Assembly: GCA_951406725.2 (NCBI GenBank)
Contig: OX597825.1
Coordinates: forward strand, 51,770,001-51,834,000
Reading direction: 5' to 3'
Length of the DNA stretch: 64,000 bases
DNA from: Octopus vulgaris
Taxonomy: Eukaryota
Shown here: positions 1-64,000 of the stretch, piece by piece
How the letters are laid out: each line of letters begins with the position of its first letter
Position numbering within the stretch: the stretch's first letter is position 1
The notes under the pieces: model-generated
The model's database searches: none
Told to the model about the DNA's origin: nothing
Seen by the model: the letters and a program-made list of their open reading frames with translations, nothing else
Made by a program: the position numbers and the translations under genes

Positions 1-198
1 CAGCTTCCTTAAATACTGAGAGCAAATTTTTGTTTTGCTCGTGTTTTGTGGCTATTTATATTAGTTTTCCTTGCTTCTGAAATAGGTATTTTTGCAGTCC
101 TATGGTAGTTGATTTATAATAGTTTTCCAGCTGTATAAGGCCTCTACCACCTCCTATACGTTGTATATATAGCCTTTCTATGTCAGATTTTGGGTGGT

Positions 199-232
<34 letters not shown>

Positions 233-255
233 CATTATTATTATTATTATTATTT

Positions 256-342
256 TTCAGGTCACTGCCTGGAATCGAACTCGGAATCAAGGGTTAGTAC
301 CCCGCTCTCTTGACCTGAATGATAATAGTAATAATAATAATG

Positions 343-408
<66 letters not shown>

Positions 409-575
409 CACATATAACATACAGAAAATTGCACTACTAGGCACTGCACACATCCTACGCAGAACACTTTCCATACAATAACCATCAGAGCATCACAACA
501 AATCACAGCACATACCCAAGGCACACAGAGCTGCGCTCGGTAGTGAAGTGAAAGCACGCTATAAAAATAAAACTA

Positions 576-645
<70 letters not shown>

Positions 646-646
646 A

Positions 647-733
<87 letters not shown>

Positions 734-922
734 TAATAATAGCATCGAAAACTAACTTCGGAATGAGAACCCAGGTTCGAAATTTCCCAAGACACCTGAC
801 AAAGTCTGGAGGGTATATCAGCCAAAACGTGTTAACAACAAACAAGATGAGGACAAATATCCGTCAAATGTCAACAATGTAAAAACTGTACATAATTCCT
901 CATCTCTTCAATATAGAACTGT
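256..922 (+). mobile_element. tRNA-head/(AAT)n/hammerhead-arm element, partial copy (centre plus right arm) with a LINE 3' end inserted in its (AAT)n
   Basis: Reverse tRNA-like B-box (ggaatcgaactc, 271-282) bounded by ttcaggtca/tgacctgaa. Arm 741-922 is homologous to 52790-52975 and carries a degenerate hammerhead (gacac CTGACAA agtctg..cagcc AAAA cgt gtt, 791-833). Confidence 0.7.
405..580 (+). mobile_element. 5'-truncated R4/Dong-like LINE 3' end
   Basis: Encodes NIQKIALLGTAHILRRTLSIQ* plus 3' UTR. Near-identical to 12813-12987 and flanked on both sides by (AAT)n. Confidence 0.9.
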
Positions 923-1895
923 GTTAGGATTTGTTTCGATACAAATTTGGCTCCCATGTATAGTACAAGGTTCAAGGACTGCTGAGAGGCTTCTTTGATT
1001 ACTGGTAATTACGATTTCGTTATCAGTTCCATTGTGAAGGTTGTCTTTGAACGTTATGGAGGGAGGTGATTCGGAAGGATGTTTACTGTGGATACTTCTG
1101 ATAACCAAAATAATTTCCTAAAGACGTTACAATTCTCAAAACTTCACTACAAACAAAAGGAGAGAAAATATATATCCGATACAGTTCTCTATGATCTCTG
1201 CCACAACAAAATAGGAGCCGTCAGGGATTCCAAAAATGGTAAATATAGATTGTCTGTTAATTTATGCAGGAAAACTTTTTTCAGTATTTAGTTTAATTGT
1301 ATTCTATGTCTATAGAGTCTTAAAATAATAGTTCTTGATTTCTAAAGATGCAAAATTATGTAAATTTCAGCACTTTGCGAATTTTACATTTTGGTGTAGA
1401 ATTACAGCTAATAAGACCCCGTGATACATGAAAAAATGATTCTAAAATTGTTCTTATATTGCTCATTTTAAAAGTATTTTGTGTGGCAAATCTTTTGTCT
1501 GCTCTCGGTTTCTTTGAATGTTTAATTTTGACGAAGAATGTTAACGAGAAAGCTAATTTACATCAATTAGAAAGCTGCTTGCTTTATTGAATAGGAAAAA
1601 GATAATGATAATTGAGTACTGTTAAGTCAACTGGTGGTTTAGAAATAAACAAAGATAAAGAATAATTACAAGTAATAATAATATATAAAATCTCTGACGA
1701 CAATTTCACTTAAATTACATTGTTTTATCTGAAGTCTATCTTGTAGAAGCTCTCTTCTGAAAGTGTTTTACTTTAAAACTGAATCATCTCACAATTTATT
1801 TTAGGAAATATGTGGAAATATGTATATCTATTACTGGATATTGCAAAACATTTAAAGTAAATTTATTTCAGTTATAATATAATATTGAGTGTATA

Positions 1896-1964
<69 letters not shown>

Positions 1965-2045
1965 TTCTCATTGTATATATGCGTATATATTTATAGTTTA
2001 GTATTGTGTTTAACAACGCTGGTAATAATATACACAGGCTCTAGT

Positions 2046-2255
2046 TCAAAATCACTTCTTTATTGTTAGTCAATCAGTTGAGCATATATCCAAATAACGT
2101 TTGTTTAATGTCTTGACAAAAGAATAGATCGGTTGTTTGTGAAATTTCTTTCGTCATTATTCACGACCTCATCAATGATATATCCTCTTTCTTCATCTAT
2201 AAGTGAATTGGCTAGATATTTAACTGATTGACTAACAATTAAAAAGTTGTTATTG
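2046..2255. mobile_element. MITE-like element with about 45-bp imperfect terminal inverted repeats
   Basis: ttgttagtcaatcagtt near 2063 and its reverse complement aactgattgactaacaa near 2222, with similarity extending on both sides. Confidence 0.5.
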
Positions 2256-2374
2256 GACCAGTGCGTGTGTCAATTATTATTCGCGTAATGACCCTTCAAA
2301 AAACACAAGATTTGTCTCAACACACGAATTCACATCATGAAACTTGCTAACCAAATAGAAAAGCTAAATATGTA

Positions 2375-2643
2375 TCTTTTATCATTCCTCTTCTACCTGC
2401 TTCAGTCATTTGACTGCGGCTATGCTGGAGTACCGTCTTGACGAATTTTAGCCGAATAAATTGGCACCGGTTCTTAATTTTTTTAATCTGGCATTTAACT
2501 ATTCTATCAGAAATCTTGTCGAACTGCTAGTTGTAAATACGTGAATAAACCATCACCTGTTTAAAGCGGCAGACATACACACATGCACACACACATAAAT
2601 AAATGAATATATGTACACACACACATGCAGATATATGTATGTA

Positions 2644-2728
<85 letters not shown>

Positions 2729-2955
2729 GTGTGTGTGTGTACGTATACGTATATGTATGTATATATCTTATATATATATACATATATATATATACACCAA
2801 CGACAAGCTTCTTTCAGTTTCCGTTTAGAAATCCACTCCAGAGTTTTTAGTCGACCCGATGTTATAGTAGAAGACACTTGCTGAAGGTGTAATACAATTG
2901 GACTGAACTCGGAATCATGTTGTAGAGAAGCAAGCATTTTACCACATAGCCCCAC
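2375..2955 (-). mobile_element. tRNA-derived SINE (family 1: head, internal (TA)/(TG) microsatellite, tail)
   Basis: Head at 2800-2955 matches 26535-26670. Tail at 2375-2530 (ttcagtcatttgactgcggc) recurs about 10 times in the window. Confidence 0.8.
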
Positions 2956-2959
2956 CAGC

Positions 2960-3002
<43 letters not shown>

Positions 3003-3063
3003 TAGAGAGAGAGGGGGGGAGATATAAAGAAATTGATAAATAGAAAAGTAAATAGATAGACAG

Positions 3064-3211
<148 letters not shown>

Positions 3212-4217
3212 GTAATGACACTAAAGCATCGAATGTCACATGAATTTAATATGCTTGATCAAGTAGAAAATGTAGTATTACCGTGTGATAGTGTGTGTTT
3301 GTTTGGGCGGGGTGTGTGTGTACGTGCGTTTGCGTGAGTGCACGAGTGTGTAAAATTGTAAGATTTTACGATTAGTGGATCGGGAATTCTTTGGTCTGGC
3401 TCAGTAAAAGCAATGGTTGCGCCTATATCTTAGGTCCTGCAAGTCAGGTGGTATTGATGATATTATTATAATATTGCTCACTGTTACGTAATCAGATCCT
3501 TGCATATATATGCAATCAAGGAATATTTCTGCAGATGTGTTCAATCATAAGATATATCCACCATATCATTAACTATAGATTACAAGTGCTCATAGGCATC
3601 TAATCAATGAATATCAATACATCGAAGTGTTTAATCAAGAAACATCAATATATTTATGTGCGTAATCAGGAATTGTCATTGTCTTAGTATTTTTAATCAA
3701 GGACCAACATTTCGAATGAATTTGTTTTCAATAATTTTATTGAAAGATTTCATGTTTGAAATTCTAAATACATAAAATTTTTGATGAGTCTTCAAACAAA
3801 ATCCGAATACAAACTAGAATCAATATTCATTAAAAACAGAGATTATTTCAATAGGAAAAGAACAAAAAGTTGTTACGTTTACTATTTTAAAATGTATTAA
3901 ATGTTTCGATTACATTTCATTAAGTCTTTTAAAATTTATTTTATAGTTTTAGGAATATGTTGTATAAATATGGCGTTGCGGCCACGGCTCCTGGCTGAAA
4001 CCAGTAAAACTAAACATTTGTTAAAGATGTCGTGACCTTTTATATATTTCTTAACACACCTTTTGGTATCCATTGTATTCTTTAATACAATTACTGTATC
4101 TTTTAATTTCATATTTATCAAATTCAGATGTCTTTTTGATGTGTTGTTATATTATGCAAGTTAGTGGTGTGGTAAGCAGATCAATTATATTTTATGAAAG
4201 AAAGAAGCATAACTTAC

Positions 4218-4389
4218 CATTTCTGGTCAGAGATAAATGCAAATTGATATAATTTCTTGCTAGGAAAAACTGGATGGCAACTATCTAATATCCACATTTT
4301 ACAGAGCGAAGAGAAAATAATAGTTAACGATGATCTCTGACTTTGACCAATATCAATCATATGACAAAATATTACCGCAATTTCTTTAC
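4218..4389 (-). other. Candidate internal coding exon of an unidentified gene
   Basis: Acceptor tttatatAG and donor GTAAGT flank a stop-free 172 nt: KEIAVIFCHMIDIGQSQRSSLTIIFSSLCKMWILDSCHPVFPSKKLYQFAFISDQK. No recognisable homology. Confidence 0.3.
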
Positions 4390-7300
4390 CTATATAAATT
4401 CTTTGCAGAAAGAATTAATCACCCTTTAATTGGTCTACTGCATTTCATCCCACATCTTAATGTACTTCGTGGAAAGGTGGGGTGGTTGATCTTCAGATTA
4501 TCAACTTAAGAGCTTGGATAGTTCGTATTCAGAACAATTTCCGTAATCGAGTAGTTTAACACTTGCTTCACCACTCTGTCACGCAGCAAAAAGATACTAA
4601 AAGAGCAGCTACAGAACAACCTTAGTTTAGCTCGTTGATATATGCTGCAAATATTAGATTGTAGTTCTGAGTTCAATTCGAAATATAAACAAATAGAATA
4701 TAATACGGTCCTCAACCAAAATCCTTCTTTTATTGGATCGGCAAGAGTATGTAATAATTGAACAGCAACTTTTTCTTATTTCTATCTTCACACGAACACT
4801 GTAAAAATGATTTTTTTTTTTTAATTAGCTATCAGATACAAATCTCTTTGTCGAATCAGTTCGTCTCTTCAGTTGTCATAGTTTTTAAGGGTTAACCCAC
4901 GGAAAGCAAATTCATTGTATCTTCAATTATCAAAATCTTTTAAAGAGGAAACTATGTCGTACACATTTCTGCCTACGTTTAGTTGTCAATCTAGCAATGG
5001 CTATCCTAAGTGGTACAAATCCCTTTGTCTCTTCAGCTGCCACAGGCTTTCAAGGAGGAAACTATCTTGTATAAATTTCTTCGGTCATCAGTCTTTTAAG
5101 GGGTTGGATTTAACTCCAGGATTTCATTACGTTAAGTAGTTTTGAAATAAATCTCCTCTTGAACTGAAAACAAGTCTTCTGGTGGTTCCAAATGGTCGTG
5201 TACTGCATCTAGAAAGTTAAGTGAGATGAGGCAATATAGAATTAAGTGTTCTGTTCTAAAACACAGCAAAAACTTGGCTCAAGAATCTGCTATCACATAA
5301 TAGGAATACAATAATTAGAACAGAAATAGCAACTTTACTACATCATACACAAAATGAAAATAGATATGTTTCCCAGATTCTGACTAAATTGAAATTTTGA
5401 AGTATTAACATCGTATATCAAAATATGATTCATATCAATGATATATATATTTAAATTTTACTTTTACTTATCAGCGAGTATTTCAAAGAAACATCTACCA
5501 AAGTGGAAAGCAATACCACACGTCTAAAAACAAGTACTTTTGTGTTTCCTCTGATATGACAGAAGATATATGAGGCATTGTTAGCAATGTAGAAGTAATG
5601 GCCAGCACATAATGTTAATAGTCGTGCTAGGTTGCACATCCAACTTATTCAATGACTGAAAAAAAAATATAATCAAATGATGTGTTGGATTCTTGTAAAA
5701 GCTGATATATGAGATACACCAAGTGGAGTCAAGTAAAAATATAAAATTGTTTCTTTAAAAAACACTGATCTAAAAATAAATGAAAAGAGCAATCACTATA
5801 TCGCTATAGATGTTTACTTGGAAATAATCCAACACAGAATATTGGAGTCATGGGATGAAAACTTTTTCCATACAAAATAGAATGATCGGGAATTCTTGAT
5901 GCCAAAAAATGGCAGAAATGTGATAAGCAGGTTTAAAAACCACCTGCTTCCTTTTCACATACTTTGTATGAGATTATTATTCACTTTACAAATACAACTA
6001 ACTAAATTATAATTCGATGTTATTGGTTTAGTGAGCGCCATAGCTACGACGCATGATCAAAGAAGCGATCTGTGTAAATGAGCGATTCAGGTTCAATATT
6101 TGATTGTATCTATTTGACTTGCTCCAGGCCTGCAAATGTGAAATATATGAGAGCTATAGGTACTACTAGTTAGCCTCCTGATACATCAACAATACCTGAC
6201 CAATAGCTGATTGACTACAGTAAATATTGACAAGCGATTGAAGTGCACTCCGCCACACGGGAGTTGGAAATATATTTATCTTCATATTGGTTTACAATAA
6301 TTTTTTCGGAAATAATTCTAAAAAATAATTGAAATAGTTATAAAATATCATTGGTAATTACACTGCAATAATTCCCCTGCTATATCACAAGTAACTGAAT
6401 TATTTTATCTCTACTTGGTCCTCTCCATGTGTATATTTTGCTATCAATGTGATACTGGCTATTAGCTCCCTACTTCAAGCAATAAATGTTTCTTAAGCAC
6501 CGAAATATCAGAGTAGTTCGTACGTTTGACATGATACCCACCGGTATTTATTCAAGTTCTTTGTGCTCTGAACTTAAGGCTAGTTGTCTTCGTTTGTCGG
6601 CCAAGTGCCTTCAAAAAGATGCATTATGTTACAAACATGGGATCCTGATCTTTCAGATTGGTGATAATTGCATCTTATCTGTCCTAGTGTTGAAGACATC
6701 GAAAAACTATAGCCATAGATGCAGCTATTTCTCCCTGGAGTAAGCAATATAGAAAAGAACAAAACATCGTTTGTGTTGCATTGTTAGCACGATCAGAAAC
6801 TATGTTAGCGTCATCAACAGTAATGATGATCAAGCCTAGGTCATTCACTAAAAGGAATTCTCCATCTGACATTTTATGCAAGTTCTTTATGTTTTGACCG
6901 AGATATTTCTGACCATTCGTCACGATATAACCACTTTGCCATCTCTTCCGTTCCATTTGCATGTACAAAATCATTAACATTGGTCATTTCCATTCGTAAC
7001 ATTTCCTATCTCTTTAGTTTTAACGGCTCATTGGATGAGACTTTAAAACACATTTTTGCCTTTTATTTCTACTCCATTAAAGGTTGGGAGCACTCATATA
7101 TACCAGACCCAAGATAGAGATTATTTATAGGCACTAATGGTCTGGATTTCCCGCTAAATAAGTTAACTACAGGAGATTAAAATTCTCGGCCTTAAGTCTA
7201 TTCCTAGAGCCTAAAAGGAATGGTATGGATCATCAGATTTCTCTAGTAATAGTTCAACATTTCTCTCTGGAATTCCGAAAGATTCTGGATATTTGGCGCT

Positions 7301-7514
7301 GGACGATTTGCGGTCAAACTGCCAAGTTTCAGATAATTCTTTGAATAACCGGCTGCTAAATATGTGCTTAGCTATCACTCGTGTATAAATATGACCTGGT
7401 AGCTTATACCACACTTTCGCTAATTGATTTAAAATTCTGTATAGTCGTAAGAAGAAAGACATTATATCAATTTTATCAGCCGAATCTGAATATATACATC
7501 TCTCTCTCTCTCTC

Positions 7515-7578
<64 letters not shown>

Positions 7579-7605
7579 AATATATATATATATATTATAT
7601 ATATA

Positions 7606-7662
<57 letters not shown>

Positions 7663-9334
7663 CACACATGTGCATACCTATGTATTTGTCCATGATTTTA
7701 TTTTTATTTTGTGTGCAAGTGTATAGACGAGTACACATACACGTATATACATTATGTATGTATGTATGTATGTATGTATGTGTGCAAGTATGTGTGAATG
7801 TGTATCAGCGATATCCTGATATTTAAAACATAAATATATGAAAATGTGTATTTAATTGCCATTACTTAAAACGATAATTTCATCTGCAATGAACAGTGGA
7901 TGTCTTTTCGTTTTGGAACTTTTCCGAAATATTCCCAGAACTTACATACCAAATAATTGCTTTAATAGCAAATATAGAATTAGATATAGCAGAACATAGT
8001 TTTCTGAAGCTACATTTTCTCGAAAATTCTATTATTTTGCTATATACATCACCATAATAATCCCACCAGTGATTCTAATATGAGATAAAGTATAGTAACA
8101 TTTTAGTAATATCTGATTTATGTTAGGTATAATGTTGCTTTGTGATGTCAAAACCTTAAAAGAAGAGAGTGTTATCAAATTAGAATATTTACAGATACAT
8201 TGTTCTTGTTTCTCTTTCTTTTTCTTTTGTTTGGTTTTTATTTTCTTTGGCAATGAAGAGTATGTTATATAATTTTAAATTTATAATACTCAACAAAGAA
8301 TGGTGCAGTAAATGTGCTTTCCTTCATGGAAAATATAAAATAATATAATATTTTTCACGTATGTACAAGACCAAAGAATTTATATGAAAGTATCATTGAT
8401 TGTGTAGACCTCAGTATTTTATTGGTACTCCTTTCTCGAGCTTCGCTTAAAGTATAAAAGAAAAAAATAATATATTTGAAGGAAATATCAAATTTCTACT
8501 GGGATATTAACGACATAAAGCAACTCTGAAAGACTTATGAACATAAAGATAATTCAAGCATATTGAGGGGGCAGTGTGTAACAAAACATTTAATGTAAAA
8601 CAAAGCATAATGAATCAGATAGGAAAGAAGAAAACTATATAACAAGTTCACAGATTTGGCCCAAACTAACTGATAAGAAAATCAGTATTACACCAACAAC
8701 TATAAGCAAATGAAAGGTGCAAGAATTTGCGAAGTTCTCAATTTCTACCTGAAGTATCCGGGCAATACTTAACTTAATAGCAATCACTGAACTAGAAAAC
8801 AAACCGAAGTGAAGATCTAAGTGAAAGCTAGAGAGAAACTCCACATTCACTCCTAAAGCAAAAATACGAGTTCCTTACCTCTCGAGGCAATTGCTCACTT
8901 CGTGAACAATAATATATTATCAAAGAAACAGAAAAAATATCGGGAAAATATGAAACTTTTTAACGAACTGCTGCTGGTGAATTGAGTTTTTATAGAAGAT
9001 AACTAGAGAAGCAACATCAATATTAATAGGGCTTGGATCGAATACTAAAATCATTTACTCTATACAAAGAAATCAGCGCCAATACTTGCGACAAACGTCA
9101 GAATGGAAAATAACAGAATTGTTGTAAACAAAGTGAAGTTAATCAAAGCCATTTTACATCACAAGGAAGAGGACTCTTTATTTATTCCACTGCCTATTAC
9201 AACTAGATCTTATTTTATTAACAAATTTGTTGGATGCAACTACCTTTGGTTGAAGTTCCTACTGTTATATTATAAACCATGACTTGAAATATATTTACGA
9301 TGGATGCAGCCCTTAAAGTTGTTCATAGAGTTCA

Positions 9335-9482
9335 GTGCTCAAGTGGTACCTATTTAATCGACCCCGAAATTATTAAAGGCAAGGTTGAATTCGGTAGAAT
9401 TTGAACTCAGAACATAAAGCCGGAAAAATACTGTGAAGCATTTTGTCCGGCATGTTAACGATTCTACCAAATCGCCTCCATA
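9335..9482 (-). mobile_element. tRNA-derived SINE family 2 (ggcggcgagctggcagaa head), diverged copy
   Basis: Reverse complement aligns to 18340-18540. Confidence 0.7.
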
Positions 9483-9878
9483 CAAGCAAAAGAAATAATA
9501 AAATACAAAACAAGGAGAAAACTGCAGAAAAGGGTGCTGTAGAAGAATTGGAATAATAATTAAAAGGAAATCCAATCCAAGGAGATAATATGCATCAACA
9601 ATTTTGTCATACCAGTTAAAAACTACAGCCTCAGTAAGATAGAGTGTAGATGAATTAAAGAAGTTGTACAGACAATGATCTACATTATCTATATAATGAA
9701 AAATTAAACTTGGCCTAGATGTAACAAGTGAATTATTGAAGCGAAACAACACTGATGTAGTAACATGACGTTGAAATATTTAATGTCAATGATATAGATA
9801 ACTCAAAATCACGATGCTAAACCTAGTAGTGCAATAGATACTTGCAGGAAACTGCCGTGAAAATTACGTTTTTGTTTC

Positions 9879-9958
<80 letters not shown>

Positions 9959-9960
<2 letters not shown>

Positions 9961-10465
9961 GAAAGTCAACCACTTGCTATTCATGGATGACCTCAGACTT
10001 TATGGTAAAGATGAATCCCATATCATTTCCCTCGTTGATATGGTGTATACCTTCAGTGCTGATACCAGAATGGAGTTCGGACTGAAAAAGTGCGACGTGT
10101 TAGTCTTGACGAAAGGCAAAATCAAATGTATGGACGGGCTGGCAATAACATCGGGGAAGGTTATGAAGCAAGTAGAAGAGACGGGCGATAAGTACTTGGG
10201 GATATTGGAAATGGATAAATTGATAGCAAAAGAAATGACAGAAAAGTTTAGGGTGGAGTTCATGCGCAGACTGAGACTGATGCTTAAGTTGAAATTAAAC
10301 GGACGGAATAAGATTGAAGCTATCAACACCTGGGTAGCTTCACTCCTTAGATAAGGAGCAGAGTTAATCGCATAGACAATAGACGGACTAAACAATTTAG
10401 ACAGAAAAACAAGGAAGTTGCTGACTAGAAATGGGATAGTCCACCCCAAAAGTGACACAGACAGA
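9959..10465 (+). mobile_element. R4/Dong-like LINE RT fragment
   Basis: KVNHLLFMDDLRLYGKDES..MEFGLKKC..KYLG..KLNGRNKIEAINTW..LDRKTRKLL; starts directly after an (AAT)n tract. Confidence 0.9.
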
Positions 10466-10665
10466 CTAAATGCTTAGCGGTATTTCGCCCGTCTTTATGT
10501 TCTGAGTTCAAATTCCGCCGAGGTCGACTTTGCCATTCATCCTTTCGGGGTCGATAAATTAAGTACCAGCTATGCACTAGGGTCGATTAAATCAACTTAA
10601 TCCCTTTGTCTGCCCTTGTTTGTCCCCTCTATGTTTAGCCTCCTGTGGGCAATAAATAAACAAAT
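10466..10665 (+). mobile_element. SINE family 2 body with a distinct 3' tail
   Basis: ctgagttcaaattccgccgaggtcgactttgcc body, tail tttgtcccctctatgtttagcctcctgtgggcaataaa, followed by (AAT)n. Confidence 0.75.
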
Positions 10666-10670
10666 AAATA

Positions 10671-10737
<67 letters not shown>

Positions 10738-10773
10738 TTAATAATAATAATAATAATAATAATGATAATAATA

Positions 10774-13087
<2,314 letters not shown>

Positions 13088-13420
13088 CCTTTCTACTATA
13101 GGCACAATAGCTGAAATTTGGGGAGAGGGCTTGTCGATTACATCGACACTAGTTCTCATATAGTACTTACTTTATCGAACCCGGAAGGATAAAAGGCCAA
13201 TTCGACTTCGGCCGAATCTGAATTTACACCATAAACAGCTGAAAGAAATACAGCTTAGCCATTTGTCTGACGCGCAAACGATTTTGGCAGTCCAACGCCT
13301 TAGGTTTCAAATTTTAGCACAAAGGCAGAGATTTTGCGTGGAGATTGTTATTCGAATATATTGACCCCATTACATGACAAATATTCTATTTATCTACCCT
13401 GAAAGGTTGAAAAGCAACGT
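13088..13420 (-). mobile_element. Two adjacent SINE family 2 remnants
   Basis: Reverse complements of the family 2 body and tail (ttatcgaacccggaaggataaaaggc; ggtttcaaattttagcacaaagg). Confidence 0.6.
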
Positions 13421-13439
13421 TGATATCGAGAGCGTTTGA

Positions 13440-15385
13440 TTTCGGAAAGTCAAATGTCTGGAGAACTACCGTCTTCAAATTCTTACAGAGTAACATGGCC
13501 AAGGGGAATACACGTCTCCTTCTAAACCATAGTAATGGGATGAGACAATCTACCAACATCAACATCAAACGAGGCATTTTTCAAGGTGACTCCCTCTCCC
13601 CATTACTCTTCTGCATGGCACTGATCCCACTCTCAAACGAACTTAGTAATACCAAGTATGTTTTAAAAATGTATAATATTATAATAAATCAGCTGTTTTA
13701 TATGGACGATCTGAAGCTGTTTGCTAGAAATGACGAAGAGCTAGTAGGGCTGTTAACAATTGTTAAAGAGTTAAGCGACATCAGGATGGATTTTAGTCTT
13801 AATAAGTATGTTAGGGCAACTTTTGTGAAAGGAAAGGTCAAGCAAACAACTTCCATTAAATTAGATACTTACACTACCATCAAGGCGTTTGACCCATATG
13901 AAATATATAAATACCTGGCGATAAACGAAAGAGACAATATACAACACGCTACCTTGAAGGAAAAAGTACGAAAGAAGTATTACAGAAGAATACGACTCAT
14001 ACTAAAAACTGAATTTAACTCTGAAAATTGTATCGAAGCCATTAACGCTCTGGTACTTCTAGTAGTCCCATACGGTTTTAACATCATTAACTGGAATCTT
14101 ACTGAACTCCAACGCCTGGACAGGAAGACAAGAAAACTACTAACATGTAAGAAGATGCACCACCTAAAAGCAGACATCAATCGTTTTAACCTACATAGAA
14201 GTATGATGCAGGTAGAACTGCGCTATAAAACCTCCAGAATAGCAATGAACAAGTACTTATCTAGAACAAAAGACTGGATGCTGTGGATTGTGTGCTAACA
14301 CGAAAGCAGCAACAAATTACATTAACCCTGAATTAGATGAAGAACCTGAAACCACTGCCACGAAGAAAGTAAAACGGATCAAGCAGACTACAAAAAAAGA
14401 ACGGGCGGAAACAAATTGAGGAGCGGTGGAGCAAAATAGCCTCGGCATGGACAGAATATATTCCGAGACCGAAATGCTGATATAGACCAAATAAACCCAT
14501 CAGTGGCCGAGAGGTTCAGAAGTGAAAGCAGAGACTGAATATTTCATATTGGCGGTACAAGATCAAAGTTTGCTTACCAAAAACTACCAGGCTAACGTTC
14601 TTCAAAACGGTTCTGACCCTAAATGCAGATTCTGCGATAGATTTGATGAAACAAAAGACCATCGCGTTTCGGGATGTCCTGTGCTGACAACAAGCGAGTA
14701 GAAAAATCGTCACGATAGGGTAGGTCAGTATTTACATTGGAAAATACATAAACACTACAAAATCAGCTTTCCTGCTTACTGGTATGAACATCATCCTGAA
14801 CCAGCCGCTGAATGTAAAAATAGCACTATCCTCTGGGATTTTCCAGTTAACACCGACAGAACGATCCAGGCTAATCGACGAGACATAATTATTAAAGGCA
14901 GAGAAGAAAATACTTGTAGATTAATAGATGTAAGTTTTCCCACTGATAAAAATATACCTGTAAAGGAATTTGACAAACTAAGTAAATACAAGGACCTGGA
15001 AATAGAAATACTAAAGATGTGGCATCTTAAAGCGAGAACTCTTCCTGTTATTTTGGGTGCCCTTGGTATGATAAGAAAGGTATGTGAGAAACATCTAGAT
15101 AATGCCCCAGGAGGACCATGTCTCAGAGAATCCAAAAGATTGTGCTGACGAGTACTGTCCAGATCCTTAGAAAAACACTATCAGTTTAAATGTTTGTGTT
15201 GTATTATATGGAGATATTTCGCTACTGACCTTGCCACTTTCCCTCCCCAAGCTTTCATTGATACTGTAATATAAATTATCCTTCACTCTCCCTAGGACGC
15301 TGAGTGTGTCTCGGCGAGGGATTGTAACAAACATGTAGATTAAAAGAAAGTACTAATAATAAATCTGATGATGATGATGATGATG
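13440..15385 (+). mobile_element. Second R4/Dong-like LINE subfamily, 5'-truncated and decayed
   Basis: RGIFQGDSLSPLLFC, LFYMDDLKLF, LDRKTRKLL, CRFCDRFDETKDH finger and REL region; 3' UTR ends in a (GAT)n tail. Confidence 0.92.
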
Positions 15386-15951
15386 AGTCTTGAGTGTCAA
15401 AATTGTAACAGAATGACAAAACATTTCACTATGAAGATATTTAACGGACAAAAGCATCTTGGAGTATACAGAAATTACAATGCAAAATATAGTAGCAAAC
15501 ACAAGCTATACAGCTATACACATTCATATGTATACATATGAATACATATGTATACATACACGTACCCCCACAGATACACAACGATATAACCACATATACA
15601 TACTTACATGATGAATAGATAGTACTACAGTATCCAGGCGGTCACTATAGGTGTAGTCAGTAAAAATCCGGCTTCTGTTTAACAGCATGGGGTTGTAAGA
15701 AGCAGCTAAGATTACTTAAAGTGAACAATCTGACTGTTGTTCATTGGATGGGTAAATCAAGGGTTCGCTTCGCTGGGTTACAAATATTTTACTGAACGTG
15801 TATCCAAGACCATTACGATGAATACGGGGATTAATACATCTGCATTTTTTCTGTAGTCAGTTACATAGCATAGTTACTTTTAATTTGCCAGACGTACGTT
15901 ACTGCTGCATAGAAATCAACAATTGCATTTCTATTCAGTTACGTACGAGTG

Positions 15952-16034
15952 GTTATTAGTCTATGCAACTTATTCAAGGTCCGTCAAACCACACCAGTGG
16001 ACGGATCTTGAATAAAGCTGCATAAACTGATAAC
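15952..16034 (+). ncRNA. Candidate pre-miRNA-like hairpin
   Basis: gttattagt-c-tatgcaacttattcaaggtccgtc pairs with gacggatcttgaataaagctgcata-a-actgataac, including two G.U pairs, around a 14-nt loop. Confidence 0.3.
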
Positions 16035-16276
16035 AAATCTAAAGTAACTGGATTCAAATGCAATTGCTAATTGTCTATGCAGCAGAAACTTACATCGGGA
16101 AATTTAAACCATATGACTAGAAATAAAAAAAAAATTTGCAAATACACTAATCTCTGTATTCACTGTAATTGTCTTCGACATACATACATACATACATATA
16201 GACATTTATATATATATAAGGTATATAAGTATATATATACACGTATATACCTTGTACATACATATATATATATATA

Positions 16277-16655
16277 CTAGCAGTATCGCCCGGCGTTGCT
16301 CAGGTTTGTAAGGGAAATAACTATAAAGCATTTTTAGAGAGTTATAGCCAAAAAATAGCAAAAAAATGGGAAAAAATGATGGTAAATTTTTTTTTGAGAT
16401 TTAAAAAAGGTGGAGTTGCGTCCCCTAGACAGTTTGGGGTTCGTGTTTCTGATTCTCGACCCCATGTCGAATTTATCGATTTTTTTCAGAACTGGGGGAA
16501 CTTTTCAAAATTTTCGCTGCGTTAGTTTTGAATTATGACATTGGGCTATGTGTGTGTCAAGTTTCATCAGAATCGGTTGAAAGCCGTGGTCAGGGTGAGG
16601 GTACAAGCAAACAGACACACAGAAACACGCACAGACAAACTGCCGTTTATATAGA
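16277..16655 (-). mobile_element. Non-autonomous Helitron
   Basis: Minus strand starts TCTATATAAA and ends with the hairpin cctgagcaacgccggg then CTAG; inserted at an A/T site in a TA-rich tract. Confidence 0.85.
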
Positions 16656-16672
16656 TATATATATATATATAT

Positions 16673-16747
<75 letters not shown>

Positions 16748-17036
16748 TGGACGTGTTTGTATGTGTCTTCCATTATGGTCACAATTCAAAGAATGCTGAA
16801 GAATAACGACTGTAACATGAACGAGTACACTCAAAACTGAAAGCAGAGTGAACTTTATTATAAAAGTAGTTTCCACAGAGAGTTTAAGTCTTGTCTGGTG
16901 GTTTATTCAACTTACTGAATGGTGTACAAGGCAGAACCTGATGTCTCAGTCAAAACTAATTTTATTGAAATGTGTGTGTATGTCTGTGCGCGGGGGTTTT
17001 TATATATACATATAAGTACACACACATACATACACA

Positions 17037-17075
<39 letters not shown>

Positions 17076-18339
17076 ATATATATATATAAGAGTGCATAAT
17101 ACTGCACCGATTACGAAATCACAGTGTCATATGTGGCTAAATTCTGTTTTTAAATGACCTGCTTCGAGAATTGTTTCGGTACGTATTTATTTATTTTAGT
17201 AGTTTTGACTTTACGAGTCCCTCCCAGAGTGAGGCATCTATGTGTAATAGTGCCCTCTATATAAATAGCTGTTAGAAGTCATTAGCCTTAATCTAATAAA
17301 GTTGATTACTTAATTCCATAAACTAAGGTAAAAATAACGGAATACAATATAGTATTTCTCTTTGTCTGAGAACTTACATCTCCTCATTAGACATACGTAT
17401 ACGTATAATACATAGAGACGATGACTTTAAATTAATAAATGGACTTAAACAATCTTAGATTATAATATCGGTGTGTATAATGTTTGTAAAAACGTAGCAA
17501 GGCTCTAACTCTAATATTTAGACCTAGTAAAACATCTTAAACAGACTTTTGTATTAGAAACACAAAGCTTCGCTGGTTTCCAGACTCGGTATTTTGACTT
17601 AATTTTTTGTCCTTAGTGACGAATAATTCGGACATTCTGAGGTTAACAGAGAACGCTTGTGCCAAATCCGTACGATATTTTTATTCTTTGAGATTTTACT
17701 TATTGTTGAGGTCTGCATCTACTCCGATCGAGGTCATCTATTTCCAAATTTATATTCTGTTTTCCAATGTGTCATTTTTGTCAAAATACGTGATATGTGT
17801 TTATTATTTCTAGCTGTTCGAAAAAACATTTAAAGGGCTCCAGCATTGGCTTGACAAAGCCATAAGTCTTTATAATAACCAGTTTTTATTTTTTACGGAA
17901 GAGAAATATTCTAAGAGAATTTCTTTCTCACATCTACAGTCTCTTCATCTTCTTACTCCTCACTCCCACACGCTCCCTCTCCCCGCTCCTTTTCCAACGC
18001 TCCGTCTCTCCCGATCCCTTTCCCCGCCCCTCTCTCCCACTCCCTCTCTCTCGATCCCCCCACTCTCTGTCTTTCTTTCTCTCCTTCTCTCTCCAGCTTT
18101 CTTTTTTCAATTTCTCTTTTAGGGTAAATAGAAGCTACAAAGATTTCCGAATGTCAGTCAATAATCCTCAACATGTTGAGTTTGGATTTAATGCGGCAAA
18201 TGACAAAAATTAAATACAAACATGATTTCATACACAACACGAATTTAGTAAGGAACCTTTCTTGAAATTTAGTTCTCAGTGCAATAAGTCCCACATGAGA
18301 AATAAATAAATAAAATTGCTGATATTAATAACGAGAGAA

Positions 18340-18540
18340 GGCGGCGAGCTGGCAGAATCGTTAAGCACGCCGGGCATTCATCTGTCTCACGTACTGAGTT
18401 CAAATTTCACTGAGGTCGAATGTGTGTTTCACCCTTTCAGGGTCGATAAAATAAGTACCAGTTGAGTACTGTTGTCGATGTATCGACTTAGCCCATTTCC
18501 CAAACTTGCTGGCATTGTGCTAAAATTTGAAACCAATATT
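18340..18540 (+). mobile_element. tRNA-derived SINE family 2
   Basis: Head ggcggcgagctggcagaatcgtt, B-box-like gagttcaaatt, tail aaatttgaaaccaatatt. Confidence 0.85.
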
Positions 18541-18699
18541 AAACAGAGAAAAACAATTAGAAAGAAGTGAGACTTAGAAATAATCAGTAATGAATGAAAG
18601 TAGGTAATCCTCTAAAAGTATTTTTATAGGAATTTTTAAACCCAAACAAACAAGGAAATTAAAATTATATAGAATAATCGAATATGTAAAATATATTGA

Positions 18700-19050
18700 T
18701 CTTGGTTATTAATGGAACGAACAATAATAAACACAAGAACAGGAAGATAAGTACAAACCAATATTACTAAATATAAATAAACTAGCAGAATCAGAAGTAC
18801 TCGAGATTAGAGAAGAAATACAAGCAAAAAGAAGAAAAATGGGTTCAGCATTAACTGAGCAGGAATTTGTGGTTCTAAAATTATTAATATTAGTACTCAC
18901 ACATTACTGACGGCAATGCCTTATCAATGCCCTTCATGTAATGTAGATAGAGATTGTTGAAAAGTTCAGTTGCATGTTAAATGCTGTAAACACATTGCAA
19001 CGAAGAGATGTCAATTATTTGAATAGATTTAATTGGTGACTCACGAAAGA
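18700..19050 (+). mobile_element. Possible decayed L1/Tx1 ORF2 C-terminal fragment
   Basis: EDKYKPILLNINKLAE.. followed by a Cys/His cluster YQCPSC..LHVKCC resembling the L1 C-terminal zinc motif; several stops. Confidence 0.25.
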
Positions 19051-19753
19051 ATTCAGGTGCTATTTTGTAGTAAATAACTAAAATGACTAAGAGATAGGTT
19101 ATCTAGACATATTTTTCATGTACAGTTCTTTAGGGAACATTATTGGCCCACAAAATATACTGTTTCTATAGTAAACAAAGAGCGTCTCTAAGAGGTTAAC
19201 CAGATCAATCGTTTGCAGTAAAGTTTTAGTTTGGTCAAATAGAACATTTGTTCTTTAGACCATGTAACCAAATAACACACACTCTTAATGCCATAAAAAC
19301 ATTTCATAACAAAAATTTGAATAAATCAAATATTAAAATTATAATTCTTAAAATCAATAAAATAAAAACAAAATGGAAACATTTTCAGATTACTAATTTA
19401 TATTTTCATTTTGTCTGCTGTGTTTATTTTACTATGTTCAATACATTTTTTTACACCGTTGCTTTTAAAACTTTAAGACTGCATATTAAACATTGAATCT
19501 GGTTAACCTCATACTGATAGAAATGAAAACCTAATGCTTCTCACTATTCTAAAAGGTTTAACGTTCATGACTACGTATCTTGGATTTGTTACAAAATGCT
19601 ATAAAGATGATTGATAAAATCATTTTAATTGACTTCTCATTATTGACGTTTTAAAAAAAAATTCGTGTTTAAAAAGTTTAACTCATTAAATTTTATTTTA
19701 TTATTGTCCATTTATTATCATCATCATCATCACCACCATCATCATCGTCGTCG

Positions 19754-19787
<34 letters not shown>

Positions 19788-21363
19788 CATCCCCATCCTC
19801 ATCACCATCATCATCATCGTTGTTCTTGATGTTGTTAATTATATGCCAAATTAAAATGACCCGAGATTGTTTGCTATATTTCTCCTTTTATTTTACATCT
19901 TTTATTTTCGTGCGTATTGTCTGTATCTCTCTCTCTCTGTATCTTTTAAAAAAGACTGTTTATTTTTCTTTAAATATATTTTTCGTGTTATTTTAATTTA
20001 TTTATTTTCTTTATTTTCGTTTCGTTTCAATGAACCAGCCTTATTTATTGACTCAACTTATCAACCAACTATTTGCTTCAGTAAGCTTAGATTGAAAACT
20101 GATCAGTTCACAATGAAATAATTTTCATTTGTTCCTCCCCACCACTTTTGTCTTTCTTTCTTCTCTTCACATATCACTCTTTCCATTTCTCTGCCTCTGT
20201 AGCTATGTCTCTATCTCCCTCACACAATCTTTGTCTTTCTCTTCTTTTAATCAAACATCTAACAAGGATATTGCTTCCAAACTGGTAATCAATAAGCCAC
20301 TTCTGGCAGTTACTTCTATCTCTAATACAACAGCAGCAATATCAGCAACAGTCTCAACAACAACAACACCGTAAAAAAATAACAATAACTACAGTGAATG
20401 CAAATATGGATTTTCTCAAAATAAAATAATAATAATAAAAAAAAGAAATAACTGTTGATTTTAAAGAAAATGTCAATATCTTCAACAATAAACAGGAACA
20501 TTTTCAATAGCTTACAAAAAAAAAAGAACTGTCATTTAATGATGTAGGCAGTTTCTATCATTTGAATCCAAATTGTCTGCTTGATTCTTGCGATACATTT
20601 GAATTTAACGATTGGGGTTGTGCTCCAGCAGTCAGCCGAAGAATCTTATTAAGAACTACCACTTAATTAGATAACCAATTCCATCCGAAAACTCATAAAA
20701 TAAATGCCATCCTTTCTAAACGTTACAAATTATATTTTCTTAACGTTGGACAAGTTGGAGTTTATCGAAGTTCTGTCTCTATCCTCCAGTACGGATAATT
20801 TTCTTTGTATTCAACTGATTTATATCAGAAATAAGTGGCTGGATTAACTATTGGTTCTTTATAATTCTTATAATTTCTGTAGAAGCTATTTTTGAGGCCG
20901 TTGTAGATTTATAATCTCCAGTCATATTTCTGCAAACAGTCTATGATCTTGAACAAAATCGACCCTTCCACGAATAGTGCACTTTCCATTAATTCTATAG
21001 ATTTTATCCCCGCATTTTGAGGTATAATACATGTAGGGTTAATTTACCCAGTATGTTTTTTTTAAGACATTAAGGCATAATGTGAGAGATATTGTGCTGT
21101 TATATCTAGCAACTTTAACGACTACGTACAGGCTCCCTCGCCAGCGCGTTATTGAAGTAGTAATCGATTTTGCTTTTTTTAATGTTACTGCTTTGACTAT
21201 ATATATTATATATATATACATACATATGTATGTATATACATGTATACAGATACACATATGCACAAACTGGCATGTATAAATATATATACCTATACATATA
21301 CGTACATATATATATATATATATATGTGTGTATGCGTGTATATATATATACATATATATATAC

Positions 21364-21418
<55 letters not shown>

Positions 21419-22175
21419 ATTTGAGCTAGTCTTAAATTATATGAAATGCAGCCTATCATGTGTTTTCGAGCAACATCTGCACTCCTTTTATTAATAGTCT
21501 AACACTTAATAATATAGACCAGTCGCTTGACAGCGTCAACTTTACGATATTTACTTTATGTACATTTATACGTTTCAAACCTCTGTCTCGTAACGTAACT
21601 TATGTGTGTGTGTGTGTGTGCGTTGTGTGTATGTGCCTCTCTGTGTGTTTTGGTTGCGTGTGTTTACATGCATATCCATATACATATATCCATATACATA
21701 TATCTGTGTCTATGTATGCATTATTATTATTGTTTTTTGTATTTATATTCGTGTAATATCGTGCGTTTTTCTGTCCTTGTTTCGTATACATTCGATTCTT
21801 TTTCCAAGAAATCAAATGTTCGTATCTTAGTTATTCCTTGGGGCTGGCCAGATCGGAGCAATCTCAATATTAATAAGCCGAAATTGCGAGGATGATCCGG
21901 TTCTTGACTGAAGATTAGAGGCTTCGAATGACCCGTCCGTGTTTTTTGTATCGTCTATTTGAATGTATTGCGTTATTGTCACAGTTTGTATATATATATA
22001 CATACATAGAGAGAGAGAGAGAGAGAGAGAGCAATAAGAAAATATAGGGGATAGATAGGTGGTTCATCAACTTTTAGAATTATATTATGTCAATTTATTT
22101 TTGTGTTACTAAAATGACAATTATACTTACGTACGTACTTACACGTATATTTATATATCTATATCTATCTATCTA

Positions 22176-22212
<37 letters not shown>

Positions 22213-22305
22213 GTACATATATATATATATGTATATACATGTGTATATGGATATAGAAATATGTATATATGTGTATACATACATCTATCTATATATGTGT
22301 GCGTG

Positions 22306-22402
<97 letters not shown>

Positions 22403-22479
22403 TTATTGGCATGTATGAAAAGTCGAAGTATATCACATGAAGTATATCACGCAAAGTCGAAGTATATCACGTGAACATT

Positions 22480-22940
22480 TGAGTTGTTGAGCAGCTACTT
22501 TAGCACCCAGTCATAATGATGCACGAGCTGTGTCAGGCAACAGCTTGTACTTGGTCGAAAACTATGCTGGGTGTCTCTCAAGTCATTCTTTTGAAGGAAT
22601 GCAATTAATGTCCTTCGGACTATTCATTCCACGATTCTGCTGGTGTGTGAGGTCAGAGAAATATGCCTATAGTTTCTCGCATCTTCTCTGCTTCTTCTTT
22701 TTTTGATAGGGTATATAAATTTCCTCATTTAGTTTGTCCAGATGATTACCATTTGCGAGAAATCTCTGAAAAACTGGCTACAATTGGTTTTGCAAGGACT
22801 CGTTTGCATAAATTGAGGAGGATTGCTGCGAATCCATCAGCGCCAGCAGCTGAGATGCGTCTATTGCTAGCATTATACCCTTTTCTTCCAAGTTGATATA
22901 ATCAATTTTTATTGCCTCTCGTTCAGCTTCTATAGCAGTA
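22480..22940 (-). mobile_element. CR1/L2-type LINE fragment (RT N-terminal region)
   Basis: Homologous to 25200-25480 (ggaatgcaattaat..gggtatataaatttcctc). Confidence 0.75.
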
Positions 22941-23149
22941 AAGAATTATGTGCATATAAACTCTGTGAACTCTGTGCATATAAACTCAGTAAAGAATTCT
23001 GTGCATATAAACAGGTTTGTGCATATAAACAGCTGATCTACGATCTCTAGTATTTCAGTCTATAAATGAAGCAAACATCGCACAGATTTTGGTTCTTCCG
23101 TCTTGTACAAGATAACTAAGTAAAGTAAAAATGTATGTACTATAATTTA

Positions 23150-24085
23150 TTGAACTTAGGTATTGCAACAAGCAAAAATGCAAATAGCTTTTCTTAGACG
23201 AATATAGTGTGACGTTGACAATAGCAATTCAAAGTTATTATTCATTCGTCAATTTTTAGTTTGTTTATTCCATGCTAAAATCTTTCTTATCGACAAAGTT
23301 TCAGGTTTTACCAGTAGGGGAAAAATGAAAAGATTCTCCTTGCTCCCCACTCAGGAGCTCCAACACATAACTGACTGTGTGAAAGACAGTCCTCCTCTAA
23401 TTTCAAAGCAGTAACTTTCAAAGTCTGATCTTGGGTTTTATAAATGGACACCGCAAAAGACAGACATATTGGAAATTTAAGTCGTTTGAATTGAAAGGGC
23501 ATATTGGAAGGTATCACCTTTTCCACAGACAGATATTATTATGGCTTCTATGATATTTCTCGTTAATTTGTTTCTCAACAAGTCTTCTGCTATTGCACAG
23601 CTTTGGTTTAGAAAAGTTCTGCAGAGTCATGATTGGAGCGCCTATTTTCAATCGAAGGCAATGAGGAGGAGGTTTTTGTGGCTCCAGTGAGTTTAAAAAG
23701 TGAACAGAGTAATTGACAATGTCCGACTCATCAGCAACAGAGTTTATAGATTTGTATGTTCATTTCCTGGTAAAGCTTTCCCGAGTTTTTCGTTTAAATT
23801 ATTCACAGTAATGTTCTTTGGTGCCGAACTTGTATTTAGTTATTTCCCTTAGACAGGTTGCTTATTTGGGAACGGCGATATGTACATGCTGGAAAAGGGC
23901 CAGAAGCTTCCTTCGGAGGGCAGCTATAAACTCGGGATCAATTCCATTGTCTTCGGCGTAAAATGTTACACAAGAATTAGCTTTTAGCTTTTATATTAAT
24001 GTTGTAAACTTTTTCGTATAGATGGACAGACAGACAGATATTCAGGCACACACACACAGAGACGTTCATCTGTATTACATATCTA
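23150..24085 (-). mobile_element. Internally deleted Helitron with a PIF1-like helicase C-terminal fragment
   Basis: [24 protein letters not shown] and PFQFKRLKFPICLSFAVSIYKTQDQTL..SHSQLCVG match decayed Helitron helicase motifs; 5'-end-like sequence near 24085. Confidence 0.88.
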
Positions 24086-24089
24086 TGTT

Positions 24090-25590
24090 TCTTGATTACA
24101 AGTAGATTCAACTAGAGCTCTTGAGAAAAGGAGATCTCGTTGTGTTTTGAAAAGTCCTACATCTACGCCATGCAGATCTCCAGGCCTTGTGGGAGGCTAT
24201 TGAAGAGCTGTGGGCCTTTGAAGCCCAAGCTGTCGTAATATCTGGTCCTGTATCTTTATGATAATGCTGGAACTTTTGGTACCATGCAGTAGCGCCCCGT
24301 CCCGCTGTTTGTGTAAGTAAGAATTCCAAAGTTAGGAACATGTTTTTTCTATGATTTTTCAGATGTATATTATTGCATATCTTTCTCGCCTTCGCTCCAT
24401 GGAATAGAGTCTTAACTCTTTCAGTCTCTCCCAGAAGCTGATATGTTGTAGTGCATCGATCTTCCTTGTGTAGCTTCGCTGGATCGCCTCGAGTACTATC
24501 TTAATTTTACACTGTTTGGTGACCACAGTTGGGAGCAGTAATCCAGATGGGTGAGAAAGGAAGCCCTGCACAGGACCATCATTGTTTACTCCTTTTGTTT
24601 TGAAAGCTTCAAGGATCCACCCATCAAGACGTCTGCATTTTATTACCAAAGATGCATCATTACTCATGTTGATGCCTAGGTCACGCACTTTGATTCCGAA
24701 ATTGGAATCCCTCCTAGGCCAGTGTATTCTATTTGCTTTTGATTGGGTTTCCTGTGTTGGTAGTGCTGGGCTTTGAATATTCCAGCATTAAACTGCATGT
24801 TATTTTCTTCAGTCCAAGTGTATATTGCATCGAGGTTACGTTGTAGATGCACAACGTCTCGATGGTTCTTTATCTTCTGAGAGGCTTTTTATAGTCTGCA
24901 TAGCTAGCAAGGGTAGGTACTTGAGCATCTGAAGGCATGTCAGAGAGGGCTACTATGAATAGCAGTGGCCACAGGACAGTACTCTGTGGAACATCACTTA
25001 TTATGTGTTTTCTTGGAGATGGCCCTATTGAATATCACTACCTGACTTCTATCTTTTAGAAAGTCATGCAGCCATTCTGCAAGTTTTCTAAATATGCCAA
25101 AATTTCGGAGCAAGTGACAAATCATACTATGGTCGACCTTGTCAAATGCTTTTGCAAAGTCATTGTTTATCACGTCCAGATTTGGGGTTGTTGAGCAGCT
25201 GCTTTATCACCCAATCGTAATGCTGCAAACGCTGTGTCAAGCAGCAGCTTGTAATTGGTCAAAAACCATGAAGGGTGTCAGTAAGCAAGTCATACTTTTC
25301 AAGGAATGCAATTAATTTCCTTCAGACTATTCGTTTCATGACTTTACTGGTATGTAAGGTCATAGAGATAGCTTTTAGCATCTGATCTGCTTCCTCCTCC
25401 TTTTTATATAGGGTATATAAATTTCCTCCTTTAGTTTGTCCAGAAGATCACCATTTCGAGAAAGTTCTGAAAAAGCAGAATCTTTATTTATTTTGGAACT
25501 GCGATATGTACAAGTAGGAAAAGTGTGATATGTACATATTGGAAAATTGTGATATATACATGTTGGAAAACTTAGGAGGGTCACTAGAGA
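24090..25590 (-). mobile_element. CR1/L2-type LINE, decayed RT
   Basis: RDLGINMS, YTRKI..WERLKELRLYSMERRRERYAIIY and IxxDFAKAFDKVDH motifs; 24-bp tandem repeats at 25490-25575. Confidence 0.88.
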
Positions 25591-25725
25591 CTTGGGATCG
25601 CTTCCATTTTCTTCGGCGTAAAATGTTACACAAGAATTATCTTTTAGTTTTTATATCGATGGTATAGCTTTTCTTGCTATTGGTGGACAGGCACACATAC
25701 ACAATCATTCCTATTATATAGATAT
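25590..25725 (-). mobile_element. Helitron 5'-end fragment
   Basis: Minus strand TCTATATAATAGG start; body is a diverged repeat of 23935-24060. Confidence 0.6.
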
Positions 25726-25949
25726 GTTCGCACATGCACATGCACATACATATCTACGCACACACTTTCTTTTTGTAATAGGCCAAAACAGTGGTGTTGA
25801 TTTTCAAACATCTTTCCAGACTCAGACTCCTGAAATCTTGACAAGATCTAATTTTTAAGGCTAAATCAATCGATTTATACCTTAGAACACCACATCTTTG
25901 ATTTCAATTAAAGATTTCTTTCTAGCTTTCTCTTTGACCATTGGTTTGT

Positions 25950-26530
25950 ACTGGTTTCACCTTAAACACTCAAACCATCTCCTAAGCATATTTTGTGTAA
26001 GGTTACCCGTATCGTTGAAACCGTTTCACTAGTCTGATTTCCTGTATGCCAATAATGAACGAGCAGTGTTCGAAAGACATTTAGCTAAGATTAAGAAAAG
26101 AAAAATAGTTTTTAGTAACCTCATTTCTCTGCTATTAGGAAAATTACCCTATATACCATAATTTTTTCATGAAAGTCCTTTGCTCCAGAAATAGTGTAGG
26201 CCATCTATTACTTCTCCGTTCTCGGCTTTCTTTTCTTCTAAGCATATTTTGCGTAGTATCTCCTATACCTTTGAGGGGGTTTCACTTGTCTGGTGTCTCC
26301 TATGCAGAAAATGAGCGAGCAATGTCTGAAAGACATTTGGCTATGACTAAGAACGGGAAAATATTTGTTTAGAAACCTCGGTTTGTTGGTGTTAGGAAAA
26401 TTACCCGATGTACTGTTACTTTTTCATAAGAGGCCTTTTCCCCCTATGGAACATATACCATCAATATCTTCTCTCCACTGTAGTCGACTCCAGGTTGACT
26501 TTTCTTCTAATATACTCTGAATAAAGTTAC
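25950..26530 (-). pseudogene. Decayed coding sequence with a tandem unit of about 256 nt (about 86 aa), unidentified
   Basis: Anchors recur at 25982/26238, 26072/26328 and 26137/26394. Peptides KVTVHRVIFL vs KIMVYRVIFL and LVIAKCLSDIARS vs LILAKCLSNTARS. Confidence 0.4.
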
Positions 26531-26534
26531 CAAG

Positions 26535-26682
26535 CATGGCTGTGTGGTAAGAAGCTTGCTTCCCAACCATATGGCTGTGGGTTCAGTCCCACTGAATGGC
26601 ACCTTGGGCAAGTGTGTTCTACTATAGCCTCAAGCCGACCAAAGCCTTGAGTGGAGTTGGTAGAAAGTGTAAGAAACACATC

Positions 26683-26740
<58 letters not shown>
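26535..26740 (+). mobile_element. SINE family 1, 5' half
   Basis: tRNA-like head ggctgtgtggtaagaagcttgc..gggttcagtccc, then ttgggcaagtg body and (TA)n. Confidence 0.85.
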
Positions 26741-26744
26741 TGGA

Positions 26745-27095
26745 AAATCCTCCACCGTCCGGGTCCTTACATAAATGGAACTAAATGCTGCAACTATGCG
26801 TAGCCGAACGCATGGAAATCCTGAAAAACTTGTACGTACCAGGGACCATACTGAACTCCAGAACGGAGATTTTCGGACCGTGCTTGCATTTCAGGAGATT
26901 CCTGTTAGCGTTTTGGGAACAGCATAGTAGCGATAATAGCAATATTAGCGATGATTGCACCACAGATGGAAATTGATTGCTGACGAGAGTAGGGGATAAT
27001 CCACTACCTTTTACCCTCATAGCCGACAGGTGGCGTGACTGAGGAAGGATGACTGAGGAAGGATGACGCAGCTGGAATCCGATGACCAGCCTTTA
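26745..27095 (+). mobile_element. Penelope-like element 3' end
   Basis: QLCVAERMEIL..ILNSRTEIFGPCLHFRRFLL* fits my recollection of the PLE endonuclease C-terminal pattern LCxxEKxxI..LNxRxEIxxxCxH; degenerate CTGAGGA hammerhead-like motif downstream. Confidence 0.55.
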
Positions 27096-27249
27096 TTATT
27101 TGTATTGTGTTGTGTGGGTAATACACGTTGTGTTCTTCTGTTGGGTATGTAGCATGTTAGTGGTTTATTTTATTACATATTTGCTATATAGAATGTCTTT
27201 TGTGGTTGTGGTTTGTTTCTGTTTGGGTTGTATTGTTGAATTAGTAATG

Positions 27250-27700
27250 TTTTGCGTCGGATGCGGGCTGTTCCTAGTAGTGCTGATTTTTGGATAGTAT
27301 GTTGTGCTGAGAGTTCTGGTATAACTTCTACATTTTTGTTTAAACGTTTGTTATCATACCCAAGGCTACAGTTATTACTATTATTGTTTTCGCTTTCTTG
27401 CCCCACATCTTGAATACTTCAATTTCCAGATTTTTGCATTTCGACAATTTATCCATTTCTTTTTCGGTAATATTTGGGAAGAAGGGAATTCAATGTCTAA
27501 CCCTAAGCAGAGTGATTTTTCTCTCAATTTCTTCTTCCGTATGTTTTGTAGTTCTGTTTTCATGTTGGTTTTTATCTCTTTGACCATTTCTGCTTTTTTG
27601 TCACCTGAGATCAGTGTTTCAGTGTAGTTTGCTACTGTCTTGTATTCTGTCGCTTCCTTGAGTATAGAGAAAAGTGTTTAACTTTCCCGTGTTGCATATT
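27250..27700 (-). mobile_element. R4/Dong-like LINE 3' fragment
   Basis: IQKSALLGTARIRRKTL and KYSRCGARK REL C-terminal remnants. Confidence 0.7.
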
Positions 27701-27829
27701 TAACATGTAGTAGTCGTCCATTTTTGTTTCGAATTGTTATTAGTATCATTATTACTGTTATTATTATTATTGTTGTTGCTGTTACCATTATTGTTATTAT
27801 TATTGTTTCTAAGGTGGTGATTCAAAGAT

Positions 27830-28050
27830 AGATAAATAGTGGTTTCAAATTTTAGTACAAAGCCAGCAATTACAGATGAGGGGGTGGCTAGTCAATTACA
27901 ATGACCCCATTGCTCAACTGGTACTTATAGCATTAATTTCTAAAAGGTAAATTTTAAAGAAAACCTCGGTGAAATTGCATAAAGACAGACGAAATGCCGC
28001 TAAACATTTTGTCCCGCGTGCTAACGATTCTGCCGGCTCACTGCCTTGAT
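27830..28050 (-). mobile_element. SINE family 2
   Basis: Reverse complement of the 18340-18540 pattern. Confidence 0.75.
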
Positions 28051-29258
28051 ATAGATTAATATTGGATATTAATACACTTGCTTTTAAATTTCAACCTATG
28101 TTTTGTTTAGTGAAATAGATAATTCTGATGTCTGATGTTAACACGAATTTTTTCATGTCTATTTTTGATATTATTTATTATAATAAATATATTGTAAATA
28201 TCTTATAATTCTATGTATTATAGAAGGTCTGCCAGTGGTGGCCATTCCCTATTATTTTCTCATGAATACAATATCAAAAATTATTTTCGGAAGATATAGA
28301 GTTTCAGCGTGATCTAGTCGTTATTTCTAACGGTTTGATCAAGCACATAGAGGACCATTTCATAACGTTTTGTAATGAAGAGAACTATATGGACATGTAC
28401 ACATCCAATTTGAGTCATTCGTTGACAAATGCTTAAATAAGACAGATCCTATTACAAAAACCTGCAGTAATCTGTATTTTATAGGTAATTCTAATTAAAA
28501 TAAATAATAACTTTAATTAGAGTGCAACCTTTTATGTAAGAGCTAGTCACTGTAGAGAAATTAGTAACAGTGTTAGTCCAACTATGTTTTAGTATGGAAT
28601 AAAATCAATTGAGATCCATGTAATGGCCTGAGGGTTTGCTTTTAAACAGCTCTCCTGCTATATATTTGGATATTTACCATTGTCTACATTACAAATTGCA
28701 TTCCTTGATCATAAATCACACAATGTCCAATAGCAATGTGTCTAAAAATATGCTTAATATAGTTTACTATTGCAAGAAAAATGCTTTGCAGAATTTCTAT
28801 AATATATTACGTTTTTCTTCACAGTCTTTCCAAAATGCAACATCTTCATATAGTCTCCCGAAAGTGGTGCATTTTAACTGCAATATATCTGGAACAATGG
28901 CAGAATAGACGAGCAGAGTAGCAGAACAGTGAAGCAGAAGTACAGATTGGCCGCAAGATATGTCTTATAGAATCCAAGACAAAATGCAAAATACAAGCTA
29001 GGAGAATAAAAATATGTGTCTGGGTAACGGAGATTGAAAAAAATGTGTTAAAGTATTTTTTTCCTCTATTGGCAAAATCGCGAAAACACTTTCGTATACG
29101 TGCACATAAGATATTTCTTTCTATCTTTCTCTCCTACTGTATCTCTCTCCTACGCTCTCTCTCATGCCCACAGATACTGATACAGACAGAGCATCCAAAC
29201 ACATCCATCAACCTGTTATATATGCATACATACATACATACATACATACATACATAGA

Positions 29259-29359
<101 letters not shown>

Positions 29360-29554
29360 CTTATAGATACAAGAGATTAGGCAGTCATATGCACGGCATT
29401 TGTAAAGAAATAGTATATTTGTATTGAACGAACATGGTTATATACACACATACATTTATACATAAATTCATACTTAAATACATGCAAAATATACATATAT
29501 ATATATACACCTATTTATGAATAAACTTTGCTAGGAATCTAGAAGTTTTATCCT

Positions 29555-30014
29555 TTACTTGGCAGCCGTTGGACTACGGCCATACACTGCCTTGAAAGTT
29601 TTTAATTGTAGAAATCGAACCCCAATACTTTAATTTTTAAAGCATGGTATTTACTCTATTGGCCTTTTTCACCAAACCGCTAAGTGACGTGGACGTAAAC
29701 AAACATAAGTATATCGCTTTTTTTTTTTGTTTTCACTCTAGGCACAAGGCCCGAAATTTTGAGAACGGGGCCAGTCGATTCGATCGAGCCTAGTATGCGA
29801 CTGGTACTTAATTTATCGATCCCGAAAGGAGGAAAACCAAAGTCGACCTCGGCTGAATTATATGTATACGACGAGCTTCTTGCAGTTTCCGTCAACCAAA
29901 TCCATTCACAAAGTTCAGGTCAGCCCGGAGCTGTAGCAGGAGACACTTATCCAAAGTGCCACTCAGTGAGATAAACACTTCTTGTTTATTTCTGAACCCC
30001 TTATCTCATATACA

Positions 30015-30078
<64 letters not shown>

Positions 30079-30290
30079 CGTGTGTGCAGAGAAGCACTCC
30101 GTCGGTTACGAGGACGAGGCTCCCAGCTGAAACGATCAACGGAACAGCCTACTCGTGAAATTAACGTGCAGGTGGTTGAGCATTTCACATATCCGTGTAC
30201 CCTTAACGCAGTTCTCAAGGATATTTAACGTGACACACAGGTACTGCTCATTTTTGCCAGCTGAGTGGACTGGAGCAACGTGATAAAAAC
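29555..30290 (-). mobile_element. Cluster of SINE pieces (family 1 tail, family 2 fragment, family 1 head, further SINE-like segment after (GT)n)
   Basis: Matches to the family 1 and 2 motifs seen elsewhere in the window. Confidence 0.65.
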
Positions 30291-31924
30291 AAATTAGATA
30301 TGACTCGTGATTTAATTTAATTAGTATGAATTCTTTATGATTTTTTACATTTTCTTTAGTAAGCAGTAGGATATGAAGAATCCAGCGACGGCATATCTCA
30401 TGTTTTGCGGGGAATAATTAGTTAAAGAGAATTACTGAGATGAAGAAGAATATTTTGACGTTTCTGGTGGTACCGACTAAATAGTTCGTTACGATCAGAA
30501 AACACCTGTCTTTGTGACATATACAGGATGAAATTTTAAAAATTCCCGCTTCATAACTGTAAATCATATCATTACTTTGGTTTACGGTGACTTTTTAGAA
30601 AGCATTTCTATCGTAAGAAGTAATTAATATGATTTTGTGAAAATTGTTTCTTGCAACAGGTGACATTTTTCAGTCATAACAATTTCATATTTCTGCATGA
30701 AAACAATCTTATAAGCCAAGCTTCAACATGTTAATCCCGGAAACAATTAAACTAATAACTAACAAAGCTTTCCAGCGTGTGAGAATGTGCTAGAAGCAAA
30801 TCCAACTGATCCATCTTCAATTAGGCAACAGTTGCAATTATATAAAGAGCATATCGTTAGAATAGTGCAGTTTCTTTCATTCACTTGTTGCCAAACTACA
30901 GTATCACAAGCGTCAAAGTATTATTCTCCGTTACAGAAAGACATTGAAAAATAGTTACTTTTTAAAGTCTCAACAAAATATGTATTCTAAATTCTTCAAT
31001 AATTGTTTAATATTTAGGTTTTATTGTCTTAGAACGGAATTGTGTTATATGTTTATATGAAAATAAAATAATTGTCATACAAATATTTCTTTTCCTTCAT
31101 GAATATTTTAACAATCATTACCAATATTATCTCCGTTAATTCTAATTTTATTTTCACTATTTCGATTCTCTCTACATTGTATTTCACGTATTCAAATTAG
31201 TCTTTTTTTAATTTTATATTATGTACTTTACTTCTGCTACTAGATACTTATTGTCTAACACAATTAAGATCCAAATTATATTCTCTTTCTCTTTGCGGTT
31301 CATATATTATTATCCTCTTCATTCAGTTGCCGAATTTAAACTTTTTCTATCCTGTTGCCTATTACTTGCGTATGTTTCCATTCAAAAGTACTTATGATAA
31401 ATATTTTATTTTAAAATCTCCATAGTTCACCGTCTGAGTTTCTATTGAAGGTGACTTTCTAAGCTATATATATAAAACATGCTGCATAATAGTCTAAATG
31501 TGTATATATTACAGTAAATTCTCATACAAATCAAAATATTTTATATCTTATTTTATTCTATTTCACAGGTGGTGGCCACTTAGACTATTTACATCTTGTT
31601 ATTTCATACTGACTTCATTAAAGCAAATTGATGGACATTCAAACGGCTTCCTATTTCAAAGTTTAACTTTGAATAACAATGCTAATTCTCTTCATATCAT
31701 CGTAAAATCTACAACCAAATGGTTGTAGATTTTGTTATCAATTATATCAATTATGAATTACATGAAAAAGAAATTTTATGGATAATGTACATTGTCTACA
31801 TTTCACTTTAACTTCTCTCTGTGTGTCTATTTATCTGTCTATTTGTCGACCTATTTATAGGCACGTATATGTTAATGCTTGTTTCTCTGTGCAGTTATAC
31901 ATTAAAGAAATTTAACTTTGAATT

Positions 31925-32460
31925 AAAAGATTACTATTTTACTCATTTGACTGTGGCCATGCTGGAGCACCGCCTTTAGTCGAACAAATCGACCCCAAGA
32001 CCTCTTCTTTGTTAGCCTAGTGCTTATTCTATCGGTCTGTTTTGCCTAACCGATAAGTTACGGGAGTCAATACAAAATAATAGTCATTAACTTTTAGTTT
32101 GATAACAAACAGTATGTAAGTTTGCATGCATATGTATGTAATGGAAGTTAATGATTCACTTCTCTCCAAAGCTACTTTATTGGATCTACGAGGGTGCATT
32201 GACTGCCCATTTGTATATCCAGATGCATATATATATATATTTATATATATATTTTTTCTCTTTTTCTCTTTTACTTGTTTCAGTCATTTGACTGCGGCCA
32301 TGCTCAAGCACCGCCTTTAGTCGAGCAAATCGACCCCGGGACTTATTCTTTGTAAGCCCAGTACTAATTCTATCGGTCTCTTTTGCCGAACCGGTTGTCA
32401 AGCAATGTTAGGGGGACAAATATAGACACACAAACACACCCACACATACATATATATAAT
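31925..32460 (-). mobile_element. Two SINE family 1 tail copies (31925-32075, 32265-32460)
   Basis: catttgactgyggccatgct..agcaccgcctttagtcga motif occurs twice. Confidence 0.85.
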
Positions 32461-32547
32461 TAATAATATCAGAGTAATAAAGATTTCAGAAATATTTACT
32501 ACCTGTTGCCTAGCGTGTAGAAAGATTAGTCAATAGACTATATATTA

Positions 32548-32949
32548 TTCATATAAATACAGTGTACATTTAAAGACATAAGAGGTATCCGTCATTAGGA
32601 TTCCTTTCACGCTAGAAGGAACACCTAAAGTCCAAACCACTATTAGAGATAAAAACTCGAAGGGAATGAAAAAGAAAAAACATTTAACAACTATCTCCTG
32701 GCGCATGGTTTCAGACTTTTTTTTATCAAATAAATCTATTATTTTATTTGCGAAAAAATTTATTATTTTATATGCTAAGAATAGTCTGAAACCATGCGCC
32801 AGGAGATAGATGGTAAATGTTTTTATTTTTCATTCCCTTCGAGTTTTTATCCTTACTAGTGGCTTGGATTTTAGCTGTCCCTTCTAGCGTGAAAGGAATC
32901 CTAATGACGGATACCTCTTATGTGCTTAAATGTACACTGTAATTATATG

Positions 32950-32952
<3 letters not shown>
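32548..32952. mobile_element. Palindromic (foldback) MITE, arms about 180 bp
   Basis: 32548-32730 is the reverse complement of 32780-32952; TA-CAGTG..CACTG-TA at 32558-32941. Confidence 0.85.
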
Positions 32953-33001
<49 letters not shown>

Positions 33002-33041
33002 GTACATATATATATATATATATATACACATATATATATAT

Positions 33042-33092
<51 letters not shown>

Positions 33093-33964
33093 TACACACA
33101 CACACATATATATATATTCAGATTCTATTCACTCTAACACAGCCAGCATCACCTAAGGCTGGAATCCTATACTATACACCCATTATGAAAATTAGTCTCA
33201 CGTCATATATACACGACTGTTACGCAACTACTGCCTCGGTCTCGTTTGTCAATATAATATTATCCCGACACAAATGAAGAAACTAAAAGAACCTCATCAC
33301 CACCACCATGACCTTCAGACTACCTGGCTTAATTTCTCTTAGAAACACCCTGTTACTCCCTATTTAAGTTGACTTTAATATCACAATGCACAAAAGATTA
33401 CAGCAAGTGGTGTTATTGGGTTAGAACTTAATGGCATGGACAACAACTGGACGAGACATATCTAATTTCACCATATAAACCTCATTAAAGACTAAAGCGT
33501 GTGTGTGTGTGCGCGAACGTGTGTATGTTGGTCGATGCGGATGGTGTGTGAGTATGTTGGTCGATACGGATGATATTTCTCAATTACAGGGAATACTTCA
33601 TATTTTAGTATTCAAAATGCTTTTAGCCAACAATAGTAACCAATAGCTCCTTCAGTGGATTAAAACATATTATTTTCCAGATATCTGGTACAATAAAAAT
33701 GGCTAATGCACATCTTTTGGTTAGGTGATAATGTTAATAATAAATTAATAAATCAACTAAAGTGGAAAGAAACTGATCAGCATATGAATTAAAGGGTACT
33801 TCTCACAAAAGCATATTAAAAATACGCAGTAACTTTCATATATAGTGAGACATATCCACTCATTTGATTATTCACAGGAATACATGTCACATGATAACGA
33901 TACGTATACAAATAGTCCGAAGGAGTATATATACATTGTGTGTGTGTATGTGTGTGTGTGTGTT

Positions 33965-34345
33965 ATATCTTTTACTGGCTGAGGCAAGGCCTTGAAGAAA
34001 TTTTAGTCGAATAAATCGACTCCAGTACTATTTTTCAAACCTAGTACTTATTCTATAGGTCTCTTTGCCGAACTGGAAAGTTACGGGGAGGTATACACAC
34101 CAAGACCGGTTGTCAAGTGGTGGTGGAGGGACAAACGCAGACACAAAGACACACACATAGCCATACGACGAGTTTTCTTTTCATATTTACGACGGGCTTC
34201 TTTTAGTTTCCATCAACCAAATCGTCAGACAAGTTTTGGTCAGCCCGAGGTTATATAAGAAAACACCTGCCGACGGTGCCAGGCAGTGAGACTGAACGCA
34301 GAACCACGTGGTTGGGAAGCAAGCTTCTTACCACGCAGTCGTGCC
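33965..34345 (-). mobile_element. SINE family 1, near-complete
   Basis: Tail 33965-34150 and head 34190-34345. Confidence 0.8.
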
Positions 34346-34390
34346 TGGTATGTGTGTATATATATATATATATGTATATGTATATATATG

Positions 34391-34457
<67 letters not shown>

Positions 34458-35059
34458 TATATATATATATATATATATATCAAAGTGTTATTTATAAGGG
34501 GTTATAAATAATACAAACACACCAGAATAATATTTTTTTTCATTAGTAAAGAACTCCGCATATTTTTGTGGAAAGGTTCACGATTGTAGGAAATCAGCAT
34601 TCTATATCGTAAATCCCTGGTTGTATTCCCTATTAGATTGATCTTTTGCAGAGAGGGATATACAAGATAAGGTAAAATTAATGGTTATTACACATCTTTT
34701 TATTGTAGTGAATGCGACTTCCAGCTTTTTAGAACAATCAGTTCGCTCATTGATCGGTTTACACAATCGGTCCATTGATCGGTTGAGAAAAATTGGACGA
34801 CCTTTAAGAACTAATGTTATCCTCATCAGAGTCATGGTATTCTGAATATGATAACTTAGTTATCTCACCCACCTGAATGAATATATTTTACATCAGTGAG
34901 TATGCAATAGATTTCATTATCTCACGAATATACTACAAGTGTGATGATGTGTGGAAACAATTGTAGTGATTTGAAATAACGTAGTTCAATTCATTACCTC
35001 TTATTACTTTCCTTGTATAAACTCTACGGTTACTATGGAATTCCATGTGTGCTGACGCC

Positions 35060-35345
35060 CTTGTAAATTAGCGGTTCGGCAAAAGAGACCGATTAAATGA
35101 GTGTTAGGCTAACAAAGAATAACTGCTGGGGTCAATTTTTTCGACTATGCTCCAACATGGCCGCAGTCAAATGACTGAAACAAGTATAAGAATAAAAGAT
35201 AAAAATTAATATATGTAAATATATACAACACACACACAAATAATTTTTATCTTTTACATGTTATTCTCAAAGGAGTGCGGTCATGCTAGGGATCAACTTT
35301 GAAGGCTTTAGTCGAACAAATTGACTACAGTACATTTTATTTTTG
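35060..35345. mobile_element. Two convergent SINE family 1 tails (35060-35190 plus, 35270-35345 minus)
   Basis: gcggttcggcaaaagagaccg..atggccgcagtcaaatgactgaaacaagta and its reverse complement. Confidence 0.7.
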
Positions 35346-35369
35346 TCAACATATATATATATATATGTT

Positions 35370-35414
<45 letters not shown>

Positions 35415-35994
35415 AGGATACGGATAAGAAAATAATTAATTTTCAATCGCAGAATAATTCTGATAGAACAGCAGGAACAGAATAAAATAATCATATTTTT
35501 CAGACAAATTTGACAGCAGTCAGCAATGAGACTCGAACTCACAACCCTATGATTACCGGTCAGGTGCTTTATCATTAAGATAAACAGCACACTGACAAAT
35601 TAACCCACAATTTTTGAACTTATAAATCTACCTTTATAAGATGCTGCATGTTAAATTCAAATTAAGATAATGAAAACAAAGTTTGCTTATAAAAGCGCTG
35701 AGATGTATTGTAAGATACACATAAGGAAATAATTTATTCCCGAACGCAGAATAATGCTGAACAGCAAGAAAAGAATAAAATGTCCATATTTTGCGGAAAA
35801 ATTTGTCAGCAGCCAACCATGAAACTCGAACTCACATCCCTGCTGACAAATGTTTCCGCAAGTTATTCATGTTTCACTCTGCTGTTCTAACAGCACTATT
35901 CTGCGTTTGAGAATAATTCATTTCCTTATCTGTATCTTTCAATACATCTCAGTGCTTCTAAAAGAAAACTTTGTTTACATTTATCTTAATTTGA

Positions 35995-35998
<4 letters not shown>
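35415..35998. mobile_element. Second tRNA-centred palindromic family: half copy 35415-35582 and full palindrome 35652-35998
   Basis: Arms 35652-35810 and 35838-35998 are inverted. The centre holds the reverse B-box remnant aactcgaactc, and the half copy has a longer reverse tRNA-like head (gagactcgaactc near 35530). Confidence 0.75.
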
Positions 35999-36029
<31 letters not shown>

Positions 36030-36049
<20 letters not shown>

Positions 36050-36560
36050 TGTGAATGTGTGTCTGTCTGTCTGTGTGCTTCCCTAAAACTTTAGAACTAC
36101 ACAACCAATTTCTTTCAAATTTTACACATGCCTTACTTAGGGTTCATGTAGTTTCATGAGCAAAAAAATGTTCAACTTCTTGCCTAGGGTGAGCTCATAG
36201 CAATATCATATCTTCTCCACTATTTCAGTATTACATGTTAAAAGTGAAACAAAAACATTTCTCTATTTTATGTCAGATACTTTCAATTTAACAATAAACA
36301 TTAGAGATAATAATAACAATTGAATTATATGTAGTAAGTAATAATTAAAATCAAACTAAAGTATAATATAATCGTAAGATAACAAAAGTAAAAATAGCAA
36401 TTGGTATAAAATTGCATCAATGACTTGAACTTGAATAAGTGGTTTCACATGAATTAAAAATAAAATTAGTGTGCAGAAATGGAATATTCCAGATGGAGCT
36501 GTGCACATACCGTTTACCACGGCTTTTACATTAGATTATCTGTTAATTAGCTAGCATTAA
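36030..36560 (+). mobile_element. Helitron-like 5' region
   Basis: TATATAAAACTGTGAATGTGTGTCTGTCTG start followed by ccaatttctttcaaattttacac, typical of non-autonomous Helitron 5' ends. Confidence 0.5.
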
Positions 36561-36879
36561 GTATCTATATGAAGTTTGGATGTATGCAATGTCTGTTTTC
36601 TCGAGCAGCCGCTTGTACTGAGTACTGCTGTTGGTTTATTTCTTATACATAAAGGACTATAGCTTCAACTACGCACTGCTTTTTGATTCACCGTAAGGTT
36701 TGTTGTTATTATTATTACTGTTATTATTACTGTTTAACTATTATCACGCTTCTCGGTTCCTCGTAAGGGAAATGTTGTTGTACTGCATTTGTTAAATAAT
36801 TGTAAACTGTTACCCCGCGCCTTTGGTCATTGTTTAAAAATTAAATTGTGTCCCTGTTTGGGGAAATCGACAATATTTT

Positions 36880-37480
36880 CACCGTTTATACGGAAGCACT
36901 TTTGTTAAAATATCTTCGATAGAAGAAAGTCCAAAAATGAATTTCACTGCAGCCATCAGCGGGCACGAACTCATTAAAATTAAAACGGAAGAAATACAAA
37001 CCTATTTCGGATTGAACACCGACAAAGACGGTGAATCTAGGATAACACCACCAAACGGAATAAAAAATTACAGAAAAGACTATTGTCTATAAAGTATACA
37101 ATGTAGAGAAAAAAAAGTGATTTGAACACCTGGAGGAAAGCACCATCGAAAAGAGTATTGGTGCGACTATGAAAGATATCTAACCAAAGGCGGTAAATTC
37201 GCCGCAATAGAAGCAAGGTTCGAGTCAACGGAGCGTGCAAGGGAGTACTCGACTCGAACCTTGCAAAGTGGAAATATTTTATTGTTACCTTTATATCTGG
37301 GACACAGGACGTCCCGGATAAAAATTTAAAACGTCCCCCCAGAAGTAGAGGTAGGCTGGATTGTAGCCATACTTCTATACAAGAGGGAGGACAAGATACA
37401 ATTGATCGAAATTGCAAGAGACGGGCCTACAATTCCAGTCTGTGATATATTTTGAGTATTGTTATCACTAGCGATATCAA
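36880..37480 (+). mobile_element. Possible decayed L1/Tx1-type ORF1 fragment
   Basis: KFAAIEARFES..RTSRIKI*NVPPEVEVGWIVAILL resembles the VxIxNVPP motif of Tx1 ORF1; stops and frameshifts present. Confidence 0.35.
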
Positions 37481-37573
37481 GATATAACTTTGTATTCTGT
37501 ATTTTATGTGTATATGTATATATATAGATGTACATGTAATATGTACACATATATATACACATATATACATGCA

Positions 37574-37612
37574 CTAGCACTATGACCCGGCAACGACGGG
37601 TCATAATGCTAC
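37574..37612. repeat. Palindrome made of two Helitron-like 3' termini
   Basis: ctagcactatgacccg-gcaacga-cgggtcataatgctac. Confidence 0.6.
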
Positions 37613-37708
<96 letters not shown>

Positions 37709-37747
37709 TGTAGAAGGTTGAAAAGAAACACACGAGTTGATATATAT

Positions 37748-37935
37748 GTAAAAAAAGTCAAGATAGAAAATGCTAAAATAATTTTATAAAAAACATTTCA
37801 GTACTGGTTTCACTCATTGAGACTTTTCTCAATCACCATTGAGAATAAGTTGAAAAATTCTCAATGACTGAAACCGGTACTGAAATTTTTTTTACGAAAT
37901 TATTCTAGCATTTTTCTATCTTGACTTTTTTCCAC
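37748..37935. mobile_element. Palindromic pair of PLE terminal repeats with U3-A8 hammerhead motifs
   Basis: Arms 37748-37832 and 37845-37935 are inverted, both homologous to 50085-50170, and embedded in (TA)n. Confidence 0.85.
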
Positions 37936-38012
<77 letters not shown>

Positions 38013-38029
38013 CTTACATATATATACAT

Positions 38030-40240
38030 ATGATGGATTCTCATGTCGGTTTCGACGAATGAGGATCTGTCACCCTACTCTTTCTTTATCATTCATAATG
38101 CTTATGTCGAATGTGACATTTGAGTCCTGCCAACGATATACAAAGAAGCTCACAAATGCTGCAAATATGAGGATTATGGGTCAGTTCAGGCGCTATATTT
38201 GCAGCCGCTTTTTCCTTTTGCCTTACACCCTTAAGCATGTTAATGAAGGTTGCACCAAAGTTTCTGATACTATTTAGACACAACGATTTCTGTTTTGCTT
38301 GCTCCAAGGGTGTTTTCTCAAAAGTGTTGCGTGCTATATTGACTACTGAGAGGTTACTCTTCAGCTTGTCTTTATATCTGACCCATGGTCGAGCAGCATT
38401 CCTGCGCCCACTATCAAGTTGACTGTATGTGAAGATTTGGAGTATTCTTTCGTCGTTCATTCTGATGACATAGCCAGTCCAGCGCAATTGCAACTGCATA
38501 AGGAAGATTTCGATTTTACCAATCTTACTCTTGCTAAACAGAACGGCATTAGAAACTCTGTATTTTAGTGAATAACTGCAGATTGCCCTCAGACAGCTCT
38601 TGTGGAAGATGTCTAGCTGGTTAGTGTGCCGTTCACGATTCTGAGCCACACAAGAGAGTAGTAACAACTGCAGCTTTACAGATCTGTACTTTCGTGTCAA
38701 TTTTAATGCCCCTTTCATGCTATAAGAGATGACAGAGTTTGGCAAATGCGTTGGTTGTTTTTTGAAGATGGTTGACGATTACATTATCAAAGGGAAACGT
38801 TCCAGTTCACTTTACTACCAAGATATGTAAATGACTTAACATACTTTAAGTTTTTCCCATCGACCTGTATAGGAGTGTCATGGAAATTGTAAACTGGCAG
38901 CCTCAGTTTGACGCATCGAATTTACTTAGGAATAGGGCAAGGTTAGTGGATCACTTCTGTCTTCTTTATGCTGATGGTCAATCCAAATGCTTTACATACA
39001 GCAAAAAGCCAATCTAGAAGTTCCTGAGCTTCCTCTAATGAGGTTGCTACTAGTGCAGCATCATCTGCCTAAAGCAGACCACGAAAGATACTGGTGTTCT
39101 GGCTTTGAAACGCTGATGATTGAATAGTGCACCACTTGTTCGAAACTGGAATTTGACACCTCTTTGTATGATACCAAATGCATATCTCAACATCACTGAA
39201 AAGAAGCGTGTAAACAAAACAGGAGCCATAACACAACCTTGCTTTGTACCATTTGTTACAAGGAAGTAAGTCGAAGACTCCCCGCCGGGCACGACAGTAT
39301 CCTTCATTCCCTCAAGAAAGGAGATGATAACATTCAGCCTCTTTTCAGTTTTTTCAGAGCTTGCCAAAGTGCTTGCCAGTTAACAATGTCGAAGGCTTTA
39401 GTAAGGTAACTGAACACCATGAACAACTCTTGATTTTTGTTACGTATCTTTTCGATGACCTGACGAAGGGAAAATATCATGTTGATAGTGCCACGGCCAG
39501 AGAGAAATCCGATAAGTGATTCTGGATAGATGTGTTTGATGATCCTGTCAAAAACGAGTCGAGAAATAATCTTACCAGCAACAGACAGATGTGATATCCC
39601 TCGATGATTATACAGATACTTCTGTCTCCTTTGTTCTTATAAAGATGTTGAATTCAGGCACCGTTAATGTCCTGTGATAGCCTACCATCCAAATATTTAT
39701 GAAGAGCTCATGTAATATTCATCCAAATATTTATGAAGAGCTCATGTAATTTCATGAAAAGTTTGTGTCCACCATGCTTTTAGATTTCAGGCTAGACAGC
39801 CAGTATTTTTACCAGATGCCTTGCCAGAAGAGATCTCTTTAATGAAGTTTATCACTTCTAGGAAGGTTGGCTCCGGAGACAATATTTCGGCGTACTATGG
39901 AACAGACATTATGACGTCAATATTGTTTACTGAGATGGAGTTCAATACGACTTGAAAGTGATCCTTCCATCGTTTCAGGATGTCAGATTTATCAGTAAAT
40001 AGTGTCTCTCTATTAGATGAAAAAATGGGAATGACACCGTGCTCTTGAGGATCATACAATTTCTTGAGACCATTACAGAAGGTTTTAGAATCCCTTCTGT
40101 CTGCAGCTTCTTGGAGTTCATTTACCTTGAAAGATCAAGAAGCCTCCTTCATCTATCAGAGCATGTTGGACCTGTCCTCTGCATTTCTTATAAGCATTCT
40201 CTTTTCTGGATGAGCTCTTATCATTGAACTATGTTTTATA
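38030..40240 (-). mobile_element. RTE-clade LINE, 5'-truncated and decayed
   Basis: NGTKQGCVMAPVLF; YLSKAFDIVN; QLRWTGYVIRMNDER..YKDKLKSNL; C-terminal CxxC..HxxxxH finger; 34-bp tandem duplication near 39690-39755. Confidence 0.92.
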
Positions 40241-40584
40241 AGAGCTGTGCATTTTATCTATCAAATGTTTGATATTTGTGTTCTTATCACTCAACCAATC
40301 TTAATGTTTACAAACAGGAAGTCAGAGAAACTCTAGGGATGCTGAGTGCTTTACATCACGTACACCCATCCAAGATAATTCAATGTCATCACTGATATTA
40401 ACAGTATTGAGTACATTTTCCATCTAGTTTTCAAAGGCAGAACACTGGTTTTCAAAGATAGAACACAAATGTGCTTAGGTACGGATGACTTTTGTAGTCT
40501 TGTCTGTTTCAGATGGAGAATAGCCTTACTACGAAGAGAATGGTCAGAGAGATCGCAGGTGTTTTGTGTGTGTGTGTTTATGTA

Positions 40585-40627
<43 letters not shown>

Positions 40628-40754
40628 ATATATATATACATATATATTACACAGACATATACTCTCGAAAATGCTAGATATATACATGTGTGTGTGTGCA
40701 TGCATGCTACTTGTGTGTAGTGTAGCGGAAATGTGATGAATAGAACACAAACCA

Positions 40755-40866
40755 AGAAGAAGAAGAAGAAGAAGAAGAAGAAGAAGAAGAAGAAGAAGAA
40801 GAAGAAGAAGAAGAAGAAGAAGAAGAAGAAGAAGAAGAAGAAGAAGAAGAAGAAGAAGAAGAAGAA
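40755..40866. repeat. (AAG)n microsatellite
   Basis: Direct reading; source of the poly-K and poly-F ORFs. Confidence 0.98.
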
Positions 40867-41754
40867 GGAGAAAATAAATTGGAAATTCTCTAAAGAGATC
40901 ATCAGAGCTATTTTAAGTATGCGAGTCCCAATAATATGAATGAAATCTGAGATAGAAATAGTGGTACAGTTTAATTGAAAACAGTGGGTGTGAAAAAACA
41001 AAACAGAAATGGACAAACATCAGATAAAAACAAAAAACACGTCAACAATGAAACGACTAATACAATGACTTGAAGAAAATTAACTAGAACCCAAAAAGAG
41101 CGACAAAATCAAATACAATATCTATATAATATATATCAATACATATATGTAATGTATTATATATATATATGTGTGTGTATTTATATATATAGATACGTGC
41201 ATGTGTAGGCGTATATTTATATGTGTGTTTCTGTATACATATGTATGTATGTAAGTGTATATATATATATATATATATATGCAACATGAAATAATAGAAA
41301 TATAAAATAATTCAAAGAAGAGATACAGCTAAGAATACAACCTAAAAAAATGTTCTGTAAACAACAATATCCTGTATTAATTCACAATAGTGATATAAAG
41401 ATAGCTATGAAATATTCATGACGCAAACAAAGTTCTATATATACATACAGACACACACACATATATTTGTATATACAGAGACACATACACACACACACAT
41501 ATATGTATATATGTATGCTTTTGTGTGAGAGTACATGTGTGTCTTCACATACATTCCCACGCTCATGCGCGCACATTTATGAGTGTGTGTGTCCGTGTGT
41601 GTGCATGTATGTGTATGAGTTGAAAATATATCCCCAAAATGAATATATTAACGTTTCAAGTGGATGTGACTCTGCATTTAATATTTGATTAAGTAGATAT
41701 ATTGATATTTGTCACGTGCGTAAGTATGTATGTATATATATATATAAATATATA

Positions 41755-41794
<40 letters not shown>

Positions 41795-41909
41795 TTTATT
41801 TATTTATTAATTTATATATATACATATATATATATACATATGCATATTTGTGTATGTATATATATGTATATACACATGCACATATATACATATATATATA
41901 TATACACAT

Positions 41910-41967
<58 letters not shown>

Positions 41968-42141
41968 GTATTCATACATATAAATATATGCATATATATT
42001 AATGTGTTTATTATAGGCATGGATAGTTAGATGATAAATATATACGAGAAGATAGACGGAATATATATGTGTGCACGTCTTGCCCTAAATAGGTGTAGTA
42101 GTCGTCACTATAGCGATATATGCGGATTGTAGGCCTCATTG

Positions 42142-42220
<79 letters not shown>

Positions 42221-43295
42221 GGATAAACGTGGGAGCGAATTTGAATGGCTAGATGCCCGAATATGTCGATATTATTTAAAATTAAAGGTGATGTTAGTGT
42301 ATTGTATGGCTATGCTGATGGCAATGCTGAAATATGTGACGGTGTTGATATTACTGGGTTTTAGAGACTATTGTTTGTGGCGGTTATCGTCATGAAAATG
42401 TTTGTTTGTGTAGTTGTTGTGCCGTGTTAAAGCAGTCATTACAGATAAGCTCTTACTAGTGTCAGATAACATTCCTTGTATTTTTATAACATTTGAATTT
42501 AAAAGTTGTGTTCTAATTATTCATTCTTATGCTCACACTTGGATCCTATTTCTAAATGTATTTTTAACATTTTGGTTTGCACAAAAATACACTTCTTATC
42601 TTTGTGTAAGCTGCATCATATTGAGCCACTGACTTTTATTGCAGTCTTAGCGATAACCATGTTACAGTCATATTGTCAGCACACGTTTATCTCTCGATCT
42701 GAGCGAGTGAAAATGCTGTGTGTTACTTGATTTAAATGTGTTCACTACGTTTCCTATATAGTTATTTTGTATATGATATAAGATTAGGATATGCATGCAC
42801 CAATTAGGGCAATAATCATTTAGTGAATTTCTTCAGTTGCAGTCTAGTTGTTGTTGCTCTTTTTGTAATGAAATATTCCGGAAGTGAATTTTTTCACTGA
42901 AATCCTGGCTTACTTTATAACTAATGATCAAGACATGCAAATACACTGCGTAAGATTCGAAACGTTTCGCAGTCTATTTGTGCGTCCTTATGAGTAACAA
43001 TAGCTGAATTTTTTCATCTCATTTTGAAAACGTTTGCGCACATTTTTGCCGTTCTAAATTGTAAAATGTGTACGTGCGCAGAAGTGCACGAATAGAAAGA
43101 ACATTGCGATAGCTACTCTGCAAGTGTTCAAAGACTGCTGCTGTGGTATTTGGAGGTAATCAATTTTTGTAATGCCTACTGTTATTGTTTTCTTCTTTTT
43201 ACATCGTTCGTTTAGCATAATGAATTTCTCTTGAATCTCGTTTGTCATCGCCAGGTGATGATAGTGGTGTCGGTGTTGAGGGTGTTCGTGTTGTT

Positions 43296-43326
<31 letters not shown>

Positions 43327-43475
43327 TTGTTGATGGTGGTGATGATGATGGTTGTGCTGGTGGTTAGTGATCCTCTTCGTATGTTTTACTGGTCTTGTTT
43401 TCATGCTTTATGGTAGCTAGTAACATATCATAGATTCTCTCTTCACAACATTTGTTGAGGATTTCTTCCTCACTC

Positions 43476-43531
<56 letters not shown>

Positions 43532-43792
43532 TTGTGTGCACAAACTCTCGTCCATCATAACCCGAGCCGTGGTTTTATTTATTGTTTATTTAGGATTTTT
43601 TAAAAAGGTTTTCAACAATTACACCATTGTGTGTGACCACGATGAGTTGGAAAACGTCTTTCTCAAGTTCGGTCTGGTCAAGCTTCGAACGAATAACAGA
43701 CGTTACCAGTAAGGATATTTAATCAAAAAAGTCAAATAAATTATCATGTAGTTTAACGTGGCATTCAGGCCGAAGGCAACAACTACAAACGC

Positions 43793-43842
<50 letters not shown>

Positions 43843-43924
43843 TGATGATGATGATGATGATAATAATAATGATAAGGATGATGATGATGATGATAATAAT
43901 AATAATAATAATAATAAAATAATA

Positions 43925-44140
43925 ATTCTTTCCACAATAGGCACTAGTCCTGAAATTTAGGGCAGGGGACTTCTCGATTACATTGACCCCACCATTCAAC
44001 TGGTACTTATTTCATCGACCTGAAACGATGAAATGCAATGTTGATCTCGTTGGAATTAGAACTCAGAACGTATATCTGGTTGAAATTCGGCTAAACATTT
44101 TGCTCGGCATGCTAACAATTCTGCCAGCTCGCCCCCTTTA
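43925..44140 (-). mobile_element. SINE family 2 with (AAT)n tail
   Basis: Reverse head ttctgccagctcgccccct near 44120-44137. Confidence 0.8.
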
Positions 44141-44269
44141 TAATAAGAATGATAATAATAACAAAAGCAACAATAAGAGCAACAATAATAATAAATAATG
44201 AGTGATATACTGTAGACGACAAAGTTGGTGTATGATTTGGGAAATGTTAAAAGACAATATAAGTGCCAG

Positions 44270-45330
44270 CCACACAAGAAGTGAGGCAGAACTGGACAGT
44301 ATTATCCAGTCAGTGCGGATTTTCTAAAAACGATATCGTAATGGAGTTTTGACTTAAAAATGCGCTATGACAGTGATAAAACGAGATCAGTTTGTCGAAA
44401 CAGAAGGTATGTGTATGCCAAGTGGTGAAATGATGAAAGCAATTACACTCGAATCCGGATATATATACCTGGGAATATTTGAGGGAGTTAGAATTAAACA
44501 TAATGTCATGATTAAAAAAATAATGAAAGAGTAACTGCGGCGATTGAGAAAAATGTTGGATCAAAGCTGAATGCCATAAACATAATTTCGGCAATTAACT
44601 CTGTTTCTTTATTAGCCACGAAGGCCCAACATAGAGGGGGACAAACATGGACAGACACAACACCACAGTGGGGACAATAAACATAAAACGAATGAGGATG
44701 AATATTATATTAAAATGGAAAACGAAATGGCTGCATGGGCCCCACTCCTCATGCAGTACCATTTGAACGTTTGTACACACTATATTACAATCGTGTTATT
44801 TTGTCTGTTGTTTTTTTTTATTAATTATCATTTTTTTCTCTTTTTCCTTCGAAGCACTTTTTCTTTTCTTTTTTTCCTTTTTTTTAAAAAAACAAAGTAA
44901 TTTTACTTACTCTTATTTTTCCTTTTTAATGCCTCATATAAGGCTCCATTTCTGTGAGTTCAACTACTGGTGGCAATTCATCGAGCTCTATCAATACTCC
45001 AGGTGGGTCAATCTTATTTCCGCACATGTCTACAAGTCTCTTATAAGTGAACTCGTGCACAGTGTCAGTGGTTCGGTGTGGCGTTGGTATTCTGAAGTGG
45101 ACGAAGGATGAGCTAAGGGACTTGGAAAGGAAGACGAGAAAGCTCCTAACAATGCATGGTGACTATCATCCACGTGCAGTCACTGATCGTTTATACATGA
45201 AAAGAGAAAATGAAGGAAGGGGATTGGCAAGTGTGGAAGACTGCATGCATATCGAACACTGGAGCTTACTCACGCTAATCAATGACACAAACACTAAGGG
45301 ACTGCTACAAGCAGTCCTTGTAACGCTTCC
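44270..45330 (+). mobile_element. R4/Dong-like LINE RT fragment split by an insertion at 44602-45049
   Basis: ..YIYLGIFEG..SAINS | CTVSVVRCGVGILKWTKDELRDLERKTRKLLTMHGDYHPRAVTDRLYMKR..GRGL. Confidence 0.85.
44602..45049 (-). mobile_element. 5'-truncated retroelement 3' end (clade unclear) with AACTC target duplication
   Basis: ORF end KRLVDMCGNKIDPPGVLIELDELPPVVELTEMEPYMRH*, A-rich UTR, tail similar to the SINE tail at 10600-10665; AACTC at 44597 and 45050. Confidence 0.6.
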
Positions 45331-45590
45331 TTCCTGTCCACCTGTTGCGATGGCCGTGGTGAGCTCACCGTAAATAATTATCTTGGGTAGGCAGTGGTTT
45401 TTCATCCTGTTAACGTGCCCTGCCCAACACAGTCGTGTCTTAAGTAAAATGGCTTCCAGGCTAATGACCTTTGCTCACTCGAGGATCTCAGTGTTGCTGA
45501 TGTAGTCGCTCCAGTAAGTGTTGAGGATGCTACGGAGGCAGCGTTGGTGAAAACGTTTGAGGTGAAGGCAGGAGGTGACCATTCACAAAT
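45320..45590 (-). mobile_element. RTE LINE fragment
   Basis: FHQRCLRSILNTYWSDYISNTEIL..LCWAGHVNRMKNHCLPKIIIYGEL. Confidence 0.85.
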
Positions 45591-48464
45591 AACAAGGGAT
45601 AAAAGACAATGTTTATGTATTACATACTTCTTCGTTATAAGAAATACATAATTGAAGAGAATAAGTTTTAAATTTGCTGCATATTTTTCACCAATAATAT
45701 ACAATAAATGCTTTGAATATTTTGATTCAAGAATTTGTCATTTTTGTTTTAGTAAATATGTTCTATTTGGAATCAGTTCAAACATTAGCTGACTCTATTC
45801 GTGCCGAGTTTGGCATCGAATTCTATCCATTTTCCCGTTTCGTTTTGCAGATAGTTGTCTCTATTTTGAGTTTCAATTCGATATAATTAAAACTCTAATC
45901 ATGCATTTGTTCTGAAGGCAGCTATTATATCTGCAATCCTTCTTCAAATGATATGCTGTTGTTGTTGTCTTTAATAATTTTACTTCGAGTAATTGATTAC
46001 TTTTTACTGAATGTCTTCGGTATAGTGTTGAAAGTCAAAACCAGTTGCAGACTGATAAACTCCAAATATAGAGACTGGTCTGGCTAAAAGCAGATCACTT
46101 TACAACACCCACCCACACACACTCTCTCTCTCTCTCCCTCTCTCTCACTCCTCTCTCTCTCTCATGATGTAGCCTCAGTCAGCGTAAGAAAATAATTGTT
46201 GGATATTAGTAGCAGCATTTGAGAGCATTGCGTATTTTTTACAGTTTATTTCTTTGTAATTTAATCTGACATAAAGCATCGATACTTTGACAAATAGAAA
46301 TATTACAAAATAGCAACATTTACAGAGATAAATACATGATAGACGACAAAGAAAAACAAATCTAAAAATTATTTTACCTTTAATGGCGATTCATTGGACA
46401 GGAAAATGTCCTACCTAAACAAATTTGGAGCCGAATAGATTTACATTTTTCATGAATCAAAATACTTTTACTTTTCAGGTTTTTCACTTATATGATTCCA
46501 TTATTTTTCATGAACATTGTTACTATTAACGTTGTTGTTTGCTGTGGTCATTGCATTTCACAATCCGATTGGCAGATATTTTCTTCTGAGATTTCTTCAT
46601 GCATATTGATTTTCTTCTTTGTTAATCCAAAAATGTTTCGGAATATTGACATTTCCACCATATTACCTGGGTTGGAAAGGACGCTTCATCAAAACATTGT
46701 TCTTATATAAATACATTCTTTGTATATTATATCCAACCGTCATTTGTATTGCATCTTCGTGATCCCAAATGGACTAGAATATGTTTGTAACAGTAAATTC
46801 ACTCCACAAATTACGTTTCATTGATCATAGCAGTAATAGACTGATGGGTTGATCACAGCACTATAAACTTATTTCGAAGTATCTTCGGTAGAAAACTATC
46901 TTCGGATGAACAAATTTTTTGTACAGCATCGTGGCTATCACTTGCATCATTCTTACGGTATGACAGATCTGAAGAAAATCCCTAGGAATTAGCAGCCATC
47001 AGTTTAATTAATTCCAAATAGCTCTTATCTAATTACAGTACAATATTAATGAATTCCCCACCCCGCCATCCTTATCAAACTTATTTATCCCTATGAATAA
47101 TTATTCATCGCTAGTGATTCTTTAACCATGAAGCAAATTCCACTGTACAATTAGAACTCAGCATTGCTCGCGTATTGAACATTTATGAATGTCTATAGTG
47201 CTGCTACCAACTATCCGTTCGAGTGACTCTGCCCTACTGAGATGGACTCATCCATAGGACGTTTTTAACGATGTACCTATTGGTTTAGAAAATTTCTGGC
47301 GTTATTGTTGCTGTTCTGTATGTCCAAGTAATTCTTAACTGGGCAGAATTATGATCAAAGCGTTCCGGCCAGGGCAATGCCAAGAACTATCTTATCTAAT
47401 ATGTTCTTCAATTTTTCGAGAAAATTTTATTCTCATGTCTAAAATATCTTCTTAGATTTTTGGAAGTTATATCACTCAGTATCATGGTATGCAGGAACTT
47501 TTTATTCTATTACCTATTTCTAAAATAATGGTTTTAGGAAAGTTTCTCATATCCCAGATAATCTCAAGTTAAACAATATGACAAAAATAGCAAACACTTG
47601 CATAAATAACCTATATCATAAAAATTGCGAATTTTATAACCTTCCAATAAAATATTTATGAAATTCAACCGAATTTCCCGAGACACATTTTGAACAATAT
47701 TTATTTCTAGATCAGCTGTCTACAAAATTGTACAGCCGAAGCAGAGCAGCGTCTATCACTTCGTTGTACCACCAACTTGAGATACAAAATATACAGAAAC
47801 ATCCACTTACAGACATCACGATTTCAGAGAATTGGCACTATCAACGCAACTGATTTTAAAGAACATTATTATTAGATAATCATAGCTATTTGAATTATAC
47901 TTCAACGGTCAGAAATTAATTCTAATTTCTTTCTTTGCATTCAAAATATATGAGACTAATATATGCACGTTTGTGTTGATTGTTTCCGAGTGTGTATATG
48001 TGTGATATTTGTGTATTTATGTATAAATATGTATGGGAAAATAGTGTTTATGTATTTACGTGCGCGTGGGTGGTAGGGTGGGGTGTATGTGTGTGTGCGC
48101 GCGCGCGCGTTTATATGTCTATGTATATGTAAAGTGTTCCTCTGATCTGTTGTGGTTAAGAATTCAACTGCACATCGATCGTTCAGTGCTTTGGTTCCAA
48201 GCAGCCACCACACCGAAACGAACTTAGCGAGCTAATGATATAACTGAAGTTTATCCTAATTTCTCCTTCGTTTGCTCTCTATGTCATAACTAGTAATACT
48301 ACTAAGTTTAGTAATTGCTTAACTATACTGGAAGAAGACTGGATGATGCTAATCCCTCTACAGCACTAAACTCAACAATAGCAGCCGTACATCTTATTGT
48401 TCTCTCAAAGAACTTTACGTATGCTATACTTGTATGTTTTGTGTGTGTATATCTATCTATCTAT

Positions 48465-48594
<130 letters not shown>

Positions 48595-48899
48595 ATACAC
48601 GCATATATAGAGTACGTCAGTTTTTTTTAGGCCATGTGTATGCATTTGGAATAAGACCTATGAGTCATTAATGAAAGGTTGTATTTGAAAACAAATTAGT
48701 AAAAATAATCTTGAAACTCCTTTTATCACACCTATTCAATGAATCTACCCTTAGCATCAATGACTGGTTCATATGAAATCAGAAGCTTTGACAGGCTAGA
48801 ATCAGATGATCTTTATCAGTTTGGAATACTGTGATAGTTATAGTTGATTTGAGATATTGCAATGTGTTATGAGGGTGTTGATTGATCTCTGTCTCCACT

Positions 48900-49760
48900 A
48901 CACCCTATAATTAATAGTCCACTGGTGAGCTAGAATGGCATGTGTCTAGGAGATTATGACGATGGAGATGGGCATGGATCCATGCATGGGTTTTTCTAAC
49001 TTTATGTGACGGCGCAGAATCTTGTATGACGTACAGTTTTCTACTGTATATTCTGTCTACCCAGGGTCTCGCAAATTTCTCCAACACTTCTGTGTAGACA
49101 GCAGCATTGACGATTAAGCCTTGTGAAAAAAAGTGAGGATGTATGACATCTCTCTCGTTGCTGACAAGTCTCAGGAACATTACAGTTGCTAGAAACTTTC
49201 TACTCATGACCATTGAAACATCATTCGGGTCTCTGCATAACCATCTGCCGTTCCTTCGGTTTGCTTTTGGTTCTGATCGAAGTATTTGTTATCGGAGGAA
49301 AACAAAAGTATACAAACCTCTTGGTGTATTAACTTGTTTAGCAAGCGCTTTGCACGGATGGACCAGTTGTTTCTTGTCACATCCAACATAAAGTGACCCC
49401 ACCGCATCACAGAGAACTTGTGCTGAATGCTCTCATACATTGCTCTTCTGATGTCGCATTGTGACACCGTGAGATCCTTCGCAGAGGCTCTGATTGACTT
49501 CCCGATGATTTTATCGAAATCTCTCGAAGTTTTTATACACAGTTGCTAATGGTATTAGCACTGGGTCAAGCGTTTTATGTTTAGCTGCTGATGTTTCATC
49601 CCTGTCACCTGCTTCTAGCCCCTTTCGAAATTTGACAACAAAGTATCTGGTAACTTTCAGGAAGCGAGTTACCTCTTCATCACTAAGCTCTGCTTTTAAA
49701 GCCACGATTGCAGCATACCTTCTCATTTCCTGTGTCAAACTGATGTCTTACATTATTTAT
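48900..49760 (-). mobile_element. Decayed Tc1/mariner transposase, maT/DD37D-like
   Basis: LLFSSDNKYF, KFLATVMFLRLVSNERDVIHPHFF.QGLIVNAAVY.EVL, QDSAPSHK and SPVDY motifs across three frames; TIRs not resolved. Confidence 0.85.
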
Positions 49761-50084
49761 CTGAAAAGTAAGGTACAAAATGTTATAAAAACGTTAGACA
49801 TCTTGAAAGAGATATCCTCAAAGATACTGACGTTCCTGTATGTGTGTGAGATGTGTGGGGGGGGAGTGTAATTGAATGAGTGAGAATAGAGCAGCGTTCG
49901 ATTCCCTGTGGAGGCTGGCCAGCAACCTTTTTCTGTTTTCTAAAGAGTATTTACCCGATTTTCTAAGCTGTCCTCACAGCATTTCTGCGTTTCCTAATTC
50001 CTTATTTATGTTGAATACTGACACGTGCAACGCTTATAAGTTTGCATCTATCTATTTACCTATATATATATATATATGAAAAAA

Positions 50085-51358
50085 CAAGTCAAAAATAGAA
50101 AATGCTAAAATAATTTTATAGTGAACATTTCAGTACCGGTTTCGGTCACTTTGAGACCTTTTCAACTGTAACGATTAAATAATTAAATTTAGAAAAATTA
50201 GAAGAAAAGTTTTTTTAAAAGAATATTTCTATAGTAGTGTTCAGATTTAAGTGGCATTCTGCCTTTCTCTGACTCCCTTGTTTGCACTTGTGTGCTGGAG
50301 GTCGTTGTGAGTTCTTGGTAGGGTAGTAGAGGAAGAAGACTGGTGAGGAAAGGGGGTGGGAGAATCTGGGAGTGCCCTGATGGTCGTATTTTGAATGGTC
50401 AGTGGCGGCTGGCAGTCTCAGTTCAATTCAGGAGAATATTTATATTGACAGGCTTGTTTATAGAATTTGCGTAGGTGTTATACTAAAAGACATTAGTGAC
50501 AAGGTTAAGGGGTAGGAGGTGGAGAAGTAGAAGAAGAAGAAGAAGAAGAAGAAGAAGAAGAAGAAGAAGAAGGAGAAGAAGAAGAAGGAGAAGAAGAAGG
50601 AGAAGAAGAAGAAGAAGAAGAAGAAGAAGATGACGATGTTGATGATGATGATGATGAAGAGGAAGAAGAAGAAGAAGAAGGAGAAGGAGAAGATTACGAT
50701 GATGGTGATGGTGGTGATGATTATGACGACGATGATGATGATAATGATGATGATGATGAAGAAGAAGAGGAAGAAGAAGAAGAAAAAAACAGAGAAGGGA
50801 GAATATGAATGGGTTAAAGTAGTGAGATGTTGTATGACTTGAAGTTGGTATGTTATGGATTATAGCTGTGATTTTAGCTGTGATTAGTAATGGATTCTTT
50901 GGAATGTAATATTTGTGTGTGAATATTTCTTTTATTCTAAAGTTGAGGTATATTAATTGTTTGTCGTAGACCTGTTAAGAAGTGGCCTGTATTTTGCAAT
51001 AAAGAGAGTTTCTTTACTTATTCGTTGTCTCGAGGTTGTATCGTCCCTAAATTGGTAGAGGGGGAAAATCCTGAAGCTTGGTGTTTTTTTGTTGGCGCAA
51101 GTATCTATGTGTTGGCTAAAAGCTATTTTTCTGTTTTGGGGAATTTTTATCTGGGATCTGTGCAGGGCCATTCGTTTACGCAAACTATTTTTTGTTTGGC
51201 CTATGTACTGCTCTTGACACCCGGAGCAGGTTAGTGAGTATATTAGGTTCTCCGAAGCACATGTGAAGTTGCTTTTCACTGTAAACCGTTGTTCCTGTTT
51301 GAAGGAGAACTCTGATCCCTCAATTAGATAGTCGCATATCCCGCAATTGGGTCTTCCA

Positions 51359-51363
<5 letters not shown>
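50085..51363 (-). mobile_element. Penelope-like element 3' part: GIY-YIG endonuclease, 3' region with (GAA/GAT)n, terminal repeat with hammerhead
   Basis: Stop-free CGRPNCGIC..FTCASENLIYSLTCSGCQEQYIGQTKNSLRKRMALH..KETLFIAKYRPLLN (50953-51363); hammerhead at 50131-50170. Confidence 0.92.
50131..50170 (-). ncRNA. Minimal type I hammerhead ribozyme, U3-A8 core variant
   Basis: CAG UUGAAAA GGUC ucaaagu GACC GAAA CCGGU A CUG: stems I and II pair, stem III is the palindrome ACCGGU, predicted cleavage after GUA. Confidence 0.7.
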
Positions 51364-51420
<57 letters not shown>

Positions 51421-51961
51421 CACAGTAGCCACAATAGTCATCACATTGAATGTGAAGTTTCACAGTGATCCTGGAAGAATGCATTAAAGCAACATGTGTA
51501 GAATTTATTCATCGTACTCAAGCACGCTATGGAAATAGACTTCTTGTTCACATGCTTCTGCTTTTTAGCTGCTAGTGCTGTGCGTACAATCGCCAGCTTG
51601 TCTGGCGCATCAGTCTCATCAAATGTTATCTTAAACAGCTTAACGAGGGCTGCGCAGTAGAATGTAAGCTTTCTGTATCATTAACTAATTATCAGGTCTC
51701 TACTGAGTGATTTTCCGTTCAATAGTTTACAACAACTGTCAAGAGAATTTCACAGTTGATGAAAGTAAATTTTGCGAAAGATGTGACAAGAGACTCCGTA
51801 GCTAATCAAACTCCACTGCATCAAAATTGCTTTCTTTTATGTCTCAACCAAATACTTCTAGACCATCTTGAGGAAGGCGTCATGCGCTTCAAGTCACGAC
51901 CTTTCATACCGCGAAATAACGCTTAGGTGATTAAAGCAGAACACGGGGTTGACGGCCTTCC

Positions 51962-52032
<71 letters not shown>

Positions 52033-52384
52033 CGTACGTAAGTAAGTATGCATGTACCTACGTATGTACGTATGTATGCATGCGTTGTCTAGAGAGTGAC
52101 ATTAGCCCCGAGCTAGGCCTTCTCTCGCTTTAAAAATTACCAAGCACAGGTATAGCTTGATTTTTAACATCTCTATTATGTGTTGCATACAATAGCTGGC
52201 CTTAGTCGATACAAGCAAGAAACTGAACACATGCTTCAACGGGCAGACATCGCCGTCACATCTGTTCCAAAGCGTGTAGCTCCCAGCCGAACTGGAAAGC
52301 CTCATTCGTGCTGCTTTAAGAGAAAGACCAAACAATACAGTACTTGAAATCGAACTGCCGCTATCGTGTATATGTGTATATATG

Positions 52385-52522
52385 AACTATTTGTACATTA
52401 CTTACATTTGACGGATATTTGTCCTCGTCTTGTTTGTTGTTTACACAACGTTTCGGCGGATATACCATTCATCCTTCATCAGGTATCTTTGGGAAAGTTC
52501 GAACCTGTGTCCTCATTCCTAA

Positions 52523-52593
<71 letters not shown>

Positions 52594-52618
52594 TATTATT
52601 ATTATTATTATTATTATG

Positions 52619-52663
<45 letters not shown>

Positions 52664-52730
52664 CTTACTACCTGGAATCGAACTCGGAATTTTGGGGTTA
52701 GTAGTCCGCACTATTAACATCTACGTAATA

Positions 52731-52782
<52 letters not shown>

Positions 52783-52975
52783 CAACAACATCAAAAAATA
52801 CCTTAAGAATGAGAACCCAGGTTCGAAATTTCCCCAAGACACCTGATGAAGGCTGGAGGATATATCTGCCGAAATTTTGTATTAACAACAAACGAGATGA
52901 GGACAAATATCCGTCGAGTGTCAATAATGTAAGTAATGTGCAAAGTTCCTCATCTCTTAAATATAGAACTGTATT
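52385..52975. mobile_element. Complete palindromic tRNA-centre/(AAT)n/hammerhead-arm element
   Basis: Left arm 52385-52523 (minus), (ATT)n, reverse tRNA-like centre 52660-52735, (AAT)n, right arm 52790-52975. CTGATGA..GAAA on each arm, facing outward. Confidence 0.85.
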
Positions 52976-53052
52976 TGTATATATACGTCCATATACGCAT
53001 GTAAATGTGCGTATTTATGTATATGTGTATGCGTGAATATATATATATATAG

Positions 53053-54095
53053 AAGGGGAATTTTCCTTGTTTTGTATGTCATGTACTCTATTTTTTCGTT
53101 GTTTAAGAAGAATGTCCATTTCTTTGGTTTTATGTTTATGTTTTTGTTTCTCATTGTGTTCGACGTTTTTTTGGTGTCCTGTACCCATATATGCATGTAT
53201 ATATACATGTAGAGGTAGGTACGTACATATATGTATGTATATATGCATACGTTTTATTTATTTATTAATTTATTATATGATGGAACGCACTCATCCATTT
53301 CTAAGTAAGATTGTTCTTAATATTAATAATGATGCGCACTTTTAACCTTTCTCTCCTCCTCCCTTTCTCAGCCTTCATTCTTTTGGCTTTCCTTTTCTTC
53401 TACCTTACTGTCTCTCCCTCTCTCTATCTCTCTCTCTCTCTCTCTCTCATTTTTCATTCTTTTCTCTACAACCATTCCCTTTTTTCTCTCCCTTTCTCTT
53501 ACTCCTCCTCCTCCCTGCCGTCGTTGACACGCAACGAGAACTCTGCTACTGTCTTTCTGTCCTGGCTGCCTTCAAGTAGAGACGGCACATCTGTTGCTCC
53601 CTCGCCGTTCTCAAAAAATAGCGTTCGTAAAAAATTTTATCTCGTTCGGCTTAAGAGCCCTTCTTGTTTGTGTTACTGTTATTCTCCTTGTCCTGTCTTT
53701 TACTGTTTATATTTTGTACTGTCGTTACTGTCCTGTTTTTGTTACCATTTTTACCCCTCCGCAAAAAAATCTCAAATTTTATTTAATTTGATTTTCGCGG
53801 GAAGGATTGTTTCATTAAAGCCATGTATCGCCTTGACCTTCGAAACGTGGAGTAGATGAAACAAAGGCGACTGAAGAAGGGGAATTTTCCTTGTTTTGTA
53901 TATCCTGTAGTCTATTTTTTCGTTGTTTAAGAAAAATGTCCATTTCCTTGGTTTTGTGTTTATGTTTTCGTTTCTCATTGTGTTCGACGTTTTTTTGGTG
54001 TCCTGTACCCATATATGCATGTATATATACATGTAGAGGTAGGTACGCACATATATGTATGTATATATGCATATGTTTTATTTATTTATTAATTT
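53053..54095 (+). mobile_element. Non-coding element with about 220-bp direct terminal repeats (PLE pseudo-LTR or retrozyme-like)
   Basis: 53053-53270 repeats at 53876-54095; the second copy is preceded by ccttcGAAACGT..aaggcgaCTGAAGA. Confidence 0.6.
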
Positions 54096-54153
<58 letters not shown>

Positions 54154-54189
54154 CGTATTTATATATATATATACATACATACCTGCATC

Positions 54190-54246
<57 letters not shown>

Positions 54247-55278
54247 GGAGATACATATATATACATATATATGTATATGAATGCGTGTATGAATTTGCAT
54301 GTACTTATACGTATATAGATGTATATGTATGTATGTGTAAGTGCGAGTGTGTGTGTGTAATTGTGTAGATGTATGTGTGTGCGAGAGCGTGCGTCAACGC
54401 GCATGTATTTTAAAATACGGTATATGCTCCAAATTTTTCCATCACTAAATATTCTGTAGCAAAGATATAAGACTAAAAATCATTTATTATTGAAATGAAA
54501 AGTGTATAGAAATATACAAATTAGTGGTACATAAATACACATATTCACTCCCACACACATTCATATACACATATACAAGCATGACCATTTATAGTTTAAA
54601 GAAAGGCAATGTGCATATTTTCACTAATGTATGTATATCTATAGAAGAATATGAAGTTAAGTGTTAAATGCATTTCATTTTGCCTGTGTATAAGTAAATG
54701 TATTTTTGTACATGTGTGTGAGTAGTTATGTGTGTACGTATGTACATGTGTAAAGAAAGATTTTCGAAAATAGATTTCAATTGTGGTACCTGTTCTTTTT
54801 ATTATTTTCCAACTCATGTTCAATATTTTGACTGTTAGTGATTAAAGATTAAAATGTTTAGTATTTTTAACTATCAATAGTCAATGCTTATGATGTTGTT
54901 TCATGGAAACAGTAAAATGACTGCACTTGAGGAAAAAATTTGAGTTGATGTTAGATAAGCAGGACTTTTTATTTCCATAGATTAGTCTTTACGCTTCATC
55001 TAGCTTTACTACGAGCTTCTTATAAGTAGTCACCGCTGGATTATATGTACACATATGTGTGTTTGTGTGTGCCCGTGCGCACGCACGTGCGTAAGAGTAC
55101 GCGTGAGGGTGTGTGCGTGTGTGTATGTGTGTGTAAACAAACCGGACAAAAGTAATCAATACATATAGTAGTGTTTATCTATTTGTTCGAAGCTGGCTGA
55201 TGATTCATTCAGCGACTACCCTGAGCTTCCCACCACGTGCGTCCTTCAAGTGATAAAAAGATGAATCATCAGATTCTA

Positions 55279-55321
<43 letters not shown>

Positions 55322-55600
55322 ATATATATATATATATAATATATCTCATATATATATTCATATATGGGAGAGAACTAGAAAGCAAGAAAGAAAAGATCTC
55401 TAGCTGGTATATCAGGATACAGCAGTCGATTAAAAATATCCGCTTGCAATTATGATAGCGAATTGAAGATTATTTAAAGTTCAAGGCATTAAAGACAAGT
55501 TCGCAATTATTATAAACGGATAATATCATTGAAAATAATTTCAACACTGGGCACAAGAATTTTGGTAAATATAGACAATAAATGTAGACAACCTTCTACA

Positions 55601-55844
55601 TCTGTATATATAAAAGCAGGATGTGTGTGTGTATGTGTGTTAACGTGATTGTAATTTAAGCCCGTCCACAAATTAGCACGCATGTGGCTCCACTTTTAGG
55701 AGTACATTCGTCATGATCCTAGCTGTATTTTCGTCAACTTATTTTTCCCAGAAGCATCAGCGAATAGCTGTAAAAATTAATTTTCAACCTAAACTTTCAC
55801 CAATTTTCAAATGTTCGTGTGTGTATTTCCCATATATGTATATG

Positions 55845-55933
<89 letters not shown>

Positions 55934-56663
55934 TTAAGACTTAGTTGTAATCTGAACATAACCGCCTCTGACACAGAGAATCGGATGCCCTTTTGGGCAT
56001 TCTATTTTCCTTGCTGGAAGGGTTCCCAACGCATGGGCAAAGGGGCGGGGGTAGATCAGGGGGGGTTTTCAAAGGGCTGTCATGTGCAACCTGATCACCT
56101 CTGCCGATCAAACTCTCAACCCATGCGCGCCCGTCGCGACACTGATTCTGCTGAACTGGGTTGGGTGTGAAAAACAACTTTAAAGTATAAATATAGATGT
56201 TTTTGAATCAGCAATATTGTATTCGATTAAGTCCTATTTGGGGTGAAAAATCAATAAACTGATTCCTTATGGGGTTTTCCAATTAATCAGGGTAAAAAAT
56301 TCGATAAACCGATTCCTTATAGGACTTCCCACTAAAATTGGCTACACCCCATTTTCAACCATAACTTTTATCAATTTTGATGTATTTTGTTCAAACTTGA
56401 TGCCAGCATTACTTAGGACTCATGGGATCTTTGAATTCTTTAAGTTCTCCAAACCGAAAAAGGAAAATCGATGAGTAGAAAAAAATCGATAAACTGATTC
56501 CTTATGGGATTAGCCAATGAAGTTGTTTGCAACTCATTTTCAGCCAAAAGTTTACCAATTTCAACGGATTTCGCCCAAATTTGACGTCAATGTTACTTAG
56601 TTTGGTTTGAAATAAAGAACTTGATTAGCTTAATAATCCTAACTTAATCCCGGGCAAAGCTCG
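55601..56663 (+). mobile_element. Non-autonomous Helitron-like element with truncated 3' hairpin
   Basis: Starts A|TCTGTATATATAAAAGCAGGATGTGTG; three internal aaatcrataaacygattccttat subrepeats; ends cccgggcaaagctcg without CTAG. Confidence 0.7.
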
Positions 56664-57105
56664 TAGACAATAAATGTACACAACCTTCTCTGTAGCTAAG
56701 TTGTACAATCACTCCACCTAGCAAACTACATTTGTGATTAATTCTCCACATATTCACTTTATATGGCAGCCCCCTTTCATCTGCATGTACTTTAAAGCAA
56801 ACAAACATATATATCTATAACGCATAATTCTGGGGGGGGGGGGCGTATGCGTGTGTGGGTGAACGCGTGCGTGCTTGCGAGTTATTGCACATGCTTAGAT
56901 ATTTTTATGCTCTGAACGATTATGTTAATGCGTGTATTTTACATTCATTTTTAATTTTCTCTATCGTTGTAAAACAGAAACTGATGTTTTCAAAACTATT
57001 TTGAAAATATTTTCAAACTTATTTTTATTCCTGCTGAATAAAGACTTTAGTATCTGAAAGTTTTCTTATCAAGACATGTAGTTTCAAGCTATTAGCAGTA
57101 GCTTG

Positions 57106-57154
<49 letters not shown>

Positions 57155-57492
57155 ACACACACACACAAACGGACACACCACGCACACACGGACGCGCACA
57201 CAAGCACACACATACGTACTCATACACAAATGCATGCAGACACACATATTCGCACGCATACGCATACACACCTATACATTGTGATAATGAAGTCAAACTA
57301 AATAATGATACTTTGAACTATTTAATACGTACGTTTCAGACCTTTCGTATATGTAATAGGAAATACATCATCTTATTCGAGAGTTTCTTCAGTTAATACA
57401 TTTCAAAATATGAACTAGCTAATGAAAATAGTTCTATATACATATATATTTGTGGCTAAATTAGTGAAGCCGGCTACTAAATTCGGAGGAAG

Positions 57493-57553
<61 letters not shown>

Positions 57554-57789
57554 GAGAGAGAGAGAAGGAAGGTAGAAAGACAGAGAGAGGGAACAGGTAA
57601 GGGAAAGAGGGATATAAAGAGAGGTGAGAAAGAGAGGGAGTGAAAGTTAGTAAATGAAGAAGAGGAAACGAAGTATACATTTGTGCTCGTAATGCATGTC
57701 ACAAACTTGTCTGTCTTGACTCCATTTATGCAGATTCTCAAAATTGTATTTAGCTCGAGTCAAAAAATCTGTACCGTACGTAAAGCACG

Positions 57790-57824
<35 letters not shown>

Positions 57825-57974
57825 AACAAACACACATACACATACATACGTATGTATGCATGTATGTCTCTTCTGTTTTTAATTATTATAAATTTTCCAC
57901 TGAGGAGAAAGCCGGTTTCCAACGAAGATGCAAGGCTCCATCTTTGGGATGTAGTTAACACAGACAAATTCACA

Positions 57975-58620
57975 TTTGGATCTTGAGAAAAGTCTTGTAT
58001 ATTTTTACTGTTCCATTCACAGAGTGCACTTGTAATGTACGAGTTAGCCAGTCAATTTCTCTTTCTGAAAATTCTAGTTTATCCAGATTCTCCTTTGCGC
58101 ATTTACTAACAAAACCTAGTGCTGCAATTATTATTGGTATGAATATGAATTCATAGTCTGGATATAGAAGCTGGAGGTTTCGGAGCTGTTGTCCATAGAT
58201 ATCCTCTTTATTATTTTTTTTTTAATTTTTTTTTTTGTACTTGTTTCAGTCATTCGACTGCGGCCATGCTGGAGCACCGCCTTTAGAGTGGTGAAAGAGT
58301 ACAGCAGGGATCACCACCATCCCCTGCCGGAGCCTCGTGGAGCTTTTAGGTGTTTTTCGCTCAATAAACACACACAACGCCCGGTCTGGGAATCGAAACC
58401 GCGATCCTCCGACCGCAAGTCCGCTGCCCTAACCACTGGGCCATTGCGCCTCCACTTATCTTTGATTTTCAAAGAGATATTTATATCTGTAGGACAGCTA
58501 ATCTCTATGACGGTACATACCTTTGCTCCTCTGTCCCAAACGATAATATCAGGCCTTTTATGTTTACATTTCACAGAAGTTTTGATGGGAATATTCCACT
58601 AGTATTCCTTGGTGTCTTTG
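57975..58620 (-). mobile_element. REL-endonuclease LINE 3' end (R4/NeSL-like) interrupted by a SINE
   Basis: CKHKRPDIIVWD..IEISCPTDINISLKIK | EDIYGQQLRNLQLLYPDYEFIFIPIIIAALG..GTVKIYKTFLK. Confidence 0.85.
58225..58455 (-). mobile_element. tRNA-derived SINE family 3, well preserved
   Basis: Head gtggaggcgcaatggcccagtggttagggcagcgg..ggtttcgattcccagacc with A- and B-box-like motifs; same 3' tail as family 1; A-rich end. Confidence 0.88.
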
Positions 58621-59099
58621 AATGTATTCCATAACAGAGGAATTTTTAAAGTTTCTTTCAGGACAGTCTTTTTTACGCATGGCATACATTGTAAATTGTT
58701 TTTATGTATGTATGTATGTATGTATTTATGTATGTATGTATGTATGTATGTATGTATGTATGTATGTATGTATATATGTATGTATGTATATATGTATGCA
58801 TGTGTGTATGTTGTCATTATTCAGTTTCCTTCAAGATTTCTTGCCAATAGAGAAAGAACCGGTTTCTAACCTAGATCCATGGCTCCTTCATTGGAATTTC
58901 AACATCAACAACAGGGTATGTATATATGTATATATGTATATATGTATGTATATATGTATGTATTTGTGTATGTATGTATTTATGTACATATGTATGTATG
59001 TATTTTTGTTTGTATGTATGTATGTATGCACTCACATGTACAGATTTGTATGCTTTGCTTTATGTATGTATTCTCATGCATATAGTTGCATGTCTAGAC

Positions 59100-59560
59100 A
59101 TGCTCATTTATATTTAAATGATAAACTTCTGGAAAATTTTACAGATTTTTACAGTTCCAGTGATAGATTGGATCTGTAGTCTTTGAATTAGATTTCTCCT
59201 TTCTGGTTTTGAGAAGCTTAATTTCTCAAGATTGGTATTTAGGCAATGTGTTATATATACCAGGAATCCAATAATTACAGGTATAAACCTGAGTTTGTAA
59301 TCTGGATAGAGTAACTGCTGATTTCTCAATAGTTCAGCATAGGTGCTCTCTTTTTCACTGATCTTCAGCAATATGTTAACATTCGCTGGGCAGCTAGTTT
59401 CCACAATTGTTCACAGTTTCTTTGTTCTATCCCAAATCATTATATCAGGTCTGTTGTGCTTACATTTTATTGAGGTCTTCACTGACACATTCCACCAGTA
59501 TCCTTTTTTATTATGAGTGGCTATGTCTTCTACCATATTGTGGGTTCTTATTATTTTTTG
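59100..59560 (-). mobile_element. Second REL LINE 3' fragment related to 57975-58620
   Basis: YWWNVSVKTSIKCKHNRPDIMIWD..ETSCPANVNI..LLYPDYKLRFIPVIIG..GTVKICK. Confidence 0.85.
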
Positions 59561-59616
59561 TCCTTCCAACGGATAATATAGAGTGCCATAGCTACAACGT
59601 CATGTCTCATCGGTAG

Positions 59617-59659
<43 letters not shown>

Positions 59660-59669
59660 TTTTATTCTT

Positions 59670-59906
59670 TTATCATTTTACTTGTTTCAGCCATTTCACT
59701 GCGGCCATGCTGGAGCACCGCCTTTCGTCGAGCTAATCGACCCTAGAAATTATTCTTCGTAAACCTAGTCCTTATTCTATCGGGCTATTCTGCAGAACCG
59801 CTAACTTACGGGGATGTAAACGCACCAGCATCAGTTGTCAAGCGACAAACACACACACACACACATACATACATACATACATACATACATACATACATAC
59901 ATACAT

Positions 59907-59981
<75 letters not shown>

Positions 59982-60120
59982 ACAGGTTTCTTTTTGTTTC
60001 CGTCTACCAAATCCATTCACAATGCATTAGTCGGCTCGAGTCTATAATAGAATATCCCTCGCTCAAGGTGTCACGCAGTGGGGCTGAACGCGGGACCATG
60101 TAGTTTGTAAACAAGGCACC
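59670..60120 (-). mobile_element. SINE family 1, near-complete
   Basis: Tail 59670-59850, internal microsatellite, head 59980-60120. Confidence 0.8.
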
Positions 60121-60439
60121 AACTCCTACTCCTGTATTTTGATTACATCAACAATATCAAAACCTCTTAAATGGATGTTACCATCCAAAGTCCCCGGTTA
60201 TATCCAGTGCTTCAGTGGAAAAAACAAATATATTACTTTAACATAGATGGATAAGTGTATATAAAGTGATGCCATAAAAGAAAAAAATTAATCGTCTCAT
60301 TGCTAGAAATAAGAGTTAAAATACTCTTAACGTTGTAAGAAAAACGCAAATATATACACATACTGACAGGGGAGGTAACCGCCCCATGCCCGTCTCAATG
60401 GCCACCTGTCGTATGTGTGTGTGTGTTCTGTGTATGTTC

Positions 60440-61200
60440 TTTATACTTCCGACATGTTTCGAAGAAAATATTGATATTATTTCTGAGGGAATAAAATTAT
60501 GTAAAACAATATAATCATCTCGTTAGGGAAAAAAGAAAAACAAAACACATCAACAAGCCATTTTATCCGAATGTGTTTATGGCGTATATGATGAAGGGAG
60601 CGCTGGCAAGTTATTTTAAAAAACCATTAATGGGTTTAACGTCAAAGGCAATTTAGAGAAGGTGAAGGAGGAGAAATAAAGAAGTTAACAGAAAATTAAG
60701 AGTGGAGAAATATAGTGTGATAGATGAGTGGAAATAAAGCTTAAAGGCGTGTAAATAGATATATGTAGTGGAAATGAGATGTTTATAGATTGGTAGAAAC
60801 TACTTACAGAAACTAAAGGTATGTTTTTGCCAATATTTGCAACGTTAAACGCGTTTTTTAAAAGTGTTGATAAGAGAATTCTACGAGAACAGAATGAGAT
60901 ACTGTTCTTTGTCACATAGCGGACAAAAGGATTTACCTATATCATATGGAAAGGATCTGCCATTCCAAACCAATTTCTCTTTCTCTAAATGTCCTTTGAC
61001 GTTAAATCTATTAACGGTTTTTTTTTAAATAACTTAATTTGTCAGCGTTCCTTTCATCATATTCGCGGTAATCACATTCGTTTGAAATGGTTTATTGATG
61101 TGTTTTGTTTCTCATGTTTTGCCCTGACGAGAGGATTATACTGTTTTACATGATTTTATTCCCTCAGGAATAACACCAATGTTTTCTTCGAAGTATAAAG
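60440..61200. mobile_element. Palindromic element with arms of about 230 bp carrying long-stem-II hammerhead motifs
   Basis: 60440-60670 is the reverse complement of 60975-61200; consensus UUCC CUGACGA GAGGA..UCUUC GAAAC AU GUC GGAA. Confidence 0.75.
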
Positions 61201-61412
61201 ATTTGAATAACGCCTGCGTTATTCAAAATCCATTTCTTAATCTATGTTATTCAAAAATATTTCACTAAACCCTGGAAATTCTACCTTTATAAGTAGGCTG
61301 TAATATCTTTAGCACTATTTGCTATTCTGGTAACTATTTACTTATTTTTCCGTGTTATTTGTACACATTCAAGAAATACACATACATGTATACACACACA
61401 CACACATGTATG

Positions 61413-61464
<52 letters not shown>

Positions 61465-61502
61465 TGTATGTATGTATGTTTGTATGTATGTATAAATATA
61501 TA

Positions 61503-62729
61503 TTAGGTTGTTTCACATGAAATGTATTTGAAACGTAATAATAAAATGTTGTAGAAGCGTTAGAGAACGGATATATTTAATCGAAGTATGATTCATGTTT
61601 ATTTATGAAGTTTACCCATTGTTTCTCTATGTCATATATTCCATCTTTAGCTAAAAATTCATCTTTTGCTGTGGTAAACTGTCCGAATGCTTCAATTACC
61701 TCTTCCCTATTTAAGAATGTTTTATTGCTTATGAAAGCTCGAAAGGCTTAAATAAGTGATGGTCAGTAGGATAGGATAATCAGGGTAATACGAAGGATGT
61801 TACACAATCTCATAATTCAGGCTTTGCAACTTTTGGACCGTAGCTTAAGGAGTGTGAGGACGTTCATTGTCATGCAGCAAAATTAGACCATCTCTAGTCA
61901 CTAGTTTGGGTTGCTTCTTTTTCAAATTCTCATGCATACAATCAATTTCATGGCAATACGATGTTACTGTTACCGTTTTACCTTGTTGCCAAAATAAATA
62001 ATGAATAATTCCCTTCGCAGACTACCAGACAGTGACCGCTAACATTTTCGGATGCAATAATGGGTTTGGGTAGTGTTTAGGCGACCCACCTCCATCTAAT
62101 CACTTGCTGCTGACAAAGAGTATCCATTTATCAACACAAGTAATGATTTGATGCAAAATGGTCTTTTCCAGTTAAGAAATCAATAAAGGAGCACACTTCG
62201 GGGCGTCTGTGTTTTTTTAATCTCATTCAGTTGACGTGATACAAACCTATCCGTTTTCTTCACTTTTCCAATTTTTTACAGGTGTCCAAAAACAGTTGTG
62301 CGAGATGTTTGTAGTTCTGATGACAGTTTTCGAACCTTTGTTCTCGGGTTTAGTTCAACCAAAGCATTTACTCCATCGTGCCGAATAACTGATTTTGGCC
62401 TACCCCTTGGTTTATTTCCAAGGCTATCATCTCCTGAACAAGTGCTTTGGAACCATCTCTGAACAGTTCTGATGTCAACAAAATCATTACCAAAGTTCTG
62501 CTTGGTATTCCGTAGAGCTTCTGCGGCAGATTGACCCAGTCTGTACTCATACGAGATCACTCAACATAGTCTCTTTGTTATCGTTTTCATAAGACCTGTA
62601 GGTACGAATTTTTTATAGCAATATTGTTGGGAAAGAAAAAGAGTCAACATTAAATGCAAGGTATACATAATTGAATTTTTAAATGATTAGGAATATCAAG
62701 TAATTAAAAATTTCATGTGAAACAACCTA

Positions 62730-62730
<1 letters not shown>
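61503..62730 (-). mobile_element. Full-length decayed mariner element
   Basis: Perfect 21-bp TIR ttaggttgtttcacatgaaat with TA on both sides. HTH region YEYRLGQSAAEA..TVQRWF..RGRP and catalytic LLHDNERPH..HPSYYPD..TDHHLF; several stops. Confidence 0.93.
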
Positions 62731-62796
<66 letters not shown>

Positions 62797-62802
62797 CACA
62801 CG

Positions 62803-62845
<43 letters not shown>

Positions 62846-63224
62846 GTATATATATTATATTAAATTAGAGACAAAACCACTATTAGGCAAATCTGGATTT
62901 ATTCCCTAATATTTATTATTATATGTATATATATATATACGTATATATATATACGTATATATATGTATATATGTATGTGTGTGTGCATATATATCACAGT
63001 GTTCGAAATCACGTGATATGAGTACGTCTGCAAACACTTTTGCAATTTTCACTCGTTATTGGTAAGTTGGGTTTTTATATACTCGTTTCCTTGAATTCAC
63101 CAGTGTGTACAAGCGAGTTATTGTGGTTTTTGAGCCGTTTGGATTCTTATTTGTAGCAATGATTGGACTATTTTGTACCTTGATTATAAATTAATAATTT
63201 AACTTTTTTGCAGTTCTATATTTA

Positions 63225-63367
63225 ATATTTATATTATTTACATTTGACGGATATTTGCCCTCTTGTTTGTTGTTAACACAACGTTTCGGCTGATAAACCA
63301 TCCAGCCTTCAACAGGTGTCTTGGGGAAATTTCGAACCTGGGTTCTTATTCCTAAGGTATTTTTCGG

Positions 63368-63440
<73 letters not shown>

Positions 63441-63582
63441 CTCACGACCTGGAATCGAAATCGGAATCTTGGGATGAGCCTGCGCTCTTAACCATTATGC
63501 CATGTGACCGTGGATATTTGGTGTAGTGGTTAAGAACGCGGGTTACTATCCCCAAGATTCCGAGTTCGATTGCAGGCAGTGA

Positions 63583-63659
<77 letters not shown>

Positions 63660-63660
63660 G
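63225..63660. mobile_element. tRNA-centre/hammerhead-arm element with two divergent tRNA-like heads; right arm absent
   Basis: Left arm with hammerhead at 63274-63322 (minus), (ATT)n, reverse head 63437-63497, forward head 63519-63588 (TGGTGTAGTGG A-box, GAGTTCGATTGC B-box), (AAT)n. Confidence 0.85.
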
Positions 63661-63859
63661 ATAGATAGAAGAGTGTCATATCGTGTGAAATTGGTTGAAC
63701 AATATTTCGACATAAGCGTGCCTTCAACAGATTCAAAATTACATGTCAGTCTACTTCATTTTTTAAAGACTATATAGGACCGAGGTAGCTCATCCTGAAG
63801 TTATACACAAATAAATAGAAATATTATTATTATTATCATTATTATTATTATTATTATTG

Positions 63860-64000
63860 AGTGAGAGAGCAGTTCATGCCATCAAAGTGACACTGGGGTA
63901 AAATATACGAAGCCCAATATACCCATCATGACTACCCGTCTGATAAAGGTACACCAGGCACATGCATCAAAACCATATGTGCGCGACATGGTGATCTCAT
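63860..64000 (+). repeat. Unclassified interspersed repeat following (ATT)n, running off the window
   Basis: GC-richer sequence starting abruptly after a microsatellite; family not identified. Confidence 0.3.

What the first reader, a model, noticed from the sequence alone, without database searches (positions are those of the whole stretch)
63225..63660. Divergent tRNA-derived Pol III heads feeding (AAT)n and hammerhead arms: a bidirectional SINE-ribozyme element
Seen: two tRNA-like heads sit back to back (63437-63497 minus, 63519-63588 plus). Each runs outward into (AAT)n, and the left one continues into an arm reading GACAC CUGUUGA A GGCUG..CAGCC GAAA CGUU GUGUU. The consensus of four arm copies (791, 52441, 52838, 63274) is a complete minimal type I hammerhead with an extra A after A9 and a palindromic ACGU stem III. 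Established: minimal hammerheads with palindromic stem III occur in Penelope-like terminal repeats and cleave as dimers, and Schistosoma Sm-alpha combines a tRNA-like promoter with a hammerhead. Inference: this is a Pol III-driven, PLE-mobilised non-autonomous element arranged as a divergent pair, an architecture I do not recognise as described. No single copy here has a perfect core.
Basis: partly seen in the sequence, partly recalled or inferred. Interest (0 to 1): 0.82.

Follow-up and report, generated by a model that had tools for sequence, protein, structure and literature searches.

The report
Octopus SINE with Penelope-type hammerhead
This is one decayed copy of a very abundant short repeat (tRNA-like promoter, AAT run, Penelope-type minimal hammerhead module), and its back-to-back pairing is the usual by-product of Penelope-style insertion, not a new bidirectional design.

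Summary
Two tRNA-like heads sit 5'-to-5' at 63438-63509 (-) and 63516-63586 (+). Both run outward into (AAT)n. The left one continues into an arm with a mutated hammerhead (CUGUUGA).

Genome-wide the family has more than 10,000 copies. Its consensus is an intact Penelope-type minimal hammerhead: CUGAUGA, an extra A, a G10.1-C11.1 stem II, GAAA, palindromic ACGU and a 5-bp helix I.

The head-to-head pair is not a designed bidirectional element.
- Each pair is a single insertion flanked by one 8-16 bp target duplication.
- The halves are 5'-truncated at variable inner points.
- A 33-nt "tail" sits at exactly one outer end in 31 of 35 pairs.

These are the published hallmarks of insertion by a Penelope-like element (PLE), whose protein nicks and extends both DNA strands. 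The real unit is a monomeric SINE: head, (AAT)n, then a PLE-type 3' module.

Not shown:
- The partner PLE was not found.
- Ribozyme activity and Pol III transcription are untested.
- The stems show no covariation, because this is one young family.
- Rfam and ARAGORN recognise neither the hammerhead nor the tRNA.
- About a quarter of heads carry no arm.

The finding is a new member of a known kind and of moderate interest.

The parts
63211..63371 (-). 3' arm of the left half. It covers ARM consensus positions 1-149 plus a tail remnant (..TTAAATATAGAACTG) with an internal deletion of about 20 nt. The outer end of the insertion is at 63211.
   Evidence: 93% identity to the ARM consensus
63275..63320 (-). 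Decayed copy of the Penelope-type minimal hammerhead: GACAC CUGUUGA A GGCUG-loop-CAGCC GAAA CGU U/GUGUU. A6 is mutated to U, so this copy is predicted to be inactive.
63372..63437 (-). (AAT)n run between the head and arm of the left half
63438..63509 (-). Full-length tRNA-derived head (consensus positions 1-75) with A-box-like and B-box-like motifs
63510..63515 (.). Junction between the two 5' ends of the twin
63516..63586 (+). tRNA-derived head of the right half (consensus positions 5-75)
   Evidence: 92% identity
63587..63659 (+). (AAT)n of the right half. No arm follows, so this half is head + (AAT)n only.
52381..52971 (.). Second twin insertion of the same family. ARM(-) 52381-52531 has no tail, (ATT)n follows, and HEAD(-) is at 52661-52732. 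The right half is truncated inside (AAT)n. ARM(+) 52787-52971 carries the tail.
743..921 (+). Arm with tail, preceded by (AAT)n at about 576-742
190..410 (.). Head-only twin. (ATT)n is followed by HEAD(-) positions 17-75 at 258-315, then CCTG plus (AAT)-like repeats. There is no arm on either side.

Best explanation
The region is one old insertion of a high-copy non-autonomous retroposon of a 2.8-Gb genome that is probably Octopus vulgaris.

The unit is a monomer with three parts:
- a 75-nt tRNA-derived head with A and B boxes, inferred to be an internal Pol III promoter;
- an (AAT)n run of 12 to several hundred nt;
- a 185-nt arm holding a Penelope-type minimal hammerhead. The hammerhead has no helix III, an unpaired A after A9, G10.1-C11.1 and palindromic A15.1-C-G-U16.1. 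Its cleavage site lies 58 and 93 nt upstream of two alternative 3' ends.

New copies are made, by inference, by the RT/GIY-YIG protein of a Penelope-like element. That protein cuts both strands of an AT-rich target and primes reverse transcription on both. The two cDNAs run inward, stop at variable points and are joined, often at short palindromes. The result is a head-to-head pair inside a single 8-16 bp target duplication, with the 33-nt tail (the stretch between the two RT start sites) at one end only.

In the window copy the left half is full length, but its hammerhead is mutated. The right half is head + (AAT)n without an arm.

Shown here: the anatomy, copy numbers, consensus motif, TSDs, tail asymmetry and truncation spectrum. 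Inferred: Pol III transcription, the PLE as the mobilising enzyme, and any ribozyme activity.
For: Copy number and consensus:
- The genome search found at least 1,388 candidates, and the 30 loci fetched give one consensus.
- 34-mer counts are 7,941 for head/AAT, 13,851 for the hammerhead half and 10,709 for the tail, with controls of 0.
- A 25-aa word across the ribozyme gave 26,671 first-look candidates, and all 150 scored were identical.

Hammerhead:
- 27 of 50 arms keep the core pattern and 18 of 50 keep every stem pair too.
- My min-HHR descriptor hits 29 arms in the SINE loci, and nothing in 98 kb of PLE loci or in the 64-kb window.
- The stems are 95% paired, against 18-36% when the 3' partner is slid by 1-2 columns.
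- All four sequence hallmarks listed in PMC4209133 are present.

Insertion anatomy:
- Inverted ARM(-)..HEAD(-)HEAD(+)..ARM(+) units are seen in both arm-selected and head-selected loci.
- 31 of 35 units have the tail at exactly one end (binomial p = 3.5e-6).
- An exact flank repeat of at least 8 nt is found in 17 of 35 units, against 31 of 1,190 mismatched flank pairs.
- The 5' ends of the halves fall as follows: 32 full length, 22 inside the head, 19 in (AAT)n and 22 inside the arm.
- The 3' ends are bimodal, at 140-161 or 183-185.
- All 9 close pairs in the genome listings are '- then +', and no close tail pairs were seen.
- There are 84 exact full-length/full-length junctions against 0 head-to-tail tandems.

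Other:
- The sense strand has no TTTT, while the antisense strand of the arm does.

Literature:
- The inverted 5'-truncated copy and the 30-40 bp tail at one end are described in PMC8557442.
- Canonical PLEs with intact 781-aa RT + GIY-YIG frames abound in this genome.
Against: - No autonomous PLE sharing the arm was found. Thirty GIY-YIG loci with 1.5-kb flanks have no arm similarity and no min-HHR, although in PLEs the HHR lies near the ORF start, which is outside those loci.
- The peptide search across the ribozyme found no long open frame.
- Rfam finds no hammerhead and no tRNA, even at E <= 10 on a consensus-like copy. ARAGORN rejects the head.
- There are no compensatory changes in the stems, and the core is no better conserved than its flanks.
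- RNAcofold gives no special gain for the dimer.
- About 8 of 30 heads have (AAT)n but no arm.
- The tandem pLTR arrangement typical of PLEs is absent.
Confidence: 0.75

Rival explanations
1. Two independent elements: a simple SINE made of a tRNA head plus an (AAT)n tail, and a separate PLE-derived arm element that preferentially lands next to or inside (AAT)n microsatellites. On this view heads and arms are neighbours, not one unit.
For: About 8 of 30 head-selected loci, two places in the window (190-410 and 63516-63659) and several half-units have head + (AAT)n with no arm. PLEs prefer microsatellite and ATT targets.
Against: The arm's 5' boundary is always the same nucleotide directly after (AAT)n, and no (AAT)n follows the arm's 3' end. 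The target duplications flank the whole head-plus-arm twin. The 5'-truncation points form one continuous series through arm, (AAT)n and head, with a peak at head position 1. About 22 of 30 heads are followed by an arm.
Confidence: 0.1
2. A LINE-dependent SINE whose inverted pairs arise by a twin-priming-like accident of LINE reverse transcription. On this view the hammerhead-like motif is incidental.
For: LINEs are the most abundant TE order in O. vulgaris. LINE RT remnants lie in the window. No PLE with this arm was found.
Against: Twin priming inverts the 5' part of one copy and leaves a single 3' end, whereas here two 3' ends face outward. The one-sided 33-nt tail is described as unique to PLEs. 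The motif matches the PLE min-HHR in four independent details. There is no poly(A) or simple-repeat 3' tail at the outer ends.
Confidence: 0.08
3. A DNA-level palindromic element (foldback or MITE with long terminal inverted repeats), or a twin that is copied as a whole from a hairpin RNA.
For: Near-perfect inverted symmetry with a TSD. The centre of full-length twins is mostly the same dinucleotide, AC/GT. A recurrent truncated centre is seen in L004, L080, L081 and L083.
Against: Inner junctions differ from copy to copy. Many monomers and heavily truncated partners exist. The tail makes the two ends unequal in 31 of 35 units. TSD length varies from 8 to 16 bp. No promoter would give a transcript spanning the twin. 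Within-twin arm divergence (8.6%) equals between-locus divergence (9.3%), so there is no sign of a shared left/right history.
Confidence: 0.05

Closest known systems
Minimal hammerheads (min-HHR) of metazoan Penelope-like elements (Cervera & de la Pena 2014, PMC4209133; reviewed in PMC6765202)
   Same: Type I with no helix III, an unpaired nucleotide between A9 and 10.1, G10.1-C11.1, palindromic 15.2-16.2 and a helix I of 4-5 bp. Thousands of dispersed copies per genome, some as opposite-strand pairs 100-700 bp apart.
   Different: Here the motif is fused downstream of a tRNA-like head and an (AAT)n run. No RT/GIY-YIG ORF or pLTR tandem is attached to it in the data I could read.
PLE insertion architecture (Craig et al. 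2021, PMC8557442; Frangieh et al. 2024, PMC11167929)
   Same: Strong 5' truncation, an inverted 5'-truncated copy at the 5' end, a 30-40 bp tail at one end only, AT-rich targets, and an HHR cut site some 60-90 nt upstream of the RT start sites.
   Different: No coding capacity and no head-to-tail tandems (0 found). The promoter appears to be a Pol III tRNA-like head instead of a pLTR promoter.
Schistosoma Sm-alpha / Sj-alpha SINE-like elements (Ferbeyre et al. 1998; summarised in PMC6765202)
   Same: A Pol III-type promoter combined with a hammerhead in a short, high-copy, non-coding retroposon.
   Different: Sm-alpha carries a canonical hammerhead and is described as working from tandem multimers. 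This element has a min-HHR, an internal (AAT)n and inverted rather than tandem pairs.
Metazoan non-LTR retrozymes, proposed non-autonomous PLE derivatives (bioRxiv 10.64898/2026.07.22.740005)
   Same: Non-coding, type I hammerhead, presumed dependence on PLE enzymes.
   Different: Retrozymes are tandem repeats thought to give circular RNAs. This family is dispersed, not tandem, and has a tRNA-like head.
Octopus tRNA-derived SINEs OK, OR1, OR2 (Ohshima & Okada 1994, cited in PMC4758252 and PMC3531059)
   Same: tRNA-derived SINEs of Octopus. From memory, the head resembles a tRNA-Arg(ACG), which is a lead and not a test.
   Different: No searchable paper links them to hammerheads or PLEs.

Membership tests
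PLE-type minimal hammerhead (min-HHR) | Catalytic core CUGANGA ... GAAA | tested here: met
   The consensus reads CUGAUGA..GAAA. 27 of 50 arms keep the core pattern. The focal window copy does not (CUGUUGA).
PLE-type minimal hammerhead (min-HHR) | Unpaired nucleotide between A9 and G10.1, and a G10.1-C11.1 pair | tested here: met
   The extra A is 97% conserved. The 10.1-11.1 pair is G-C in 66 of 78 arms and G-U in 8.
PLE-type minimal hammerhead (min-HHR) | No helix III, with palindromic 15.1-16.1 (ACGU) allowing a dimer | tested here: met
   The consensus reads GAAACGU-U/G. These positions are 92% conserved and H17 = U in 75 of 75 arms.
PLE-type minimal hammerhead (min-HHR) | Covariation supporting helices I and II | tested here: inconclusive
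   Only one-sided changes and no compensatory pair were found. This is one young family about 5% from its consensus.
PLE-type minimal hammerhead (min-HHR) | Location in the pLTR or at the ORF start of an RT/GIY-YIG element | tested here: not met
   No arm similarity or min-HHR was found in 30 GIY-YIG loci, and no long frame across the motif. The loci do not reach the ORF start, so the partner may simply have been missed.
PLE-type minimal hammerhead (min-HHR) | Self-cleavage as a dimer, or protein-assisted | not testable with these tools
   RNAcofold shows no special gain for the dimer. PLE min-HHRs are known to be weak in vitro.
Rfam Hammerhead families (e.g. RF00163) | Match to the covariance model | tested here: not met
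   No hit at the gathering score, nor at E <= 10 on the window copy or on the consensus-like L005. This is expected for a motif without helix III.
tRNA-derived SINE | A and B boxes at tRNA spacing in the 5' head | tested here: met
   Direct reading of the consensus gives TGGCGTAGTGG (fits TRGCNNAGTGG) and GAGTTCGATTCC (one mismatch to GGTTCGANNCC), with starts 44 nt apart.
tRNA-derived SINE | Recognisable as a tRNA by ARAGORN or the Rfam tRNA model | tested here: not met
tRNA-derived SINE | Dispersed, 5'-truncated copies with TSDs, and no Pol III terminator inside the sense strand | tested here: met
tRNA-derived SINE | Pol III transcription from the head | not testable with these tools
PLE-mobilised (non-autonomous PLE) element | Inverted 5'-truncated copy joined at the 5' end, with one TSD around both | tested here: met
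   All 9 close pairs in the genome listings are divergent.
PLE-mobilised (non-autonomous PLE) element | [quoted passage not shown] | tested here: met
   A 33-nt tail sits at exactly one end in 31 of 35 units. The 3' ends are bimodal.
PLE-mobilised (non-autonomous PLE) element | Partial head-to-tail tandems (pLTR) | tested here: not met
   0 exact matches for tail + N(0-30) + head.
Non-LTR retrozyme / Sm-alpha type | Tandem multimers that place two hammerheads on one transcript | tested here: not met
   No tandems were found. Paired hammerheads lie on opposite strands.
MITE / foldback DNA transposon | Fixed terminal inverted repeats with a TSD of fixed length and equal ends | tested here: not met
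   The ends are unequal because of the tail, the inner junctions vary and the TSD is 8-16 bp.

The most novel reading that the evidence does not exclude
The inverted twin is not only a by-product but a self-renewing source unit. Pol III would start 2 nt inside the partner head, so the two divergent transcripts begin AC.. and GU... Their cDNA ends could then pair and rebuild the same centre. The two outward RNAs, each with one min-HHR, would dimerise in trans (ACGU/ACGU) for PLE-protein-assisted processing. That would make this the first described Pol III SINE lineage that parasitises Penelope-like elements, and a large contributor to the SINE and (AAT)n content of octopus genomes.
Probability: 0.12. 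Interest if true: 0.75.

Novelty: new member of a known kind. Interest (0 to 1): 0.45.

Why it matters
SINEs are textbook parasites of LINEs. A family of more than 10,000 copies with a tRNA-type head, a Penelope-type hammerhead module and Penelope-type insertion scars would be a clear case of a SINE-like parasite of PLEs.

It would help classify part of the large "unclassified SINE" fraction reported for Octopus vulgaris (SINEs are 11.6% of that genome, PMC13282606). It would explain many (AAT)n arrays and hairpin-forming inverted repeats there.

It also offers thousands of natural insertion products for studying how PLEs prime on both strands and where the "tail" comes from.

It does not reveal a new kind of ribozyme or a new genetic architecture.

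Tried and rejected
- **Rfam and ARAGORN.** Neither found a hammerhead or a tRNA. The weak mir-885 hit (E = 0.064) is just the head-to-head hairpin.
- **Covariation of the stems.** It is uninformative: no double changes, and the core is no better conserved than the flanks.
- **RNAcofold of two ribozyme RNAs.** The dimer gain is no better than for shuffles.
- **A tRNA-half origin for the arm's 5' part (GGTTCGAAATTTCC).** Its alignment to the head scores no better than shuffles, with 78 of 500 shuffles at or above the observed score. Rejected.
- **Partner PLE.**
  - The 30 GIY-YIG loci gave no arm similarity and no min-HHR.
  - A 25-aa peptide across the ribozyme found only short frames.
- **DNA search with the head.** It returned nothing, because very common words are skipped.
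- **Random genome sampling.** I did not try to read more genome sequence. Later genome calls were counts of patterns I already knew. The variable gap displayed at most 8 spacer letters per match.
- **Same-source test.** Within-twin arm distance does not differ from between-locus distance.
- **Literature.** Lunse et al. 2017 is not held. I did not request Ohshima & Okada 1994, which has no PMC id in the reference lists I saw.

Full report
**What is in the window.** Positions 63211-63659 hold a symmetric structure.
- An arm lies on the minus strand at 63211-63371.
- (ATT)n follows at 63372-63437.
- A 72-nt tRNA-like head lies on the minus strand at 63438-63509.
- Six bases separate it from a second head on the plus strand at 63516-63586.
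- (AAT)n follows at 63587-63659.

The other three arms it cited are at 743-921, 52381-52531 and 52787-52971. None of the four is an intact hammerhead. One addition: the right half of this copy has no arm.

**The genome.** The window is G000:C12:51770001-51834000 of a 2,800,462,988-base assembly. Its contig C8 is 118,905,486 bases. That matches the 2.80 Gb size and 118.9 Mb scaffold N50 reported for the Octopus vulgaris assembly xcOctVulg1.1. The organism is thus an inference, not a given.

**Copies elsewhere.** A DNA search with the arm gave at least 1,388 candidates, and the 30 loci fetched were 92-95% identical. Reading them gave two consensus sequences.
- The 75-nt head is GGGCATATGGCGTAGTGGTTAAGAGCGCGGGCTACTAACCCCAAGATTCCGAGTTCGATTCCAGGCAGTGACCTG.
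- The 185-nt arm starts directly after (AAT)n and ends ...TAAATATAGAACTG.

Whole-genome counts of 34-mers with at most 2 mismatches were:

| Pattern | Count | Reversed control |
|---|---|---|
| Head/(AAT) junction | 7,941 | 0 |
| 3' half of the hammerhead | 13,851 | 0 |
| Terminal 34 nt of the arm (tail) | 10,709 | 0 |

A 25-residue word spanning the ribozyme gave 26,671 first-look candidates, and all 150 scored were identical. Arms in my sample are on average 4.9% from the consensus. That sample is biased towards young copies.

**The hammerhead.** The consensus reads GACAC CUGAUGA A GGCUGG-loop-UCAGCC GAAA CGU U/GUGUU.
- It has the full core.
- It has an unpaired A between A9 and G10.1.
- It has a G10.1-C11.1 pair.
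- It has no helix III, but a palindromic A15.1-C-G-U16.1.
- It has U17 and a 5-bp open helix I.

These are the four sequence features that Cervera and de la Pena listed as emerging hallmarks of the min-HHRs of metazoan Penelope-like elements, together with a short helix I.

Of 50 arms, 27 keep the core pattern and 18 also keep every stem pair. A descriptor I wrote for this motif found 29 arms in the SINE loci. It found nothing in 98 kb of unrelated PLE loci or in the 64-kb window, so chance matches are rare.

The limits of this evidence are as follows.
- Rfam's hammerhead models do not match, even at E <= 10. That is expected for a motif lacking helix III.
- The stems are 95% paired but show only one-sided changes.
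- The core is no better conserved than the flanks, 0.95 against 0.95-0.96. The copies are decaying neutrally and covariation cannot be scored.
- Folding predictions give no special support for the dimer.
- Activity is untested.

**The head.** TGGCGTAGTGG fits the A box TRGCNNAGTGG. GAGTTCGATTCC fits the B box with one mismatch. Their starts are 44 nt apart, as in tRNAs (direct reading of the consensus). The sense strand from head to arm end has no TTTT, whereas the antisense strand of the arm has T5. ARAGORN and Rfam do not call the head a tRNA. So it is tRNA-derived, not a tRNA. Pol III transcription is inferred.

**Why the pair is an insertion scar, not a design.**
- **One TSD per pair.** In arm-selected loci and in loci selected only by the head, the commonest layout is ARM(-)-(ATT)n-HEAD(-)|HEAD(+)-(AAT)n-ARM(+). 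The whole pair is flanked by one direct repeat of 8-16 bp, for example AGAGAGGAAGTT, TTGTTACTTATT and AATTACAGTTTGTTCT. An exact shared word of at least 8 nt occurs in 17 of 35 units, against 31 of 1,190 mismatched flank pairs.
- **Variable inner ends.** The 5' ends of the halves are 32 full length, 22 inside the head, 19 inside (AAT)n and 22 inside the arm. Partners can be reduced to the last 46-57 nt, as in L006 and L027.
- **Two classes of outer end.** The arm stops either at positions 140-161 or at 183-185. The extra 33 nt (TACATAATTCCTCATCTCTTAAATATAGAACTG) is present at exactly one end in 31 of 35 units (p = 3.5e-6).
- **Orientation.** All nine close pairs in the genome-wide listings are '- then +', and no paired tails occur.
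- **Junction types.** Exact full-length/full-length junctions occur at 84 loci, while head-to-tail tandems were not found.
- **No shared history of the two arms.** Arms of one pair are as diverged from each other (8.6%) as arms of different loci (9.3%).

**Comparison with the literature.**
- Craig et al. describe PLE insertions as strongly 5'-truncated. They often carry an inverted 5'-truncated copy at the 5' end and a 30-40 bp tail at only one end.
- Frangieh et al. showed that a purified PLE protein cleaves and extends both strands.
  - It prefers ATT-containing AT-rich DNA.
  - It starts reverse transcription at two adjacent internal RNA sites, and the interval between them is the tail. They call this signature unique to PLEs.
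  - The hammerhead cut site lies 85-92 nt upstream of the RT start.
  - Cleavage is protein-assisted and not needed for insertion in vitro.
- In this family the cut site (arm position 92) lies 58 and 93 nt upstream of the two end classes.
- Cervera and de la Pena had already noted min-HHR pairs on opposite strands 100-700 bp apart.
- The genome holds many canonical PLEs with intact 781-aa RT + GIY-YIG frames. A GIY-YIG remnant lies in the window at 50953-51459.

The best explanation is therefore a monomeric Pol III SINE with a PLE-type 3' module, mobilised by a PLE. The divergent pair is the by-product of priming on both strands.

**What remains open.**
- **About 8 of 30 heads carry (AAT)n but no arm**. 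This includes the right half of the focal copy and a head-only twin at 190-410. Possible reasons are internal priming on (AAU)n by ATT-cut DNA, or an older head + (AAT)n SINE to which the PLE module was later fused.
- **The centre of full-length twins is mostly the same dinucleotide,** AC/GT, in 29 of the 50 loci listed. A recurrent truncated centre uses a GGTTAA/TTAACC microhomology. This suggests that the two cDNAs join at short palindromes, but the details are unexplained.

**Novelty.** PLE min-HHRs, their dispersed and inverted copies, PLE insertion scars and a Pol III SINE with a hammerhead (Sm-alpha) are all known. Non-autonomous PLE derivatives have recently been proposed for vertebrate retrozymes. 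I found no searchable paper that links octopus SINEs to hammerheads or PLEs. The recent O. vulgaris repeat annotation leaves nearly all of the recently active SINE families it lists (893 of 900) unclassified. Octopus tRNA-derived SINEs (OK, OR1, OR2) were described in 1994. I could not compare sequences with them.

I file this as a new member of a known kind. It is interesting mainly as a probable SINE-type parasite of PLEs at a scale of more than 10,000 copies.

Noticed in passing
window 190-410: A head-only inverted twin. (ATT)n is followed by HEAD(-) positions 17-75, then the last bases of a plus head and (AAT)-like repeats, with no arm on either side. It shows that head + (AAT)n can be inserted in the same twin fashion without the hammerhead module.
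   Followed up: partly
window 50953-51459 (-): Open frame with a GIY-YIG domain (Pfam PF01541, E = 5e-5), 71% identical at DNA level to part of a canonical PLE ORF (L037). It is a Penelope-like element remnant about 0.9 kb from the twin at 52381-52971.
   Followed up: partly
window 10862-12888 and 13411-15148 (+): Two LINE-type reverse transcriptase remnants (RVT_1, zf-RVT).
   Followed up: no
G000 genome-wide; L037, L042: A very young canonical PLE family. Dozens of copies have an uninterrupted 781-aa RT + GIY-YIG frame, and many are 100% identical over a 110-aa probe (4,562 first-look candidates). It looks recently active. Its 3' region carries repeated TGACGTCA-like motifs and no min-HHR by my descriptor.
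   Followed up: partly
window 63480-63543: A weak Rfam hit to the mir-885 precursor (22 bits, E = 0.064, far below the gathering score). It is simply the hairpin formed by the two facing heads. Thousands of such twins could give hairpin RNAs if read through.
   Followed up: no
G000, 84 loci (e.g. C2:20660004-20660035): At exact full-length head-to-head junctions the spacer is nearly always 2 nt. It is AC/GT in 29 of the 50 loci listed and AT in 9. No GTAC or ACGT spacers were seen.
   Followed up: partly
L004, L080, L081, L083 (centre of the twins): The same truncated centre recurs in independent loci: one half down to head position 17, the other from about position 36-40, joined at a GGTTAA/TTAACC microhomology. 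It appears to be a hot spot for joining the two halves.
   Followed up: partly
window 525-600: The arm at 743-921 is preceded, beyond its (AAT)n, by a different, shorter head-like stretch (..GCTCGGTAGTGAAGTGAAAGCACGC..ACTACTG). It may be a diverged or partly deleted head variant.
   Followed up: no
whole window: Extreme density of microsatellites: (TA)n, (GATA)n, (TG)n, (AAT)n and (TC)n. Several of the (AAT)n arrays (from about 576, at 52532-52660, 52733-52786 and 63372-63659) belong to copies of this SINE.
   Followed up: no
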